A DNA stretch of 64,000 nt from Bdellovibrionales bacterium (GCA_043739185.1 JAYUEN010000155.1:52962-116961), one strand, 5' to 3'; positions 1 to 64,000 are shown, counted from the first letter of the stretch. Notes: generated by a model from the letters alone, not told the origin. Numbers and translations are program-made.

Positions 1-723
1 TTCTCTGTCGATAGTTCGAAAACGCTGTTGATGAATATCACGGGCGATTACAAGCACGATGAGCGCAAAGATCAGGTTCACTTGAGTCACTCATATGAAG
101 TTAAAATCCCATACACCGAAGTACATACCGAGAAGAAACGCGAGCCTCCGCACGATGTGCTTGGTCAGACCCTTGCAGTCTTGGGCGCCTTTGCAGTTTT
201 GGGTGATACCTATTCGACAAGCATCGATAACAAAGATGGAACTGAAACAATAACTGAGCATAAAGTGAGGCTTGAGCCTCGAATTTATGAATATTCAGCT
301 ACGCAATATTCACAGAGTTTTAAACTAGGCTTCAATACAGAGGCAACTTTAGAAAAAGCCAGATTTAGTTTCAACTATCAAAGCGAAAAGCAGAACAAAA
401 GTATTGAACACCATAATGATTTGCCATCAATTGGATTGTTCCCTGCAGCGGCTAAGCTCCTAAGTAACCATGACTTTATTTCAGAGAGTACAATCGCAAT
501 GAAAACGCAGTTTACTTTAAAAGCAAAAGATCAGTGGAAGGAACAATTTTGCAGGCTCACAAATTCAGACTACAAGCTCACTGATTATTCTGAAGCAGTT
601 TTACGTTGTTTGTATGCTGATTTGAATCCGGTGCCGGATTTTGTGGATGATTGGTTTTTAAAGAATTTTGGTCTTAAGACGGCAGAGGCGCGTAAACGAA
701 TGCAGATTGGCTTTGTGAATTAA
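1..723 (+). CDS. Hypothetical protein, 5'-truncated by the window edge
   Basis: The frame is open back to base 1 and ends at TAA 721-723, followed by a hairpin. No recognisable motif. Confidence 0.6.
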   Translation, partial: FSVDSSKTLLMNITGDYKHDERKDQVHLSHSYEVKIPYTEVHTEKKREPPHDVLGQTLAVLGAFAVLGDTYSTSIDNKDGTETITEHKVRLEPRIYEYSATQYSQSFKLGFNTEATLEKARFSFNYQSEKQNKSIEHHNDLPSIGLFPAAAKLLSNHDFISESTIAMKTQFTLKAKDQWKEQFCRLTNSDYKLTDYSEAVLRCLYADLNPVPDFVDDWFLKNFGLKTAEARKRMQIGFVN

Positions 724-727
724 AAAT

Positions 728-750
728 TGGGCCCTTAGGGCCCAGTGTTT
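728..750. terminator. Probable bidirectional intrinsic terminator
   Basis: TGGGCCC-TTA-GGGCCCA hairpin with an A-run on the left and a T-rich run on the right, between convergent genes. Confidence 0.7.
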
Positions 751-1247
751 TATCGGACGGCAGCTAAGGCTGCGGCGTAATTTGGCTCATCGGCAATTTC
801 AGCCACCTGTTCAGTATGTAAGACTTTATTGTCTGTTGAAAGTACGACAATAGCGCGAGAAAGCAGGCCATTGAGAACTGAATCTGTAAATTCAAGACCC
901 CAATCTTTACCAAAAGTGCTGCGAAAGGTAGATAGAGAATCGCAGTTATTGATGCCTTCAGCACCGCAAAATCTCTTCATTGCAAAAGGTAAATCAGCAG
1001 CGATATTAAGAACCACAACATTTTTAAGTTTAGTGGCTTCTTCGTTAAATTTACGCACAGAAGTGGCACAGGTTGGAGTGTCAATACTCGGGAAAATATT
1101 TAGGATTTTAAATTTTCCATCGTAGGTTTTTAAAGTGACTTCAGATAAATCAGTTTTTACTAATTTAAAATCCTTAGCAGTCGTTCCTTTCGCCGGAAGT
1201 TGACCACTGGTATGCACAGGGCTGCCTTTAAGTGTGACGGTTGCCAT
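750..1247 (-). CDS. tpx: Thiol peroxidase (atypical 2-Cys peroxiredoxin)
   Basis: FPSIDTPTCATSVRKFN, DLPFAMKRFCGAEG and C-terminal EIADEPNYAAAL motifs. AGGAG RBS. Confidence 0.95.
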   Translation of the reverse strand: MATVTLKGSPVHTSGQLPAKGTTAKDFKLVKTDLSEVTLKTYDGKFKILNIFPSIDTPTCATSVRKFNEEATKLKNVVVLNIAADLPFAMKRFCGAEGINNCDSLSTFRSTFGKDWGLEFTDSVLNGLLSRAIVVLSTDNKVLHTEQVAEIADEPNYAAALAAVR

Positions 1248-1320
1248 TGAGACTCCTTTTTTTTGGTTTTAGGTTTTGCAAGCTTAACTGCGAAGAAGGA
1301 AGCCGTCTAGTTTTTAAAGC

Positions 1321-1350
1321 AAAAAAAAGGCAGACTTTGCAGTCTGCCTT
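1321..1350 (-). terminator. Rho-independent terminator of the large repeat-protein gene
   Basis: AAGGCAGACT-TTGC-AGTCTGCCTT 10-bp stem with a poly-A run on + (poly-U on -). Confidence 0.85.
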
Positions 1351-1376
1351 AACGGGATCTTCAAAATTTCTTAGAA

Positions 1377-4300
1377 TTACTTAGCGCCTGGACAATTTGC
1401 GATTGCAGTGCTTTCGCAAACTCCGAATCCATTTGGGTTAGCTCGTGCGCAAGCTTTTACTGCGATATTATAAGCAGACTTCAAGTCTGACGCTGGACCG
1501 CTTGGGTATTGCTTACCATTCGGGCCGGTCGCTACACACGAAGCTGGTGGTGGCGGCGGTGGCGGAGGAGGTGGTGGCGCATTCACATAGTCACAGCTTA
1601 AGAAATCAGTATTGCTACAGTCGTTTACATCTGTTCCGTCAGCAGTCACACAATTTGAGATCGCGCGATTGCGAGCTTTATCTGTGTCAAAGCTTTGAAA
1701 GTTAAACGATGTAGATACGTTCGGTACTGTTACACTACACATCATTGGATTCAAAACTGAATTGTCCAATGCAACACAAGTAACATTGTCTGGGCTTGAA
1801 CAAGCGTCGACATCTGTTGTTGCGTCATCAGCAATACAAATTTGTTGCGCCATTTGTGAAGCGTAGTCAGCATCGCGACCTTTTCTGATAAAGGTCACAG
1901 GGTTTCCGTCAGCATCAGTACTGCTCGTTGAACAGCTTACGACTGGGGCATAAGAAATACCATCATCGCAAGACAAATTCGCTTTACACTCAGTCGCATT
2001 GGCACTTGTACTAGCCGTACAATGATTGATTGCCCTTTGCGAAGCAGTTCCCGAATCAGGAGCGACCCCAACGAATTTAAGATCGCCACTGAAGGTACGG
2101 CAAGTCACATTTACAACTGGCATTGGCGGTGGAGCTGGTTCTTCGTAAACTATGTTTGAAGACACATGTTCGCGAACATCAGCCGCTTGCTCAAGAGCAA
2201 CGATTGCATTTAAGATTGCAATCCCGGTAGCAACGGGCGAATAATCCGTAACCGTAGGTACGAATACATCTGAATTGTATGGGCTCTCAAGATCAAGACG
2301 ACCTTTGAAGGCAACATGCAAGCTTCCACGATCTACGAAACCTTCAACCATAACTTGTCCGCCACCTAAATTACGGTAGTGGTTGATTACGATATCATTT
2401 GGTCCGAAGTAGAATCGACCAGAAACATAGTTTGAGATTTGCGCATTGAGTTTATCTGTTAAAACCTCAAGAGCAGTTCGGTAGTAAGTGTGGCGATAGT
2501 AGCTCATTCCACTCACTTCAATTGCTAAGTCACGCATTGTATCGGTAGGATAAAATACGCGAGCATAACGGAATGGGCGGATTGGATAGCTATAGCAATA
2601 TGAATCGCCATAGTACTGACAATAGAAAGCATGATTATCAGAGTCGTCAAACATCCATAAAACCAGTGGGTTCCAGAAATGTTCATGGATTCGGATGTCA
2701 ACGCGTACTGGGTAAGCGTATCCACCACGAAAACCGTGATCGTAATAACTGCTGTAATATTGACGATAAGTTTTTGTTGGTTCGTTGTAATAGTTATTGT
2801 AAACACGTGAACGCTCAACAACTACGTTTTGATAATTATTTACATAAACATTAGTCACATGCGTAATGTTTTTTGTGATGGTAACACTGGTCACATCGGT
2901 CTTATTGATAATGCGATTGTGCATTTCTTCAGAGCGAATATGTCCATCATGAATATTTTGTTGAGTTTCATGATTGGCCATATGACTTGGTACCGCGACA
3001 CCTGCAACTACGATAACTGGCTTTTCAATAATTTTAACAGGTACGACAACTTTAACTCGAACATTTGGATCAAATCCAATTCTCACTCCGCCTACAACTT
3101 TCAATTCAACTACTGGAGCCGAATGAACAGGGGCCGCAATAACTGGCTTGTCTTCGCGTCTTGCTTGTCGGTTTTCATATTCTTTTTTGTTGTGCTCAAT
3201 TACTTTAGCTTGAGCAGCACTTACAGTTTGATTTGGGTTTTGGCTCGCTTGAATGATTTGAGTTTTTTGCAAAACTATCACTTCTCTTTGCTTTTGAACT
3301 GCAACTACTTCTTTTTTCTGAACAGCAGCAACTTCAACTTCAGCAGCTTTTACTTCTTTTGCTTGCTTTACTTCAGCTGATTTTACGGGCTCAGCAATGC
3401 GTGTTTTTGCTTTCGCTCGCTCCTGATCAGCTTTTGCTCTTTCTTCTGCAATTTGCTGAGGTGTCTTAACCACTACTGGGTTTTGCGATTGAGCTTGAAC
3501 TTGAATAGCCTTGCGTTCTTGGGCTTTTTGAGCCGCAATTTGCTTAGCTTTTTCGTCCGCAGCTTTTTGCGCAGCCTCTTCTTTTGCGCGCTGAGCTTCG
3601 ATGGTTTTTGCATCATTGGCTCTTTGTGCAGCTTCATGCGCTATTTTTTGAGCTTCTTGATCCTTTTGTGCACGTTCAATTGCCGCTTGTGCTGGTGTTT
3701 GGTTTTGTGCAGTTTTTAATTTATCTGCAACACTGGCTTTGTCTTCAGCTTTAGCAACGATTACTGGCGGTGGTCCTACTGGATTCTGCGGAGCAGGCTT
3801 ACGATTTGCCTTATCCTGTGCTTCTCGAGCAGCTTTGTCAGCAACAGCTTTATCAGCAGCAGCTTTATCAGCTTTAGCTTTTGCTTCTTGAGCAATCTTG
3901 TCTTTTGCAGCTTGTTCAGCTTTCACTTTATCTTGCGCGGCTTTATCTGAAGCGGCCTTATCAGCGGCAGCTTTATCTTTAGCAGCTTGTTCAGCTTTCA
4001 CTCTATCTTGAGCGGCTTTATCTGAAGCGGCCTTATCAGAGGCAGCTTTATCTTTAGCAGCTTGTTCAGCTTTCAATTTATCTTGCGCGGCTTTGTCTGA
4101 AGCGGCCTTATCAGAGGCAGCTTTAGCTTGTGCGTCTGCTTGAGCTTTACGTTGAGCTTCGGCTTGGGCTTGAGCTTGGGCCTTGGCTTGTGCATCTTGT
4201 TGGGCTTTAGCTTGCGCTTCGGCTTGGGCTTTACGTTGCGCTTCGGCTTGAGCTTGTGCTTGAGCCTTAGCCTGTGCGTCTTGTTGGGCTTTAGCTTGCG

Positions 4301-4667
4301 CTTCGGCTTGGGCTTTACGTTGCGCTTCGGCTTGAGCTTGTGCTTGAGCACGAGCCTGTGCATCTGCTTGAGCACGTGCTTGTGCATCTGCTTGAGCTTT
4401 GCGTTGTGCTTCTGCCTGGGCTTGTGCTTGGGCGCGAGCCTGTGCTTCGGCCTGAGCTTTAGCTTGTGCTTGAGCTTCGGCCTGTGCCTTCGCTCTTGCT
4501 TCGGCTTCAGCTTTCGCTTTGGCTTCGGCTTCAGCTTTCGCTTTTGCGGCGGCCTGGTCTTGCGCCGGAGTAGTAGCTCCAAATGCTGAGCTTGATGGCA
4601 GAGATGATGCGATCATCGAAACTGCAATCAAGGCTATCAGAAATGGAGATTTTAAGTTTTTCTTCAT
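1377..4667 (-). CDS. Large secreted protein: TolA-like Ala/Gln/Lys repeat stalk, Tyr-rich middle domain, Cys-rich C-terminal repeats
   Basis: Signal peptide, 28-aa and 25-aa tandem repeats, about four C-terminal modules with conserved Cys spacing, poly-Pro linker. AAGGA RBS. Confidence 0.85.
3900..4450 (-). repeat. Intragenic tandem repeats (about 3x84 nt and 3x75 nt)
   Basis: [32 protein letters not shown] unit x3 and [29 protein letters not shown] unit x3. Boundaries approximate. Confidence 0.85.
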
Positions 4668-5109
4668 TTTCGTATCCTTTTCTTTGTTAGGTTTGTGAAC
4701 GCGAAAATAAATTAAATCTGAAAAAATTCAGATTCCATTTTGTCTCCACATTCGATCTCGTGTGGGTCTCATAGCAGGATCTGTACCAAAGCTTTTTTGC
4801 CATTAAAAGTGGCTTGGAATGGCTGGCGACAAATATAAGCGGGAATGGGCTCTCGATTTGTAAAAAATGCATGGGCTTCAAAACTGGTGGCAAAAAGAAA
4901 TTTTGGTGCAATGAATTCATGAAAGGTGTCAATTTGGAATCAGATTATCAGTGATTCATTTTGGGGATTCTTTTTAAAGATTTTTGAATTTCGTGATAAC
5001 TATAAGCTGGATCATTAGACTGTAAGATTTGAAAAACATCAGTATAAAGAGTGCAGTTTTTGAATTTGCACAGTGTAGTACCCCATTTTTTAGTTGTCGA
5101 GGAAACCAA

Positions 5110-6171
5110 ATGAATTCAATTCCAAGCTCCACTATAGCTCTCACTCAAACTGTGCAAAAAGGTGGTTGTGCCGCCAAAGTTGCCGCCAGCGAACTCAGAA
5201 AAATTTTAAAACAAGTTAAATTCCCGAAAGCTCATCCAGCTTTATTGATAGATGGCGGGCTATTTGATGATGCCGCCATTTACAAAGTCACAGATGAAAT
5301 TGCCTTAGTTCAGACTTTGGATTTCTTTACTCCTATATTAGATACTCCAAAATATTTTGGTGCAGTTGCCGCGGCCAATGCTCTGAGTGATGTTTATGCG
5401 ATGGGAGGACGACCTAAAACTGCAATGGGCATTTTAGCCTTTCCGGTAGCAAGCATGAGTGATCAAATTATCGTTGATATTATGCAGGCCGCGAGTGACA
5501 AAATTGCAGAAGCCGGCGCTAATTTTGTAGGTGGGCATTCAATAGATGATGATACTTTGAAGTTTGGTTTATCAGTAACCGGTTTTGTACATCCAAATAA
5601 AGTATGGAGTAATGCCGGTGCAAAAGTAGGTGACCATTTGATTTTAACCAAAGCCTTAGGTACGGGAGCGATGACTGCGGGCCTTAAGCGCCAAGCACTG
5701 CGAGAAAGTGAAATCCTTGAAGCAATTGAAAGTATGTCCCTCTTGAATAATTGCGTTGATTTTATAACTCCAAATTTAGAAGCTGCAATTCATGCAGCAA
5801 CTGACATAACTGGCTTCGGAATTTCAGGCCACAGTATGCAGCTTGCCATCGCAAGTAAAGTGAGCTTGAACCTAAAGCTAAGCGCGATGCCAGTGTTTTC
5901 AAAAACCAGATATTGCTTAGAGCAGGGATTTATCACCAAAGCACATCGTACCAATCGTGAATACACTGAGAAGCATATCAAGCTTAATACTCTCGATAAG
6001 ATTTCAGAACTGATTATACATGATCCGCAAACCAGCGGAGGAATGTTGCTTGCCGTAGACCCAACAATGAGTTCTCAAATTTTGGCTGCCCTTAAAAAAC
6101 AATTTAAAGTTGCCGAATTGGTCGGCGAAGTCATTTCACTGCAAGAGTTTAAGGTGAATTTTGAAGCTTGA
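5110..6171 (+). CDS. selD: Selenide, water dikinase (selenophosphate synthetase), Cys-type
   Basis: GGCAAK, DDAAIY, QTLDFFTP, ANALSDVYAMGG, GGHS, TDITGFG and DPQTSGG motifs. ATG 5110 follows GAGGA. Confidence 0.95.
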   Translation: MNSIPSSTIALTQTVQKGGCAAKVAASELRKILKQVKFPKAHPALLIDGGLFDDAAIYKVTDEIALVQTLDFFTPILDTPKYFGAVAAANALSDVYAMGGRPKTAMGILAFPVASMSDQIIVDIMQAASDKIAEAGANFVGGHSIDDDTLKFGLSVTGFVHPNKVWSNAGAKVGDHLILTKALGTGAMTAGLKRQALRESEILEAIESMSLLNNCVDFITPNLEAAIHAATDITGFGISGHSMQLAIASKVSLNLKLSAMPVFSKTRYCLEQGFITKAHRTNREYTEKHIKLNTLDKISELIIHDPQTSGGMLLAVDPTMSSQILAALKKQFKVAELVGEVISLQEFKVNFEA

Positions 6172-7267
6172 GACTTTGGGTGAATCGCATTTTGAAAAAC
6201 TCATTAGGGAAAAGACTCCTTTAATTGATGTTCGGGCGCCGGTTGAGTTTGCATTGGGTAGTATTCCAAATGCTATCAATATTCCAATCTTAGATGATGA
6301 ACAGAGAGCATTGGTTGGAACCGAATACAAAGTGAATGGATCTGAAGCAGCACTTCGTTTAGGACATGAACTTGTTTCGGGTGATTTGAAGAAGCAGAGA
6401 TTAAACGCCTGGAGTGAATTTGTTGGTTCAAACCCAAGCAGTATTCTCTTTTGTTTTCGGGGAGGAAAGCGTTCACAAATTTCTCAGGAATGGTTGGCAG
6501 AAGCTGGCGTAAATCTGGCACGTATTGAGGGCGGATATAAGAAATTTCGCAACTATCTGATGCAGGCAATTGAGGACTTTTCTGTAGCACAAAATTTTTT
6601 GCCAGTAGCTGGCCCCACTGGAAGTGGAAAAACCATTCTGATAAATGAGTTGCGAGGGCTTTATCCAGCCATTGACCTTGAGGGTCTAGCCAATCATCGC
6701 GGATCGGCCTTTGGCTCGATGAATTCGCCTCAACCCACGCAAATTAATTTTGAAAATAATCTGGGTGCTGAATTGATTATACTCAAGCATCGATGGGGCA
6801 ATAAAGCGACGCCATTGTTCGAAGACGAAAGTCGACTCATAGGAAAAAGCGTTTTGCCCAAACTATTTTTTGAAAAATTAAACGCCTCACCAATTATTTT
6901 AGTCGAAGAAGAGTTGCGTGTTCGGGTGCAAAATATTTTTAAGGATTATATTTTGGATTCAGCGATTGCAGGGGAGGACAGCGGGAAGGCCCAGTCAGTT
7001 TTTGCGAGGTATCGCAAATCTCTCTTGGCAATTAGTAAGAAATTAGGCGGCGAAAGAACCACTGAAGTTCTTGGGCTATTAAATTTTAGTGAGAGCCAAT
7101 TTCTACAAAATAAATCTCTTGAATCCAATCGAGCATGGATAGAAAAACTCTTGATCTACTATTACGATCCACTTTATCTTGCGAGTTTGGAGCGCAGAAA
7201 ATTGCAAATCGTTTTCAAAGGAAAGCGCAAAGACTGTTTTGATTATTTGAAAAATCAAATCAAGTAA
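6161..7267 (+). CDS. mnmH: tRNA 2-selenouridine synthase (SelU/MnmH)
   Basis: Rhodanese domain IDVRAPVEF...CFRGGKRS, P-loop GPTGSGKT, DLEGLANHRGSAFG, YYDPLY. Overlaps selD. Confidence 0.93.
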   Translation: MKLETLGESHFEKLIREKTPLIDVRAPVEFALGSIPNAINIPILDDEQRALVGTEYKVNGSEAALRLGHELVSGDLKKQRLNAWSEFVGSNPSSILFCFRGGKRSQISQEWLAEAGVNLARIEGGYKKFRNYLMQAIEDFSVAQNFLPVAGPTGSGKTILINELRGLYPAIDLEGLANHRGSAFGSMNSPQPTQINFENNLGAELIILKHRWGNKATPLFEDESRLIGKSVLPKLFFEKLNASPIILVEEELRVRVQNIFKDYILDSAIAGEDSGKAQSVFARYRKSLLAISKKLGGERTTEVLGLLNFSESQFLQNKSLESNRAWIEKLLIYYYDPLYLASLERRKLQIVFKGKRKDCFDYLKNQIK

Positions 7268-7295
7268 AGGCCTTAGATAAAATATTAATGATCAC

Positions 7296-8390
7296 TTAGG
7301 GATGCCCTTGTCTACTTTTTTGCGAGGCCGTGTTTAAAGGGCGAACAGGTGCGTGTTCATCTTCATCATTTAGCCCTGAGCAATTCATAATTCCGTGAGG
7401 CATAACCAAAGGAACATTGATATCATCAAGCGCGAGGCCCCGATCTATGGCGTCTACACCAGTGCGTCCTTCAAACAGATTACTAATTAAAAAGCTTAAC
7501 ACGCCAATTCCGTCGGGCGGCTCTTCTTTGCTCTTTAAGAGAAAATCCATAATCAAATAAAAATATCTTAAAGTGGCAGAGCGTGCGAGTACTGCAGTTG
7601 ACTTCAAGGCATCTTCTTTAAATTCTTCACTGGGCAAAAACTGTGCAATCACGCGCTTTATGAGATCAAGAGGATTGCCGATCCAAATGTCATCGCGAAA
7701 GTCTGCGATCGCATGCGTACAAGTAGGAATTCGAGTGTCTCGCGAGCGTCCATAGTAGCAAACATTAATTAGATTGTGATCTTCGTTGTCGTCTTCGCGT
7801 TTTGTATGTGCATTTGAAAAAGAGTCCTGAATGGTATGAGAAGCATGGCCAAAGAGAAACAGGGCGCTTCGAATTTTACCAAGATGCCAAAGGTTGAGAC
7901 CGTCGACGCTGCTTTTAATAATGTTTGCGCGTGCCGTTTCGCAGGTTTTTCTCTGAGAAACTAAGATGTCGCCATCATCTATATTACGTAAGAAATGCAA
8001 TACCTGAACGCTTGGATTATTGGTCCAGCTTCCTTTGTAATCGTGATACCAGTTTGGTAAATTGAAATATTCGACCAAATTAAAAGGTAGGTCTGTTGCA
8101 TAATTCCCTCTGATAATTGCATTTTCGGTGGTCAAACCACTGGCGCCGATGAAACTGACTTCTTTCTCGGTTAGTATTTCGGGGCTTAAGTTATCTAGAT
8201 TGATGTTTTTTGATTTGAAATACTTGTCCAAAAGGACCAAGCTTTGCCGGGTGATTTCCTCGTGGCCACTGGTGACTCCGGTCACTATTCCTATTGGTAA
8301 AATCGGAATGTCCACTGGGATAGACACGGTAAATGCAGAGGCAAACTGGCAAAAAACCAAAACACAAAACAATATTGAAAAGGATCTCAT
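7296..8390 (-). CDS. Secreted putative Zn-dependent hydrolase (phospholipase C / Het-C-like fold)
   Basis: Signal peptide MRSFSILF...ASA. GHEEIT, LHF and GHASHTIQDSFSNAH His/Asp motifs. Confidence 0.55.
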   Translation of the reverse strand: MRSFSILFCVLVFCQFASAFTVSIPVDIPILPIGIVTGVTSGHEEITRQSLVLLDKYFKSKNINLDNLSPEILTEKEVSFIGASGLTTENAIIRGNYATDLPFNLVEYFNLPNWYHDYKGSWTNNPSVQVLHFLRNIDDGDILVSQRKTCETARANIIKSSVDGLNLWHLGKIRSALFLFGHASHTIQDSFSNAHTKREDDNEDHNLINVCYYGRSRDTRIPTCTHAIADFRDDIWIGNPLDLIKRVIAQFLPSEEFKEDALKSTAVLARSATLRYFYLIMDFLLKSKEEPPDGIGVLSFLISNLFEGRTGVDAIDRGLALDDINVPLVMPHGIMNCSGLNDEDEHAPVRPLNTASQKSRQGHP

Positions 8391-8582
8391 GCTAGGATTC
8401 CTAGCAGGCCTTGTGCCACTGGATCTTAGGATTAGTGGCTTTTTAACTGCCCTTAATATAAAGCCAATTCTCTTTTTCAATAACCTCAGCTTTTATTACT
8501 ATGAAAGGATTATAATCCAGGTGACTATATATGTAATTTCGGCATGGTTTCTGTCGTCGGCTTTAAGTTAAGGGAGAATCTT

Positions 8583-8924
8583 ATGGGAAGTATTTTTTTA
8601 CTCTTCGGATCTAATATTTTTATGACATTTGCATGGTACGGACATTTAAAAAACCTAAGGGATAAGCCACTTTATATTGCCATTTTGGTTAGTTGGGGAA
8701 TTGCACTTTTTGAGTATGTATTGCAAGTCCCGGCAAATCGTATGGGCGCAAAGATTTTTAATTTGGGACAACTCAAAATCACGCAGGAAATTATCACCAT
8801 GATTGTCTTTGCTTTGTTTTCTTATTTTTATATGAAAAAGCCTCTGACTATAAATTATCTGTGGGCCGGACTTTGTTTAATGGGGGCTGCGTTTTTTATT
8901 TTTCGCGATGGGTTGAACTCTTAA
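8583..8924 (+). CDS. DMT family small membrane protein (DUF486-like)
   Basis: SNIFMTFAWYGHLK, SWGIALFEY.LQVPANR and QLKITQE motifs. GGAGA RBS. Confidence 0.9.
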   Translation: MGSIFLLFGSNIFMTFAWYGHLKNLRDKPLYIAILVSWGIALFEYVLQVPANRMGAKIFNLGQLKITQEIITMIVFALFSYFYMKKPLTINYLWAGLCLMGAAFFIFRDGLNS

Positions 8925-8966
8925 AACTGAGTCCTTAGATTGTAAAGCTTAGATCACTATTTGGCC

Positions 8967-8995
8967 TTTACAGTTTAAGGGCCCAGTTTTATAAT
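8967..8995 (+). promoter_or_regulatory. Sigma70-like promoter overlapping a hairpin
   Basis: TTTACA-N17-TATAAT, ending 7 nt before ATG 9003. Overlaps a GGCCTTTA/TAAGGGCC stem. Confidence 0.55.
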
Positions 8996-9002
8996 TTTAA
9001 GA

Positions 9003-9686
9003 ATGAAAAATAACCTCATCGCCCTTCTTCTCTTCTTAAGCTCTTTAAGCCTATACGCAGCCGATATCAAAACCAATGCGGTTCATATGGCTGATGCACC
9101 GGATTGGGTTACTCCCGGAAGAATCAATTCGGTAGTTGAACATATCCAAAGTATTTTAGAGTGGGATATTCGCCGAATTGAAGTCACCTGGTACAAAGAC
9201 CAGGGCGCCTTCGAAAGAGTTCATGGTCTAGGGCCCTTGGTTTTGGCGATGTCGCGAAAATCTGATAATAGTGTTCACCTAGGTCCGAAAATCAAAAAAG
9301 AAAATTTCGAAGCAGTGTTTGGACATGAATTGGTGCATATTATTTCCTATCAAAAGTATAAAGAGGCTATACCCAAATGGTTAGAAGAGGGGCTGGCAAA
9401 TCATTTAAGTCATCTTGCAAAGGTTGACTACAAATGGCTTGCTGCCCATCCTGCGCCCAGCGATGTTCGTGATTTAACCCATCCATTCAGCGGGTCTGAA
9501 GATCATGTTCATTATCACTATATGGCTTCGCAAGCTTTGATGGAGATGATTGCAAGTAAATGTGATTTGGCCAACCTCTTGCGCCTAAGTGTTCGCCGAA
9601 AACTTGAAGACAAGCTCGATACGCTTTGTGGAATAAAGGATATCACGAAGGAATTTAATTTATGGGTAACGAAACGGAATCACTAA
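9003..9686 (+). CDS. Secreted peptidase MA-like zinc metalloprotease
   Basis: Signal peptide and HELVH...PKWLEEGLA gluzincin motif. Confidence 0.8.
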   Translation: MKNNLIALLLFLSSLSLYAADIKTNAVHMADAPDWVTPGRINSVVEHIQSILEWDIRRIEVTWYKDQGAFERVHGLGPLVLAMSRKSDNSVHLGPKIKKENFEAVFGHELVHIISYQKYKEAIPKWLEEGLANHLSHLAKVDYKWLAAHPAPSDVRDLTHPFSGSEDHVHYHYMASQALMEMIASKCDLANLLRLSVRRKLEDKLDTLCGIKDITKEFNLWVTKRNH

Positions 9687-9759
9687 ATCAGGTTTTTTTG
9701 TATGTTCATCGAAGAATCTCGGCACATTTTTAGAGTGCAAGGGCTTCTTGCTGTTCTCG

Positions 9760-10221
9760 CTAATCTTGTTTGGCTTTAGATTCGAGCTCTTTGATGCGTT
9801 TAACAACTTTGTTATAAGAAGCCGCTACTTCTAAAAAATAATCGCCTTTGCGAAAGCGAAGTTCCTTAAGTTCTTCGTTGTCCTGCAGAGACTCCATATG
9901 GCGAACAAGTCTATAAATAGGTCCGACGACCCTGTTCGAGATGACAATACCAAAAAAAATCAAAAGTCCTACTAAAATCATGAACATAAAGAACGCACCA
10001 ATGTCGAATTTTGAAAGTGGATCCTCACCGGCAGCATTGAGTGCGACGATTCGATCAAAAAAACTCGATGCTAAAATTCCTGACGAGAAAAATAATATCC
10101 CCATGGCCAAAGCATAACCAACAAAGACTTTTTGGATCTTTGAATTTACGATCAGTTGCCGTTTCGTCCAATTCTGACGAGATGGTTTTTTCGATTTCAC
10201 TACATTGCTATGGTCGTTCAT
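9760..10221 (-). CDS. Two-TM HAMP-like domain protein
   Basis: Two hydrophobic helices followed by SNRVVGPIYRL...RFRKGDYF.EVA..YN. Confidence 0.75.
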   Translation of the reverse strand: MNDHSNVVKSKKPSRQNWTKRQLIVNSKIQKVFVGYALAMGILFFSSGILASSFFDRIVALNAAGEDPLSKFDIGAFFMFMILVGLLIFFGIVISNRVVGPIYRLVRHMESLQDNEELKELRFRKGDYFLEVAASYNKVVKRIKELESKAKQD

Positions 10222-10343
10222 TTGTCACCCGCGTATTTCTCATATTATAAACGCATTTAAACTAAAATACTTTCAAAATCTTTTTCTACATTCTTTCAGT
10301 TAATTCTTATTGACACAGTTATCTATATAATTACTCTGAAACG

Positions 10344-10940
10344 ATGCTAATAAGAAATCTATTCTATCTATTGATCGCTTTTGTGGTTTTTTCCTCGCTG
10401 GATTCACATGCTGAGTCAAAGTCCAGTCCGATAACAAAGAAGTTAATAAAGCATCCTGTTGAAACCCAAAATCAGGTTATTTTTTTGCAAAATGATATCG
10501 ATGATATCGGGCCCGACCTAAAAAAAATTAGTTTAGCTGCAGAAGAACTAATGACCAAAAATGGATTTAAATTTGATCTACATGCGCAGGTGGCGATTCC
10601 AAAGTCCAAAAACTTCCGTCCACGTCTAAATACGAATAAAGTGGTCACTGAAAAATTGAATGTCGTAAAGTTCTTACCAGACGAGGTATCTACTATTGAT
10701 ACATACTATCTTTTAACCCTTAAGTGGACTGAACCAAAGCTTGAGAATGTTTATTATACCGCCAACCTGAGGTTTGTCTCAAAAAATCCAATTATCCCAA
10801 GTAGAACAATTTTTGAAAAAAAGTTGAGCCTGCCCATGAGTCAGCTCCCAAGCTCCGGAATGAATCAGTTTCCCCACCAGGCAATGGCTCAAAAGGTTTA
10901 TTTTGAGACCCTAGAAAGTCTTTCTGGAGAATGGAAATAA
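10344..10940 (+). CDS. Hypothetical secreted protein
   Basis: Signal peptide ending SHA. TTGACA lies upstream at 10310. Confidence 0.65.
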   Translation: MLIRNLFYLLIAFVVFSSLDSHAESKSSPITKKLIKHPVETQNQVIFLQNDIDDIGPDLKKISLAAEELMTKNGFKFDLHAQVAIPKSKNFRPRLNTNKVVTEKLNVVKFLPDEVSTIDTYYLLTLKWTEPKLENVYYTANLRFVSKNPIIPSRTIFEKKLSLPMSQLPSSGMNQFPHQAMAQKVYFETLESLSGEWK

Positions 10941-11047
10941 GAATTCTTATTTTGAGATATATTTAGATAGTTTCTTAATTGCATCCAATTTTGAACATTT
11001 AAATGAAATAACTATTGAGTGCGATCACACAATGTTATCATATTGCT

Positions 11048-12157
11048 ATGGAACGTGGGTTGACACTTAAGAATAAGAGAGAGCTTTTCGCAATTTCTCG
11101 AAATGAGATTGGCTTTACTTTAATTGAGACCATGATCTCGCTCGCAATTACGCTCATTGCGGTTGCGACCTTTTCAACTATTATTCCTAACTCTATAAAA
11201 ATTCAAAACCGCTTTGACGGCCTTGCAAACCTTTTGGTTGCTGGCAGCTTCAATGCCTATGATTTTTCTCAAATACTTAAGTCCGTAGGCGGCAATCAAA
11301 TACCCGTTTGGCAATCAATTTTAGTTGATAACAATTGTACGGCAAAGTGGGGTCTGCCAGATTGTGCGGGCTCGGATCGCATTCATATTCTTGAAATTCT
11401 TTTTGATAATTCTGTTAATTTTGTTTTAGCACCGTTGACAATTGCGGCTCCCGGATACGATCCCACTAGCGGAAATATTAAAATTGACAATTCAACTGGT
11501 TGCCCATTGAATACAAAATATCAAAATGTAAATTTAGCACTTGTCAGTGGCACAACACTCTTAATTGTATTCTCCATAGGATTTGATTCCACTCAATGTA
11601 TTATCCAATCCAGGCTTTCAAACCAGGGAAGCATTTTTTCAAATTTTGATCCAGCGAGTGCCGAACGATTTGTAGGGAGGAGTGCCATTGGTGTCCGAGC
11701 TAAGACTTATTTTTGGGACAGTCAAAATTTTACAGTTAACCGATTTATTGATGACACAAATGCCGGCTCCTCATCGGCGTCCAATACAATTGTAGAATAT
11801 AGAAATATATATGATCTGCAGGTTGCATTAGGATACTTTTCTCCAGTTGATGCTAACGGAGGAGCCTTTGTGGGTGACTTATCTATGAAAGATACTGCTG
11901 ACAATAATGATAGTTGGTATCACAACTCTCCTTTGGATGTATGGGGGCAAGGCGGATTAAAATACGCAAATGCAAATCAGCTAAAAATGATCGCTGTTAA
12001 ATTTGCAGTAGGAAGTAGTCAAAATACAACTCTTGCTGATTCGTCTGGGCAATTTCAATTGTATGATGGCCCCATAAGACAATACCCGACAAATAAATCA
12101 ATACGGATAACGGAGCGAAGAATTTATTTCAGAAATGAAGGACTGTTTCTTAACTAA
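11048..12157 (+). CDS. PilW-like minor type IV prepilin
   Basis: G|FTLIETMISLAI class III signal peptide and an NIYDLQVALG C-terminal motif typical of PilW. Confidence 0.75.
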   Translation: MERGLTLKNKRELFAISRNEIGFTLIETMISLAITLIAVATFSTIIPNSIKIQNRFDGLANLLVAGSFNAYDFSQILKSVGGNQIPVWQSILVDNNCTAKWGLPDCAGSDRIHILEILFDNSVNFVLAPLTIAAPGYDPTSGNIKIDNSTGCPLNTKYQNVNLALVSGTTLLIVFSIGFDSTQCIIQSRLSNQGSIFSNFDPASAERFVGRSAIGVRAKTYFWDSQNFTVNRFIDDTNAGSSSASNTIVEYRNIYDLQVALGYFSPVDANGGAFVGDLSMKDTADNNDSWYHNSPLDVWGQGGLKYANANQLKMIAVKFAVGSSQNTTLADSSGQFQLYDGPIRQYPTNKSIRITERRIYFRNEGLFLN

Positions 12158-12174
12158 AAAGGATTAAGCCGACT

Positions 12175-12627
12175 ATGCCATCACTTTTCAAAAAGAAGTT
12201 GAAATTGAATCAAGCCGGATTCGGGATTGTTGAGTCTATGGCCAGTATTGGCATTTTAGTTACTGCAACCTTTGGTTTCATGGCTTGCTATAGATTTAGC
12301 ATTGACTCATTTACCGAGGTTAAGAAAAGGGCCGCAGCTGTCGAACGGCTGAATAACGTTATTGAAACTTTTCGATTTAGAGGTCAGGCCGATCTTGTTG
12401 TCTATGATATAGCGGGGAATATAGTTGTGAATTTGAAAAGCGCATACGATCAAAACGGGAATCTCCTACCGGGATATTTTCAGGTCGGACCTGATGCCGA
12501 TGCGGATACCCTTGCTTACAATCTCAATCCTGATAACAAACAGTTTGGCACGAAATACAAATATGCGGTCACTTGGGTGGGTGTGTCGGGTCAGTTAAAA
12601 ACAATCTCATACGAGGTATTTAAATGA
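12175..12627 (+). CDS. PilV-like minor prepilin
   Basis: NQAG|FGIVESMASIGIL and C-terminal VTW. Confidence 0.7.
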   Translation: MPSLFKKKLKLNQAGFGIVESMASIGILVTATFGFMACYRFSIDSFTEVKKRAAAVERLNNVIETFRFRGQADLVVYDIAGNIVVNLKSAYDQNGNLLPGYFQVGPDADADTLAYNLNPDNKQFGTKYKYAVTWVGVSGQLKTISYEVFK

Positions 12628-15122
12628 TCAAAATTCATAAAGACAATCGAGGTTTTGTTTTACTTTGGAGCCTAGCAATGTCAGTCGTTGTAGCGAGCAT
12701 CGGACTAGCACTTCTTGGAAGTGCCATTATGGTTACGAATTCGGCTTCTAGTACACTACAAAAAGACATGACTCAGATCGAAGCAGAAAATCTTTCTCGC
12801 ATCGCCTTCAACTTGATGAAATCGACGCTTCAAGAAAACAGCGACCTCACGTCTGATCAATTGACCGTTATTTTGAACGACAAATTAGTTTCTATACTCA
12901 AACCAGGTTATAGTATAAATAATTTTTCGGTTAATATTGACCCGAATCTGTTTATATCACAAATCCCAGGGGGACCCTTTCGCGGATTGCAGTCTCAAAA
13001 TCGTGCATTGACAATGGATTTGGTTTTGTATCACAACCCTTCTCGTACGACAGCCAAGTTTGACTTAAGTGCCTACCTTGGCAATATTTATCCGACACAA
13101 TTTAACTTTTTCTCGTTTGCGGATTTGCAAAACTTAAACGCTATTCGAAGTGTCAATACCTCTGGACGTATTTTCGCGAACGATTTTGCCTATATTGGTA
13201 ATTATGGTGGTTACTCGCCCTTTACTATGGATTTCTTTGCGACCGCCGGAAATTTTTATAATATCCCAGGTTGGAATACGCGGGTAGCAAAGGTTCAAAA
13301 TCCAAGCGCAAGTACTGACTATGTAATTGTACCTGATCCCATTGATAATAATTGTACGAACTGTTCTGGTTCTGGATTGGGTTTTTATAAATGGGCAAGC
13401 AATACCTGGAATGGCCAATTTCAAGATAGTCATTTCGGCGTTCAAAGACTTGATTACTGGTTTGGCAACGATACTTTTCTCAATATTCCTAGAATCAGTA
13501 GCCCACCGGGAGAACTCGTTAAGTATCAACTTGCATATCAAGCCGATATTCGAATCATAAATGGCGTTTGGTATCTTAAGAATCCGAATAGTGTTTCGCA
13601 GTGGCCAGGACTACCCATTTGGTCGGATCATCCCGGAAGTATGACGGCTTGGAATGAAAATGATCACGAGGGATCACAAGCTGTGGGACAAGATGATATC
13701 GCCGCAAACTTAACGGCGCTTGCGCTTTCAACTGCCTGGCCGGCAGGAACAATGCCGCAAAAATTTAGTTATTATAAAGTGAATCCGGCAACAGGCGCTA
13801 TAGATACTGCCAATTTTCAAGGTATTGTATCTTACGGAAACCTTCAAAATACCACCACTACGGGTGCGGGCAATTGGCTTCCAGGAGACTTTGTCGGAGA
13901 CCCCCTCTGTAACGCAGGATTTACCTGCCAGAATTGTGGCGGCGGAGGAGTAGTTAAAACAAAAAGCATCGCGAACTTCACGCCTCAGTGTGCGAACGCT
14001 CTTGGTGTCGCAGGCCTTTCACCAAATAGGGGCGCACGCCTTCTCAATGCCACACGCAGTGGTTTTAAATTTGGATTTGCCAACTATATTGCTACCAACC
14101 ACGCATCTACCTCAAAAATTTGGCCAATGAATTTTGATCTCGTTCAATTTCAAAATGCACTAACTTGTGGTGCGGGACATCCCGGAGAGCTCGGCTGCTA
14201 CTTTGGGGCAGGAAAATACATGGGCAGAGAGTTTAATGGCATTGTTTATATTAACAATACCTGGAAGAACCAACTGCAAAAGACCCAGTATCCATTTATG
14301 CAAAATGATGCTCAAGTCGACGCAGTATTTGCGGGTGCGACCAATAACGATCCCTGGCAGCCCGCAGTAACTCGGGGTGGCTCGGGTCCAATTCAAAATC
14401 AAATTTTGCCAATGCAGTTATGCTCAGACTCCCAAAAGGGTTTAGGATTCGATTCCCCTTTGGGTACAAATCTTTTTAAAATTCCGGACTGTGCGAAGTA
14501 CAAAGATCATTCGACCTTTGCCGCTCGCACCAATGCCTTGCGAGTTATAAATGGTGGAATTGATCCTACGAAATTCACAAAAGGTCTTACTATTTATAGT
14601 CCCGTGCAAATTTATGCGACTGGTGATTTGAATCCAAACTCTGATGTGACGACAGTGACATCAACCCCTTGGATGCCGCTCTTTCTGGCCTCGGCATCAA
14701 TCATACCATTGTCAAATGCATGGGATGACTCAAATGCACCGTGGGACCAGTCTCCGGGCGCCATTTACCGACAAGCAAGAAATACCAAACAAATAATGAC
14801 TGCAACCTATGGGCACGATACTGGTCCCGATTTTGATGAGGTTTGGTCTGGAACTCAATACGAAAAGCGCGGTGGTAATATTGTATTTCCGACGCTCTTG
14901 GGCGCAGATGATTACAGTAATTTTTATTGGCGAGAAGATCCCAATATTCAAGTCGTTTATTTAGGACCTGGAGTTTTTGTGAATCCGGACACAATGAATT
15001 ATTTGGAGGACCCACACTATCAAGTCTACAACAATCAGCCTGCCGGAATGATGCCTGTAAATGTAGTATCTATTAATTCATGGATCAAAAAGACAAGAGA
15101 GACGGCAAGTACGGGGCCGTAA
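12624..15122 (+). CDS. PilX-like prepilin fused to a large Cys/Gly/Asn-rich domain
   Basis: NRG|FVLLWSLAM lacks Glu+5, as in PilX/GspK. ATGA overlap with the upstream gene. 832 aa. Confidence 0.7.
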   Translation: MIKIHKDNRGFVLLWSLAMSVVVASIGLALLGSAIMVTNSASSTLQKDMTQIEAENLSRIAFNLMKSTLQENSDLTSDQLTVILNDKLVSILKPGYSINNFSVNIDPNLFISQIPGGPFRGLQSQNRALTMDLVLYHNPSRTTAKFDLSAYLGNIYPTQFNFFSFADLQNLNAIRSVNTSGRIFANDFAYIGNYGGYSPFTMDFFATAGNFYNIPGWNTRVAKVQNPSASTDYVIVPDPIDNNCTNCSGSGLGFYKWASNTWNGQFQDSHFGVQRLDYWFGNDTFLNIPRISSPPGELVKYQLAYQADIRIINGVWYLKNPNSVSQWPGLPIWSDHPGSMTAWNENDHEGSQAVGQDDIAANLTALALSTAWPAGTMPQKFSYYKVNPATGAIDTANFQGIVSYGNLQNTTTTGAGNWLPGDFVGDPLCNAGFTCQNCGGGGVVKTKSIANFTPQCANALGVAGLSPNRGARLLNATRSGFKFGFANYIATNHASTSKIWPMNFDLVQFQNALTCGAGHPGELGCYFGAGKYMGREFNGIVYINNTWKNQLQKTQYPFMQNDAQVDAVFAGATNNDPWQPAVTRGGSGPIQNQILPMQLCSDSQKGLGFDSPLGTNLFKIPDCAKYKDHSTFAARTNALRVINGGIDPTKFTKGLTIYSPVQIYATGDLNPNSDVTTVTSTPWMPLFLASASIIPLSNAWDDSNAPWDQSPGAIYRQARNTKQIMTATYGHDTGPDFDEVWSGTQYEKRGGNIVFPTLLGADDYSNFYWREDPNIQVVYLGPGVFVNPDTMNYLEDPHYQVYNNQPAGMMPVNVVSINSWIKKTRETASTGP

Positions 15123-15160
15123 ATTTACATTGATCGGTTCGCTATTTGGCGGGCATACTG

Positions 15161-15200
15161 AAAAAAATGGGAGCTCGATTTCGCGAACTCCCAGTCTTTA
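15161..15200. terminator. Probable terminator between convergent genes
   Basis: A-run, imperfect TGGGAG...CTCCCA hairpin, then a T-rich tail. Confidence 0.5.
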
Positions 15201-15218
15201 ATTTCTAAAAATTTAAAT

Positions 15219-15887
15219 CTAGTTGTGACGGCGCTTATCGTACTCATTTGACGTCGTCGTGCGCTGAGTTTCGCGCGTCGTAGTTTGGCGACTCACTTGT
15301 TGCTCGCGACCATGTTGAACTTGAGTGTGTTGAACTTCAGTGCGTTGAACTTGAGTGCGTTGAACTTGAGTTGTTTGGCGAGTGCGCGTCTCATAAGTCG
15401 TTCTGTGTACTTCAACTTGGGAGATCCTCTCTCGGCGAACTTCACGGTACTGAATGACGCCTGGGCGTGTGTAATGAACGCCTACTGGATAATAACCGTA
15501 ATTGTGATAGTGATAGGCGCTGTACAATCCAAGATACGCGTCTCCAACCACTAAAAATGGGTACATGGTTTCCCATTGTTGAGGAATCATAACTTCGCGG
15601 CCAAAGAATTCTTCCATTGGAGAAACACCACGATTGTAGTCATAAATATACTGGGCAGTTGTCACAACTTCTACTGATCCAGAGTAATTGCTGGATTTAA
15701 CGAAGTCCGCAGTTTGTTGACCTTTGCGATAGCAATCAGCAACACCTTGGTTTGATTCTTCGTTGAGAACAGGAAAACGTGTTACTTCGCCAGTATAGAT
15801 ATAAGTCTCTACTGTATTAATTTGGCAAATTCCTGCAAGCGCACCTTGCGCGACAAAAATAGTTAAAAGCGCTATCAATTTATTCAT
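15219..15887 (-). CDS. Hypothetical secreted protein with a Gln/Thr/Arg-rich repeat tail
   Basis: GAGGA RBS, signal peptide MNKLI...ALA, TQVQR-type pentapeptide repeats. Confidence 0.75.
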   Translation of the reverse strand: MNKLIALLTIFVAQGALAGICQINTVETYIYTGEVTRFPVLNEESNQGVADCYRKGQQTADFVKSSNYSGSVEVVTTAQYIYDYNRGVSPMEEFFGREVMIPQQWETMYPFLVVGDAYLGLYSAYHYHNYGYYPVGVHYTRPGVIQYREVRRERISQVEVHRTTYETRTRQTTQVQRTQVQRTEVQHTQVQHGREQQVSRQTTTRETQRTTTSNEYDKRRHN

Positions 15888-16075
15888 TGTGGGTCCTCGT
15901 TTCATATTGATTTAACTACGCCAATAAATTCAGGCCGCCGAACATCGGTGGCCAATAAGAGTAGTAGGTTATGGGGCAGGTCATATGCAGAACATATGCC
16001 GAGGATTTTTGGGGGATATAGCTTCGTATTTGAGTTGATTCATTGAGAGTGTCGTTTTCGAGCATGGCTGGGCCC

Positions 16076-16179
16076 CGAAATGTACCTGCTTAGTTTTGGA
16101 GGCGCTCCGCGTAGGTGCTTTTTTATCGAGAAGCATGGTTATACGCGGGGCGCCTCCAAAACTAAGCAGGTACATTTCG
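16076..16179. repeat. Long inverted repeat (REP/REPIN/MITE-like)
   Basis: 38-bp arms at 16076-16113 and 16142-16179 match 37/38. The 28-nt spacer can pair further. Confidence 0.9.
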
Positions 16180-16208
16180 AAAAAACTTGCGTAGCCTTGA
16201 ATATAGAT

Positions 16209-17642
16209 ATGCCAGACAGTCACGTTGAAAAACTATCGCCGCGAATTAAAAAATTGCTTCCTTGGTTGGTGGCCATTGCATTTTTTATGGAGTCACTTGA
16301 TACCACGATCCTCAATACAGCTATGCCTATAATGGCAAAAGCTTTGGGTGTAGTTCCTTTAAGTATGAAATCAGTTTTAAGTAGCTATACTTTGAGTTTG
16401 GCGGTTTTCATTCCGGTGAGCAGCTGGATGGCTGATCGTTTTGGTACCAGAAAGGTTTTTAGCGGAGCCATCGCGACCTTTACCTTGGGGTCTCTCTTAT
16501 GTGGGCTTGCAAGCAATATTCATTTTTTAGTTTTATGTCGCATCATTCAAGGTTGTGGTGGCGCGATGATGGTACCTGTGGGCCGCCTGACATTGGTGCG
16601 TTCGTTTGCAAGATCAGAGTTGGTTCGTGCGATGAGCTTCGTTGCAATTCCGGCTTTGATCGGACCCATGCTCGGCCCACTGGCCGGCGGCTTTATCGTG
16701 GGATATCTCAATTGGCGCATGATATTTTTTGTGAATCTTCCTATTGGGATTTTGGGTTTTGTTTGGGTTCAGAAATATTTGCCAGATTATCTAGAAGAAA
16801 AAACTAAAAAATTAGATTTGGTAGGACTGGTCCTTTTTGGTACTGGAGTGGGACTGCTTTCTTATATTTTAGAGGTCTTTGGTGAACACACACTTACCAG
16901 TCGTGAAATTTTAAGCCTGCTTGGACTATCAGTAGCCCTACTGGGAGCCTATGTTTACCATGCATTTAATTATCCCAATCCCGTACTTCGTCTGCGCATT
17001 TTAAAAATTCGCACTCTGCGTGCGACTGTATTTGGTAATTTTTTTACCCGTATCGGAGTCGGCGGAATGCCGTTTCTCTTGCCACTTTTATATCAAGTGG
17101 GATTGGGATTCTCTCCGATTCAGTCGGGCCTTTTGATTGTTCCTCAAACTATTACTTCAATTTTTTTTCGATTTTGGATTTTGAAAATCATTGCGCGGTT
17201 TGGATTTCGCAATTTACTGCTCGCAAATACCATCGTAATGGGCTTGGTCATTATGCATTTTGCAAGTATCGACAGCCAAACAAAGATTTGGTTGATTGTC
17301 ATACAGGCCTGCGCCTTTGGTGCGGTTTCGTCGCTACAATTTACCAGTATGAATTGTTTAGCTTATGCCGATGTCAGCGAAAAAAATACCGGCATGGCCA
17401 ATACCATGATCAGTACAGTTCAACAAATGTCCTTAAGCTTTGGGGTTGCGGCCGCGTCTTTGGTGACGAGCTTTTTCGTAGAAGATCGATTTCATGCAAG
17501 TTCGGTCGAGATGATTTCAGGAATTCATAAGGCATTTATGGTCTTGGGCATTCTAACTATATTTTCGGCTATTGGATTTTCAGAACTCAAAGTGGATGAT
17601 GGAGAGAATGTTAGCAATCATCACCACCAACATCACCACTGA
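16209..17642 (+). CDS. DHA2-family (EmrB/QacA, HsrA/MdtD-like) MFS efflux transporter
   Basis: FMESLDTTILNTA, WMADRFGTR and PALIGPMLGPLAGG motifs, about 14 TM segments. Confidence 0.92.
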   Translation: MPDSHVEKLSPRIKKLLPWLVAIAFFMESLDTTILNTAMPIMAKALGVVPLSMKSVLSSYTLSLAVFIPVSSWMADRFGTRKVFSGAIATFTLGSLLCGLASNIHFLVLCRIIQGCGGAMMVPVGRLTLVRSFARSELVRAMSFVAIPALIGPMLGPLAGGFIVGYLNWRMIFFVNLPIGILGFVWVQKYLPDYLEEKTKKLDLVGLVLFGTGVGLLSYILEVFGEHTLTSREILSLLGLSVALLGAYVYHAFNYPNPVLRLRILKIRTLRATVFGNFFTRIGVGGMPFLLPLLYQVGLGFSPIQSGLLIVPQTITSIFFRFWILKIIARFGFRNLLLANTIVMGLVIMHFASIDSQTKIWLIVIQACAFGAVSSLQFTSMNCLAYADVSEKNTGMANTMISTVQQMSLSFGVAAASLVTSFFVEDRFHASSVEMISGIHKAFMVLGILTIFSAIGFSELKVDDGENVSNHHHQHHH

Positions 17643-17645
17643 GTG

Positions 17646-17768
17646 GAAATGAGCCCAAAAGGAATGGGATCTTCGTTGCCTTCGTCGTTCGCTTTTTCGG
17701 CCTACCCGAAGTAGGCCGCCGCGCTCTCTCCTCGGGTGCCTCGATCGCATTCATTTTGGACTCATCTC
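17646..17768. repeat. Palindromic intergenic element (REP/MITE-like)
   Basis: 26-nt terminal arms match 22/26, with a central CGGCCTAC-N5-GTAGGCCG hairpin. Confidence 0.75.
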
Positions 17769-17784
17769 AATATGAGAATATTAG

Positions 17785-18627
17785 TTATTGTAGGCCGTTT
17801 CCGCGAAGTATTCTGAGGGTCATTTCTTTCGCCTGCTCGCCGCCTGGGCGCTTCAAACTTTGTGCATCATTGTCGAGAAATTTTAATACAGTTAAGAGTT
17901 GAAAGCCGTGGCCCTCGATGTGGCCAAGAAACCACCCAATACGAGTTCGCCCACGTTCACCAACAAAGCCAGAGCCGGTCTTGCCACTTAAAAAGAATCC
18001 GTGAGGGAGACTTTCAAGTTGAGTAATCATTTTGGTTTTTTTATAGGCTTCTAATGAAATTTTAAAACTTTGCTTCCAGTAGCCTTTCATAAATTCAAGT
18101 TGCTCTTTCGGGGAAATCAGAAGACTCGCAGCACCTGGTCCCTTCGATTTTGTACTGAGCCAAGCCGTGGTGAGCCCTGCAGAGAAATCTTGATTCCCGT
18201 AATTGAACATTTTCAAATATTCGGAGATTTTCTCTTTGCCAAGTTCTGGAGTTAAAGTTTGGGAAACCCAGACGACTGAATCCTTCATCCAACTCTCGGG
18301 GTTTTGATCTTGATTCCATGAACTGATCGGGCGATTCACGCCATCCCACTTGAAATTGGTCTTCTCATCTGCAATTAAATTTGCATCAAAGGCCATCAAT
18401 GCAAGCGGAATCTTAAAGGTCGATGTTGCCGGCGCACGTTCGGTGCAATTACTTCCGCCACGTTCGGCTACTATCTTTTCGGTATTGAGATCGTAAGCAA
18501 TAAAACAAGCTTCAAGATCGCGAAAAATTTCATCTTTAACTTTGAGTTTACCTGAGCCTGGCTTTCTCAATGAAGCACAGCTTGAAAGTGTCATGAGCAG
18601 CAGGAGAAAGAGAGTAAAAAATTTCAT
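17785..18627 (-). CDS. blaOXA: Class D (OXA-type) beta-lactamase, probable lipoprotein
   Basis: PATSTFK, SVVW, YGN, omega-loop W and GKTG motifs. LSSC lipobox. GAGG RBS. Confidence 0.88.
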   Translation of the reverse strand: MKFFTLFLLLLMTLSSCASLRKPGSGKLKVKDEIFRDLEACFIAYDLNTEKIVAERGGSNCTERAPATSTFKIPLALMAFDANLIADEKTNFKWDGVNRPISSWNQDQNPESWMKDSVVWVSQTLTPELGKEKISEYLKMFNYGNQDFSAGLTTAWLSTKSKGPGAASLLISPKEQLEFMKGYWKQSFKISLEAYKKTKMITQLESLPHGFFLSGKTGSGFVGERGRTRIGWFLGHIEGHGFQLLTVLKFLDNDAQSLKRPGGEQAKEMTLRILRGNGLQ

Positions 18628-18635
18628 ATTCAACC

Positions 18636-19886
18636 TCAAAACCTTTCATCTATAATTCGTTTTAACTTTCCGGTGCGTAGATTCGAAAGCAATTCATGTG
18701 GCGCCACAAATTCAATAAGAACAGGGTGCATTTTTTTGTTCTGAACGAGATCGCGACAGACGGGTCGTTCTCGCTCGAGGTGTCTTTGCAGTTCTTCGGC
18801 GGTAATTTTGCCGATACTGGTTTTGGCAATGCGAATGACCAGTTGATCTAGTTTCTCAAAATGTTTGATAATGAGTTGAAAACCAGAAGACTTTAGTTCA
18901 TTTTGAAATGGATGCAGAAAGCTTGCAAGATCGTCATAGTAAAGTGTTGTAGGGCCAACACGCGCGCCCTCTTCAGAGCGGCCGAGGATTCTAAATTTAC
19001 GTTCATTTTGAACGGACTCAGAATCGATCCATTCTCCCATATCGCCAACAGGATAGCGAATGATGGGCATCAATCTTCGAGTCAGATTGGTTAGAATTAT
19101 TTTGCCTCGCTGGCCGGTCTTGTGAATGGGTAGACCTGTATCTGGATCAATAATTTCAAGAATTGAATGTTTTGAAAATACTCGGTGTTCTTCAGGAGAA
19201 CAACTGGCGTCAGCAAAGCCAATGTGGCCGCCATCTACGCTGGCATATCCGATCGATCGAATTTGCACTCCGGGAAAAAGTGAAGTCAAATGCTCGCGTT
19301 GATCGGGATAAAAACTTTCGCCTCCAAAAAGAACTTTACTTGGTGGCTGGGCATTGGCTTTGGAGACACTCTCGGCAATTTTCATTAGAGTTGTTGGCGG
19401 GCCGGCCCAAACATCTACTTTAAATTCATTTAAAATTTTCAAGATGCTTTCGATTTCGGCCATTCCACTCAGTGGCAATTGTATAGTTTGGCAGTTTGAA
19501 CTTTCAATAGCCTTCATAATAAAAATAAAAGAAGCATAAAGATCACCGGCGTAAAAAAAATTAGCAATGCGTTCGCCGTTTTGAATGGCCATGCGACTCA
19601 TTCCTTGGCCAAAGATATCAGCAAGGACTTGCCATTCGTCCCTTGAGAAATACGAAAATTTGGCATTGCCTGAGGTGCCACCACTTTTAAATACGATGCC
19701 ATCTTTTTGTGGACCGGTTAAAACTTGGTTCTTGATCGGAGCGTTCATAGGCCAAAACTGACTGCTATCAATAAGGGGCAATTCTTCGATTTTGGGCTGC
19801 GCTGAAAGATTTTTATAAAGATCCTTATAAAAAGGCGAATTCTTTTTGGCAAATTGATAAAGGATTAAAAACGTATCGGGCTGCAT
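18636..19886 (-). CDS. PaaK-like (phenylacetate-CoA ligase family) adenylate-forming enzyme
   Basis: FKSGGTSG P-loop, GYASVD, RYPVGD, ILGRS and TGKLKRIIDER motifs. Confidence 0.85.
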   Translation of the reverse strand: MQPDTFLILYQFAKKNSPFYKDLYKNLSAQPKIEELPLIDSSQFWPMNAPIKNQVLTGPQKDGIVFKSGGTSGNAKFSYFSRDEWQVLADIFGQGMSRMAIQNGERIANFFYAGDLYASFIFIMKAIESSNCQTIQLPLSGMAEIESILKILNEFKVDVWAGPPTTLMKIAESVSKANAQPPSKVLFGGESFYPDQREHLTSLFPGVQIRSIGYASVDGGHIGFADASCSPEEHRVFSKHSILEIIDPDTGLPIHKTGQRGKIILTNLTRRLMPIIRYPVGDMGEWIDSESVQNERKFRILGRSEEGARVGPTTLYYDDLASFLHPFQNELKSSGFQLIIKHFEKLDQLVIRIAKTSIGKITAEELQRHLERERPVCRDLVQNKKMHPVLIEFVAPHELLSNLRTGKLKRIIDERF

Positions 19887-19887
19887 T

Positions 19888-22419
19888 TCAATGTCCTCTT
19901 TGGTCAATAATTCTTAAGAGTTTACCGCTACCGGCTGATCTTACAAATTGAGTTTTGTCTGCGGGTTTAATTATAAGTTCAAGCGACTTCTCATCGGTCA
20001 CAAGTTCGAAAAGATCAGGATACTTAACCAGCAGTGCATTTTTGATTTCTTCAATGCTAAGCTTTGGATTGGCTGCAAGCACTGAATGATCAAGAACCAA
20101 AGTCAATTGATCGAGAGTTTTGGGCTTGGTTAAAATAATTTGATACTCATGAGAGTATGAAAACTCATTGGCTAGCACTTGGCCAAATTTATTGTAATTT
20201 AAAAAAGCTCCGGCAGCGCGAAAGATGTCTCCATGGCGTCCTAGCAGCTCAAATCTGGGAGAAAGACGCCCGCATTTGCAAGGTTCTTTCACCCAAGTAC
20301 CTAAGTCGCCTAGATCGTAGCGTAGCAGATTGAGTCCTTGGCGACCATAGCTCGTAAATACCAGGCGACCTGGTTCAGAGGCTTTTACTGGAAGCTCATT
20401 TTCTAAATTGAGTATCTCGAGATGATGAAGATATTGATGGAGGTGATGAACTCCCGGCTCACAATAAAGACATTGATAGCCGAGAGGGCCCATATCAACG
20501 CTACCATAAGTGGCCGAAATAATCGACTGAATGCCAAAGTCCTTTTTAAATCTCTCAATTTGCTTTTTATTAAAAGCTTCGCCGCCATAAAATATCTTTT
20601 CGACAACCGGATGCTTTTTAAATAGTGCAGCTTGGGAATCAAAAAGCAGGGTGAGGTAGGAGGGCATTCCCATTAAAACATTCACTTTATTTTTGACGAT
20701 GATATTTGCGACATATTCAAAATCCATATGAGCAGTCATCGGAAACTGCACCGCCTTTAAATCTTCAAGAACTGAAAAGATACTCAAAAAACTTCCGTAC
20801 AAACCGCCACTGAAAAAAAGATTCATACATTTATCAGTTGCGGGATTGAGACCAGCAGCAAGCAGGCCGTCAGAGGCAAAGCGCATTTGTCGGTGATAAT
20901 CGAGATAGGTAAAAACTGATATCTTGGGCTCGCCTGAGCTTCCGCCGCTTTTGAAATACAATTCGGCGGCATCAGCAGGTGGAGTCATTTTCTGAAAATC
21001 TTCTTTGGTCATCAGGCGATTTGGCAAATTGATGAGCTCAATTTTATTGAGATGCAAATCATCAAGAGTGGCATATTGATTGATTTCGACATTCTGTTGC
21101 AGGCTGACCTTTTTCATATAGCGGGTTAATGCAGAAACTCCGTCGTGTGGCTCGCCAGCATAACTATCGAGCATTTCACCAAGGGGACGAATACGTGTGA
21201 CGCCAGCTTTAAAGAGAATTTGCATGAGTTCAAAGAGTTCATTTCTTTCACAGGAAAGTCCTGCGGTTTGCAAATATTGACTCAAAGGTCGTAAATGTGA
21301 AAGCAACTGCTGGCGCTTTATAGGCTTTAGCCAAATGCTGCGATACAGAGGTGATGCCCTAAGCCCCGGGCGACTGTCAATTAAGATACGCCATTTGCGA
21401 TCAGGATCTTCAATGACCTTAGTGAAGTTTCGCGAAAGCGCACTCTCGGTTTCATTCACCAATACGACTCTTGAGATTTCGGCACTCTCAAGACCCTCTG
21501 GCATATTGAGCTTTTGAAGTTTCGCTCGCTTTTCAAAAGCCAATTTTAAAACCTGTGCGAATTCTTCGAGCTGTTCAAAACTTGCATCTTCAATAAAAAC
21601 GCACTGTGGAGAAGAGCAGGCTTGTTGATCAAAGAGAAAAACATCGGTTGCAATGAGCTCGGCTAAATTCGCATCTGTTAGTTTTTTCTGGGTCAGATAA
21701 GAAAAAGAAATGCGATGGCCCCATTCAATTAGGCGTGCTCTCGCTGGCGTCATTTTTCGAATTTCAATCAAAGACTCTTCTCCGCCCCAGGCGACGACGC
21801 CATCTGCTTCGTCCAATATAGATTGAAGAAGTGTTTTTTCAGAGGACGAGATTTTGGCAATAATCAGTAACTGTTGCCAGCATTTTGCGACCGGGTCTCT
21901 GAAAAATTCTTCAAAAAATAAAATTGTGAAATCACTGCTACTTTTACTGAGTTTAATAAAATTAATATTTCCGGTTAGGAGACCTTCAAAGGCGCTGAGA
22001 ACTGCTAGCGAAGGAGAGTTTGCAGCTAGAAACTGCACTAGGAAACCAAGCGGGCACCAGGCTTCAAAGATGGGAAATTGCCGAGAGACTTTTTGCGAGC
22101 GAAAAGGGTTGTCTGAGCCGAACTCTGAATACATTTTTGCGCGAAGTGCTTTTTCTTCGATGAATTGCTTGATTTCATTTAGGGCTATAGTGGCATCTTC
22201 AGAATTGCATTCACCTGAATCGACCAATGATTTGACCAAATGATTTCGCAGCTTTTGATCGGAAATTAATTTTTGTGAAAAGCGATCGCAGGCGCGATAA
22301 AATTCGTCAATATTAAATGCAACATCGTGACCTTTAAAAATATATTCGTTAAGGCGAACGCAGCGCTTTTCAAGTTCAATATTTGATATGAGGTCGCCTT
22401 GCCAGAAGTTTTGACTCAT
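19888..22419 (-). CDS. LuxC-type acyl-CoA/acyl-protein reductase fused to a PaaK-like adenylation domain
   Basis: N-terminal WGG, WGHRISF, FDQQACSSPQ (catalytic Cys), LQTAGL and HDG. C-terminal FKSGGSSG, YGSVD, RYDLGD and GKLLRIIDQR. Confidence 0.88.
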   Translation of the reverse strand: MSQNFWQGDLISNIELEKRCVRLNEYIFKGHDVAFNIDEFYRACDRFSQKLISDQKLRNHLVKSLVDSGECNSEDATIALNEIKQFIEEKALRAKMYSEFGSDNPFRSQKVSRQFPIFEAWCPLGFLVQFLAANSPSLAVLSAFEGLLTGNINFIKLSKSSSDFTILFFEEFFRDPVAKCWQQLLIIAKISSSEKTLLQSILDEADGVVAWGGEESLIEIRKMTPARARLIEWGHRISFSYLTQKKLTDANLAELIATDVFLFDQQACSSPQCVFIEDASFEQLEEFAQVLKLAFEKRAKLQKLNMPEGLESAEISRVVLVNETESALSRNFTKVIEDPDRKWRILIDSRPGLRASPLYRSIWLKPIKRQQLLSHLRPLSQYLQTAGLSCERNELFELMQILFKAGVTRIRPLGEMLDSYAGEPHDGVSALTRYMKKVSLQQNVEINQYATLDDLHLNKIELINLPNRLMTKEDFQKMTPPADAAELYFKSGGSSGEPKISVFTYLDYHRQMRFASDGLLAAGLNPATDKCMNLFFSGGLYGSFLSIFSVLEDLKAVQFPMTAHMDFEYVANIIVKNKVNVLMGMPSYLTLLFDSQAALFKKHPVVEKIFYGGEAFNKKQIERFKKDFGIQSIISATYGSVDMGPLGYQCLYCEPGVHHLHQYLHHLEILNLENELPVKASEPGRLVFTSYGRQGLNLLRYDLGDLGTWVKEPCKCGRLSPRFELLGRHGDIFRAAGAFLNYNKFGQVLANEFSYSHEYQIILTKPKTLDQLTLVLDHSVLAANPKLSIEEIKNALLVKYPDLFELVTDEKSLELIIKPADKTQFVRSAGSGKLLRIIDQRGH

Positions 22420-23576
22420 GAAAAACTCCTGAGCATTTCAGATGCCGCAATGGCACAGCTCTTATTTTTTGAAATGCCTGCGCGTCCTAGAATGCTGAAC
22501 CAATCGGTCGCAATATCGCAGCCACAATCTTGGGGCGGATGCAATATAGCCAAGTCACCCATCATGATAGAGTGCGCTGGGATCGAAGTTATGTAGGGGG
22601 AAATAAAATGCAAAAAGCCTTGCTTGCCATAGCCGAGAGGTTTCAGAGTTGAGAGGTCGCGAATGATGACTTTCGAATAGACGGGCACATGAAAGTTGTG
22701 ATTGCGACATTCTACATAGGGGATTGAATGTTCGACACTGCCAAACCCATCGCGTAGGCGTTCATTGGGAATACCAAGTTGGGCCTCTGTAATTTTGTAA
22801 AAGTCCCGTTTATTGATTTCTTGATTGCTATGACCCTTCCAGCCGCCTCCTAAAAATACCAATGAATCAGAATGAAGTTTGAGTGCCGGGAGGCCAAGGT
22901 CAATCATGCGTTGAATGGTAAAATAAAAAAATGCCGGAAAGCCAAATATGCGAACTGGTAATGATTGCTCGGCAAAACTTTGAAGCGCTCGTATGCAGCC
23001 ATACAAATCAAAATCATGTCCGCCTTTGCCATTTGATTTCAGTGCATAAACGACTTCTTGAGGAGGGGAATATTTTAGAAGAAAGTTGTCGGTATAAGAC
23101 GTCCCCAATTTGAGATTTGGCTGGGGCTCGTATGAGTAGAGCAAATAATTGGATGGCTGCTTGGTTGTCCATTTGTATTCTGCGAAGATGGCATCGACCA
23201 TGAGTTGCGCACAACCGAGGCTCCACTCATCAAAAAAAATCTGAGATTTTTGGCCAGTGGTTCCTGAAGAAGTTAAATGAAGGATGACATCTTGATCTGG
23301 AATAGATTTGACTTCGTGAAGTTTGAAAAAATCTGCCGGAATTATTGGAATATTTTCTAGATCTCCTTGCCAGTTCTCAATGCTGAAATTGAGTTTCTTA
23401 AGCAGGCTTGCATAGAAGCTCGATTTTTCTCGATGCCAAGTCATGATTTCTTTCATGGATTCTCGAAAAATCTCTTCATATTTTTCAGGCTGCGAATAAG
23501 GGCGCTCAAGCGTACAAAGTAACTGTGTATTTTTAAGTTTTAGTGGGGCCGGGGTTTTTAGCTCAGCTTTCTTCAT
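22416..23576 (-). CDS. luxE: LuxE-family acyl-protein synthetase
   Basis: LTSSGTTGQKS, GGGWK, D.FGSVE and C-terminal LGRA......SC with the acyl-accepting Cys. GGAG RBS before ATG 23576. Confidence 0.85.
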   Translation of the reverse strand: MKKAELKTPAPLKLKNTQLLCTLERPYSQPEKYEEIFRESMKEIMTWHREKSSFYASLLKKLNFSIENWQGDLENIPIIPADFFKLHEVKSIPDQDVILHLTSSGTTGQKSQIFFDEWSLGCAQLMVDAIFAEYKWTTKQPSNYLLYSYEPQPNLKLGTSYTDNFLLKYSPPQEVVYALKSNGKGGHDFDLYGCIRALQSFAEQSLPVRIFGFPAFFYFTIQRMIDLGLPALKLHSDSLVFLGGGWKGHSNQEINKRDFYKITEAQLGIPNERLRDGFGSVEHSIPYVECRNHNFHVPVYSKVIIRDLSTLKPLGYGKQGFLHFISPYITSIPAHSIMMGDLAILHPPQDCGCDIATDWFSILGRAGISKNKSCAIAASEMLRSFS

Positions 23577-24741
23577 CAAAAACTCCAAGGACTTCAAGAT
23601 GCATGGTTTTCCAAAGTTTTACATATTGGTCAATGTATGGCCGGAAGGACTTTTCAAGATGCATGCCGCGAAAATTAAGTGGCTCCATACTTCGAGACAT
23701 CAGTACCATATCGATCAAATTTTCTTTGTCCTGAACCATGGCGGGATAAATTGCAGAAGGTAAAAAATTAACATCAAGTAGAGCTTCAAGACCCAAAATA
23801 TTATCTACTTTAGTGAGAACTTCGACATACGAAACACCGTAATCTGAAAGTTGTTGCATAAGAGGTCTAAGTCGGCCGGCCATACTAAAAAGCGGCTGAG
23901 TATTGGCAACCCACGCACAATAACCGTCGGCTTCACTGAGGTAGCCAAAGATATCGACTTCACCATTCTTTGCACTCATAAGAAAATTTGGCATATGAAA
24001 GGGATAGAAGCGATCTAGCGGCTCTGAAAACGCCTCATAAAATTTGCGCTTCACATATTTAGGTGCATGAATAAATTCAAATTCAAGTTTTTCACCCGTC
24101 GGCTGAGGTTTAACCATTTTGAGAAGTTTTGGGGCGGGATGTTTGCTTTTAATGAGCTTGCCCATTGCTTTGATAATGGGACCCAAGGCCTCTGGAACTT
24201 CTTTGACTGCACTTCTTCGATCTAAAATTTTTGGCCGAAATTTAGCCATCAAAGTAAGAGTTTCATAAATGGCAAGTCGATGTGCGTTTGGGAATATGCC
24301 CAAAGGAATATAGCCATCTCTTAGCACTGCCAATTGCGGAGCAAGGTTAAGTGTTCGAGTGGTGGTATAGACAGAATTGATCCCGCTTTTTTCACTGAGC
24401 AGAAAAGTCGAGCCGTAGTTTAATAAGGCAAAACCAATTCCTCTTTTTTGATGATCTTGGCTTACGACCAAGCCTTCGGTTCTTGCTATTTTATAAAAGC
24501 GATCCACTTCAAATACGCAAGACCCACAAATTTCCTTTGTCTTATTATCGACAGCGAGAATCCAAAGATCATCAGGATCAATTATAATTCGAGTCATTTC
24601 ATTGCGGTCTGTCCCGAGGGCGAGCGGATAAGTTGAGCCATAAATTTGAAAGTACAGAGTCAAAAGTTCTTGAGTATCATCGAGCTCGGCTCGTCTGATA
24701 AAATAACCCTTCCCTGAATCAATTTGTTCACCATGTTCCAT
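23563..24741 (-). CDS. GNAT acetyl/acyltransferase with a C-terminal extension
   Basis: IRRAELDD and LVVSQDHQKRGIG acyl-CoA motif A. TAATG coupling to the upstream MFS. Confidence 0.8.
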   Translation of the reverse strand: MEHGEQIDSGKGYFIRRAELDDTQELLTLYFQIYGSTYPLALGTDRNEMTRIIIDPDDLWILAVDNKTKEICGSCVFEVDRFYKIARTEGLVVSQDHQKRGIGFALLNYGSTFLLSEKSGINSVYTTTRTLNLAPQLAVLRDGYIPLGIFPNAHRLAIYETLTLMAKFRPKILDRRSAVKEVPEALGPIIKAMGKLIKSKHPAPKLLKMVKPQPTGEKLEFEFIHAPKYVKRKFYEAFSEPLDRFYPFHMPNFLMSAKNGEVDIFGYLSEADGYCAWVANTQPLFSMAGRLRPLMQQLSDYGVSYVEVLTKVDNILGLEALLDVNFLPSAIYPAMVQDKENLIDMVLMSRSMEPLNFRGMHLEKSFRPYIDQYVKLWKTMHLEVLGVFDEES

Positions 24742-25952
24742 TACAAAAGCTCCTTGCCCCATTTTTGAAATGGCAGCCAACTCAATAGACATACTGAAGT
24801 TAAAGCGTAGGCACTGATTTTACAGATCTCACTAATTGTAAAAGTGGCTTGAAGTGCGCCTGCTAAAATTAGAGAAATGGGCACTGCAGCTGAGCTAATG
24901 AGATTTACATAACTCATAATCTGCGGAACGAATTCGGGACGGGGCTGACTTTGAAAAATATTGAGAATTAAAATATTAGCAAGCCCTACAAAAAGCCCGA
25001 GTAAACCGAGAAGAATAGCGGCTAACCAAAGATTGAGAGAATATTGAAAAGCCAAAAAAGTGAGTGCCACTCCGACTAAAAAAAGCCATGTAAAAAAAAG
25101 TGTCCGCTTTGAAATTGTAAATATGCTCAGCAAAATCCCGCCTGCTGAAATCCCAAAACCGAGCCCGCCCTCCATGGTAGCAAGAGCATTGAAGCTCCCA
25201 GAAAAAAGATTGCGGGCCATTGAGGGCACCAATATTTGCAGCGGAATCGTAAGCAAATTCATTAGCAAAAAAACCACAAGCATCGAATAAATAAGCGGCG
25301 AGATTCCGACGTTCTTTTTTGCTGGAGGCTCTTGAACAATGTGCGAAGTTTCGGGGTTTACAAGTTCTGGTTTTAAAATTCTTGATCTTAAAAGCCAACC
25401 ACAGAAACCTGAAGTTAAATAAAAAATACTTGCCAAAATAAAGAGGCCGCGAAGACCTAAGATTTGAAAACAAAAAATTCCGGCGATGGGCCCGAGGACA
25501 CTTGTTAAAGAGCCAATAGCAGAAAGTTTTGCTGTTAGCTTTTGAATTTGTACTCCACGAGCAATTTCAAGCGGCAGGCTAAAAATCGCAGGATTGAAAA
25601 AGGCAGCCATCGAATTGCTAGCAAAAATTATCGCCATGACCTGATAGAGCTCGCTTGGCTGGGCAATTCCAGTCAAAAGCATACTCGCAATACCATAAAT
25701 GATGGAGCGTATCCAATCAGACGCAATGACGACATTTAAGGCTCCAAAGATTTGAATTATTTTTGCATTTAAGGCGAAGAATAAGAGGTGCGGAATTCCG
25801 CCTATAACTAAATACCAAGTCACCCATGTGTCACCAAAGTTTTTTGAGATGATCCAGATGAGTCCGATGCTGAGCATGCGATCCGAGAGTTGCGCAAGCA
25901 ATTGCCCGATGAGTAAAATCCAATTTGGAGAGGCTCGAAATTTTATTCGCAT
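24741..25952 (-). CDS. MFS transporter (DHA3 / macrolide-efflux-like)
   Basis: GQLLAQLSD, SDWIR and AFFNPA motifs, about 12 TM segments. Confidence 0.85.
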   Translation of the reverse strand: MRIKFRASPNWILLIGQLLAQLSDRMLSIGLIWIISKNFGDTWVTWYLVIGGIPHLLFFALNAKIIQIFGALNVVIASDWIRSIIYGIASMLLTGIAQPSELYQVMAIIFASNSMAAFFNPAIFSLPLEIARGVQIQKLTAKLSAIGSLTSVLGPIAGIFCFQILGLRGLFILASIFYLTSGFCGWLLRSRILKPELVNPETSHIVQEPPAKKNVGISPLIYSMLVVFLLMNLLTIPLQILVPSMARNLFSGSFNALATMEGGLGFGISAGGILLSIFTISKRTLFFTWLFLVGVALTFLAFQYSLNLWLAAILLGLLGLFVGLANILILNIFQSQPRPEFVPQIMSYVNLISSAAVPISLILAGALQATFTISEICKISAYALTSVCLLSWLPFQKWGKELL

Positions 25953-26067
25953 TCCCAATATTTTAGCTTACTTAGAGCCGGTGGCAATGAGTATACTAAG
26001 GCCACGATTTTTGACGGCCTTAGGTCGAGGTCATTTTATTGAGTCGATCGCTCTGCCGATCGGCAGT

Positions 26068-27282
26068 CTAGCTGGCGCTAAATTTAAAATTGTGGCGAAA
26101 TTTAATGAGTCCGGTTGCGCCAATTAAAATCCAAATACTTCCGGCTAAAGCGAATACCACTTGAACGCTCAATAGACGAAAAATGAGAGGGGAAAACAGC
26201 ATCAGTAAAAGTGTGGCCATCGTATCTGTAACAATTCGCAGGCGAAAAACTCGACTGATTTCATCAATCGGAAAACGCGCTTGAATCATATCTGAAAAAG
26301 TCACTTCATTCATAGTGCCGCTAAAGGCAGTGATCGCAGTAGCTATCATGATGGTATAAATATTTTCGCAATTCGCAATACAAACAAAGCCGATTCCCAA
26401 CCAAATATAGCCTGCAAACATCATAAGTGCTGGACGCAGTCTCTGAAGATTTCCGAAATAAAGCGCACCCAAAAAATTGCCAATTCCATAGGAGGCAACA
26501 ACCAGACCGAAAGACCTGGCGCTATTAGGTGCGAGTGATTGAACGCGCAAAGCAAAGCCAAGAGCGTAGACCAAATTCCAAGTGCTGCCGGTGACTGCCT
26601 TAGAGAAAATGATAAAGCCCATATCTTTTTGCTTTTGAACCGCATGCACACCAGACAAAATGGCTTGTAAATAAGTTCCTCGAGAAGATTTTTTGACTGC
26701 GTGAGGGGCGGCGGCTCCTAGACTTCGAACTGATGCGGCTGAAAAAATAAAACTTAATGAATCAAGACTAAAGAAATGAATCGGCGGCACAATACCAGCA
26801 AGAATGCCAACGATGGCAGGACCAAGCATACGTGCCATGCGAAGAGTTGTTGTCATCAAGCCAGTGGCAGCTCTTAATAGTTGCATATCAGGACAAAACT
26901 GCGGAAGTAAAGTTTGCAGGGCAGGATCAAAAAAAGCTCCAAGGCCTGAAACAATGATAGCAACAACCACTAAGAGCGAAAACGGAACTTGGGTAAAAAA
27001 AGAAACGACAACGGGAATTAAAATAATAAGAGCGCGAATGAGGTCAACGCGAATCATGGTCTTAAGCGGGTCCCAATGATCCGCCCACTTCCCGCCTATA
27101 AAACTTAGTATCATGAGTGCTGCGTATTGCGCGGCATTTAGATAGCCAGTATCGGCGCCAATAAGACCTACTGCTAGCCACGTAAGTCCGACTCGGTAAA
27201 TTTCGTCTCCAACGGCTGAGAGGGCTTGGCCGAGCCAGAGTCGTAAAATGGCGGCGTCTTTTAACGCCCTAAGCATGAGCAC
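26068..27282 (-). CDS. MFS transporter (DHA3-like)
   Basis: LWLGQALSAVGD, GGKWADHW, DLIR and AFFDPA motifs. Confidence 0.88.
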   Translation of the reverse strand: MLMLRALKDAAILRLWLGQALSAVGDEIYRVGLTWLAVGLIGADTGYLNAAQYAALMILSFIGGKWADHWDPLKTMIRVDLIRALIILIPVVVSFFTQVPFSLLVVVAIIVSGLGAFFDPALQTLLPQFCPDMQLLRAATGLMTTTLRMARMLGPAIVGILAGIVPPIHFFSLDSLSFIFSAASVRSLGAAAPHAVKKSSRGTYLQAILSGVHAVQKQKDMGFIIFSKAVTGSTWNLVYALGFALRVQSLAPNSARSFGLVVASYGIGNFLGALYFGNLQRLRPALMMFAGYIWLGIGFVCIANCENIYTIMIATAITAFSGTMNEVTFSDMIQARFPIDEISRVFRLRIVTDTMATLLLMLFSPLIFRLLSVQVVFALAGSIWILIGATGLIKFRHNFKFSAS

Positions 27283-27301
27283 AACGAAACTTAACTTATT
27301 T

Positions 27302-27601
27302 TCAACTGCCTACTTTCCCGCTGCCAAATTTTGGATGTTTTGCTTTGCATGCCGAAATAGTTTTGGCGTCAATTATTGGTAAAGGCTTACTAGCGCCCGG
27401 AACACTGGTTACTCCCTGAATGATTGGGTCGACACAGTCCCTCCAGAGTCCGTCACCCTTTTTCCAATCGCCTTTTATAAAGCCGGCCGCGGTGCAGGCA
27501 TCGGCAATTTGTTTGCAGGCACCCGGAAGGGCAGTAGCTTCACCAGCAGCAAAAGAAAGGCTTGAACAAAAAATCAGTGTCAAAACGAATATTGTTTTCA
27601 T
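27302..27601 (-). CDS. Small secreted four-Cys protein
   Basis: AGGAG RBS, signal peptide ending SFA, four Cys in the mature part. Confidence 0.7.
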   Translation of the reverse strand: MKTIFVLTLIFCSSLSFAAGEATALPGACKQIADACTAAGFIKGDWKKGDGLWRDCVDPIIQGVTSVPGASKPLPIIDAKTISACKAKHPKFGSGKVGS

Positions 27602-27807
27602 AATAATTTCTCCTGTTATATGAGGGCACACCTTGTTGTTAGATTAAAATAAAATTAATATTTTTGGCAATGAGATTCTAATTTGCCCCCTTGTGACCAA
27701 TTTTACCCCCTTTTGCAGTGTCTGGGATAAACAGTTGCGATCTATCTTGGCATGAGCGATGCACCGATATTGGTAAGCAATTCGAGCGTAAATTGAGGAG
27801 GTGGCAA

Positions 27808-28329
27808 ATGGCTGAGTTATCTGCGCAGAACTTCATGTCCGAGCACTTGATTTCAGTTTTGTGGAGTGCGGACCTTCAAAGTTCATTTGAAAAAATGAAG
27901 AGCCGTAATTTTCGCCACCTGCCTGTCGTCTCAGAGAATAATGAAGTGGTCGGTATAATTTCAGATCGCGACTTTCAAAGAGCAATGCAAATCGACGAAG
28001 CTGACTACTTTTCGAGTCGAGTCGCCTGCGCCAGTTTTGATCCCCAGGCAAAAGTTCGCGATTATATGTGTTGGCCGGTTCAGACGATTTCAGAAGAGTG
28101 CTCGATTGTCGAAGTCGCGCATATGATGATAGCGAAGAAAATTTCTGCAGTTCTGGTTTCACGTCAGAGCACAATAATTGGCATTTTAACTACCGAAGAT
28201 ATGCTTCGCGCCCTCATCGAGAATCTAGAGTCAAAAAGCTCACATCCTGTTCAAGAGAGGCTCACGTCAATGTTTTTTAATTCTCCGGCAAGGGGACTCG
28301 CGGATCTGGCGGGTCAGACCGGCATTTAG
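27808..28329 (+). CDS. CBS-pair domain protein
   Basis: FRHLPVV...GIISDRD and GILTTED motifs. GAGGAGG RBS. Confidence 0.9.
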   Translation: MAELSAQNFMSEHLISVLWSADLQSSFEKMKSRNFRHLPVVSENNEVVGIISDRDFQRAMQIDEADYFSSRVACASFDPQAKVRDYMCWPVQTISEECSIVEVAHMMIAKKISAVLVSRQSTIIGILTTEDMLRALIENLESKSSHPVQERLTSMFFNSPARGLADLAGQTGI

Positions 28330-28351
28330 GAGAATTGCCTATGGAGCCTCT

Positions 28352-28390
28352 ATCAGGGGTGCGGCGCTAAAAGAGGCCGCACTTCCTGGT
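28352..28390 (+). terminator. GC-rich hairpin downstream of the CBS gene
   Basis: CAGGGGTGCGGC...GCCGCACTTCCTG imperfect stem without a clear U-tract. Confidence 0.4.
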
Positions 28391-28583
28391 AAAGTTAGGG
28401 GTGTGGACTTTGTATATAATTTCTTAATGAAAATTTACTTTTTGTTAATTGTCTTAAGCTAACTTTAATAAATAGTTGGTTATTGAGTTTCGACGGGAAA
28501 ATTTTATTTTGAAAGCTTAAATTCACTGGATTTTTGGATTGCTAGCGAGTACTGTGAATTTTGTGAAAAATGAGCAAAAGAGC

Positions 28584-30503
28584 ATGAATCAATATTTGGA
28601 ATGTTTCTTCATTGTAGAATTCAATGGCTTTGTTCGCGCCTGGAGTTCTGCAGCTGAAAACATTTTAGGTTGGCGAAAAGAAGAAATTGAAGGCCAGAGT
28701 TTTTTTGAAAAATTGGTCGCGAAATCATCAATATCAGACGGCAAAAAAATATTAAGAGGTTTTTCAAATCTTAAGCCTGGCTGCATTTTCTCCCAAACTG
28801 ATAAGCTTAAGCTCGTGCATTCAAGTGGCAGCGAAATTGGCTTTAATATGGTTTTGAGTTATGGCGGCATTCAGCCTGAAATTCATATCGTAGCAAAGAG
28901 GGCTTTGGGCTTTCAAAGCGATTCAACTTATAAAGATCAAAATGAGTTCAGCGTCGAAACTATTTTAAATGCGCTTCCGATCTCGGTCTCATATGTTGAT
29001 AAAGATTATTGTTTTCGCTATGTAAATTCAAATTATTCAAAATGGCGAAACTTAAGTAAGGAACAAATTGTTGGAAGGAGTGTCTTCGAACACATGGATC
29101 CTGAAACCTACAAAGTCGCAAAATCTCAGATGGAAAGAGTCCTCGCGGGTCAAGTTGTAAATTATGAATTCCAACTCGAATACTTTGATGGGCCGAGATA
29201 TCTCGATGCGACCTTACTTCCTGATTTTGACCAAGAGCAAAAGGTAAGAGGATATACGGCCGTTCTCATTGATATTTCGGAACGCCAAAACAGAATTGAT
29301 TCACTTCGCAAGAGCAAGCTTGAAAATGAAGTTGCAAATAATGCCAAAGATACATTTTTGGCAAATATGTCGCATGAATTTCGCAGCCCACTTGGAGTTA
29401 TTTTGGGTTTTTCTGAATTGCTCGCAAAGCCTGATCTGCAAGCGGCAGAGAGAATGCAATATATTGAAAGCATCAAGCGCAACGGCCGCTTCCTGTCTAA
29501 AATCATCGAGGATATTTTAGATCTATCAAAGGTGGAGGCCGGAAAGCTTGAAATCAATAAGACCAATGTGAAGCTTGGTGAAATTATTGAAGACATTCAT
29601 TCAATGATTCAATTGAAAGCCAAAGATAAAAACTTGATCCTTGATTTCAAAATTGATCCGGATGTTCCTGAATTTGTTTTTACTGATTCTTTGCGCTTGG
29701 TTCAGATTTTATTGAATATCATTGGCAATGCCATCAAGTTCACAGAATCGGGGGGCGTATCAGTTCGTGTCGGCTATGAAAAGCTCAATGAGCAACACGA
29801 GGAACTATGCTTTATTGTTGAAGATACCGGCTGTGGCATTTGCCCAAGTAAAGTTTCGAATTTGTTTTTACCTTTTTCGCAGGTAGATGATTCGATAGTA
29901 CGCAAAGCTTCTGGTACGGGGCTTGGATTGGTTTTATCAAAAAAACTTGCTCACCTTCTCGGCGGAAATCTTATTTTGGAGAAAAGTGTTTTAGGTAGAG
30001 GTAGTATTTTTAAAATCAGCATTGATCCCGAACTCAACAAGCTTTTGAATATTGAGCGCACAGAAGCTGAAATAGGCGCCGGCTTATCTGATAAGCTAAA
30101 AAAAACGCAGCATCGCCTTAAGGGTTTCAATATACTGCTTGCTGAAGACAATTTGGACAACCAAGTATTACTTCGAAGCTTTTTAGGCCAAGAGGGTGGC
30201 CAACTCGATATCGCTGAAAACGGGAAAGTTGCTTTAAGGAAATTGCGTGAAAAGAAATATGATGTCATCATTATGGATGTGCAAATGCCCATTTTGTGTG
30301 GCGACGAAGCCATTGTGATTGCTCGTGCCGAAGGTACTCAGACACCAGCCCTTGCTTTAACGGCTCATTCGTTGCGAAATACTCAAAAGCATCTTTTGGA
30401 TATTGGCTTTAACGAATTTTGCGCTAAACCATTTAATAAAGAAGAACTCATCGAAAAAATTGCTTTTCTTTGTCAAAATAATATGAGCCATATGAGCTTG
30501 TGA
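28584..30503 (+). CDS. Cytoplasmic PAS-PAS hybrid histidine kinase with receiver domain
   Basis: FLANMSHEFRSPL H-box, NAIKFT, DTGCG, GTGLGL, and a receiver with AED...MDVQMP...KP. Start uncertain. Confidence 0.93.
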   Translation: MNQYLECFFIVEFNGFVRAWSSAAENILGWRKEEIEGQSFFEKLVAKSSISDGKKILRGFSNLKPGCIFSQTDKLKLVHSSGSEIGFNMVLSYGGIQPEIHIVAKRALGFQSDSTYKDQNEFSVETILNALPISVSYVDKDYCFRYVNSNYSKWRNLSKEQIVGRSVFEHMDPETYKVAKSQMERVLAGQVVNYEFQLEYFDGPRYLDATLLPDFDQEQKVRGYTAVLIDISERQNRIDSLRKSKLENEVANNAKDTFLANMSHEFRSPLGVILGFSELLAKPDLQAAERMQYIESIKRNGRFLSKIIEDILDLSKVEAGKLEINKTNVKLGEIIEDIHSMIQLKAKDKNLILDFKIDPDVPEFVFTDSLRLVQILLNIIGNAIKFTESGGVSVRVGYEKLNEQHEELCFIVEDTGCGICPSKVSNLFLPFSQVDDSIVRKASGTGLGLVLSKKLAHLLGGNLILEKSVLGRGSIFKISIDPELNKLLNIERTEAEIGAGLSDKLKKTQHRLKGFNILLAEDNLDNQVLLRSFLGQEGGQLDIAENGKVALRKLREKKYDVIIMDVQMPILCGDEAIVIARAEGTQTPALALTAHSLRNTQKHLLDIGFNEFCAKPFNKEELIEKIAFLCQNNMSHMSL

Positions 30504-30949
30504 TTAAGAGCCATGAAAGTCAAAATTCGCCAATCGTAAATCTTAAGATGAAAGGACCGTTTTATATTTGGCTAGGTATGATATTAGTATCGGCTTATTT
30601 CACCTGGCAGGCTTATGCGATGACGGACTCAAGTTTTAAGCCTCAATTTCCGGTGTTTGATAGTTCAAATTCAATGATGATGGGACTTGGCCTGTGCGCA
30701 GTTTTAAATGCCTTTTTGGCTTGGGTGATCCCGAGTTATTTGTTTAAGTTGGGCAGAGCTCAGGCGCCAAAGATGAGTATTTGTTTTCTTGCTTTTGTCG
30801 TACGACTTTCTCTGGTTGGTTCGATTAATATCTATGGCTTGGTCTTAGCCGTTTCAAATCACGATGCCAATCTCGTTCTGCCATTTTCGATTCTGAGCTT
30901 TCTAGGCTATTTAAAAAGCTTTCCCCGGCCAGAGTCCTTTGGCTATTAA
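30500..30949 (+). CDS. Hypothetical four-TM membrane protein
   Basis: Four hydrophobic segments. GTGA overlap with the kinase stop. Confidence 0.65.
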   Translation: MIKSHESQNSPIVNLKMKGPFYIWLGMILVSAYFTWQAYAMTDSSFKPQFPVFDSSNSMMMGLGLCAVLNAFLAWVIPSYLFKLGRAQAPKMSICFLAFVVRLSLVGSINIYGLVLAVSNHDANLVLPFSILSFLGYLKSFPRPESFGY

Positions 30950-31349
30950 AATGAAGGAAACTCAGGGCCGGGCGTTCTGGATTCTGCTATCGTAAGCTGT
31001 TACGGACCCACAGACAGATACTGAGACCGCCAAACAGCCAACCGCTGCTGCTGCCTTTAAAACTTTTGATTTCTAGAGATGAAGCCGTCCTAACCAAAAG
31101 AAGCCTATACCTCAGTGATCCCCATCCCACGGCTCCTAATATGCCCTTTTCCTTGCGCCATAAGTACATGAAATAATTAGATTATGTTAATTGTTTCAAT
31201 TTGATAAAAAAGTCAAAATTCGCATAAATAATTGACAAATGTTTGAGCCTTTTACTGTTGAAATGCTTCAACTCAAATGTATAAGTTTTTAGGCTGGAAG
31301 GGGGTTTGCAATACATATAAGTGTATTCATTAAAATGATTGGGGGTTTT

Positions 31350-31535
31350 ATGGAGAAATTTTTTTACGACTACCGGCCACATCTTTGTTTGGGCTTTTCT
31401 TTATTCGCTTTTTACTTTGCTCCACATTCGCAGTTCCAAATGATGTGTTCAAGTACGCTATTTGCCTGTTCTGTTTATGTTTATTTTATGCGAAATCGAG
31501 CTCGCATTGTGCAAGCGCTTAGACTACGTCGCTAA
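31350..31535 (+). CDS. Small membrane protein
   Basis: G-rich RBS, two hydrophobic segments, basic tail. Confidence 0.55.
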   Translation: MEKFFYDYRPHLCLGFSLFAFYFAPHSQFQMMCSSTLFACSVYVYFMRNRARIVQALRLRR

Positions 31536-31862
31536 TTAAATTAGTAAAATTGCCACTTTAATTCTGTTCGAATAGGCCCTATCTCTTTAATTGGGAGGGG
31601 TTTGAGAAGAAAAAAACCTATTGTTTTTTTTGCCTTCCATGCAGATGCAAATCAATTTCGGCGAAATCTTCCTTCCCTAATTCGTGCCCTAAATTGTTAC
31701 CGGGCCAGCATCGTCTATAATGCAGCTTCTTTAAAATTCAGAGATTTCGATCTAAAAACCAGTAAATTTTTCACAAAACGAACTCAATTTAGGGTAAAGT
31801 GGCCGAGGCGTGAAGTTTTTCGTAAAGAATTTTAACTCAGTATTGCGAAGGCGAATTTAACA

Positions 31863-33296
31863 ATGAAATGCATTTTAAGTTTGTCTCTGGCAACTCTCAT
31901 TTCATTTCAGGCGTGGGCGCGTACGAACGCTACACCACCAATTAATCGTAGGGATCTTGTTTTAGCACCAACGCAAATCTCCGCTGACTTCGATGTGCTT
32001 AGTAAGGGACTCCCAAGTGGAGAACTGCAAAATTCTTTTTGTTATGCTCCAAATAAAGTTACTGATCCAGATCAGCTTGATATCGTAGGCACCAATATTG
32101 ATGCTCCGGTTCGACTTGCATCGGTTTCAAAAATTATCACTAGCTTCTGGGCACTCTCAGTTCTAGGTCCGAACTTTCGCTATGAAACGCAACTCAGTTG
32201 GAATCCTAAGTCCAAACATCTTCATATCAAGGGAATGCAAGATCCGTTTATGGGTCAGCACAGCCTCATGTTTTTGGCCAGTGCACTTGATGAACTTGGT
32301 ATTCACGATATTTCTTTGGTGAGTTTCGATTCAAATTTTTTCGTATATGAATTTGCAGATACCAGATCAAGCTATGAAAGCTCGGTCGGGGCCCAAAGTA
32401 ATCCGCCACTTCAAGATTCGCAGATCGCAGTGCTTAAGTATTTCAATACCGCTCAATGGCCAAAGAATTTAGTAAATTTATATAAAGCCCTGAGGGACAA
32501 AGCGGGTCTTTTAAAAATTAAAATGCAAGTGGCGCCCAAAATTGCGGTTCGAAATGTGATTTTGAGCGATGTCGACGGCGTGAATGATGAACCTGGTACA
32601 ATTCATTTTAGTTATTTGTCTTCAACACTTTTGCAATATCTAAAGCATATCAATACAATGTCGATCAATTATCCCCCAGGAATGATGTTTCGAAGTCTTG
32701 GCGGTTCAGATGCACTTTCAAAGTTTTTGGCTGATAGATTGAGGATGAGGGCCGATGATGTGAGCATGTATACCGGCTCCGGAATCGAATACTATTTGGA
32801 TGGCGAAATAACCAAACAGCGAAGAGTCGACAACGAAAGCAGCTGTAAGAATATTTTAAAAATAATTATGTCTTTAGATTTGCTTCTCGATAAGTACACT
32901 AAGAATTTGCAAGACATCTTTTTGGTCGCGGGAGTCGATCAGGGCACTTGGAATGGGAGCAAAGAAATTGCGGGCGCCGTAACCGCTAAAACCGGGACTT
33001 TGGTGCAAATTCCCGTTTCAAACCTTGCAGGCTTGGCAAGTACCATGTCTGGCGAATACTATTTCGGAATATTTTTTCAGCTTAAAGATCGAAATGAAAT
33101 TCAAAAGGCCCATGAGGCCGCAAATACCATGGTCGATGATATTGTTATAAAAAATGGCGGTAAAGCTAAAGATCCTCTCGCGACCGAAGCCAAAAGCTTT
33201 GTGCCTTTTGATTCGGTTGTGGGTCACGATGCTCAGCTCTTAATGGCGCATCGTTTATGCTTCGGGAAGCATTGTCGAAACCCACTTGAGAAGTGA
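31863..33296 (+). CDS. dacB: Secreted D-Ala-D-Ala carboxy/endopeptidase (PBP4, peptidase S13)
   Basis: ASVSK (SxxK), SIN (SxN), GSG and AKTGT motifs plus a signal peptide. Confidence 0.85.
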   Translation: MKCILSLSLATLISFQAWARTNATPPINRRDLVLAPTQISADFDVLSKGLPSGELQNSFCYAPNKVTDPDQLDIVGTNIDAPVRLASVSKIITSFWALSVLGPNFRYETQLSWNPKSKHLHIKGMQDPFMGQHSLMFLASALDELGIHDISLVSFDSNFFVYEFADTRSSYESSVGAQSNPPLQDSQIAVLKYFNTAQWPKNLVNLYKALRDKAGLLKIKMQVAPKIAVRNVILSDVDGVNDEPGTIHFSYLSSTLLQYLKHINTMSINYPPGMMFRSLGGSDALSKFLADRLRMRADDVSMYTGSGIEYYLDGEITKQRRVDNESSCKNILKIIMSLDLLLDKYTKNLQDIFLVAGVDQGTWNGSKEIAGAVTAKTGTLVQIPVSNLAGLASTMSGEYYFGIFFQLKDRNEIQKAHEAANTMVDDIVIKNGGKAKDPLATEAKSFVPFDSVVGHDAQLLMAHRLCFGKHCRNPLEK

Positions 33297-33905
33297 CTCA
33301 ACTTCTGTAAAGCAAAAATCATCTGTGTGCTCGTTTGATTTTAGTTGCGGATTATTCCAATTGGCACGAATGGCCTTTGCGCCACAGGCCTTGGCTGCGA
33401 GCATATCGTTGTCATGGTCTCCTACCATTAAAAGCTCTTTGGTTTCACATTGAAATGCATATGCAATTCTTTCAAGGCCTTCGGGTGAGGGCTTGCAGTT
33501 GGCCACACAAGATCCGCTCATATGATAAGAAAAGTAAGGCGCCAGCTCGGTGCTATTTAAAACTCTTTTAGCAGAGCTCATTTCTCTTGCTGTCCAAATT
33601 CCGATTTTGCAGTTTTGAGATTTCAATTTTTCAAGTAAAGCGGGAATACCCTTAAAAACTTCAATGCGCTGATCATCCGATAGCAAACGGGTTTCGAAGG
33701 CTGCGAGTGCTTTATGTGAATTCTCTTGGCCTAATTTTTTATCGAAAAACAGTTGTCGACTCTTTACCGGAATACTTAAAACTTCTTTTTCATCCTGGAG
33801 ACTTAAGTCCGCATTGAAGTCATTTAGGATGAGTCTCAAGGAGTCAAAGTAGACTTTGTGCGAATCAACCAGAGTGCCGTCTAAATCAAATACCCAATGC
33901 TTCAT
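33255..33905 (-). CDS. HAD-family phosphatase (phosphoglycolate phosphatase-like)
   Basis: FDLDGTLVDS, KPSP and MVGD...D motifs. Confidence 0.9.
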   Translation of the reverse strand: MKHWVFDLDGTLVDSHKVYFDSLRLILNDFNADLSLQDEKEVLSIPVKSRQLFFDKKLGQENSHKALAAFETRLLSDDQRIEVFKGIPALLEKLKSQNCKIGIWTAREMSSAKRVLNSTELAPYFSYHMSGSCVANCKPSPEGLERIAYAFQCETKELLMVGDHDNDMLAAKACGAKAIRANWNNPQLKSNEHTDDFCFTEVESLLKWVSTMLPEA

Positions 33906-33913
33906 GATTCAAG

Positions 33914-33942
33914 GATCTATTTCAAAATCTCGGTTCTGTCAA
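33914..33942 (-). promoter_or_regulatory. Sigma70-like promoter for the HAD gene
   Basis: TTGACA-N17-TAGATC on the minus strand, 8 nt before the ATG. Confidence 0.45.
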
Positions 33943-33972
33943 ATTTCTTAGGCGGTGCTTCTAAGCTGGTTC

Positions 33973-35847
33973 TTAGCGAGGCCGAGCACTTTCAAGGCGC
34001 TTTTCGCCGAGTTCTTGCAGAGCTTTCGCCAGATTGAGATTTTTGGCCATAAGCTCCCAGATATGTAGCGCTGAGATTTTTAAAAATATGCTAGATTCGA
34101 TAGTCAGAACGCTGCTGGTCCTTGACGTATTCCACAAAACACCGATTTCGCCAAAGACTTCTCTTGAGCCCATTTCACGAACTTCGTTTTGATCGACCAG
34201 CACCTTGCATCTACCTTGAACAATGATCCACAGTGAATCCGAAGCCTCACCTTGCCTGACCACCAAAGCCTTGGGCGCAAGCTCAAGAATACTTCCGTGC
34301 GTGATTAGCGACATCAGGCTTTCACTTGGTAAATCTTTAAAGAGTTCTGATTGAGAGAGTGCTTGAAAGGCCCAGATTTTTTTTTGAAATTGGGTTAGAT
34401 TAAATGTTTCGGTGCGATCCGTTTCAAGAAAAGCTTGTGGGCGGCTCATTCTTAGTAGCTTTGAGTTTTCTAATGCATAAGCGCTACCTACTCGAGGTCG
34501 ATTAAGTAAAAATGCGCCTTCTCCGAAAATGGCCCCTGCATTGATTTCAATAATCTTGGTTTGGTTTTTATAAATTGCGATTTGTCCCTTGATCACAATA
34601 TAGAGTTCACTGCTTTTGTCGCCATTTTTAAATAGCCTTGCGCCAGCCTTGATATCAATAAGGCGAGACACCTCGGCCATTTGTTTGAAACTTTTTTCGG
34701 ATAGTCCTTCAAAAATGGGGATCGCTCGTAGCAAGCGAAAAACATCGGCCTCTTCAATGAATTTCGAAATGAAGGGGCTAAAACCTTTGGCGGAATTTAT
34801 TGGTAATGCAAATTCAAATTGATCAACTAAGTCGACGAATGCGGCCAAGGCAGCAATGTCGAAAATGATTTGAAAGACTAAGTATTCGTAGTTTTTTGCT
34901 TTTAAAAACTGCAGACTTAAAACTCCGCAGTAAGCAAAAAACCCCAGGCTTATAAGATGGTAAATGATATTCATTTTGATAAGTGAAATTTTTGCTATTT
35001 GATCTAAAATGCTTGGACTAATTGAAAGAGACTTGAGACGCCGCAAATGAGCTAAAATAAAATATCTGAAATTTGAAAGATCGGTGTTTTGAAAGGGTGA
35101 AAGCTGAATGACAAAAACTAAAATGACAGAAAGCGGGCCGAGTTTGTGCAACAAAGGATCTTGTATCTGATAAAAATAAAAGAAACCAGCCACCCCAAGG
35201 CAGAAAAGTATGGTGAGATGAACCAAATACTGTGAAATTGAAATCGCAGTGCGCTTACCTGAAGACAAATGAAAATAGGGGCCTAAAGGAGAGAAGTAGA
35301 GGCTCATGGGTTCAGGATTATCAAAGATGAACCGACTTGCAGCCATTGATATTAGGGCTTTGAGACAAAGAAAAATTTGCGGAAAAAATAAAATATAAAA
35401 TGCATAAAGATGTTCACTGAGAAATAGTTTCGCGAAAATAATTGTGCAAAGAATTGGAATCATGAGAACTAGTAAATGAATGTCCCGATCTAGTGAAAAT
35501 TCAATGATGGGAGAACTTATCAGGCTGTCAAAAGCAGGCGGGCCTTCGAGCGCCGCAAAGCTTCTTGAGAATTCTTTTTCGTTTACGAGTTGATGGCTCC
35601 AATATAGATTGGAGAGGATTTCCTTTAATAAAATAAAATCAACATGCCTTCGGCTTTTATTTTCTTGCAAGACAATTTCTTGAATACTGAGTCCTTGAAT
35701 AAATGAAATCAAATAGAGTTCAGAGCTAAGACTAAACTGAACCGGGTTTTCATTTTGTTGAGTGCTGAATTCAAGTCGATCGTTATTCCGAACGAGGCGC
35801 GGTTGATCAAATTTAGGTTTTATTACTTCAAGAGCTTTCGCTGGCAT
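33973..35847 (-). CDS. Polytopic membrane protein with two cyclic-nucleotide-binding domains
   Basis: Two phosphate-binding cassettes, FGEGAFLLNRPR and FGEIGVLWNTSRT, after a multi-TM region. Confidence 0.85.
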   Translation of the reverse strand: MPAKALEVIKPKFDQPRLVRNNDRLEFSTQQNENPVQFSLSSELYLISFIQGLSIQEIVLQENKSRRHVDFILLKEILSNLYWSHQLVNEKEFSRSFAALEGPPAFDSLISSPIIEFSLDRDIHLLVLMIPILCTIIFAKLFLSEHLYAFYILFFPQIFLCLKALISMAASRFIFDNPEPMSLYFSPLGPYFHLSSGKRTAISISQYLVHLTILFCLGVAGFFYFYQIQDPLLHKLGPLSVILVFVIQLSPFQNTDLSNFRYFILAHLRRLKSLSISPSILDQIAKISLIKMNIIYHLISLGFFAYCGVLSLQFLKAKNYEYLVFQIIFDIAALAAFVDLVDQFEFALPINSAKGFSPFISKFIEEADVFRLLRAIPIFEGLSEKSFKQMAEVSRLIDIKAGARLFKNGDKSSELYIVIKGQIAIYKNQTKIIEINAGAIFGEGAFLLNRPRVGSAYALENSKLLRMSRPQAFLETDRTETFNLTQFQKKIWAFQALSQSELFKDLPSESLMSLITHGSILELAPKALVVRQGEASDSLWIIVQGRCKVLVDQNEVREMGSREVFGEIGVLWNTSRTSSVLTIESSIFLKISALHIWELMAKNLNLAKALQELGEKRLESARPR

Positions 35848-35886
35848 TTCAGTCCTTCTTGTAGCTTAACTATGCCTAGCTTAAAT

Positions 35887-36984
35887 CTAATCTGACAAAT
35901 TTAGAATATATAGAATTTGCGAGCTCCGGCCAATATCAGCATATTGGACTAAAGTCTTAGCATCTATCCAGCCGTCATTATTTGCTGCTTGCCATTCCGG
36001 TCCCCAGGAGTTTTGAACCTGTAAAAGATCTCTGCAATCGCCGCGCGCATTGCAAACTTTTTTATAGCCGGTAACTAAAACTTCATGTCCTCCTCCTGGG
36101 CATTCATCTATATCTCCCTTCGGCAAATCATAGGGGCAGAACTCGACTCCAAAGGACATTTTGTCGGTCAAGAGCTGCTTAAATTTTCCCAACACTTCGT
36201 CATATTTTGCGGGCTCGTTTGTTGTTTTTTCGGGCCACATCCGGTAGTTAATTGAGCGAATGTGAAATGCATCTTGGCAGCTACCTAGCAGAACGCGGTG
36301 AAGGAATTTTTCGAAACTATCCTGTTGCAGGGCAAATGTGATTTTTTGTATATCTGAACCAATGCCGAAGTCTTGCTGCATTTCTTTGTCTAAACACTCG
36401 ATACAGGGGCTTGATTCCAGTTTCGCTTTGTCGTATGCCCTCCGAAGCTTTAGAAAAACTTCTCGTTGGGCTTTTACTTTTTCAAATCGATTGCCTTTTG
36501 TGAATCGGGCGACAAATTGATCCATCGAAAAACATGAGTTTGCAAATACATTTCCGGCATCTTCGGCCCTTTTGAGAATGCTTTTAAGTTTAAACATTTT
36601 ATCTATGGGCAATGGATTATTCTTTTTGTAAGGGCCAGAATGCGGCTCCATTGTAACGGCTAAAAGCGACAGTGCAGATGGGATTTGATTTGGTTTTAAA
36701 TTTGCGCAATCGACTTCCGGATTTTCTCTGCAAGCTGTTTGAAGGTAAAGATTAACTGCAACGTTTGCCGTACAGGTGGGTAGCCCATCTTGAGAATGTA
36801 AAACAGGCAAATTTGGAATTTGGATCAGAGAGTCATTCACCAGTTGATAGTCGGACGACGGATAGGCTATCGAAGGAGTCGGTTGCGTATTTAAGAGTGC
36901 GCCAGCAGCGTATGCTGTCTGGATGTTCGACAGCAATACCAAGTCCGCAGCAAATATCAGGACTACAAAACATCTTAAAACCAT
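35887..36984 (-). CDS. Secreted papain-like (C1-family) cysteine protease
   Basis: Q....C (SQDGLPTC), GHEVLVTGY and QNSWG..W...G give the catalytic pattern. Signal peptide. Confidence 0.75.
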   Translation of the reverse strand: MVLRCFVVLIFAADLVLLSNIQTAYAAGALLNTQPTPSIAYPSSDYQLVNDSLIQIPNLPVLHSQDGLPTCTANVAVNLYLQTACRENPEVDCANLKPNQIPSALSLLAVTMEPHSGPYKKNNPLPIDKMFKLKSILKRAEDAGNVFANSCFSMDQFVARFTKGNRFEKVKAQREVFLKLRRAYDKAKLESSPCIECLDKEMQQDFGIGSDIQKITFALQQDSFEKFLHRVLLGSCQDAFHIRSINYRMWPEKTTNEPAKYDEVLGKFKQLLTDKMSFGVEFCPYDLPKGDIDECPGGGHEVLVTGYKKVCNARGDCRDLLQVQNSWGPEWQAANNDGWIDAKTLVQYADIGRSSQILYILNLSD

Positions 36985-37055
36985 GGATATAATTTACAGC
37001 AATGAAAGCAGCTTGGGCTACAAAAAAGAATGGGCTTCCCAGACTCGACCTAACG

Positions 37056-38921
37056 ATGGGAGTAAGGATTATTTTATGTATGCCTTTCATTTTCTACCAA
37101 GAGTCTTTTGCGCTTCAATATTCTACACCGAGCTCTGGGGCCATTAATGTTCATGGCTTTCAGCGAACTTCCTATTTTTTTTCGAAGCAAAACGAGATGT
37201 CCCCTTCTTTTTTGGTACGTGAATCTAACGGCGACTATCTTCTCTTGTTAAAAAGGCCTTTAGATTCCTATCAGTTTAAAATTAGAAACGGCATAATCGA
37301 AGAAGCTACGATAGAAAGGCATATCAAGAGCTTTCGAAGCCTCACAACATTTCAAATAATAAATCAAAAGTATAAATTGAAAAGGTTCGCGATAACGAAT
37401 CACAATTTATTCGCAGCAGATGCGAGTTGTCCTAGCGAAAGTGAAACTGTATCCGTGGCAAACCTTGCTGGAATTGGAACTGTTAGTGAAGCCCTTGAGC
37501 GGCACGATTTAGGTCGAGAGGAATTTGTATCAGCTTCGTGTAAAGACTTAAATTCATTGGACCTTCAAAATCTTTCTAAGCTTAAAAAAATTTTTGAAGA
37601 AAAGGATCACGCGAGTTCAGATTTGAAAGCTTGTTTGAATGATACCGGCTTAATTGACAAAATTTCAAAAATTGACAAAGCTATTTTAGAAAAATCCACA
37701 AGTAGCCCTTCTAGAATCGAATTATTAAGAGATGCTATTTCATTGGTCGGAAAGTCCTTTGAAGGTCGCATTGAAAAGACGAATCGAAATCTGATCCCGC
37801 TGACTATAGAGTGTAAGATCAATTCAAATCCGCAAAATAAGAGTCCTGCCATTTATGATGCAAATAGCGGTAGAATCATATTTTATTTAAAAGCAGAAAA
37901 AGATTCCGGCGGGAAAGACCAATTGCTAAGCAAGCTTGATTTGAAACATACTTTTACCCATGAATTTGTACACCTTTCCCTAGCAAGGCCCAATAAATGT
38001 TCGGCCCAATTAGAGGACGAATTTGCAGAGGACATCGCGAGAGTATGCGAGCCGATTAGTGAGAGTCTTGCTAAGATAGGCGTTACAGAAATCGACAATC
38101 CTTTCGCGCCGGAGCCAAGCCTTTCGGATACAAAAAGGGTTGAGCAAGTAACGGCCATAAAAATTGCTGAAGTCGCAAATTCGATTCCGATTCAGAGAGT
38201 AGATCCGGCCTCACTTGATTTTGTCGGAGAATTGCCGAACACAGCTTCATCACCACGGGCGGTAAATAATTCTTTGCAGGCGTCGGTTGCGGGACCTATT
38301 TCTAACTTTGCTAGGGCCGCAGATCAAGTGGCGGCACTGATGATTCCGAAAGCTGAGGCAAAAGTTAAAGTAGCCGCTGGCAAGGCGCCCACAATTATCG
38401 AGGATACAGTATACCCTGACCCAGGTTCTTCAGACCCAAACCGCTTTTTAATGCAAACCACCGTAAGTAAATCTATACCCACAGCATTAGTTCAAGCTTC
38501 ATCTGAAGGGGAGTCACTAATTCAATCGAATTTGGCTACCATGAATCCTAAGTCGCCAAGGATAGCACGTGGCCCTGCAAGTGAAGGCCTTGGGATTGAG
38601 TCGACAGGCGGTCAAACTCTCGGCTCAATCAGCGTTGGCAGTGGCTCTGGGCAACAAATGTCGCAGGGGCGAGCCAGAATGAATTCGAATATTCCGCAAA
38701 CTTTTCAAGTCGGAGGAATCAACTTTTCAAACAGCAGCTTGTCCGGAGAAGAATACAAAAAGTATTTTCTCAAAATGAAATCAAATGATCAGGCATTTAA
38801 AAGCGCGCTTGAGCAAAATGGCATTCTTATTTCTCGAAATGGAAGTGTTTTAACCAAACCTAAGCAAGTGGCGCTCTTATATATCGACACTGGTCGATCT
38901 CTCGAATTTGGAGATTATTAG
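37056..38921 (+). CDS. Secreted hypothetical protein with HEXXH motif and low-complexity C-terminus
   Basis: Signal-like MGVRIIL...SFA, THEFVH motif, RGPAS motif. Start uncertain (37002 or 37056). Confidence 0.6.
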   Translation: MGVRIILCMPFIFYQESFALQYSTPSSGAINVHGFQRTSYFFSKQNEMSPSFLVRESNGDYLLLLKRPLDSYQFKIRNGIIEEATIERHIKSFRSLTTFQIINQKYKLKRFAITNHNLFAADASCPSESETVSVANLAGIGTVSEALERHDLGREEFVSASCKDLNSLDLQNLSKLKKIFEEKDHASSDLKACLNDTGLIDKISKIDKAILEKSTSSPSRIELLRDAISLVGKSFEGRIEKTNRNLIPLTIECKINSNPQNKSPAIYDANSGRIIFYLKAEKDSGGKDQLLSKLDLKHTFTHEFVHLSLARPNKCSAQLEDEFAEDIARVCEPISESLAKIGVTEIDNPFAPEPSLSDTKRVEQVTAIKIAEVANSIPIQRVDPASLDFVGELPNTASSPRAVNNSLQASVAGPISNFARAADQVAALMIPKAEAKVKVAAGKAPTIIEDTVYPDPGSSDPNRFLMQTTVSKSIPTALVQASSEGESLIQSNLATMNPKSPRIARGPASEGLGIESTGGQTLGSISVGSGSGQQMSQGRARMNSNIPQTFQVGGINFSNSSLSGEEYKKYFLKMKSNDQAFKSALEQNGILISRNGSVLTKPKQVALLYIDTGRSLEFGDY

Positions 38922-40972
38922 TGAAATTTCTTAAGTTTAAAAATCTTCCTCTCAGTTTCAAGATTAGCCTCATGGCTCTTTTTTCAATCGCGGGAATTAG
39001 TTTACTGACTAATATTTTCGTTAAGGCTAAAATTATTGCGGAAAATTCGCTTTTCTTTCAAGTTTCTGCAGAGCAATGTTTGGATTCAATTGTCGAGTCC
39101 TTGAACTCGGGTAATATTGCAAGCGCGTGCGAACTTATGAAGAAAGCAAGCGAGCGCAATTTGACTTCATTCTTTATTATTCAGGCCGGAGGAGTGCCAG
39201 TATGCTTTGCGCCACTTGATCAGGCAGATGCTTTTAACAAGAGATATCAACAATTCAACGAAGTCGTACATAGTGCAAATGATAATTACGACTACAAAAG
39301 TCTAAAGGTAAATAAATTTGTCGCAACCGCTGGTTGGCTCAATACTTCACGCGCCAATTTGGCCAATATTTTTCTATTAAAATTGCCAACTCTGTTATTG
39401 GGAATATTAATTTCAGTCTTGGTCATTGCATTGATTGTATTTCGGGAAACCAGGCCGATAAAAAAACTTCTCTTGATTTTCAAGAAGTCTGAAAAAGTTT
39501 CAGATAATATTGAAAATCAAAAGGCTGGACTTTCAAGTGCCGCCATCGAAATTCAACAGCTCTGGAATTCAGCCAAAGAATATGAGCAGGCCGCTGAAGA
39601 ATTGAAGTCTGAAGTCCGCTACGTTGCCAGCGATATTCAAAATATATTGCGTAGAGAAATTGCTAAAAAAGATGAGAAAATTCCCTATCGGTTTTTATCA
39701 AGCGTATTACGCTTTGATATGAATAATTATACTAAAACCTATTTAGAAAATCCGGAAGCGACCCAGTTGATGATCACTCGTCTAAGTGTAGAGGTTGATG
39801 AATTGGTGCACCGTTATCAGGGAGCCCATTATGGTTTCGGTGGAGATGAATTCATTATTGTCTTTCGTGATTCTGAAGGCTTATTTTCTAGATATCTCGC
39901 ATTTGCCTGTATGCGAGATATCTTTTTAAGAATTGACGAGATTTTTAACTCAAGCGACTTAGCCAAAAGGCTGACCCTAAAGGCCGCAATTCATCAAAGT
40001 GAAAACGTACTATTTGAATTGCCCAATGGCTTATTCTTGCGAGGCCTCAACTTAATATTGAGTCAGCGCCTACTTACGACCATTGCAACCAAAGATGAGC
40101 ATAAATTGGTTGTTGAAAGTCGAGACAGCATAAGTCTTAAAGACTTGTGTGAATTTGCACCCGCGCATTCTGTTCAGTTAAAAGGATTCTCTGACGCCTT
40201 TGAAATTTGTGAGCCAATTCGTTATGAAGCGTTAGGGAGCATTCTAGAGAGAAGAGCTTTCGATAAAGTTCCCTACTTCAGGTCTGACCTTGATGTCATG
40301 ACGCTGTTTTCAGTACTGTCGCAAGATGAAATTTCTAAACAAGAGAAAATGAAAATTCTAGATTGTCTTAAAAGTTTTCAAATTTCACAAGGGCGCTCTG
40401 CCCTTTTAGAGTCCTTCATGAGTTGCTTTTTAAAGCTAGACCGAAATGTCTCAGAAAATAAAGCGATTTTGTCAAGCTTACTCATTTCAGCGGAAAATCT
40501 CATTCCAAAGGAGCTTTGGACGGAAGAGGCCAGCGATTTGCTACTCAATTCAAATTGCAAAGAAGATTCGCGTTGCAATAGCAATATTTTGCAGCTCTTA
40601 GCTCAAAAAGTTCCAGCCGAGAAATTTGATGCTTATGCAGAAAAGATTTTGATGAATGCGAAAGGCCCTGACTTTAGAGCTGTGGGCAATTACCTCATTG
40701 TAAAAGCCAATAACGGCCTCACTGATCAAATTCTAAACGAATGTATTACGATGCTTAAATCCAAAAATGATTTAGAAATTGCAACTGGAATTTATGCCTC
40801 CTCGCGAATCATACAAAGCCAAAAATTGAAAGATCCCGTGGCGCTCTCTCAATTTGGCTTGGTTCAAGATTTGATTTCAAGAATTCGTAACTTGCAATTT
40901 CACGATGATAATATGATAAGTACGCGCGCGCTTTTTGAAATGCGAGAACTGACCCAAATCGAAAATAACTAG
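38921..40972 (+). CDS. Membrane-anchored atypical class III nucleotide cyclase with periplasmic sensor and helical-repeat C-terminus
   Basis: Two TM segments, coiled coil, RFDMNNY and GFGGDEF metal-binding Asp motifs, LKAAIH and SQRL. 1-nt overlap with the upstream gene. Confidence 0.7.
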   Translation: MKFLKFKNLPLSFKISLMALFSIAGISLLTNIFVKAKIIAENSLFFQVSAEQCLDSIVESLNSGNIASACELMKKASERNLTSFFIIQAGGVPVCFAPLDQADAFNKRYQQFNEVVHSANDNYDYKSLKVNKFVATAGWLNTSRANLANIFLLKLPTLLLGILISVLVIALIVFRETRPIKKLLLIFKKSEKVSDNIENQKAGLSSAAIEIQQLWNSAKEYEQAAEELKSEVRYVASDIQNILRREIAKKDEKIPYRFLSSVLRFDMNNYTKTYLENPEATQLMITRLSVEVDELVHRYQGAHYGFGGDEFIIVFRDSEGLFSRYLAFACMRDIFLRIDEIFNSSDLAKRLTLKAAIHQSENVLFELPNGLFLRGLNLILSQRLLTTIATKDEHKLVVESRDSISLKDLCEFAPAHSVQLKGFSDAFEICEPIRYEALGSILERRAFDKVPYFRSDLDVMTLFSVLSQDEISKQEKMKILDCLKSFQISQGRSALLESFMSCFLKLDRNVSENKAILSSLLISAENLIPKELWTEEASDLLLNSNCKEDSRCNSNILQLLAQKVPAEKFDAYAEKILMNAKGPDFRAVGNYLIVKANNGLTDQILNECITMLKSKNDLEIATGIYASSRIIQSQKLKDPVALSQFGLVQDLISRIRNLQFHDDNMISTRALFEMRELTQIENN

Positions 40973-40982
40973 GGAGTTCATA

Positions 40983-41405
40983 TTGGGAATTTCAAAGTTC
41001 GTGATATTGTTTTGCTTGGAATTTGCATTTTCAAAAGAGATTTTGAAGCCTGTTCCCGTGCCAACATTGGCAGACGGGGAGCTCGCAGTATTTGACGGGC
41101 AGAAATATAAAAAATTTAGAAGCTATGAAGAAGATGCTTTGGTTCTGAGTTCAGATTGCCAGAGCACTTCAGGTAAAAGGAAATGTGAGGCAAAATTGGC
41201 GGTAGCTCGGGCAACAGAAAAAACTTTTGTGCCTGAGCCAAATATAAGTCCGGCCGCTCACCTCTGTAATGTGGTAGCCGGAACTAGTTTGATTGTTCTA
41301 GATCAAAAGAAACAAGAGCTCAACTTTTGCCAATTTTCTGATGGCTCGATGGTCGGATCGTGGTCGCTCTTTTATAAAATATTTCCCAAGAATATTATCA
41401 AATAA
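40983..41405 (+). CDS. Secreted DUF333-like protein
   Basis: SPAAHLC...G.......FCQFSDGSM...WSL resembles the DUF333 pattern. Confidence 0.6.
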   Translation: MGISKFVILFCLEFAFSKEILKPVPVPTLADGELAVFDGQKYKKFRSYEEDALVLSSDCQSTSGKRKCEAKLAVARATEKTFVPEPNISPAAHLCNVVAGTSLIVLDQKKQELNFCQFSDGSMVGSWSLFYKIFPKNIIK

Positions 41406-41407
41406 TT

Positions 41408-42844
41408 TTATTGTGTCTTTTCTTGCTCTTTGATTTTGTTTGGCAGATGTCGTCTTTTCATTTTGCGGCGTTGGCGAGAAATGGCAAAAAGAGCGACGTC
41501 AGATAAAAATCGAATATAGTATTTAATACCCATTGGATATTTTACAGGTAGCCTAAAGCGATTCATAAATTTAATTGTTGGTTTGGCAATTTTGAACCAT
41601 CCGAAAGAATTCATTTCCTTCATAAAAAAATGCTCAGTATCAAAATAGTAGAGCCGAAGATAGCCATCTTTCAGCTGGGGGTGAGCCACTTCTTCAGAGA
41701 TGGCGTTGGCACCAAAAGCCATATAATACTTTGCGAGATCTCTTGTAGCTAAGCAAACTGAATATTTAACTTTGACTTTAACTATTAGCTCAACCACCAT
41801 ATTTCGAATAATCGTAACCAAAATATCAGACCCCTGAAAAATCGGATCGATCGCTAAGCGAGAAATTTCTATAACATTATCTCTTTGGCAATTTTTAAAC
41901 TTTTCAATTTTATTAAATTCAAAATACTTTTCAAAGGGCAGGTCTTCATTTCGTTTTGCAAACACAAGCCGAAATGTGGCCACAACCGTTTTACCAATTT
42001 GTACCGCGTAAATAAGAGATCGCTCGTCGTAATCATCCTTCATTGTTTGCCAGTCTGAGTCCTCTAATATTTTCCCTTCATTACGATAAGCACGCCAACG
42101 TAGCTTTAATATTTCGCTCAATTCTGCATCTCCGCTTACTAAGGCCATTCGAATATGACCGCGAAAGTTTTTTTGATTGCGAATGAGATGGCTGAGATCA
42201 ACTTCATTTGCATCTAGGTTTGCAATGAGATTTTTTTGAATGAGTGCGTTGAGAGGCTTTGATGGCGTAGCAAAAAGACAACCAAATTCAAGTAGATCTT
42301 GGTTGGCTTGAGCATTCACTATTTTAATGTTGGCCTTGATGGGTTGAAAGCCAGGAAAAGTAAGATCAAAATCGTTTAACTGCAAGCCGGGGGTCAAATG
42401 CTGATTGTTCTTCGTCGTTACCAGTCTCAAACCCGAAACCGAAATATCTTTAACTCGAAAAAACAAAGTGGTGCCGATACTCAAGGGATCTTCTCCACAA
42501 AAAATTCCTTGGCGAACATAATTGAGATCACAGCGAAGCTCGGGATTGAAAAGTTTTTCACTATCTCTTTGAAGTTCAAGCGCGACAGTTCCGTCGGCGG
42601 GATCAATTCTAACAATTTTGGGTTTGGTGTAGCTGCAAATGACCTTTTCACCTAAGAATAAATCGACTTGATCGATTTCACTGTATTGATTATCAAAAAA
42701 TTCGGGACTAAAAATCATAAGACTAAGCGAGTTATAATTGATGAGCTTTGCGTACATTTTCTTTGAGCTACATTCGATTACACAAGTAAAGGTGTCGGTA
42801 ATTTTTTGATCAATGCGGTTGAGAAGTCTCTTACTTGCGCCCAT
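41408..42844 (-). CDS. PilZ-fold domain(s) fused to a FeeM/LuxI-like N-acyl amino acid synthase (GNAT)
   Basis: DISVSG PilZ motif. C-terminal LRWRAY, D.YD..S, VATFRL, LP.E and EISRLAIDP.FQG. Confidence 0.8.
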   Translation of the reverse strand: MGASKRLLNRIDQKITDTFTCVIECSSKKMYAKLINYNSLSLMIFSPEFFDNQYSEIDQVDLFLGEKVICSYTKPKIVRIDPADGTVALELQRDSEKLFNPELRCDLNYVRQGIFCGEDPLSIGTTLFFRVKDISVSGLRLVTTKNNQHLTPGLQLNDFDLTFPGFQPIKANIKIVNAQANQDLLEFGCLFATPSKPLNALIQKNLIANLDANEVDLSHLIRNQKNFRGHIRMALVSGDAELSEILKLRWRAYRNEGKILEDSDWQTMKDDYDERSLIYAVQIGKTVVATFRLVFAKRNEDLPFEKYFEFNKIEKFKNCQRDNVIEISRLAIDPIFQGSDILVTIIRNMVVELIVKVKVKYSVCLATRDLAKYYMAFGANAISEEVAHPQLKDGYLRLYYFDTEHFFMKEMNSFGWFKIAKPTIKFMNRFRLPVKYPMGIKYYIRFLSDVALFAISRQRRKMKRRHLPNKIKEQEKTQ

Positions 42845-44928
42845 TATGATGCCTTTTGATTTCTGTTTATGACTTGGCAGAAATTAATGTCTGTGACCAC
42901 TAAGTAATCTGTGGCTTCTGTTGAGCCCCTTAATACTTTTGATTCAAACTTTATTGATGGTTCAAGACCAATTGCTTCAACATAGGTTTTTGATAAACAA
43001 GCAACCACCTGACCTGATGTATAGCGTTTGCAAACCGATTGCAGGCGTGCGGCCAAATTCACGGTGGTGCCGAGGGCAGTGAAGTTCATTTTGTCCTCAG
43101 TGCCAACTGATCCGACAGAGGCTTCTCCGAAATTCATTCCGATGCCAAAGCGTAGGGCGGGATGTCCACTTCGAGAAAGCTCTTCTTGAAAGCTTGCGAC
43201 TTCGTCAATAATTGATTTAAGAGCCAAAAATGAATTCAACTTATATTGCGAATCCTTTTTGTCTTTTGGTACAAAAAAACAAACGATTTGATCGCCAATG
43301 ATATTGTCAATTATCGCGTCGTGCTTTGCCAGACGATCTGCCAAAAATTGACAATAAATATTTACAAGTTTGAATACATTTTCCGCTGGAATATTTTCAG
43401 TCGCAGCCGTGAAGCCTCTCAGGTCGGCGAAGAAAGATACAATCATTTGACGCTTGGGTTGAATGGTTCCGGTACTCAAATATTGTGAATCTACTACTGA
43501 ATCCAAAACTGGTTTTGGCACATACTTTTGAAAAATTTTGCGAAGCTTAGATTCATTTTCGAGATTCAAGGCATTTTCGAAATACAGTGAAAATATGGAT
43601 CCAATATTTTCAACCAGTGAAACTTCAGTTGCTTTTAATGCCTCATCACCAATATTTCGTGCCACTACGAGAACGCCGAATTTATTTTTTGAGCTTTGAA
43701 GGGGCATTAAAATGAGAGAGCCGACCTGCAAACGCTCAATGAGTGCGCGATTCTCTGGGCGAAGCTGCGATTTGTATATTTCAATATCAGTGATCAGGGC
43801 CGTTTTTCCTGAATCTAGTACCGCAGCAAAAAAACCATCTTTAGCCTCAGGATTTGGATAAATGAATTCAATGGCTCTTGTTTGACCATCCATTTGAAAT
43901 CCGATACTCGAACTCAATGAAAGCCTTTGTCTTTGGGCCGAGACTAAAAACACGGCAACTCTTGAAAAGTTAAAGTGTTTTTGGCAAGCCTTGAGAGTTT
44001 CGTCTATGACACGCGCTGGTTCGAGGTGAGAAATGAGTTCGCCAGAGAGTTGCTTCAGAAGATTGGCCTCATTGAATTGCCGTTCTAATTGTTCTGCCTT
44101 TTCGTAGATCGTCGTATCCTTTTGAATATTTTTGGCATGAAGATCTTCGTCCGCCTTCTGAAGCTGTTTTAAGCTCTGGTAAAGTTTAACAAATAGTAGG
44201 CTGCCTGCGAAGATTAAAACTCCAAGTATGGGGACGATTTTCATTCCTACAAAATTCTGCAATTTTTCAAAACCGTAACCAACAAGTGCGGCAATACAGA
44301 AGTAAAAAATTAATTTTTGAATACGTTTGATTAAAAATATATAGGCTGAATAGCGAACATGAATAGTGAATTCAAATGGTCTTATGACAAGATCATAGTC
44401 GGCAGTACAGCTAAAGCTCTTCAAATTGAAGATGCTCTTAAGTGAGTCAAGTACTCCCAGTGTATTTTGAATGAGCTCGAAATAGAGAGGCTCATTGCTT
44501 TTCATTTTGAATTGCAAATGCCCCAAAGATTTTCTTTCAATTTCAAGATTGCAGACCGCATTTGAATGTCGATAGTTGCGCTTCATGATATTGAGTACGA
44601 TTCCCGGTGTCAGGCTGCGTAGAATAGTAAAATCGACTGCATTAAAAGTTTCAGCGGAAACGTAGTTTTGTCCGATTTTACGGTAGATGTCCGGGTCGCC
44701 AGTTTTTTGGCGAATGATATTTGAGAACTTTTTTCCGAACTCTAACGAAATCCAATTGTGATTAGAGAGTAAATAGTTTTTTGGTACATTCATTTCTTGG
44801 CAAGCTTCATCAAATATTTTTGCGGAGTAATGAGCTTGCAAATAGGAATAGCAATTCTTATACAACTTGGTTGAAAGTTGAGGCTTAAGATACTCAGGCT
44901 TTATGTCTTCAAATTTAGGGTTTTCCAC
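42844..44928 (-). CDS. Class III nucleotide cyclase with H-NOX/V4R-like N-terminal domain, two TM segments and GAF
   Basis: FADLRGFT, IIGD, FGIGMNFG and TALGTTVNLAARLQ motifs. GAF (LILMPL...FGVLVV). N-terminal NWIS...TGDPDI..KIG. TAATG coupling to the downstream gene. Confidence 0.85.
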   Translation of the reverse strand: MENPKFEDIKPEYLKPQLSTKLYKNCYSYLQAHYSAKIFDEACQEMNVPKNYLLSNHNWISLEFGKKFSNIIRQKTGDPDIYRKIGQNYVSAETFNAVDFTILRSLTPGIVLNIMKRNYRHSNAVCNLEIERKSLGHLQFKMKSNEPLYFELIQNTLGVLDSLKSIFNLKSFSCTADYDLVIRPFEFTIHVRYSAYIFLIKRIQKLIFYFCIAALVGYGFEKLQNFVGMKIVPILGVLIFAGSLLFVKLYQSLKQLQKADEDLHAKNIQKDTTIYEKAEQLERQFNEANLLKQLSGELISHLEPARVIDETLKACQKHFNFSRVAVFLVSAQRQRLSLSSSIGFQMDGQTRAIEFIYPNPEAKDGFFAAVLDSGKTALITDIEIYKSQLRPENRALIERLQVGSLILMPLQSSKNKFGVLVVARNIGDEALKATEVSLVENIGSIFSLYFENALNLENESKLRKIFQKYVPKPVLDSVVDSQYLSTGTIQPKRQMIVSFFADLRGFTAATENIPAENVFKLVNIYCQFLADRLAKHDAIIDNIIGDQIVCFFVPKDKKDSQYKLNSFLALKSIIDEVASFQEELSRSGHPALRFGIGMNFGEASVGSVGTEDKMNFTALGTTVNLAARLQSVCKRYTSGQVVACLSKTYVEAIGLEPSIKFESKVLRGSTEATDYLVVTDINFCQVINRNQKAS

Positions 44929-44936
44929 CTGTTAAT

Positions 44937-44966
44937 TCATCGGCTTAGCTCAATTTGCCATTGAGC
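44937..44966 (-). promoter_or_regulatory. Sigma28 (FliA)-like promoter overlapped by an inverted repeat
   Basis: TCAA-N16-GCCGATGA on the minus strand. GCTCAAT-N5-ATTGAGC palindrome at 44948-44966. Confidence 0.45.
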
Positions 44967-45093
44967 ATAAGTGAGCGCTTCTAATTAAAACTAGATTTAG
45001 GTCGGTGAGAGTTGAATGCTCATTTTGAAACACAATTAATTTGAGTCTAAACGACCCGCAAGATAGGATAAAACTCAAACCATAAGGGGCCTT

Positions 45094-45786
45094 ATGCTTG
45101 AATATGAAAATGCAATAAGTCAGCGAATCGATACTCAAACGGCGACGCTCAAGGAGCTTGAAGAAAGCATTCAAAAGGCAGTAGGGAATTTTGAAAATAA
45201 TAATCTGTTAATTGAGAAGATAACTTCAGGTAAACTTAAAATTCAAGACTATCATAGTCTCCTCTTGAGACTTTTTCAGCAGGTCTGGAGAAGCTCGAGT
45301 TCATTTGCTTTGGCGGCAGCCTCAATCGAAATGCAACATCAAATTGGTAGAGAATATCTTTTGCATCATGCAGAAGAAGAAAAAACCCATTGGATTTGGA
45401 TACTCAATGATCTGCGGGGCACTGGTTATGAAGGGCCGGACCCAAGAATGCAGCATTCTCATCTTACAACCGTCGGTTATTATTCGTTTGCAATGTATTT
45501 GGGAGCACATTTCCCAATTGGAAGACTTTGTATGGCCGCCGTGCTTGAAGGCATAAGCGGAAGCCTTGGGCCAAAATATGGTCCAGATGTTGTGAAAACT
45601 TTGAAAATTGATCCTAAGTATATGCAATTTTTTAAATCTCATGGCGAATTGGATCAGGGGCATTCAAAAGAAATCATGGAGGTCATTCGCAAAACTGACC
45701 TGACAGGTTACGAACTATGGAAGCTAGTCGGTGTGGCTCAAAATACAGTTGAGCTCTATAAAGCCATGTACAATTCGGTTATCTAG
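45094..45786 (+). CDS. Heme-oxygenase-like diiron (TenA/PqqC/CADD-type) redox enzyme
   Basis: HAEEEKTH...NDL, VLEG and FF.SHGELDQGH metal-ligand motifs. Confidence 0.85.
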   Translation: MLEYENAISQRIDTQTATLKELEESIQKAVGNFENNNLLIEKITSGKLKIQDYHSLLLRLFQQVWRSSSSFALAAASIEMQHQIGREYLLHHAEEEKTHWIWILNDLRGTGYEGPDPRMQHSHLTTVGYYSFAMYLGAHFPIGRLCMAAVLEGISGSLGPKYGPDVVKTLKIDPKYMQFFKSHGELDQGHSKEIMEVIRKTDLTGYELWKLVGVAQNTVELYKAMYNSVI

Positions 45787-45799
45787 TTGTGCGGTGAAT

Positions 45800-47044
45800 T
45801 CATTTTGAGTAATTTTTTTCGAGTTCCTTAAAGTGAATTGCCTTAAACTGACCTTGGCGTGAACACATTAAATTGCTGGTATCGAATTGGTAGCTGACGA
45901 TAGCAGCTAGTTCGAGATCATAAAACTCCAAATAACAATCTAGAAAGCCAAGCGTATGGCCATACTCATGGCGTATGGCCCATTGAACATTGTATTCACT
46001 TAAGGGCGAATTTTCATCCATCGTAATGATGTCGCCTCCAATGCGATTCACGTGCGGCAGTTGGCCCGGTAAAAATTCAACTCGTGTCAATGCATTTGGT
46101 TGAAACTGAAGTTTCAAATGCCAGTTCAGATTTTGCCATTCATCTTCGATATTGGCTTGTAAAAAGTTTAGAATTTCAAAATTCTGAGGAGTTCGAAAGG
46201 GAATTTGCATATAAGTTTTTGCAGGTTGCTCACTATGCCATTCAACATCTTTTCTTAAAGTAGCCAATTGAAAATAATGGTTCCAATGCTTTTCAGCCTT
46301 TGGGAAATAAAATTTAAAAAAAGCCATCAAACCAGTTTCAGAACTCAATTTCGCGACTTTTGATTTACATAAGTCATAGTCGCGTTCAGCATTGGCGCAA
46401 ATTTGTTTGAGCCAGTCTGATAAAAGCAGCCGACGGGCAGGGACTAGATTTGGCCAATTTTTAAATTCAGCTTCGAGCTCGGGTTCTGATCTTAAAAAGT
46501 AATAGCCTCTTACATCGTGAACCTTAAAATCTACTAATATGGCCAGATATTTTTTTAGGCTATTCCAGCGCACGCTGCTCTGATAAATTTGATCAAGACG
46601 TCGCCCCATTTTTAAGTACAGACTTATTTCAAGAGGGGGAGCTTCAGTCATCCGATTGTGACGAAGTAAAACGGACTGCATCTCTTCGGGCAATTCGGTT
46701 CGAAGCTCAGTGAATGATTTCAGAATCAAATCTTCATTGTAGATACTGGGTTTTTCAATCGGAATTCCCTCTTGCGTTTCTTTTGAGGTAAAGCTCAGGG
46801 GCACTTTCCTTTTTGAATTGATAAATGAAAGCCAAGCGAGGTTTCTTTCGCCGGCGTCGAGAATGATATTGAGTTCAGAGTGAAGTTCACGGGCGGGCTG
46901 TAGATTTTTGTATTCAGAGGCTTTGGCCTCAAGATCGAGGTGAAATGGCAGTACTTGGGCCGAAGCTTTAATTGAAAGAAAACCAAAGGCAAATAATTGC
47001 AAGCAGCGGACTAAGTATTTTTTCTCAAGTAGGAGCGGATACAT
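45800..47044 (-). CDS. Secreted zinc metalloprotease-like protein
   Basis: HEYGHTLGFLD (HExxHxxGxxD) with an NLM Met-turn. Signal peptide ending ASA. Confidence 0.7.
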   Translation of the reverse strand: MYPLLLEKKYLVRCLQLFAFGFLSIKASAQVLPFHLDLEAKASEYKNLQPARELHSELNIILDAGERNLAWLSFINSKRKVPLSFTSKETQEGIPIEKPSIYNEDLILKSFTELRTELPEEMQSVLLRHNRMTEAPPLEISLYLKMGRRLDQIYQSSVRWNSLKKYLAILVDFKVHDVRGYYFLRSEPELEAEFKNWPNLVPARRLLLSDWLKQICANAERDYDLCKSKVAKLSSETGLMAFFKFYFPKAEKHWNHYFQLATLRKDVEWHSEQPAKTYMQIPFRTPQNFEILNFLQANIEDEWQNLNWHLKLQFQPNALTRVEFLPGQLPHVNRIGGDIITMDENSPLSEYNVQWAIRHEYGHTLGFLDCYLEFYDLELAAIVSYQFDTSNLMCSRQGQFKAIHFKELEKNYSK

Positions 47045-47091
47045 CTATATCTTCACTTTCGCTGGCGGCAAAGCGCTGGGCCAAGCAGGCT

Positions 47092-47472
47092 CTAAAAACA
47101 AAATTTCATGGCCGTCTTAATTAAATCGTCGACATCGTTAATCGGTTTTTTCAAAAAGCCTTTAACGCCGAGATTTTTAGTTTTCTCTTCGCCTTGGCCA
47201 TCGGCCGTCATGACCACCACCGGAATAGAAGAAAACCTTTGGTCACGTCTTTGTTCTTCTCGAAAGGTATATCCATCCATGATAGGCATCATAAGGTCTA
47301 GCAAAATAAATGATGGCAGAGTCTTAGTAGTTTTAAGCAGATCAAGTGCTTCTTGGCCATTTGATGCCAAGCGAATATTGAAGCCTTCGCCTTCAAAGAA
47401 CTCTCTCAACAGTGCGCGAAGGTCAGAAGAGTCTTCAACAATTAAGATGTATTTATCAATATTAGATTCCAT
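47092..47472 (-). CDS. Single-domain response regulator (CheY-like)
   Basis: IVED, LLDLMMP.MDG, MTA and KP motifs. Confidence 0.92.
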   Translation of the reverse strand: MESNIDKYILIVEDSSDLRALLREFFEGEGFNIRLASNGQEALDLLKTTKTLPSFILLDLMMPIMDGYTFREEQRRDQRFSSIPVVVMTADGQGEEKTKNLGVKGFLKKPINDVDDLIKTAMKFCF

Positions 47473-47782
47473 CTAGCCCCGACTTTCGAGTGTGACGCTT
47501 TCGTTTTGCTCTGGTTTAAATCCTAAAAGCTCAATATCGGTCATGGCTTGCAATCCGCTTGATAACTGGTTCAAATTTAAGTTGAGTAAACTTTAACACA
47601 AATAGGAATTGATTTATATCAAGCGGAGGATTGCATTGCAAGAAGGCCTAATTATTTAATAAGGATTTAATAATAGTATTTTAGGAGGTTTGATTGGGTT
47701 TGAAATTGATCAATAGCTTCAATCAAAAGATAAAATGAGGGCGAGTTCAGCTGGCCGCGCCGCATCCACGGCTGGGGCCTAG

Positions 47783-49618
47783 TTAATTCCTGCCGAACGG
47801 AAATCCAATTGAGGCATTAGTGGCTTCGCCATTTTTTGCTGCAGGGAATTTCATTTTACGAATAACCTTTAATACACAATCATTTAGAAAGTCGCCATTT
47901 CCGACTTCAGATCTCTTAACCGCGGCATCACTAACTCCACCTTTTGGACTTATATTCCATTCGTATTGAACTCGGCCAACAATACTTGCGTCTTGAAAAA
48001 GAGCGCGTTCATAGCATTGTTGAATTTCACTCACATGTTTATTAACGACTTTTTGAATCTCGGCTTCGTTGAGGCCCTGAGGACCTTTTGCAACTTCAAA
48101 TTTGGGCACGCCTACGACACTGCCTGCAATATTTCTTTTCCCGGCTTTACCTGCGACTCCACCCACTTGGTAGCCCCCTTGAGAAGCTTTAGCGAGGGCA
48201 TCCGATCCTGAGTTTAAGGACTCATTGACCGCGGGATTTCTGCCGTTAGATTTGACCATTTTCATAAGCTGCTTAGATTGCACGCCATCTGCTTTGCTCG
48301 AAGAATTTTTCTGACTGATTTTGATTTCAGAATTTTTTTGTGGAATCGTTGCTGAAGAAAGTGAGCTCAATTGCGCAAGCAAATTCTCTGATTCAATCTG
48401 TTCCTGAGATTTGGCCGGAGGTGCAGGTTTTTGCACAGCTGATTTTTCTGGCTGTGCTTTTTCAGCATGTCTCTCAACGATGTGTTCTGCTAAGACCTTT
48501 TTAACTTTTGTTTTAGGCTTTTCTTTCATCACGATTTTAGGCTTTTCAGGAATCGGCTTGGCTTCAACCACGGGTTCTGGTGGGGGCGGAGTGGCCACTG
48601 GCACCGGTGGCGGGGCGAATATTTGCTTTGGTGGTTCAACTAAGAGTCTTGCATAACGTTCTGGTACATCTTCAATTCTTGGCGCATGACTTTTGGGCGC
48701 CAACATAAAACATATAATACAAAGAATGACATGAAAAAGTCCGGACAGTGAAATGGCGCTTTTAAATTCCTCACGATTCTCAATTAAGGTTCGTTTGACC
48801 AAGGGTCGTGGCTGCTCGACATAACAGATATGCATTTTGATATTGGGCATGAGGTCGATAACAAATGAGCGATTGAAATCGAGGTCAATTAAGTAGTTTT
48901 TAGAATCAAAGTTGACCGATTTTTCACTCGTCAATTCTTCAAAACTGAGTTCGCCCTGAGAGTCGTACAGCTGCCATTTGAATTTCTTCGAAATGCAGAG
49001 ACGGGCTTTGCCATTGTAATAGTCGCCGAATCTAAAGCGTTCGACAAAACTAGGGAGATAAATGGGCTCCATATCATTGGGGCCAAGAACCAATTCGTCG
49101 CCCTTTTGAAATTCACGAATATCAAAAACATCATCGTTCCATAAAACTGTACCTTGAAGAGTCAGATCATCCGTACTCTTGAATTCCTCTACTTCTCTGA
49201 AAGAATATTGATGCGTCGATTTCACGCGATTGAGGCCTGTGAGGCCTCTTGCCATGGGAGATTTTTCTTGAATCTCCCCAGAGACAAGGGTTTTTTCAGG
49301 ATCGTCAAATTGACCTTCTAAGTGCAAACTGAATTTCAAGTCTCCAGCAGAGAATTTTCCGTCTTTGCCGATATTCTGTTGGAGAACTCTTTTTCCGCCA
49401 ACTACAATTCCGTTTCGCGAATTGAGATCTGAAACGAGAATTTGACCTTTTTCGATTGAAATATTTCCGTGTTGGTTTGAAATGAAAGAGTAGTGGGGAA
49501 GGCATAAATGGCATTCACTCGAGCGCCCAAAGACAACCGGAAATTCATCATAACTGCCATCAAAGATGATCGAGTTTTTATAGCTGACTTTGATTTTTAA
49601 AATACAATTGGTTTTCAT
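47783..49618 (-). CDS. GltG/AgmX-like protein: FHA domain, TM, Pro-rich linker, TonB-C-like domain
   Basis: FGRS...ISNQH...DLNSRNG FHA motif. SGLFH TM segment. C-terminal IQQCYERAL...CV......FP. Confidence 0.85.
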   Translation of the reverse strand: MKTNCILKIKVSYKNSIIFDGSYDEFPVVFGRSSECHLCLPHYSFISNQHGNISIEKGQILVSDLNSRNGIVVGGKRVLQQNIGKDGKFSAGDLKFSLHLEGQFDDPEKTLVSGEIQEKSPMARGLTGLNRVKSTHQYSFREVEEFKSTDDLTLQGTVLWNDDVFDIREFQKGDELVLGPNDMEPIYLPSFVERFRFGDYYNGKARLCISKKFKWQLYDSQGELSFEELTSEKSVNFDSKNYLIDLDFNRSFVIDLMPNIKMHICYVEQPRPLVKRTLIENREEFKSAISLSGLFHVILCIICFMLAPKSHAPRIEDVPERYARLLVEPPKQIFAPPPVPVATPPPPEPVVEAKPIPEKPKIVMKEKPKTKVKKVLAEHIVERHAEKAQPEKSAVQKPAPPAKSQEQIESENLLAQLSSLSSATIPQKNSEIKISQKNSSSKADGVQSKQLMKMVKSNGRNPAVNESLNSGSDALAKASQGGYQVGGVAGKAGKRNIAGSVVGVPKFEVAKGPQGLNEAEIQKVVNKHVSEIQQCYERALFQDASIVGRVQYEWNISPKGGVSDAAVKRSEVGNGDFLNDCVLKVIRKMKFPAAKNGEATNASIGFPFGRN

Positions 49619-49623
49619 ACGCA

Positions 49624-52600
49624 CTACAATTCCCGTACCCAAGGATGTAAATATCCTTTAAGTTGACCCTGTTTTTTTGCTTCAACTAAACTCTCGCGAT
49701 ACTTGGCGGTGAGTGAAAAATTGCGATACAAAGCTGCAAGTCCCCAATAAGCTTTTTTGTCTATTATGGGTGTCATGCCAGGTTTCAAAGGGCCAGACTT
49801 AAGCATAGCTTGAAACCAGTTGAGTGCATCCTCGTACATTTTCATTTTCATTAAAATCATGCCCATTTCAAGGCGGGGGCTGTGATCAGAGGGCTCGAGC
49901 TCAGAAAGTTGCTGTTCAAGTAAGAAGGCAAATGAGTAGTCTTCGGATTTGAGTTTCGAATCAATCCATTTTTTAAGTATTACTTTGTCTTTTGGGTTAC
50001 GAAATAAGCCGGTTTTAAATTGGACATCGGAACTTGATGGCGCCCCAATGCGATTATAAAAATCAAAGCTTTCCGAAGCTTCGTTAACTTCAGCCCTGCC
50101 ATCGCCGGCACAGGCCTTGGTAAAATGCGTAAGTACTTCAAATTGATTTGCAGATTTGAGGCAGTTTTCAAAAAATAAACTCGCGTTTTGGCGATAAGAA
50201 TTAATTTGGGGTTGAATGGCCTTTTTGAATTGGTCACTTGAAAGGCCCGCGGGCGCTCTGCCATTGGCGAGAAAATTTGCAAAGTTCAAATTGAGTTGAC
50301 CCAAAAGATAAAGTGCACCGAGTGTCCAGCGACCAACGCCCATGCCAACGATGCGTTGTAGGCTGCGATCGAGTTCTTGGTAAAGAGCAAGCTTCTGTTT
50401 TAAGATATCGGTTGAAATCGTGGCATTGGCAGCAAAATTTCTAAATTGATTATAGCTTTCTTGGGCAACAATGAAGCCTGCGTGTGCTGACATTGCTTTT
50501 GCTTCTTCACTATTATCAATTTCGTTTGCAGCCCGACTAAGCAAGCCAAGAGCTGCGCTTTTCTGTCCCAATCTCCAAAGTGAAAGCCCCTGGTAATAGA
50601 GTCCGGGCACCCCCGAGACTTGCGCCGCAATTGAATTGAGTTGCTTCCAGTTTTGCATATTGTAATAAGCTTTTGCGGCCTTTTCAAAATTCTTGAGTTC
50701 CAAAGCAAAACTTGCCAACTTATCATTTTCAAAAAGTTGCTCGTAGATTGAGAGCGCTTGTTTGCCGTAGTCATTGTGGCTGGCATCTTGAGGAAAACGC
50801 ACATAAAAGGATTGCAAATAAAATGCGGCCTTCGGAAAGTCTGAGATTGAAAGAGCCATTTGAATAAGAGTATTGAGCAAATCTTTTGCTTTTGGAGATT
50901 GTGGGTACGTTGCCATAAAAGACTCACCGATACTAAATGCTTCATAGTCACTTTTGGCTTTACTGGCTGTGAAGGCTTCAAATAGAGCGGTTTCACCTAG
51001 GTCTGAGCCTTTATTGCTTTTAGCAAACTGCAAAAATTGACTGACGTATTTGTTTGTGCCGAAATCGCCCGCAAGTGATTTTACATTTTTAAGTTGGGCT
51101 TGTTTGATGATGGCAGACACACTGGCTTTAATTTCTGCTGAGAGTCTGGGATTATTTGTGAGACTACGCCCTTCGCCAATTAAAAGACTCGACTTATCTT
51201 GCAGATAAAAAGAATCGAGTAAAAGTAGCGCGGCGCGCCCGGTATTTTCATTTCGCGGATAAGTTTGTATAAATTTTCTGAGTTCAGGAATCGCCTTTTG
51301 AAAAATTCGTTCATCGTAAAAACTCTTTGCGATATTAAATTCAATAGCGGGCCTGCCGGCATCTTTTGGATAGTTTTGTACAAATAGGGCGCCAGCATTT
51401 CTTAAGCCATTTCGACCTTGATTGCGCTCAAGTAAAGTCAATTTATTTTCGTCTTTGAAAGCTTCGATAAAAGCTTGAATTGCCGAGGATAAAAAGTCTT
51501 TTTTCTTCTTCTTGCTTTTGTATCCCGTTGACAGTTTAAGATAAACATAAGCAGATTCGACTTTTTTATCTAAAAAGTAGTATACCTCTGCAAAGTTCAT
51601 ATTCATCTCGCCAAGATAGCGTGAGCTCGGATAGATCCAAAAATAGTCTTTATAAGACTCAAGTGCGCGTTCAAAATCCTCTGATTTTTTCGTCGCCATT
51701 GCTGTTTTGTGGCGATAAGTGGCGACATCGCGAAGCAGGGGCTCATATTTCTCAATATTGTTTTTGCTATCACCTTCGCTGATAAGTTTCAATGCGGCGG
51801 CGACTTCCTGAGATACATCTTTCGGGTAATAATCAATCTTAGCGGTTTTCATTGCCGTGAAATAATCTTCAAGAGCCTCACGCTTGATAGTTGAATCATC
51901 CGAAAGTCTTAAGAGTTCGAAAAAGACTTCAGCGGCTTCGGGGTTTCGCTTTTTCAAAACGAGTCTGCGACCTAAGCGGGCGAGAACTCGGCGATAACTG
52001 CCCTTATCAAAAGAGGCCTCGCGATAATATTTAAGAGTATTGAGAAATTCAGGATGAGTATAAAGGGTTTTCGAATCTAGCTCAGTAAATGGCCATACGC
52101 TGGCCACCAAAGCTTCTTCACGCACATCCATTTTTGCGAATTCGGCTGGAGTTTGATCTTTTGAAAAGACTAGACGGTCTTTAAAAACATGGCTAAAGGC
52201 ATCGAGCGCTTTCAACCATTGCGCGGTATTCACATAGCACCAGCCCATTTTGTGATAGGCGAGGAGCGTGACCGGCGTTGGTGGGCGCTCAATGATTTTC
52301 TTGTATTGAGCAAGGGCAAATTCAAAGTCTTTTTTGTCAAAAAACACATTGCTTAAGTTGAGTTGTGATTCTTCCCAATATTTACTTTGTTTGAAATTAT
52401 CGACAATTTTTTTATGGGTCGTCTTGGCTTGCTCCATATCACCAAGGTCGCGATACTCGTGGGCCATGAAGAATAAAACTTTGTCGAGGAGTTGGTAGTT
52501 CGGAAAGCGATTTTCAATATTCTTATAGATATCAATGGCCTCTAGTCTGATCTTTTTGGCCTCAGAAAAGTCAATTTCATCAGGAGTTTTTGCTTTTGAT

Positions 52601-52842
52601 TTGATTTGCGTGATCAAATAGGCGATTGCCGCTTTATCAAGGTAGAGGCCGGCTAAAGAGAAATACAAATCAGGTAAAAATGCAAAAGCCTTGGCACTTT
52701 CAATTTTAGATTGGGTGATTTTGATCGACTGCTCAACCTTTTTTAAGTCCGCTTTATAAGTATCAAGACTTACTGAAGAAGTTTCAGCTTTGGTTTGAAC
52801 AGTGATAAAGAATATGAATAAGAGTAGGATTAAAGTTTTCAC
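49624..52842 (-). CDS. Large periplasmic TPR protein (GltD/AgmU-like)
   Basis: Signal peptide and numerous TPR-like repeats with YP.S turns, in a Glt-like operon. Confidence 0.8.
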   Translation of the reverse strand: MKTLILLLFIFFITVQTKAETSSVSLDTYKADLKKVEQSIKITQSKIESAKAFAFLPDLYFSLAGLYLDKAAIAYLITQIKSKAKTPDEIDFSEAKKIRLEAIDIYKNIENRFPNYQLLDKVLFFMAHEYRDLGDMEQAKTTHKKIVDNFKQSKYWEESQLNLSNVFFDKKDFEFALAQYKKIIERPPTPVTLLAYHKMGWCYVNTAQWLKALDAFSHVFKDRLVFSKDQTPAEFAKMDVREEALVASVWPFTELDSKTLYTHPEFLNTLKYYREASFDKGSYRRVLARLGRRLVLKKRNPEAAEVFFELLRLSDDSTIKREALEDYFTAMKTAKIDYYPKDVSQEVAAALKLISEGDSKNNIEKYEPLLRDVATYRHKTAMATKKSEDFERALESYKDYFWIYPSSRYLGEMNMNFAEVYYFLDKKVESAYVYLKLSTGYKSKKKKKDFLSSAIQAFIEAFKDENKLTLLERNQGRNGLRNAGALFVQNYPKDAGRPAIEFNIAKSFYDERIFQKAIPELRKFIQTYPRNENTGRAALLLLDSFYLQDKSSLLIGEGRSLTNNPRLSAEIKASVSAIIKQAQLKNVKSLAGDFGTNKYVSQFLQFAKSNKGSDLGETALFEAFTASKAKSDYEAFSIGESFMATYPQSPKAKDLLNTLIQMALSISDFPKAAFYLQSFYVRFPQDASHNDYGKQALSIYEQLFENDKLASFALELKNFEKAAKAYYNMQNWKQLNSIAAQVSGVPGLYYQGLSLWRLGQKSAALGLLSRAANEIDNSEEAKAMSAHAGFIVAQESYNQFRNFAANATISTDILKQKLALYQELDRSLQRIVGMGVGRWTLGALYLLGQLNLNFANFLANGRAPAGLSSDQFKKAIQPQINSYRQNASLFFENCLKSANQFEVLTHFTKACAGDGRAEVNEASESFDFYNRIGAPSSSDVQFKTGLFRNPKDKVILKKWIDSKLKSEDYSFAFLLEQQLSELEPSDHSPRLEMGMILMKMKMYEDALNWFQAMLKSGPLKPGMTPIIDKKAYWGLAALYRNFSLTAKYRESLVEAKKQGQLKGYLHPWVREL

Positions 52843-54281
52843 TTGTTCACCTTCTCAGCGCTGCAGCGATCGTCGATAAGAACTTTATAATTTTTTAATT
52901 CTTCCCACCAGTACTCTTCATTCACTGGCCAAAAGAGTGAGTCAAAGCCAAGGGTGGTAACTTTAGCTGACTCGTAAGATCTCTTATCGCGCTGATTGAT
53001 TCTCAACTCATCTAAATCAGATATATAATCAAGTAGTAGTAAATTATCATAGTTGGTTAAAAGACGATTGGACTCAAGGTCTATCAAATCGGGAAGAGAT
53101 CTTTGCAAACTCATTTTCATTTGCTTTTCGTGAAGTAAAGACTCTTCATAAGTTGAGCGTAATAGTCCCATTAGCTTCCCAGAAAATTGCTTTTTAAGCT
53201 CTTGGCCCTCTTTGCGCAAATTATTTATAAAATCTGCTTTGTCCTTATAGGGGCTGTGAATGAGAATATTCGCTAGGATCAGGTCATTTTTTTCAACATT
53301 CTTTTTGTTTTTGATTTGAGCAATGAGACTTTGATAAATTTGTTCGAATTCACGCAATTTCTCTTTTACACTAGGGTAGTGACAAAGATCTCGATAGATA
53401 AACATCGACAACATATATTGTTCAGGATTTTGATTGTTAATGAAGTAAGGAGCGCGCAAGGACTCTAAAGTACCTAGTGAGGTTGAATAATCTTTTTTAT
53501 AATAGCGCAGCCAAGCTCTTTCTAAAAGGGATTGCCCGAGATCGCGACCTTGAAAACTCAATTTGTAAAAGATGGCTTCGGCTTGGTCATATTCTTTCTG
53601 TTCAAATAAAAGGCGAGCGAGATTCCAAGAAGCTTTGTATTTAATATTGTCATTGGTGCCTGCATCATCGATTAGTTCGTGAAAAATGGATTTGGCAGAT
53701 TCATAATCATCTTTTTTAATTTTCTCAAGTGCGCGAAAATACTTGAGGCGTTGTCCCCAGTGGGTTTTGGGATCGACTTTTGCCAGGGCAGAGGCGATCC
53801 ATTCGTTCAAGCCACGCTTCATATTATCCAGAGCCGTATAATAATAAATCATAGACTCGAGTTCTTTTGGATAGTCCGTGAAATTGGCGAGGTTGATAAG
53901 TCGTGATAGAGCTTCTTCGTCAACAAAGCTGGTGTCGGACATCGAATTGATTTCTAAAAGCGACGCAATTGCTGGCATTGAACCCGGATGATAAGCAAGA
54001 ATTTTTTTAAATATTTCGAAACTAAGAGTCGGGAAGCCTTGCTGTTTTAGGGTTTTTGCGACCACCTCGGCGGCTTCAGCCCCACGAATTGATTTGATAT
54101 TGTATTTTGCTTCAGCCTCTAGCGCCAGTCGAAGAAGTTCATTTGATTGATTTGCAGTTTGAAGTTCGGTGGCCTTTGTCCAAAAATTAATATCGACTGG
54201 CTTGTAATTCCAATCCTCATTGCCAGCCATTGCTGACTGAAAAAAAGGTAAAATGAGGAAGCCAAAAAAAATCTTTTTCAC
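52839..54281 (-). CDS. TPR protein (GltC-like)
   Basis: LLERAW, DLCHY and C-terminal FWPVNEEYWWEEL..Y.V.I..RC. GTG start at 54281. Confidence 0.8.
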   Translation of the reverse strand: MKKIFFGFLILPFFQSAMAGNEDWNYKPVDINFWTKATELQTANQSNELLRLALEAEAKYNIKSIRGAEAAEVVAKTLKQQGFPTLSFEIFKKILAYHPGSMPAIASLLEINSMSDTSFVDEEALSRLINLANFTDYPKELESMIYYYTALDNMKRGLNEWIASALAKVDPKTHWGQRLKYFRALEKIKKDDYESAKSIFHELIDDAGTNDNIKYKASWNLARLLFEQKEYDQAEAIFYKLSFQGRDLGQSLLERAWLRYYKKDYSTSLGTLESLRAPYFINNQNPEQYMLSMFIYRDLCHYPSVKEKLREFEQIYQSLIAQIKNKKNVEKNDLILANILIHSPYKDKADFINNLRKEGQELKKQFSGKLMGLLRSTYEESLLHEKQMKMSLQRSLPDLIDLESNRLLTNYDNLLLLDYISDLDELRINQRDKRSYESAKVTTLGFDSLFWPVNEEYWWEELKNYKVLIDDRCSAEKVNK

Positions 54282-54282
54282 A

Positions 54283-54915
54283 TTAATTTTCCGAAGATCC
54301 AAAGTTAATTGAGTAACCAATTCCCAAAGACAGAATGACATTTGAACTTTTGCCTGGAGCCGTTTGATAATAAAGACGGGCGTCTAATTTCAAGGATGAC
54401 GAATGACTGAAGAAGTAGCGATTGATCATGCCGCCACCAAACATTGGGGCGGTATCCCCTGAAATGAAACCGACCATGCCTCCGCCAAGAAGCAAACTCG
54501 TTTCACTGCTCACGACTCGGTTATTAAAAATTAAATTTTTTGAGTAAATGGGCGTATAAACATAATTAGTTGAGGCTATCCAGCGGTAATAATCTAAAAT
54601 CCCCTGAGGCTGAGCATTGAAATTGTCGATCAAATTATTCTTGAGTCCGGTGTTTTGATTGAATGCCACAGAGACATTGGCGACTTCCCAGCCGGCAAAT
54701 GATTTGTAAAAGTAAGTATAGGAAGAGTTGAAAATAAGGCTTTTGTTAAAAGCATCTAAGGGTAGATAGCCGGCCGAAAAGGCCAAATCGTGAGCCACAG
54801 TAAATTTGCGGCCTTCGATGGCGACGACTTTTGGGACATCATAAGCATCCGCAAAAAGTTTTTCGGGAATGAAAAAAAGAATTGTGAAGACGACTATGTA
54901 GAGAGAATTAATCAT
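54283..54915 (-). CDS. Outer-membrane beta-barrel protein (GltA/GltB-like)
   Basis: Signal peptide, alternating beta-strand pattern, YTPIYSK motif, aromatic C-terminal strand. Confidence 0.75.
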   Translation of the reverse strand: MINSLYIVVFTILFFIPEKLFADAYDVPKVVAIEGRKFTVAHDLAFSAGYLPLDAFNKSLIFNSSYTYFYKSFAGWEVANVSVAFNQNTGLKNNLIDNFNAQPQGILDYYRWIASTNYVYTPIYSKNLIFNNRVVSSETSLLLGGGMVGFISGDTAPMFGGGMINRYFFSHSSSLKLDARLYYQTAPGKSSNVILSLGIGYSINFGSSEN

Positions 54916-55050
54916 ACTTATTGAATCGTCTAAATTTGAGAAATGAATAAGTCTAGCTCGTAAGATCTGGTCCGAAAGCTTTGCAGTGAGTGTTGATAAC
55001 CGACTTTGGTCTATATTGAGAAAAAAAATGAAACTGCCGAGACTTAAGAA

Positions 55051-55302
55051 ATGGCGACTCGATTGTTTTTCCTAATTTCATTTTTAAGCATCGCTGCCAG
55101 TGCGCAAAATTTGCCAGGCGGTAATAAAGTGGATCTTGGTGACGTCCAGATCAAGGGCGAACTCAATGCAGATAAAGGTCTCAATCTTTCATCGCGCGAA
55201 AAAAACTATTTATCTGATCAGATAAAACTTCGAACAAGTTTTAAAGAAGATATTTTAGAAGAGCTGCCGCCATATTTCAAAACTCCAGAAGCGAATCCCT
55301 AG
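55051..55302 (+). CDS. Small secreted GltF/CglF-like protein
   Basis: Signal peptide and D..D..IKGEL...IKLRTSF..I pattern, divergent from the Glt-like operon. Confidence 0.65.
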   Translation: MATRLFFLISFLSIAASAQNLPGGNKVDLGDVQIKGELNADKGLNLSSREKNYLSDQIKLRTSFKEDILEELPPYFKTPEANP

Positions 55303-55327
55303 GACCGCCGGTATTAAGCGGAGTTCG

Positions 55328-55403
55328 TTTTCCCTGAACACGACTCTGGTATACGGCAGCAGTCAGTTCTTGATGCCGTATGCCAGCGTTGCGTTAGGGG
55401 AAA
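55328..55403. repeat. Long imperfect intergenic hairpin
   Basis: TTTCCCT..AACACGAC.CTGGTATACGGCA pairs with TGCCGTATGCCAG.GTTGCGTT.GGGGAAA, between convergent genes. Confidence 0.7.
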
Positions 55404-55451
55404 GCAAAGTGATTATGGGTAATAAAAATCACTTCGCAAGCCTCAAGGCTT

Positions 55452-56219
55452 TTACCCTGGAGGCGCTCCACCTGGCGTCGGAGTTGGCTGAGGTACTGGT
55501 GTTGGTACAGGAGTCGGGGCAGGTGTAGCTGTGGGAGCGGGAGTGGCCGTCGGTGCCGGTGTAGCTGTAGGGGCGGGAGTGGCCGTCGGAGTCGCGGTAG
55601 GACCAGGAGTTGCGGTAGGACCAGGAGTCGCAGTAGGACTAGGAGTCGGAACTGGACAACTTGAGCCGCCACTGCAAACCTGGCCAGCACCACAACTCAA
55701 AGGCGCTTGTGAGGGCTGGCAGGTGGTCACGGCTGGTCCCGATAAGATGTAATTACTCGGTACGGATCCCTTCCAATAATCAGGTGGCGGACAGCCTTCA
55801 AAACGACAATCGTTATTTTTATTTGTGTGGTCGGTGATCAAGCGCGGAATGAATGGCTTTTGAATTACGATAATACAAGAGATGTTAACAGGAGCACAAC
55901 AGGGCACAGAAGAATTTGTGCAAGCGCTTTTAGGATCGGCAGGATCGGCATAGATTGCAACTGGGTCACTGCTCAAAACATAATTCGTATAAGAAGATCC
56001 TGTTTGATAATAGCACTGGCCAGTGGCGCCTAATACCGGAGGACAGCAGCCGCGAAGGTGCACGCCTTCAAGGCGAGGGCAAAAATTATCAAGTGAGGTT
56101 CTCGGATTATTTGACCATGTTCCCCAGGGTGCAGGTGAAGAAGTATAAGTGGCGCCAGCATTTACAATTAATGCTGTAAAGTTCGCGATGAGAAGGATTA
56201 AGCAAATTAGATTTTTCAT
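55452..56219 (-). CDS. Secreted Cys-rich protein with a Pro/Thr repeat tail
   Basis: Signal peptide, many Cys, (TATP[A/G]P)n tail. ATGA overlap with the upstream gene. Confidence 0.8.
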   Translation of the reverse strand: MKNLICLILLIANFTALIVNAGATYTSSPAPWGTWSNNPRTSLDNFCPRLEGVHLRGCCPPVLGATGQCYYQTGSSYTNYVLSSDPVAIYADPADPKSACTNSSVPCCAPVNISCIIVIQKPFIPRLITDHTNKNNDCRFEGCPPPDYWKGSVPSNYILSGPAVTTCQPSQAPLSCGAGQVCSGGSSCPVPTPSPTATPGPTATPGPTATPTATPAPTATPAPTATPAPTATPAPTPVPTPVPQPTPTPGGAPPG

Positions 56220-57172
56220 TGCAGTACCGATCCCGCTTCTTGAAAGTCAGAAAAATTCATTTGAATTTTAGCTGAGCCAAACTTCACTTTATAGTATGCG
56301 AAGAGGAAAATATAGGGAGCCTTGGCACCCGGGCCAGGATTGGGCTTAAGTCTGATGGTGGCCAAAATCACATTCTCATCCAGATCGTGGTAGAAATTTA
56401 TCTGACTTGGATTCGCTACAAAACTCATTGGAGCCGCATAAGCAGGAATTTGAAATAGTGGCATTTGCGCAACATTCATCTGCCAATTCTCGCTACAATT
56501 GGCGCCCGCTCCAGTAGTAGAAATTTTCTGAATACCGGCTTGGATAAAAAGTTGCGGCGAAAAATTTGAGTTGGCGTATACGGGATTGGTATTGGATTGA
56601 ATTTCTTGAAAATTCAATACCCCGTCATTATCTGGATCATTCAAGGCATCATCTATAGCTGGATTGGTACCTTTTAAAATTTCAATCAAATCTGGAATGC
56701 CGTCTTTGTCAGAATCCAAACCAAACTGACTTTGACCAAGTGGACTCAATTGCAATGCCTTAACATCACAATCAGTTAATCCAAAGGCGTTCACAGTCGA
56801 ATTTGAACAGCCTGCCGGAATGTACTGAGCGCAAGAAGAGCCGCCTGAAAGGCGAAAACAAATAATGTCGAGTAAGCCGGTGCTGTGGCGGTCCGAAAGT
56901 TTAAATCCGTATTGGGATTTTTCACTATCCGACATGCCGCTTGAATTCGAATCCAACTTCATATCATTTTGCCGGTTCACCATATTGAGATTGGCTGTAT
57001 AAAATGAATCAACAGTATAGTTTGGATAAAGCGTATCTAAGCAAAAATTCAATTGCGATTTACTAACTGTAACGTGATCCGTAACCGCTGTACCGAGAGT
57101 CGTATTTGAGCAATTTTGAAATACCAAATGAATGACAACCAGTAGTCCTAGGAGGCTAGCAATTTGTTTCAT
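56216..57172 (-). CDS. Lipoprotein with thrombospondin type-3-like Ca-binding repeats (CglD/Mts-like, no vWA)
   Basis: VFQNC lipobox, DSDKDGIPD..E...GTNP and DPDNDG repeats. Confidence 0.75.
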   Translation of the reverse strand: MKQIASLLGLLVVIHLVFQNCSNTTLGTAVTDHVTVSKSQLNFCLDTLYPNYTVDSFYTANLNMVNRQNDMKLDSNSSGMSDSEKSQYGFKLSDRHSTGLLDIICFRLSGGSSCAQYIPAGCSNSTVNAFGLTDCDVKALQLSPLGQSQFGLDSDKDGIPDLIEILKGTNPAIDDALNDPDNDGVLNFQEIQSNTNPVYANSNFSPQLFIQAGIQKISTTGAGANCSENWQMNVAQMPLFQIPAYAAPMSFVANPSQINFYHDLDENVILATIRLKPNPGPGAKAPYIFLFAYYKVKFGSAKIQMNFSDFQEAGSVLQ

Positions 57173-59262
57173 CTTGCCACCTTTCCCATGAGAGAAAACT
57201 GATTTAAAACGCTGCTCGGATTGGTGATAGGCTGAGGCAATCCGGTGACGCCATTGTAAACAGTAACCGGAGTTAAAATAATATTATTGTCTGAAACAGT
57301 TTGCGTGACATCTAAAAATAAACCGTAATATTCGCTCACAATGTGGCTTGAATTTTGCGGCGTGATCCTATAATAAATGAAAATCTTTTGGGTGAGTGGA
57401 GTGCTTGAGTCCGTAACGGGAGATTGCAATTTTTGGATATTGAGAACATAGCCGTTTAAATTTTTGCTGGCGCCGCTCGCAGCACCTGATGCTGAGCACA
57501 TATTATTTTGTAAATTGAAATTAAATTTATTCAAAAGACTTGCGGCCATATCTGAATCAGGATAAGTCGGGTCTCGCCCCAGCTGAATTTCTTGTGAATT
57601 TGTAGTGCCGTCGCCGTCGGTATCGACGTTTGAATCTGAAGTGCTCGGATCGGTATTTTTTACGATCTCAATATAGTCAGGTAGGCCGTCACCATCTGAA
57701 TCTATACCAAGATTAAAATCTTGATTGAGCGCCGTGCAACCGGCGCTCGCAGCTGTGCACGGATCAAAAACCGGTTGCGGAGAAGTATGCAGATCGACAT
57801 ATGGTAATGGCGATCCAATTTGATCAAGACCTAAAACTTTAATATCACAGTCATTGAGACCATGCCAGCCGAAGCCATCCAAATTGTCGTAGCCTAAACG
57901 ATTGTGACGAGTGCTTAAACAAGTTACTGCATTATAGGCCGTAATGCATGAAGCTTGAATGGCGGCAATCGTAGTCGAATCTTTCACGCCACCAGCAAGG
58001 TGAGCGCAAACGCCATCTAGAATTGGCAGTGCTGTGGTCATGCCAAATTTGCCAATACTTCTCGGATCGTTATAATTGAGACAGCCTTTTTTCAGATTTG
58101 AATTCAGGCAGAGCTTATCCTTGTCATCGTCTGGTAAACCACTCGCTGAAGAATCGAGTAGAATTTTGCCTTTTCGATTCACCACATTCATATTTATGAA
58201 TCCGAATGAATCTGGTTCATAGCGAATAGACAAACTTTGATTGAGAAGACCAGTCAAAGTACTGCTATCAAAAGTGCTGCCCGCAATTTGTATCAGACCG
58301 CTACCGGTGAGTTGATTCATAAAATAAGTTTGGCAAGTCGGACTCGTCGGATCGGCGCAAGTGGTGGTACTTTGCGAATAGAAAATACCGTAAATGGTGA
58401 GATCATTATTGGTGGTTGCAGTTGAAGCCCATAGTCCTGCTTTTGCAGCTTTGATTTCATTCGAATAGCAGAGTTGTTTTGCGGCGGGATCTGTAATCGT
58501 GCCGCAGCTTGAATTGCCATCATCTGGTGCGCCGTCTGACAGAAAGAAAATGCGGTAACTAATGGTCGGATCATTGGTTTTTGTAATATCATTTGCAATA
58601 ACATTTTGTGCGCAATTCAAAGCATTGACGTAATTGGTAGCTCTCATAATTGGTGGTTGTGAAGCGGCATCAGTCGCAAGATAGTAACGTGTTTGCAGCA
58701 TGGTATACCAGGGCGAGGCTGCGGTCGTGCTTTGAATATTTTTTAATGCTGTAATTGAAGTACTTGGGTCGGCAACAAACTTTGGGCTATTGGCTTGGGT
58801 GAGATCACAACTGAGTCCGGTCGGAATGGTTCCGGTATTGTCATAAACCACGCTTCCAGCTGAATCGCTAAAGCCCACTACCGAATACTGCGCAATCACG
58901 CCATGGCTCTGCTGATCGCTTACGAAGGTTTGAATGGCGTTGAGGCGACTGCTCAAAGGATCGGTAGCTTGAGTCGGGTCAAACCAGAAGCAATTTGGGC
59001 ATACAGTTGGGATTTTGGCTTTCCAGCCTCCGATATTAGATGCCGACATATCTACGATAAATACAAATTTATTATTTTTCCCGGGAGGCTCTACACGTGA
59101 ATCAGAGCAAAGCGAACTTTGAATATTGCTTACGTAATTGAGAGCTTTTACTACGGCGGGGCCCAGCTGAACACTGTTCGCGCAATTTTGAAAAACAAAA
59201 AGCAGGGCGATGAGTCCTAGTGTAGGCAAAAGAATCAGAATTTCTCGTTTATATTTCCTCAC
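57169..59262 (-). CDS. Lipoprotein with MIDAS vWA domain and TSP3-like repeats (MtsD-like)
   Basis: VFQNC, FIVDMSAS, TNY..AL, FLSDG, DSDGDGLPD and DTDGDG. Confidence 0.8.
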   Translation of the reverse strand: MRKYKREILILLPTLGLIALLFVFQNCANSVQLGPAVVKALNYVSNIQSSLCSDSRVEPPGKNNKFVFIVDMSASNIGGWKAKIPTVCPNCFWFDPTQATDPLSSRLNAIQTFVSDQQSHGVIAQYSVVGFSDSAGSVVYDNTGTIPTGLSCDLTQANSPKFVADPSTSITALKNIQSTTAASPWYTMLQTRYYLATDAASQPPIMRATNYVNALNCAQNVIANDITKTNDPTISYRIFFLSDGAPDDGNSSCGTITDPAAKQLCYSNEIKAAKAGLWASTATTNNDLTIYGIFYSQSTTTCADPTSPTCQTYFMNQLTGSGLIQIAGSTFDSSTLTGLLNQSLSIRYEPDSFGFINMNVVNRKGKILLDSSASGLPDDDKDKLCLNSNLKKGCLNYNDPRSIGKFGMTTALPILDGVCAHLAGGVKDSTTIAAIQASCITAYNAVTCLSTRHNRLGYDNLDGFGWHGLNDCDIKVLGLDQIGSPLPYVDLHTSPQPVFDPCTAASAGCTALNQDFNLGIDSDGDGLPDYIEIVKNTDPSTSDSNVDTDGDGTTNSQEIQLGRDPTYPDSDMAASLLNKFNFNLQNNMCSASGAASGASKNLNGYVLNIQKLQSPVTDSSTPLTQKIFIYYRITPQNSSHIVSEYYGLFLDVTQTVSDNNIILTPVTVYNGVTGLPQPITNPSSVLNQFSLMGKVAR

Positions 59263-61562
59263 TATTTCCCACCTTTGTCTAAACTATTAAAGATGGGCTC
59301 AAAAAGAGAGAGACTCAATTGAGAATTTGAAATCGTTCCACCGACCGTAAAGGCGCGTTTATAGATCCACCATTTCACTTGCGAAGAATCGCTTTCGCTA
59401 ACAGTACGTATGAGTCCAAGTAAATTATTTTGATTGGTGTCGGAGTTAAAGGTAAAAAGCTGCTGCGAATAGGGAATCGCGTGAATGTGAGAGCGATCTG
59501 AATACATCTGCAAAATAGGTGCACTATGAAAAGTACTATAATTTTTACCTAAAGTAGAATTCTGAAAATTCATGGCCGTCACCCAGCTCGATAGATTTGT
59601 GAAAACCGTGGGCGTGACCTTTAAGCCATTTTTCGAAGGGATATGATTAACCAATATCTGAGTTTCTCCGGACGCCAATGAATTCACATTATAAGAAATT
59701 AAATTTTGAAGCGGCACGTGCTTGATCATGCTCATTGGACCAAGTCCACTTGCAAAGTTAACTAGATTGGGAATTGAGTCGCTATTTGAATCTAACTTTG
59801 CATCACTTTTATTTGCATTGAAGCCGTAAACGAGTTCTAAAAAGTCAGGAATTGAATCTTCGTCAGAATCAAAGTTGTAGAGATCCGTACCGAGAATTTT
59901 CTCTTCACATTCATTTAAGCCGTCGCCATCTGAATCAAGTTGCGGATCACATCCCAGTTCGCTTCCTGAAATTAAGAGTTGACCAAGCTCTTGGCAACGA
60001 GCTTGAAAGCTAGGATTGAGCGTAATTGCATTCAGGCAAACACCATTAGATCTCGGATTATACGGATCTAGGCCAGCCGCTATTTTATCAGAATCAAAGG
60101 CGCCGTCCCCGGCTGAGTCTACCTGCAAATCACCATGTTGATCGACGCGGACATTTAGATTAAAAATATAAGCATGGGTAACTTTGTAAGCCAGTTCATT
60201 TGAGTCCAATAAAGGATAGGGAGGAGCTGCAGGCGATGTCATATCTTGCTGCCAGATATATTGTCTGCTTTGTAAGTTAGAAGAAAGATCACTAATATAA
60301 TTTGTATCAGAAGCAAAAAGCGTGGTGGCTCGAGGTGAATTCAGTTGCACCATATCGACACGGGCATAGCCACCACCGAAATATTCAGACAAAGATTGAG
60401 TCATTCCGTAATTGGTTGAAATTTGTCTACTTGAATTCAGGCTTGGTTCACCCCATGTATCAAGCATCAATTGATTGAGTTGCGTGCAGGTCGGATCAGA
60501 GCCCAAGAGATCGCTGGTTATGCAAGGATGGCCATTGGGGGGAGTATACATATTCATAACCAAATCAAAGTGGTTTTGTTGGGGTGTTAAATAGCCATCG
60601 GTCAAATGTATGATTTGATATTCTGGATAATAATCGGGGCTTGCCACCATATCATTGTAAACGACAGAATATATTTTTTTGAGCGTAGACCCTAAATCGG
60701 TCGTGCCCATAGTTGTATCTTTAAAACGATATGCATAAGGGGTTCCGTTTGGATAGCTCGCCATTCCGTCCATGATTAAATCCGTGCGCGCTTCAGCGGC
60801 TAACTCATTTTTTATTTGGGTTGAATTGAGGCTCGCTAGTGTGCTCTGCCAAAGAGGTATGCCGGTCGCATCTTGATCTGAAAGTTTGACAAAGCTAATG
60901 CCGCCTTTTGGTGTGCTAGGGGTTGGAGGCAAAAAGGATTCTAATATTTTTTGATTGGCGCCGCCAGTAACCGGAATGATCATTATTTTAATATTATTAT
61001 TGGTCCCGTTTTGATTGAGTAATGTCGTAACCGAATTATAAACCATTTGAATTCGATATGCTAAACCGGTTGAGCTATGGGGCAAATAATCAACGCCCAC
61101 AACTGTATAAAAGCTCGTTAAAAAATTGGTTCCCCAATTACCCGTTACGCTAATTGTGGGGGTGCTGAAATAGGGTGAACCCGAGAGTGGGCGGATCGGA
61201 TCAACAATACAATCAATGCCTGAGGCTCTGTGATCCGTCGGATCGCCACCGCTATTGCCATAACCACCTGTCGGAAAATTTGGATCATAAATAATAAAGG
61301 GATTGGTATTGGTAAAAAGCGTGCCACCGTCAAGATCTTGTGCGCAAGTGCCCGAGAGCATAGAGTGGCTCATATCAATCAAAAAAATGTAACGTCGAGG
61401 CAAAGTAAATTGGCTGCGAGGTAATTTAAAGGGACTGCCTTGAAGCGATGATAGGTTGAGATAAGACAATTGTTCGAGGCTCACATTATTGGCACAATGC
61501 TGACCGAAAAAAAGCAGCAGTGCCAAAATGATCGGTAGGCCAAAAAGGACTCGAGAATTCAT
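59262..61562 (-). CDS. Lipoprotein with MIDAS vWA domain and TSP3-like repeats (MtsD-like)
   Basis: FGQHC, FLIDMSHS, GTT, HLTDG, DSDGDGL and DSDEDSIPD. Confidence 0.8.
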   Translation of the reverse strand: MNSRVLFGLPIILALLLFFGQHCANNVSLEQLSYLNLSSLQGSPFKLPRSQFTLPRRYIFLIDMSHSMLSGTCAQDLDGGTLFTNTNPFIIYDPNFPTGGYGNSGGDPTDHRASGIDCIVDPIRPLSGSPYFSTPTISVTGNWGTNFLTSFYTVVGVDYLPHSSTGLAYRIQMVYNSVTTLLNQNGTNNNIKIMIIPVTGGANQKILESFLPPTPSTPKGGISFVKLSDQDATGIPLWQSTLASLNSTQIKNELAAEARTDLIMDGMASYPNGTPYAYRFKDTTMGTTDLGSTLKKIYSVVYNDMVASPDYYPEYQIIHLTDGYLTPQQNHFDLVMNMYTPPNGHPCITSDLLGSDPTCTQLNQLMLDTWGEPSLNSSRQISTNYGMTQSLSEYFGGGYARVDMVQLNSPRATTLFASDTNYISDLSSNLQSRQYIWQQDMTSPAAPPYPLLDSNELAYKVTHAYIFNLNVRVDQHGDLQVDSAGDGAFDSDKIAAGLDPYNPRSNGVCLNAITLNPSFQARCQELGQLLISGSELGCDPQLDSDGDGLNECEEKILGTDLYNFDSDEDSIPDFLELVYGFNANKSDAKLDSNSDSIPNLVNFASGLGPMSMIKHVPLQNLISYNVNSLASGETQILVNHIPSKNGLKVTPTVFTNLSSWVTAMNFQNSTLGKNYSTFHSAPILQMYSDRSHIHAIPYSQQLFTFNSDTNQNNLLGLIRTVSESDSSQVKWWIYKRAFTVGGTISNSQLSLSLFEPIFNSLDKGGK

Positions 61563-61568
61563 CCCCTA

Positions 61569-61595
61569 CAATCGGCTTAAAATGGGAATAAATGA
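61569..61595 (-). promoter_or_regulatory. Sigma28 (FliA)-like promoter for the vWA cassette
   Basis: TCAT-N15-GCCGATTG on the minus strand, just upstream of ATG 61562. Confidence 0.45.
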
Positions 61596-61657
61596 AGGGT
61601 CGACCGCAATTAAATTCAACAAATTATGACTCAACTTGAGACGCAATCTTTGAGTGA

Positions 61658-62221
61658 TTATTTCTTTGTAGGATCCACTACAAAATTGATTCCACTCCAG
61701 CCTTCTTGCATTAAAACCCGCATGACCTTTTTGATTTCGTCGACTGAAGTGTTGACATCTGACTGCAAATTGATCTTTCCGTTGAATTTGGCTCCTGGTG
61801 CCAGTTGGGCTTCAAAGTTTTTATATTTCTTAAGCCAAGTTCTCAATTGCGGGACCTTTTCATCATTGATCTCCTCAAACTTGGTCTTTTCCTCATCATC
61901 GGCATTAAAAATAACTTTGTTGCCGATAATCGCGACAAGCGGCAAGCTCAATAAGGGTTTACCATGGGCGGCTCGCGGCAGGGAAATATTTTGCGACACA
62001 AAATACACGTCGCCAGAGGAAGAAAAATTCATCAACAAAAAGATAACCAATACGGAAAACATATCGACCATGGGAGCGAGGTTCAAAACGAACTGTCGTT
62101 TGTGAGCTCGCCTGGTGGTAACCAGGTGGCGTAGGTGTACGAGGTCATATTGCGGATGCACATGATAGCCTGGCACACTTATAATTCTTGGAGCTAATCC
62201 TTTTACTTTGTCATTTGCCAT
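61658..62221 (-). CDS. ExbD/TolR-family protein (AglS-like)
   Basis: LNLAPMVDMFSVLVIFLL TM segment with the conserved Asp. LQSD periplasmic motif. Confidence 0.9.
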   Translation of the reverse strand: MANDKVKGLAPRIISVPGYHVHPQYDLVHLRHLVTTRRAHKRQFVLNLAPMVDMFSVLVIFLLMNFSSSGDVYFVSQNISLPRAAHGKPLLSLPLVAIIGNKVIFNADDEEKTKFEEINDEKVPQLRTWLKKYKNFEAQLAPGAKFNGKINLQSDVNTSVDEIKKVMRVLMQEGWSGINFVVDPTKK

Positions 62222-62227
62222 AAATCT

Positions 62228-62671
62228 TTAATTGGGATTGATCGCAACGTCTGGCCATTCTGAAGCAATCAGTAGGTCGTACATTGCGATCAAAGAACCA
62301 TATTTTACATCGTTATCGGTATTTAAAACGACGTCTAGTTGCTCGGTGTATTTGAGTCGCCACACTCGCAGGGCGTCTCCAATGCGATTCTTGTCTAAGT
62401 CGTTGCCATCATTTGGAATAGGAATTTCAGTTTGATTTTCACTTAAGACCACTTTATTGGGAAAAATCTTTACGCTGAGCTTGACCTTACTAGTGGGAGT
62501 AAGAGGTTCCGGTGCTTGCGACGGCTGACTTGGGGGCGGAGTGGGATCAATATTAATTTGCAATGCCTCTAATTGCAACCAAGCCGCAGTCATGAGCAAA
62601 AAGCAAACCAGCACCGAAAACAAATCGATAAAAGGCGTGAGGTTGGGTTCGTTGCTTCCGCCAGCTGACAT
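62228..62671 (-). CDS. ExbD/TolR-family protein (AglQ-like)
   Basis: PNLTPFIDLFSVLVCFLL and V.YG.LI..D motifs. Confidence 0.9.
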   Translation of the reverse strand: MSAGGSNEPNLTPFIDLFSVLVCFLLMTAAWLQLEALQINIDPTPPPSQPSQAPEPLTPTSKVKLSVKIFPNKVVLSENQTEIPIPNDGNDLDKNRIGDALRVWRLKYTEQLDVVLNTDNDVKYGSLIAMYDLLIASEWPDVAINPN

Positions 62672-62674
62672 AAG

Positions 62675-63322
62675 TTAAGACCTTTTAAAAATTTTATCTT
62701 TATTGGTCAGAATAAAATTCAAAGTTGAAACACTGGCCTCGTGAACATCGTCAATTACTTGTTGCGACCATGAATTGAGTCCTCCCCAACAAGCAAAAAG
62801 TAAAATTGAAACCAATAAACCAAAACCTGTGGCATTAAGTGCCTCAGCAATTGAAGAAGCAAGAACCTGTGCCTTTTCAGCAGGGGGGAGTTTGGCAACA
62901 GCTGAAAAGGCGGCGATCATTCCAGAAACTGTTCCGAGAAGGCCAAGCAGAACGGCGACGTTTGCAAGGGCCGAGAGCAAATCGATTCGTCTGCCGAGCT
63001 TGGGGATTTCTCGCAAAGCGACGGCATCCATAGCCGTTTGTACTTCTTCGGGACTATTGCCATTCATGACGCAAATAAGTCCTGCTCTTACGATATTTGA
63101 AAGCGGGCCTTTGCTTTGAGAAACCGCACTGAGCGCCTTTTGAATTTGGCCTTGCATACAGTAAGATTGAATAAATCTTAAGAGTTGATCTTTGTCGACT
63201 GAAGATGCCGCATGAAGCGCAAGAATTCTTTCGACTACGATTGCAATTCCGACCGCAGAACAAATTGCAATTGGAAACATAATATACCAGTGACTAATAA
63301 AAATTGCGGCAAACTGATTCAT
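62675..63322 (-). CDS. MotA/TolQ/ExbB proton channel (AglR-like)
   Basis: LLGLLGTVSGMI.AF and IAEALNATGFGL motifs. Confidence 0.93.
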   Translation of the reverse strand: MNQFAAIFISHWYIMFPIAICSAVGIAIVVERILALHAASSVDKDQLLRFIQSYCMQGQIQKALSAVSQSKGPLSNIVRAGLICVMNGNSPEEVQTAMDAVALREIPKLGRRIDLLSALANVAVLLGLLGTVSGMIAAFSAVAKLPPAEKAQVLASSIAEALNATGFGLLVSILLFACWGGLNSWSQQVIDDVHEASVSTLNFILTNKDKIFKRS

Positions 63323-63574
63323 ATACTTCCTAGGTTAGAGTCTTATTTAGCCTAAGGAATTGAATAGGCAAAGGCAAGCAGGGAATCACTTCAGGGTAAA
63401 TGGACTGTCAAAATTATATTCACGGACTGTCAGGAAAATGTATATTCCCAGTTGGCAAATAAGGCCTTTGTCTCAAATTAGTACGTAAATTTACCAATTG
63501 GTGAGTAGAAAGTGCCAAGCGAATATCATATACTGGTATTGTACCTGGTCTCATTTTTAAATGAGAGGAACCAA

Positions 63575-63754
63575 ATGATTGCAACTTATAAAACTAGAGC
63601 GGGTCTCTTTCAAATGGATCGTAGAGCGACTGTCCGATTTGATGCTCCTGAGCGTCGCTCAAGATTAAGGGCAAAGCCACGGCTTAAAATTTATGGATTT
63701 ATTGCCGCCATAGTTTTTGAAGCACTCATTTGCTGGTATGGCCTTTTTGCTTAA
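63575..63754 (+). CDS. Small protein with a C-terminal TM segment
   Basis: GAGGA RBS before ATG 63575 and a hydrophobic C-terminus. Confidence 0.5.
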   Translation: MIATYKTRAGLFQMDRRATVRFDAPERRSRLRAKPRLKIYGFIAAIVFEALICWYGLFA

Positions 63755-63767
63755 AGTTTTTTATCAT

Positions 63768-64000
63768 TTATTTAGCTATTGAAATTGCTATTCCTAGCAT
63801 CAAGTTTGAATGAGAAGATTGCCCCCAGCACGAACTAGGAACTAAATACTTTTGGAACGCCGAAAAGTAAGCCGAACAAAAACTCACCAATTTATTATTT
63901 TCAAATAAAAACATTTGCTGAGAAAAATAAACTCCATTTTGATCTCGATGTGACCATATTTGAAATCGAGCCATGAATTTATCGCCAGCATCTTCAACTA
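63768..64000 (-). CDS. 3' end of a hypothetical gene running off the window
   Basis: The frame of ORF 63768..63974 stays open to the window edge. Confidence 0.45.
   Translation of the reverse strand, partial: VEDAGDKFMARFQIWSHRDQNGVYFSQQMFLFENNKLVSFCSAYFSAFQKYLVPSSCWGQSSHSNLMLGIAISIAK

Follow-up and report, generated by a model that had tools for sequence, protein, structure and literature searches.

A three-gene module of the Bdellovibrionota brings together a GNAT-fold acyltransferase, a heme-oxygenase-like dimetal oxidase (HDO) and a receptor nucleotide cyclase, and gene neighbourhoods across the phylum establish that this trio is a real module. Judging from sequence and predicted structure, we lean towards a reading in which an oxidised N-acyl amide, made jointly by the GNAT and the HDO, would occupy the pocket of the receptor's sensor domain and switch the cyclase; its action is probably intracellular. 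No description of this circuit was found in the literature searched. The locus lies in a stretch of 64,000 nucleotides, referred to below as the window.

Table 1. Features of the locus (positions counted from the first letter of the window; aa, residues of the encoded protein)
Feature	Position	Strand	Basis
Tandem PilZ-type barrels and FeeM/LuxI-class GNAT acyltransferase, 478 aa	41408..42844	-	Pfam, predicted structure
GNAT domain with LuxI/FeeM-type residues, aa ~228-425	41570..42163	-	Pfam FeeM, alignment
Two PilZ-type barrels, aa ~6-212	42209..42844	-	Pfam PilZ, Foldseek YcgR/MrkH
Receptor class III nucleotide cyclase, 694 aa, GTG start	42844..44928	-	Sequence, Pfam
Class III cyclase catalytic domain, aa 496-645	42994..43443	-	Pfam Guanylate_cyc E 3e-10
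GAF domain, aa 303-447 (Pfam 304-447)	43588..44022	-	Pfam GAF/GAF_3 E 4e-7 to 9e-7
Two predicted membrane helices, aa ~197-241	44206..44340	-	Kyte-Doolittle peaks 197-215, 223-241
Heme-less H-NOX/V4R/AraC-N-fold sensor domain, aa 1-195	44344..44928	-	Profile, structure, alignment
Divergent spacer, 165 nt	44929..45093		Between receptor and HDO genes
Heme-oxygenase-like dimetal oxidase (HDO), 230 aa	45094..45786	+	Pfam

Re-reading of the sequence bore out the gene calls and coordinates of a preliminary description of this DNA (Table 1). This includes the TAATG overlap on the minus strand, in which base 42844 is common to the TAA of the receptor gene and the ATG of the GNAT gene, and the divergent HDO gene beyond its spacer. 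The spacer is partially conserved inside the genus. A structured RNA or riboswitch in it was considered and rejected (Rfam gave no match, the fold z was 0.09 and covariation was negligible), and promoter-like sites occur there at chance level (15 versus 11.9 +/- 3.4 expected).

Adjacency was used as the test of association, because co-occurrence at the genome level is weak (of 401 genomes, 221 had FeeM matches and 188 had HDO matches). In this phylum we surveyed 48 cyclase-bearing sensor loci. GNAT and HDO were both present within 2.5 kb of the sensor gene in 31 of them (19 split and 12 fused), spanning 12 host families including that of the window. Five of the 48 loci have the GNAT together with a PaaK-like CoA ligase in place of the HDO. 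Ten cyclase loci (class B) have a different PilZ-repeat partner and no HDO; the C-terminal region of this partner gave an HHalign probability of 0.3 against FeeM-type GNATs, no PDB match and only unnamed Atlas clusters. Beside non-cyclase sensors, a FeeM-type GNAT was found in 0/16 loci. Metagenomic cyclase loci with the sensor carried the HDO in 5/5 and the GNAT in 4/5 cases, versus 0/74 with either enzyme among metagenomic control cyclase loci lacking the sensor (35 of these at least 6 kb long). The three-gene co-occurrence, for which the preliminary description had proposed a neighbourhood survey, is wide, with several orders and fusions.

The trees of the module genes were compared over 32 trio loci, in which kin are not independent. 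Patristic distances of sensor and HDO correlate with a rho of 0.84 (0.80 for pairs from different families; shuffles at most 0.30), those of sensor and GNAT with 0.46, and those of the sensor and its own cyclase domain with 0.65. The sensor tracks the HDO more closely than the GNAT. The clade of the window has a support of 96-99 in the trees of sensor, HDO and cyclase alike. In one locus (L080), sensor and HDO are of the window type but the GNAT belongs to another clade (p-AU 0.025). Matched trees would be expected from co-inheritance of a cassette alone. Together with the exchange of HDO for CoA ligase, they are circumstantial support for a synthase-receptor reading.

The same data bear on an alternative without a diffusible ligand, in which the GNAT would acylate or dock on the receptor, the HDO would be a co-sensor reading O2 or iron, or both. 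We consider such protein-level control unlikely. It would fit the repeated GNAT-receptor fusions (GNAT on the receptor chain in 31 of the 149 best-scoring new family representatives, in two domain orders), a sensor that follows the HDO more than its own cyclase domain, and the pairing of GAF-less receptors with PilZ-less GNATs in 7 loci, probably of one clade. TRAPPC3, of related fold, is covalently palmitoylated (according to the title of 6aq3). However, 8 of 20 held-out HDO loci contain the GNAT and HDO pair with no receptor, which is what two enzymes forming a biosynthetic unit on their own would show. The CoA-ligase-like enzyme in the HDO slot points to small-molecule chemistry, and the window sensor has no conserved Cys.

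The sensor domain was assigned through its family. Single-sequence searches of Pfam/NCBIfam gave it no family of its own, a 5-row profile found no family and no solved relative, and Atlas returned unnamed clusters only, under 0.9. A 62-row profile matches the C. subterraneus/T. tengcongensis H-NOX over its full length (E 6e-5) and aligns the H-NOX YVSKR opposite MKSNE of the window, as the preliminary description had read the YxSxR position. The AlphaFold model (pLDDT 93.6) also has H-NOX as its best match (Foldseek TM ~0.7; VIA Z 14.5, rmsd 3.2, 172 aligned). The likeness to H-NOX originally seen by eye has thus held up, and the fold prediction and structure search then suggested for residues 1-195 give an H-NOX fold from which the heme ligands are absent. 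Conserved sensor residues are W59, F64, F68, G86, N123, N155 and G158. Among 215 family members, G86 (91%) and G158 (79%) are aligned to the hinge glycines of H-NOX, and N155 (84%) to its distal-pocket Tyr140. The glycine hinge is described in the available part of PMC7108781.

Other relatives of the sensor are heme-less. The profile is homologous to VirS/CdpR and V4R domains (HHalign probability 86-88, E 3e-6 to 6e-6), and weak matches to V4R and PF12625 occur in 9 and 7 of 62 family members, respectively; the window sensor itself matches neither in Pfam. VirS (VIA Z 11.8), PoxR/DmpR and TRAPPC3-palmitate, all among the structural matches, share the fold, lack heme and bind small molecules. 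In VirS, two Asn grip an amide carbonyl inside a hydrophobic cavity that is closed (PMC13234193, available part). By way of AraC stepping stones, N155 and VirS Asn149 fall on the same helix, one turn apart. The whole sensor family comprises 3445 clusters (E<=0.001), many of them histidine kinases.

With H-NOX as the top structural match, genuine sensing of gas or redox state (by heme-NO/O2, or by a Cys-zinc switch like that of heme-free Vibrio H-NOX) has to be weighed, with the enzymes as bystanders or gas makers. About half of the family has Cys153 and Cys187, at the site that serves V. cholerae H-NOX as a redox switch (PMC7108781, available part), and 56% has His17. Nevertheless, we regard this explanation as highly improbable. 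Across 598 H-NOX sequences the proximal His is "absolutely conserved" (PMC7108781, available part), but here it has no conserved counterpart in helix F, where no column exceeds 14% His (n=215); Tt His102 is aligned near K116 of the window, and window H121 is His in 14% of the 215. YxSxR is present at its site in 1/215 family members. The window has Gln17, Ile153 and Phe187, with one Cys in aa 150-193, and therefore lacks the three-Cys zinc site of V4R and zinc-binding H-NOX domains, which is seen in 11/11 class B sensors. Cys153 is also missing from 12/12 clade III and 5/5 ligase-class sensors.

Downstream of the sensor domain, the receptor continues with two hydrophobic helices, a coiled coil, the GAF domain and the class III cyclase. 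The GAF domain and the two helices were absent from the preliminary description. Sensor and cyclase are both predicted to lie on the cytoplasmic side of the membrane hairpin. In a site survey of 49 receptors, the window cyclase was found to retain D502 and D546, which we take to be the metal Asp pair, T617, and N624 and R628, presumably the Asn/Arg pair of class III cyclases. Asn542 replaces the Lys that is typical of relatives, with Thr617 of the adenine-selecting pair in place. Asn is found at position 542 in 7/24 unfused GNAT-class receptors, and Lys in 13/13 fused ones. The product is probably cAMP, which is not certain because the adenine-selecting Lys is absent.

The acyltransferase matches FeeM (PF21926, aa 245-392, E 2e-14, 53.9 bits versus a cut-off of 27) and PilZ (aa 126-203) in Pfam, and Foldseek finds YcgR/MrkH and FeeM as best matches of its predicted structure (pLDDT 87.3). 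The best VIA match of the GNAT is FeeM (2g0b, Z 17.9, rmsd 2.6, 180 aligned), 1.0 Z ahead of a generic acyl-CoA N-acyltransferase and 1.5 Z ahead of LasI (16.4); TofI (16.0) and RpaI (15.5) follow. The FeeM-type GNAT profile run against the PDB matches generic acetyltransferases, not FeeM. Evidence from the LuxI side consists of the LasI fold match and a profile match to LasI with E 0.046; no autoinducer-synthase family was matched by the window protein in Pfam/NCBIfam. LuxI/FeeM-type residues are R249, Y253, D270/D273 and E326-x-S-R329 (R249 in 36/36, Y253 in 35/36 and E326 in 30/36 aligned rows), with roles that we assume from LuxI and FeeM. An acyl-amide product is likely, but a FeeM-type substrate class is a tentative assignment, given the small margin over a generic acyltransferase. 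No ACP gene was seen in the module.

The preliminary description had a single PilZ fold fused to the GNAT. The fusion stands, but the protein has two PilZ-type barrels. RxxxR lies on barrel 1 (R6-R10) and DISVSG on barrel 2 (133-138). Barrel 1 has RxxxR in 23/24 PilZ-bearing rows of the alignment, the barrel 1 region of the remaining row being clipped by the reference sequence. Its second motif follows the (D/N)xSxxG consensus in some relatives (DLSYDG, DISSTG); fused forms have NYHxxG, and the window has NYNSLS, without the Gly. The barrels are likely the c-di-GMP input of the GNAT.

This input matters for a reverse or parallel wiring, in which the receptor would read an outside or metabolic cue, its cyclic nucleotide would control the enzymes, and their product would be an effector (antibiotic, surfactant or prey-directed) rather than the sensor ligand. 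A precedent is NasP, a synthase for N-acyl amino acids that is reportedly activated directly by cAMP (going by a title cited in PMC8762209), and numerous homologues of the sensor lack a nearby synthase. However, the GNATs of the module carry PilZ barrels or nothing extra, not cNMP-binding domains, and fusion at the sensor end and the match of sensor type to HDO type would be unexpected for a product unrelated to the sensor. We find this wiring quite improbable.

The third protein was described as an HDO-type diiron enzyme; its HDO assignment is confirmed by its Pfam match (Haem_oxygenas_2, PF14518, E 4e-9) and by E96, H99, E152, H183, D187 and H190, a full 3His/3carboxylate site as defined in PMC13108848. 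Five of the ligands are invariant in 31 rows, and D187 is found in 18/31. The closest solved relative by profile is 3DDE, which is uncharacterised (E 2e-37), followed by MboA, CADD and BesC. Among the longer proteins searched, none fuses the HDO to the receptor, a weak negative, the sole match being a KAS-HDO fusion.

In the favoured acyl-amide reading, binding of c-di-GMP to the first PilZ barrel would gate the GNAT, which would acylate an amino acid or amine with acyl-ACP or acyl-CoA as the donor. The HDO would oxidise the product or its precursor (by decarboxylation, desaturation or N-oxidation) and so set its identity; in the five ligase loci, the PaaK-like enzyme would supply acyl-CoA instead. 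In a sub-variant, the HDO would erase the signal rather than finish it. The ligand would rotate the two sensor subdomains around the hinge at conserved Gly86 and Gly158, and this movement would pass via membrane hairpin, coiled coil and GAF domain to the cyclase dimer. The signal most likely acts in the cell or its membrane, because the GNAT often precedes the cytoplasmic sensor on one polypeptide. The preliminary description had proposed a LuxI/LuxR-like pair. Its synthase-receptor part has gained the circumstantial support given above, but its cell-to-cell part is weakened by the frequent fusion of the synthase to a predicted cytoplasmic sensor, with which an intracellular relay fits better.

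A complete one-locus relay, in many cases on a single polypeptide, is rather doubtful: c-di-GMP would turn on the PilZ-GNAT, the O2- and iron-dependent HDO would mature the acyl amide as a dedicated messenger, and a heme-less H-NOX domain of a new family (thousands of clusters, on cyclases and kinases) would read it, with cAMP as output. Oxygen or iron would then gate the signal through the HDO, and the relay would correspond, in bacteria, to NO synthase with soluble guanylate cyclase (sGC), an enzyme-made lipid-like ligand replacing heme-NO. The acyl-amide reading, if true, would explain where a large, unnamed family of H-NOX-fold sensors without heme obtains its ligand, link the H-NOX, V4R and AraC-type pockets, and give an uncharacterised HDO subfamily its first physiological context. 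It would make the product a candidate for a chemical signal that predatory Bdellovibrionota produce themselves, with natural fusions in which a single chain carries the synthase, the sensor and the cyclase.

LuxI/LuxR-type pairs (among them RpaI, with a CoA donor) likewise have a GNAT-fold acyltransferase adjoining and co-inherited with a hydrophobic-pocket receptor; further autoinducer synthase-receptor pairs are CqsA/CqsS and RpfF/RpfR. Here, in contrast, the receptor is an H-NOX-fold class III cyclase, not a DNA-binding protein or kinase, and the synthase contains PilZ barrels, often shares a chain with the receptor and has an HDO or PaaK-like ligase as its partner. With FeeM/NasP (PF21926, 2G0B) the window GNAT shares a score above the Pfam cut-off and the top structural match, but only 8-10% structural identity with FeeM, and its likely input is through PilZ, where regulation by cAMP is reported for NasP. 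The HDOs UndA, CADD, BesC, SznF and MboA have the fold and the 3His/3carboxylate ligands in common with the window enzyme; the main text of the MboA paper mentions neither a GNAT nor an acyltransferase, and in the parts of the literature examined no characterised HDO has both a GNAT and a receptor cyclase as partners. H-NOX/sGC proteins have the same fold and glycine hinge, likewise placed N-terminally of a coiled coil and a class III cyclase, whereas the window sensor has neither proximal His nor YxSxR and is partnered with biosynthetic enzymes. Where sGC carries a PAS domain, the window receptor has a membrane hairpin and GAF domain. VirS/CdpR (PF12625) and the V4R sensors (PoxR, DmpR) are heme-less forms of the fold with small hydrophobic molecules as ligands; in the family of the window sensor, the fold is coupled to a cyclase or kinase output instead of transcription.

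The three genes form a real and conserved module. In the window DNA, the analysis confirms all three ORFs, their overlap at 42844 (TAATG) and the divergent spacer of 165 nt as first reported, and the products carry the Pfam domains PilZ and FeeM (PilZ-GNAT protein), GAF and Guanylate_cyc (receptor cyclase), and Haem_oxygenas_2 (heme-oxygenase-like dimetal oxidase, HDO). GC content of the module region (38-40%) is near the usual range of the window, the trio is single-copy in its own genome, and the locus is found in identical order in two genomes of the same genus. The gene of a small, likely secreted DUF333 protein comes within 2 nt of the end of the GNAT gene; in another genome, G003, a homologue adjoins GNAT on the same relative strand (by eye). 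Convergent on the module is a 683-aa membrane protein with no Pfam match, possibly a degenerate class III cyclase: its middle region is weakly cyclase-like (PDB Ma1120, E 0.2), and a stretch resembling its C-terminus is present in G003 (by eye). About 5.5 kb from the module lies a membrane protein that has two cNMP-binding domains and might read what the cyclase makes.

A 5-row sensor profile matched 70 of 401 genomes of the phylum (76 matches listed). Neighbourhood DNA was examined for 60 of these matches; three were already in the set (one being the window), one was added later, and the 12 with the poorest scores (E >= 2e-6) were excluded. Together with four extra loci, this gave 65 sensor ORFs (64 without one duplicate), 48 of them cyclase-bearing. 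Co-occurrence of the trio, implied by the circuit of the preliminary description, was borne out: 31 of the 48 loci have a FeeM-type GNAT and an HDO within 2.5 kb, in 12 host families including that of the window. The genes are separate in 19 loci (several orders) and fused in 12, as PilZ-GNAT-sensor-GAF-cyclase with an adjoining HDO. Beside such fusions, direct protein control of the receptor has to be weighed; we consider it unlikely. At one locus, L072, three HDO genes (at least one without metal ligands) and two GNAT ORFs surround a single GAF-less receptor.

In five of the 48 loci, the GNAT is present without an HDO, and each of them carries a ~400-aa adenylate-forming ORF akin to phenylacetate-CoA ligase (PaaK; PDB E 9e-7, NCBIfam matches below cut-off, no Pfam match at 1e-4), a candidate supplier of aryl/acyl-CoA in the place of the HDO. 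Two more loci are cut by contig ends; for one of them, PilZ-GNAT and HDO lie on another contig of that genome, which also bears the start of the sensor. At ten loci (class B; L090 and nine others, alignment A6), a 700-aa protein of PilZ-type repeats, with a conserved C-terminal region that is GNAT-like by eye only, is directly upstream of sensor-GAF-cyclase. Class B sensors have the full three-Cys site, and a second cyclase gene is nearby in four of the ten.

Non-cyclase sensors were never found beside a GNAT (0 of 16 loci, two of them truncated) and once beside an HDO; all six scanned were histidine kinases. As a control, metagenomic cyclase loci were compared: none of the 74 that lack the sensor had either gene, versus HDO in 5/5 and GNAT in 4/5 loci with it (the fifth being a 2-kb contig). 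Eleven weaker HDO loci of close relatives had none of the partners. In a reverse test with 20 held-out HDOs, the six best gave two trios, three GNAT+HDO pairs and one HDO alone, and the next 14 gave five pairs and no receptor. GNAT and HDO thus form a cassette that extends beyond the trio, with the receptor among its partners. Reverse or parallel wiring of pair and receptor, as with NasP (by a title cited in PMC8762209), seems slightly less probable again than direct protein control.

In trees of 32 trio loci, with the window included and L074 and L075 nearly identical to each other, sensor and HDO show the same three clades, between which five host families are split. Patristic rho was 0.84 for sensor-HDO, 0.69 for HDO-cyclase, 0.65 for sensor-cyclase and 0.46 for sensor-GNAT (shuffled maximum 0.30; same-family indicator 0.22-0.35); matched trees would also arise from shared descent alone. 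In quick LG+G4 trees, the clade of the window is supported for sensor, HDO and cyclase (SH-aLRT 96-99), and for GNAT it is rejected (p-AU 0.025); the group tested had been defined from the trees behind the patristic comparison. This rejection is due to locus L080, whose GNAT is 42-47% identical to fused-clade GNATs. The L080 case shows cassette movement and hints, from one event, that HDO rather than GNAT determines what the sensor reads.

Sensor residues 1-195 match no Pfam family. A 62-row sensor profile matches Tt/Cs H-NOX over the full length (E 6e-5), and the predicted model (pLDDT 93.6, pTM 0.89) has H-NOX as top structural match (Foldseek E 2e-7; VIA Z 14.5), followed by the heme-less ligand-binding domains VirS (Z 11.8), TRAPP (8.5), PoxR (8.0), DmpR (7.6) and CdpR (6.8). 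The core conserved among 215 homologues comprises W59 (97%), G86 (91%), N155 (84%), G158 (79%), S61 and F68. In the profile alignment, N155 falls on H-NOX Tyr140, which we take to have a distal-pocket role. No helix F column contains more than 14% His, and YxSxR is found at its H-NOX site in one of the 215; the proposal of a heme-less, H-NOX-like N-terminus thus holds for both fold and missing heme motifs. A Cys-zinc site is retained in some sensor clades and absent from the sensor of the window. G86 and G158 align with Tt H-NOX G71 and G143, the glycine hinge that PMC7108781 describes for H-NOX. With hinge glycines kept and heme ligands missing, sequence and model point to a hinge sensor of H-NOX type and not to a heme H-NOX, and gas or redox sensing by this domain appears very improbable. 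Binding of hydrophobic ligands has been proposed for V4R domains (PMC2253512, in part), and in VirS, similar in fold to our sensor, two Asn side chains hold a drug within a closed hydrophobic cavity (PMC13234193, in part).

The sensor family has 3445 clusters in a representative library (E<=0.001). GNAT fusions make up 31 of 149 new top-scoring representatives, a top biased by the 13 fused-type rows of the profile, and many other members are histidine kinases. Locus L103 combines a kinase output with enzymes of fatty-acid type and has no FeeM-type GNAT. A second, distant member in the window's own genome (L148, profile E 1e-13) adjoins enolase, and in protein P0011 an ABC transporter (membrane and ATPase) is fused to two tandem sensor copies.

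Two hydrophobic helices directly follow the sensor domain, which would place both sensor and cyclase in the cytoplasm. The cyclase keeps D502, D546, T617, N624 and R628, with Asn at position 542 where Lys is usual. The 478-aa partner is modelled as two PilZ-type barrels (Foldseek top matches YcgR and MrkH) and a GNAT closest, by a narrow lead, to FeeM (Z 17.9), then to a generic N-acyltransferase (16.9), LasI (16.4) and TofI (16.0). RxxxR on barrel 1 is present in 23 of 24 PilZ-bearing rows; the second PilZ motif is canonical in some relatives and reads NYHxxG in the fusions, and in the window its Gly is missing. The HDO ligands E96, H99, E152, H183, D187 and H190 agree with the 3His/3carboxylate set defined in PMC13108848 (in part), and five of the six are invariant among 31 module HDOs. 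Among solved structures, 3DDE, itself uncharacterised, is closest to it (E 2e-37), ahead of MboA, CADD and BesC. Six FeeM-family matches occur in the window's own genome, and FeeM proteins of 420-460 aa are numerous across the phylum.

Features of the window and of the surveyed loci
Source	Coordinates	Strand	Feature
Window	33973-35847	-	cNMP-domain membrane protein
Window	38921-40972	+	683-aa membrane protein
Window	40983-41405	+	DUF333 protein
L072	7032-12442		HDO and GNAT genes around receptor
L079	9893-11206		PaaK-like ORF
L081	6360-7583		PaaK-like ORF
L082	6659-7972		PaaK-like ORF
L086	10529-11704		PaaK-like ORF
L088	2737-3891		PaaK-like ORF
L090	6540-8675		class B 700-aa protein
L103	4910-12303		sensor-histidine kinase, divergent HDO, PilZ protein, methyltransferase, FabH-type ketoacyl synthase
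L148 (own genome G000, C64)	8176-9330		sensor and coiled coil, without recognised output
G000, C324	1846-2307		FeeM-family match
G000, C121	1848-2297		FeeM-family match

Together, we slightly favor a synthase-tailoring-receptor circuit, in which GNAT and HDO would produce a small oxidised acyl amide that acts as receptor ligand, the signal being probably intracellular and the circuit probably gated by c-di-GMP. We observe the folds and residues, the gene adjacency, the fusions and the partner swaps, and from them infer every chemical and binding step.

The module is apparently undescribed: full-text searches with limited subscription coverage listed no paper that describes it, as judged by title and abstract start. 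Supplements of HDO neighbourhood surveys (e.g. PMC13185094) may list the GNAT+HDO pair. What this analysis adds is the study of fold and pocket, the fusions, the replacement of HDO by a ligase, the control loci and the agreement between trees. The module would be a form of synthase-receptor signalling with new features, and the PaaK-like ORF beside GNAT recalls the CoA-dependent LuxI homologues.
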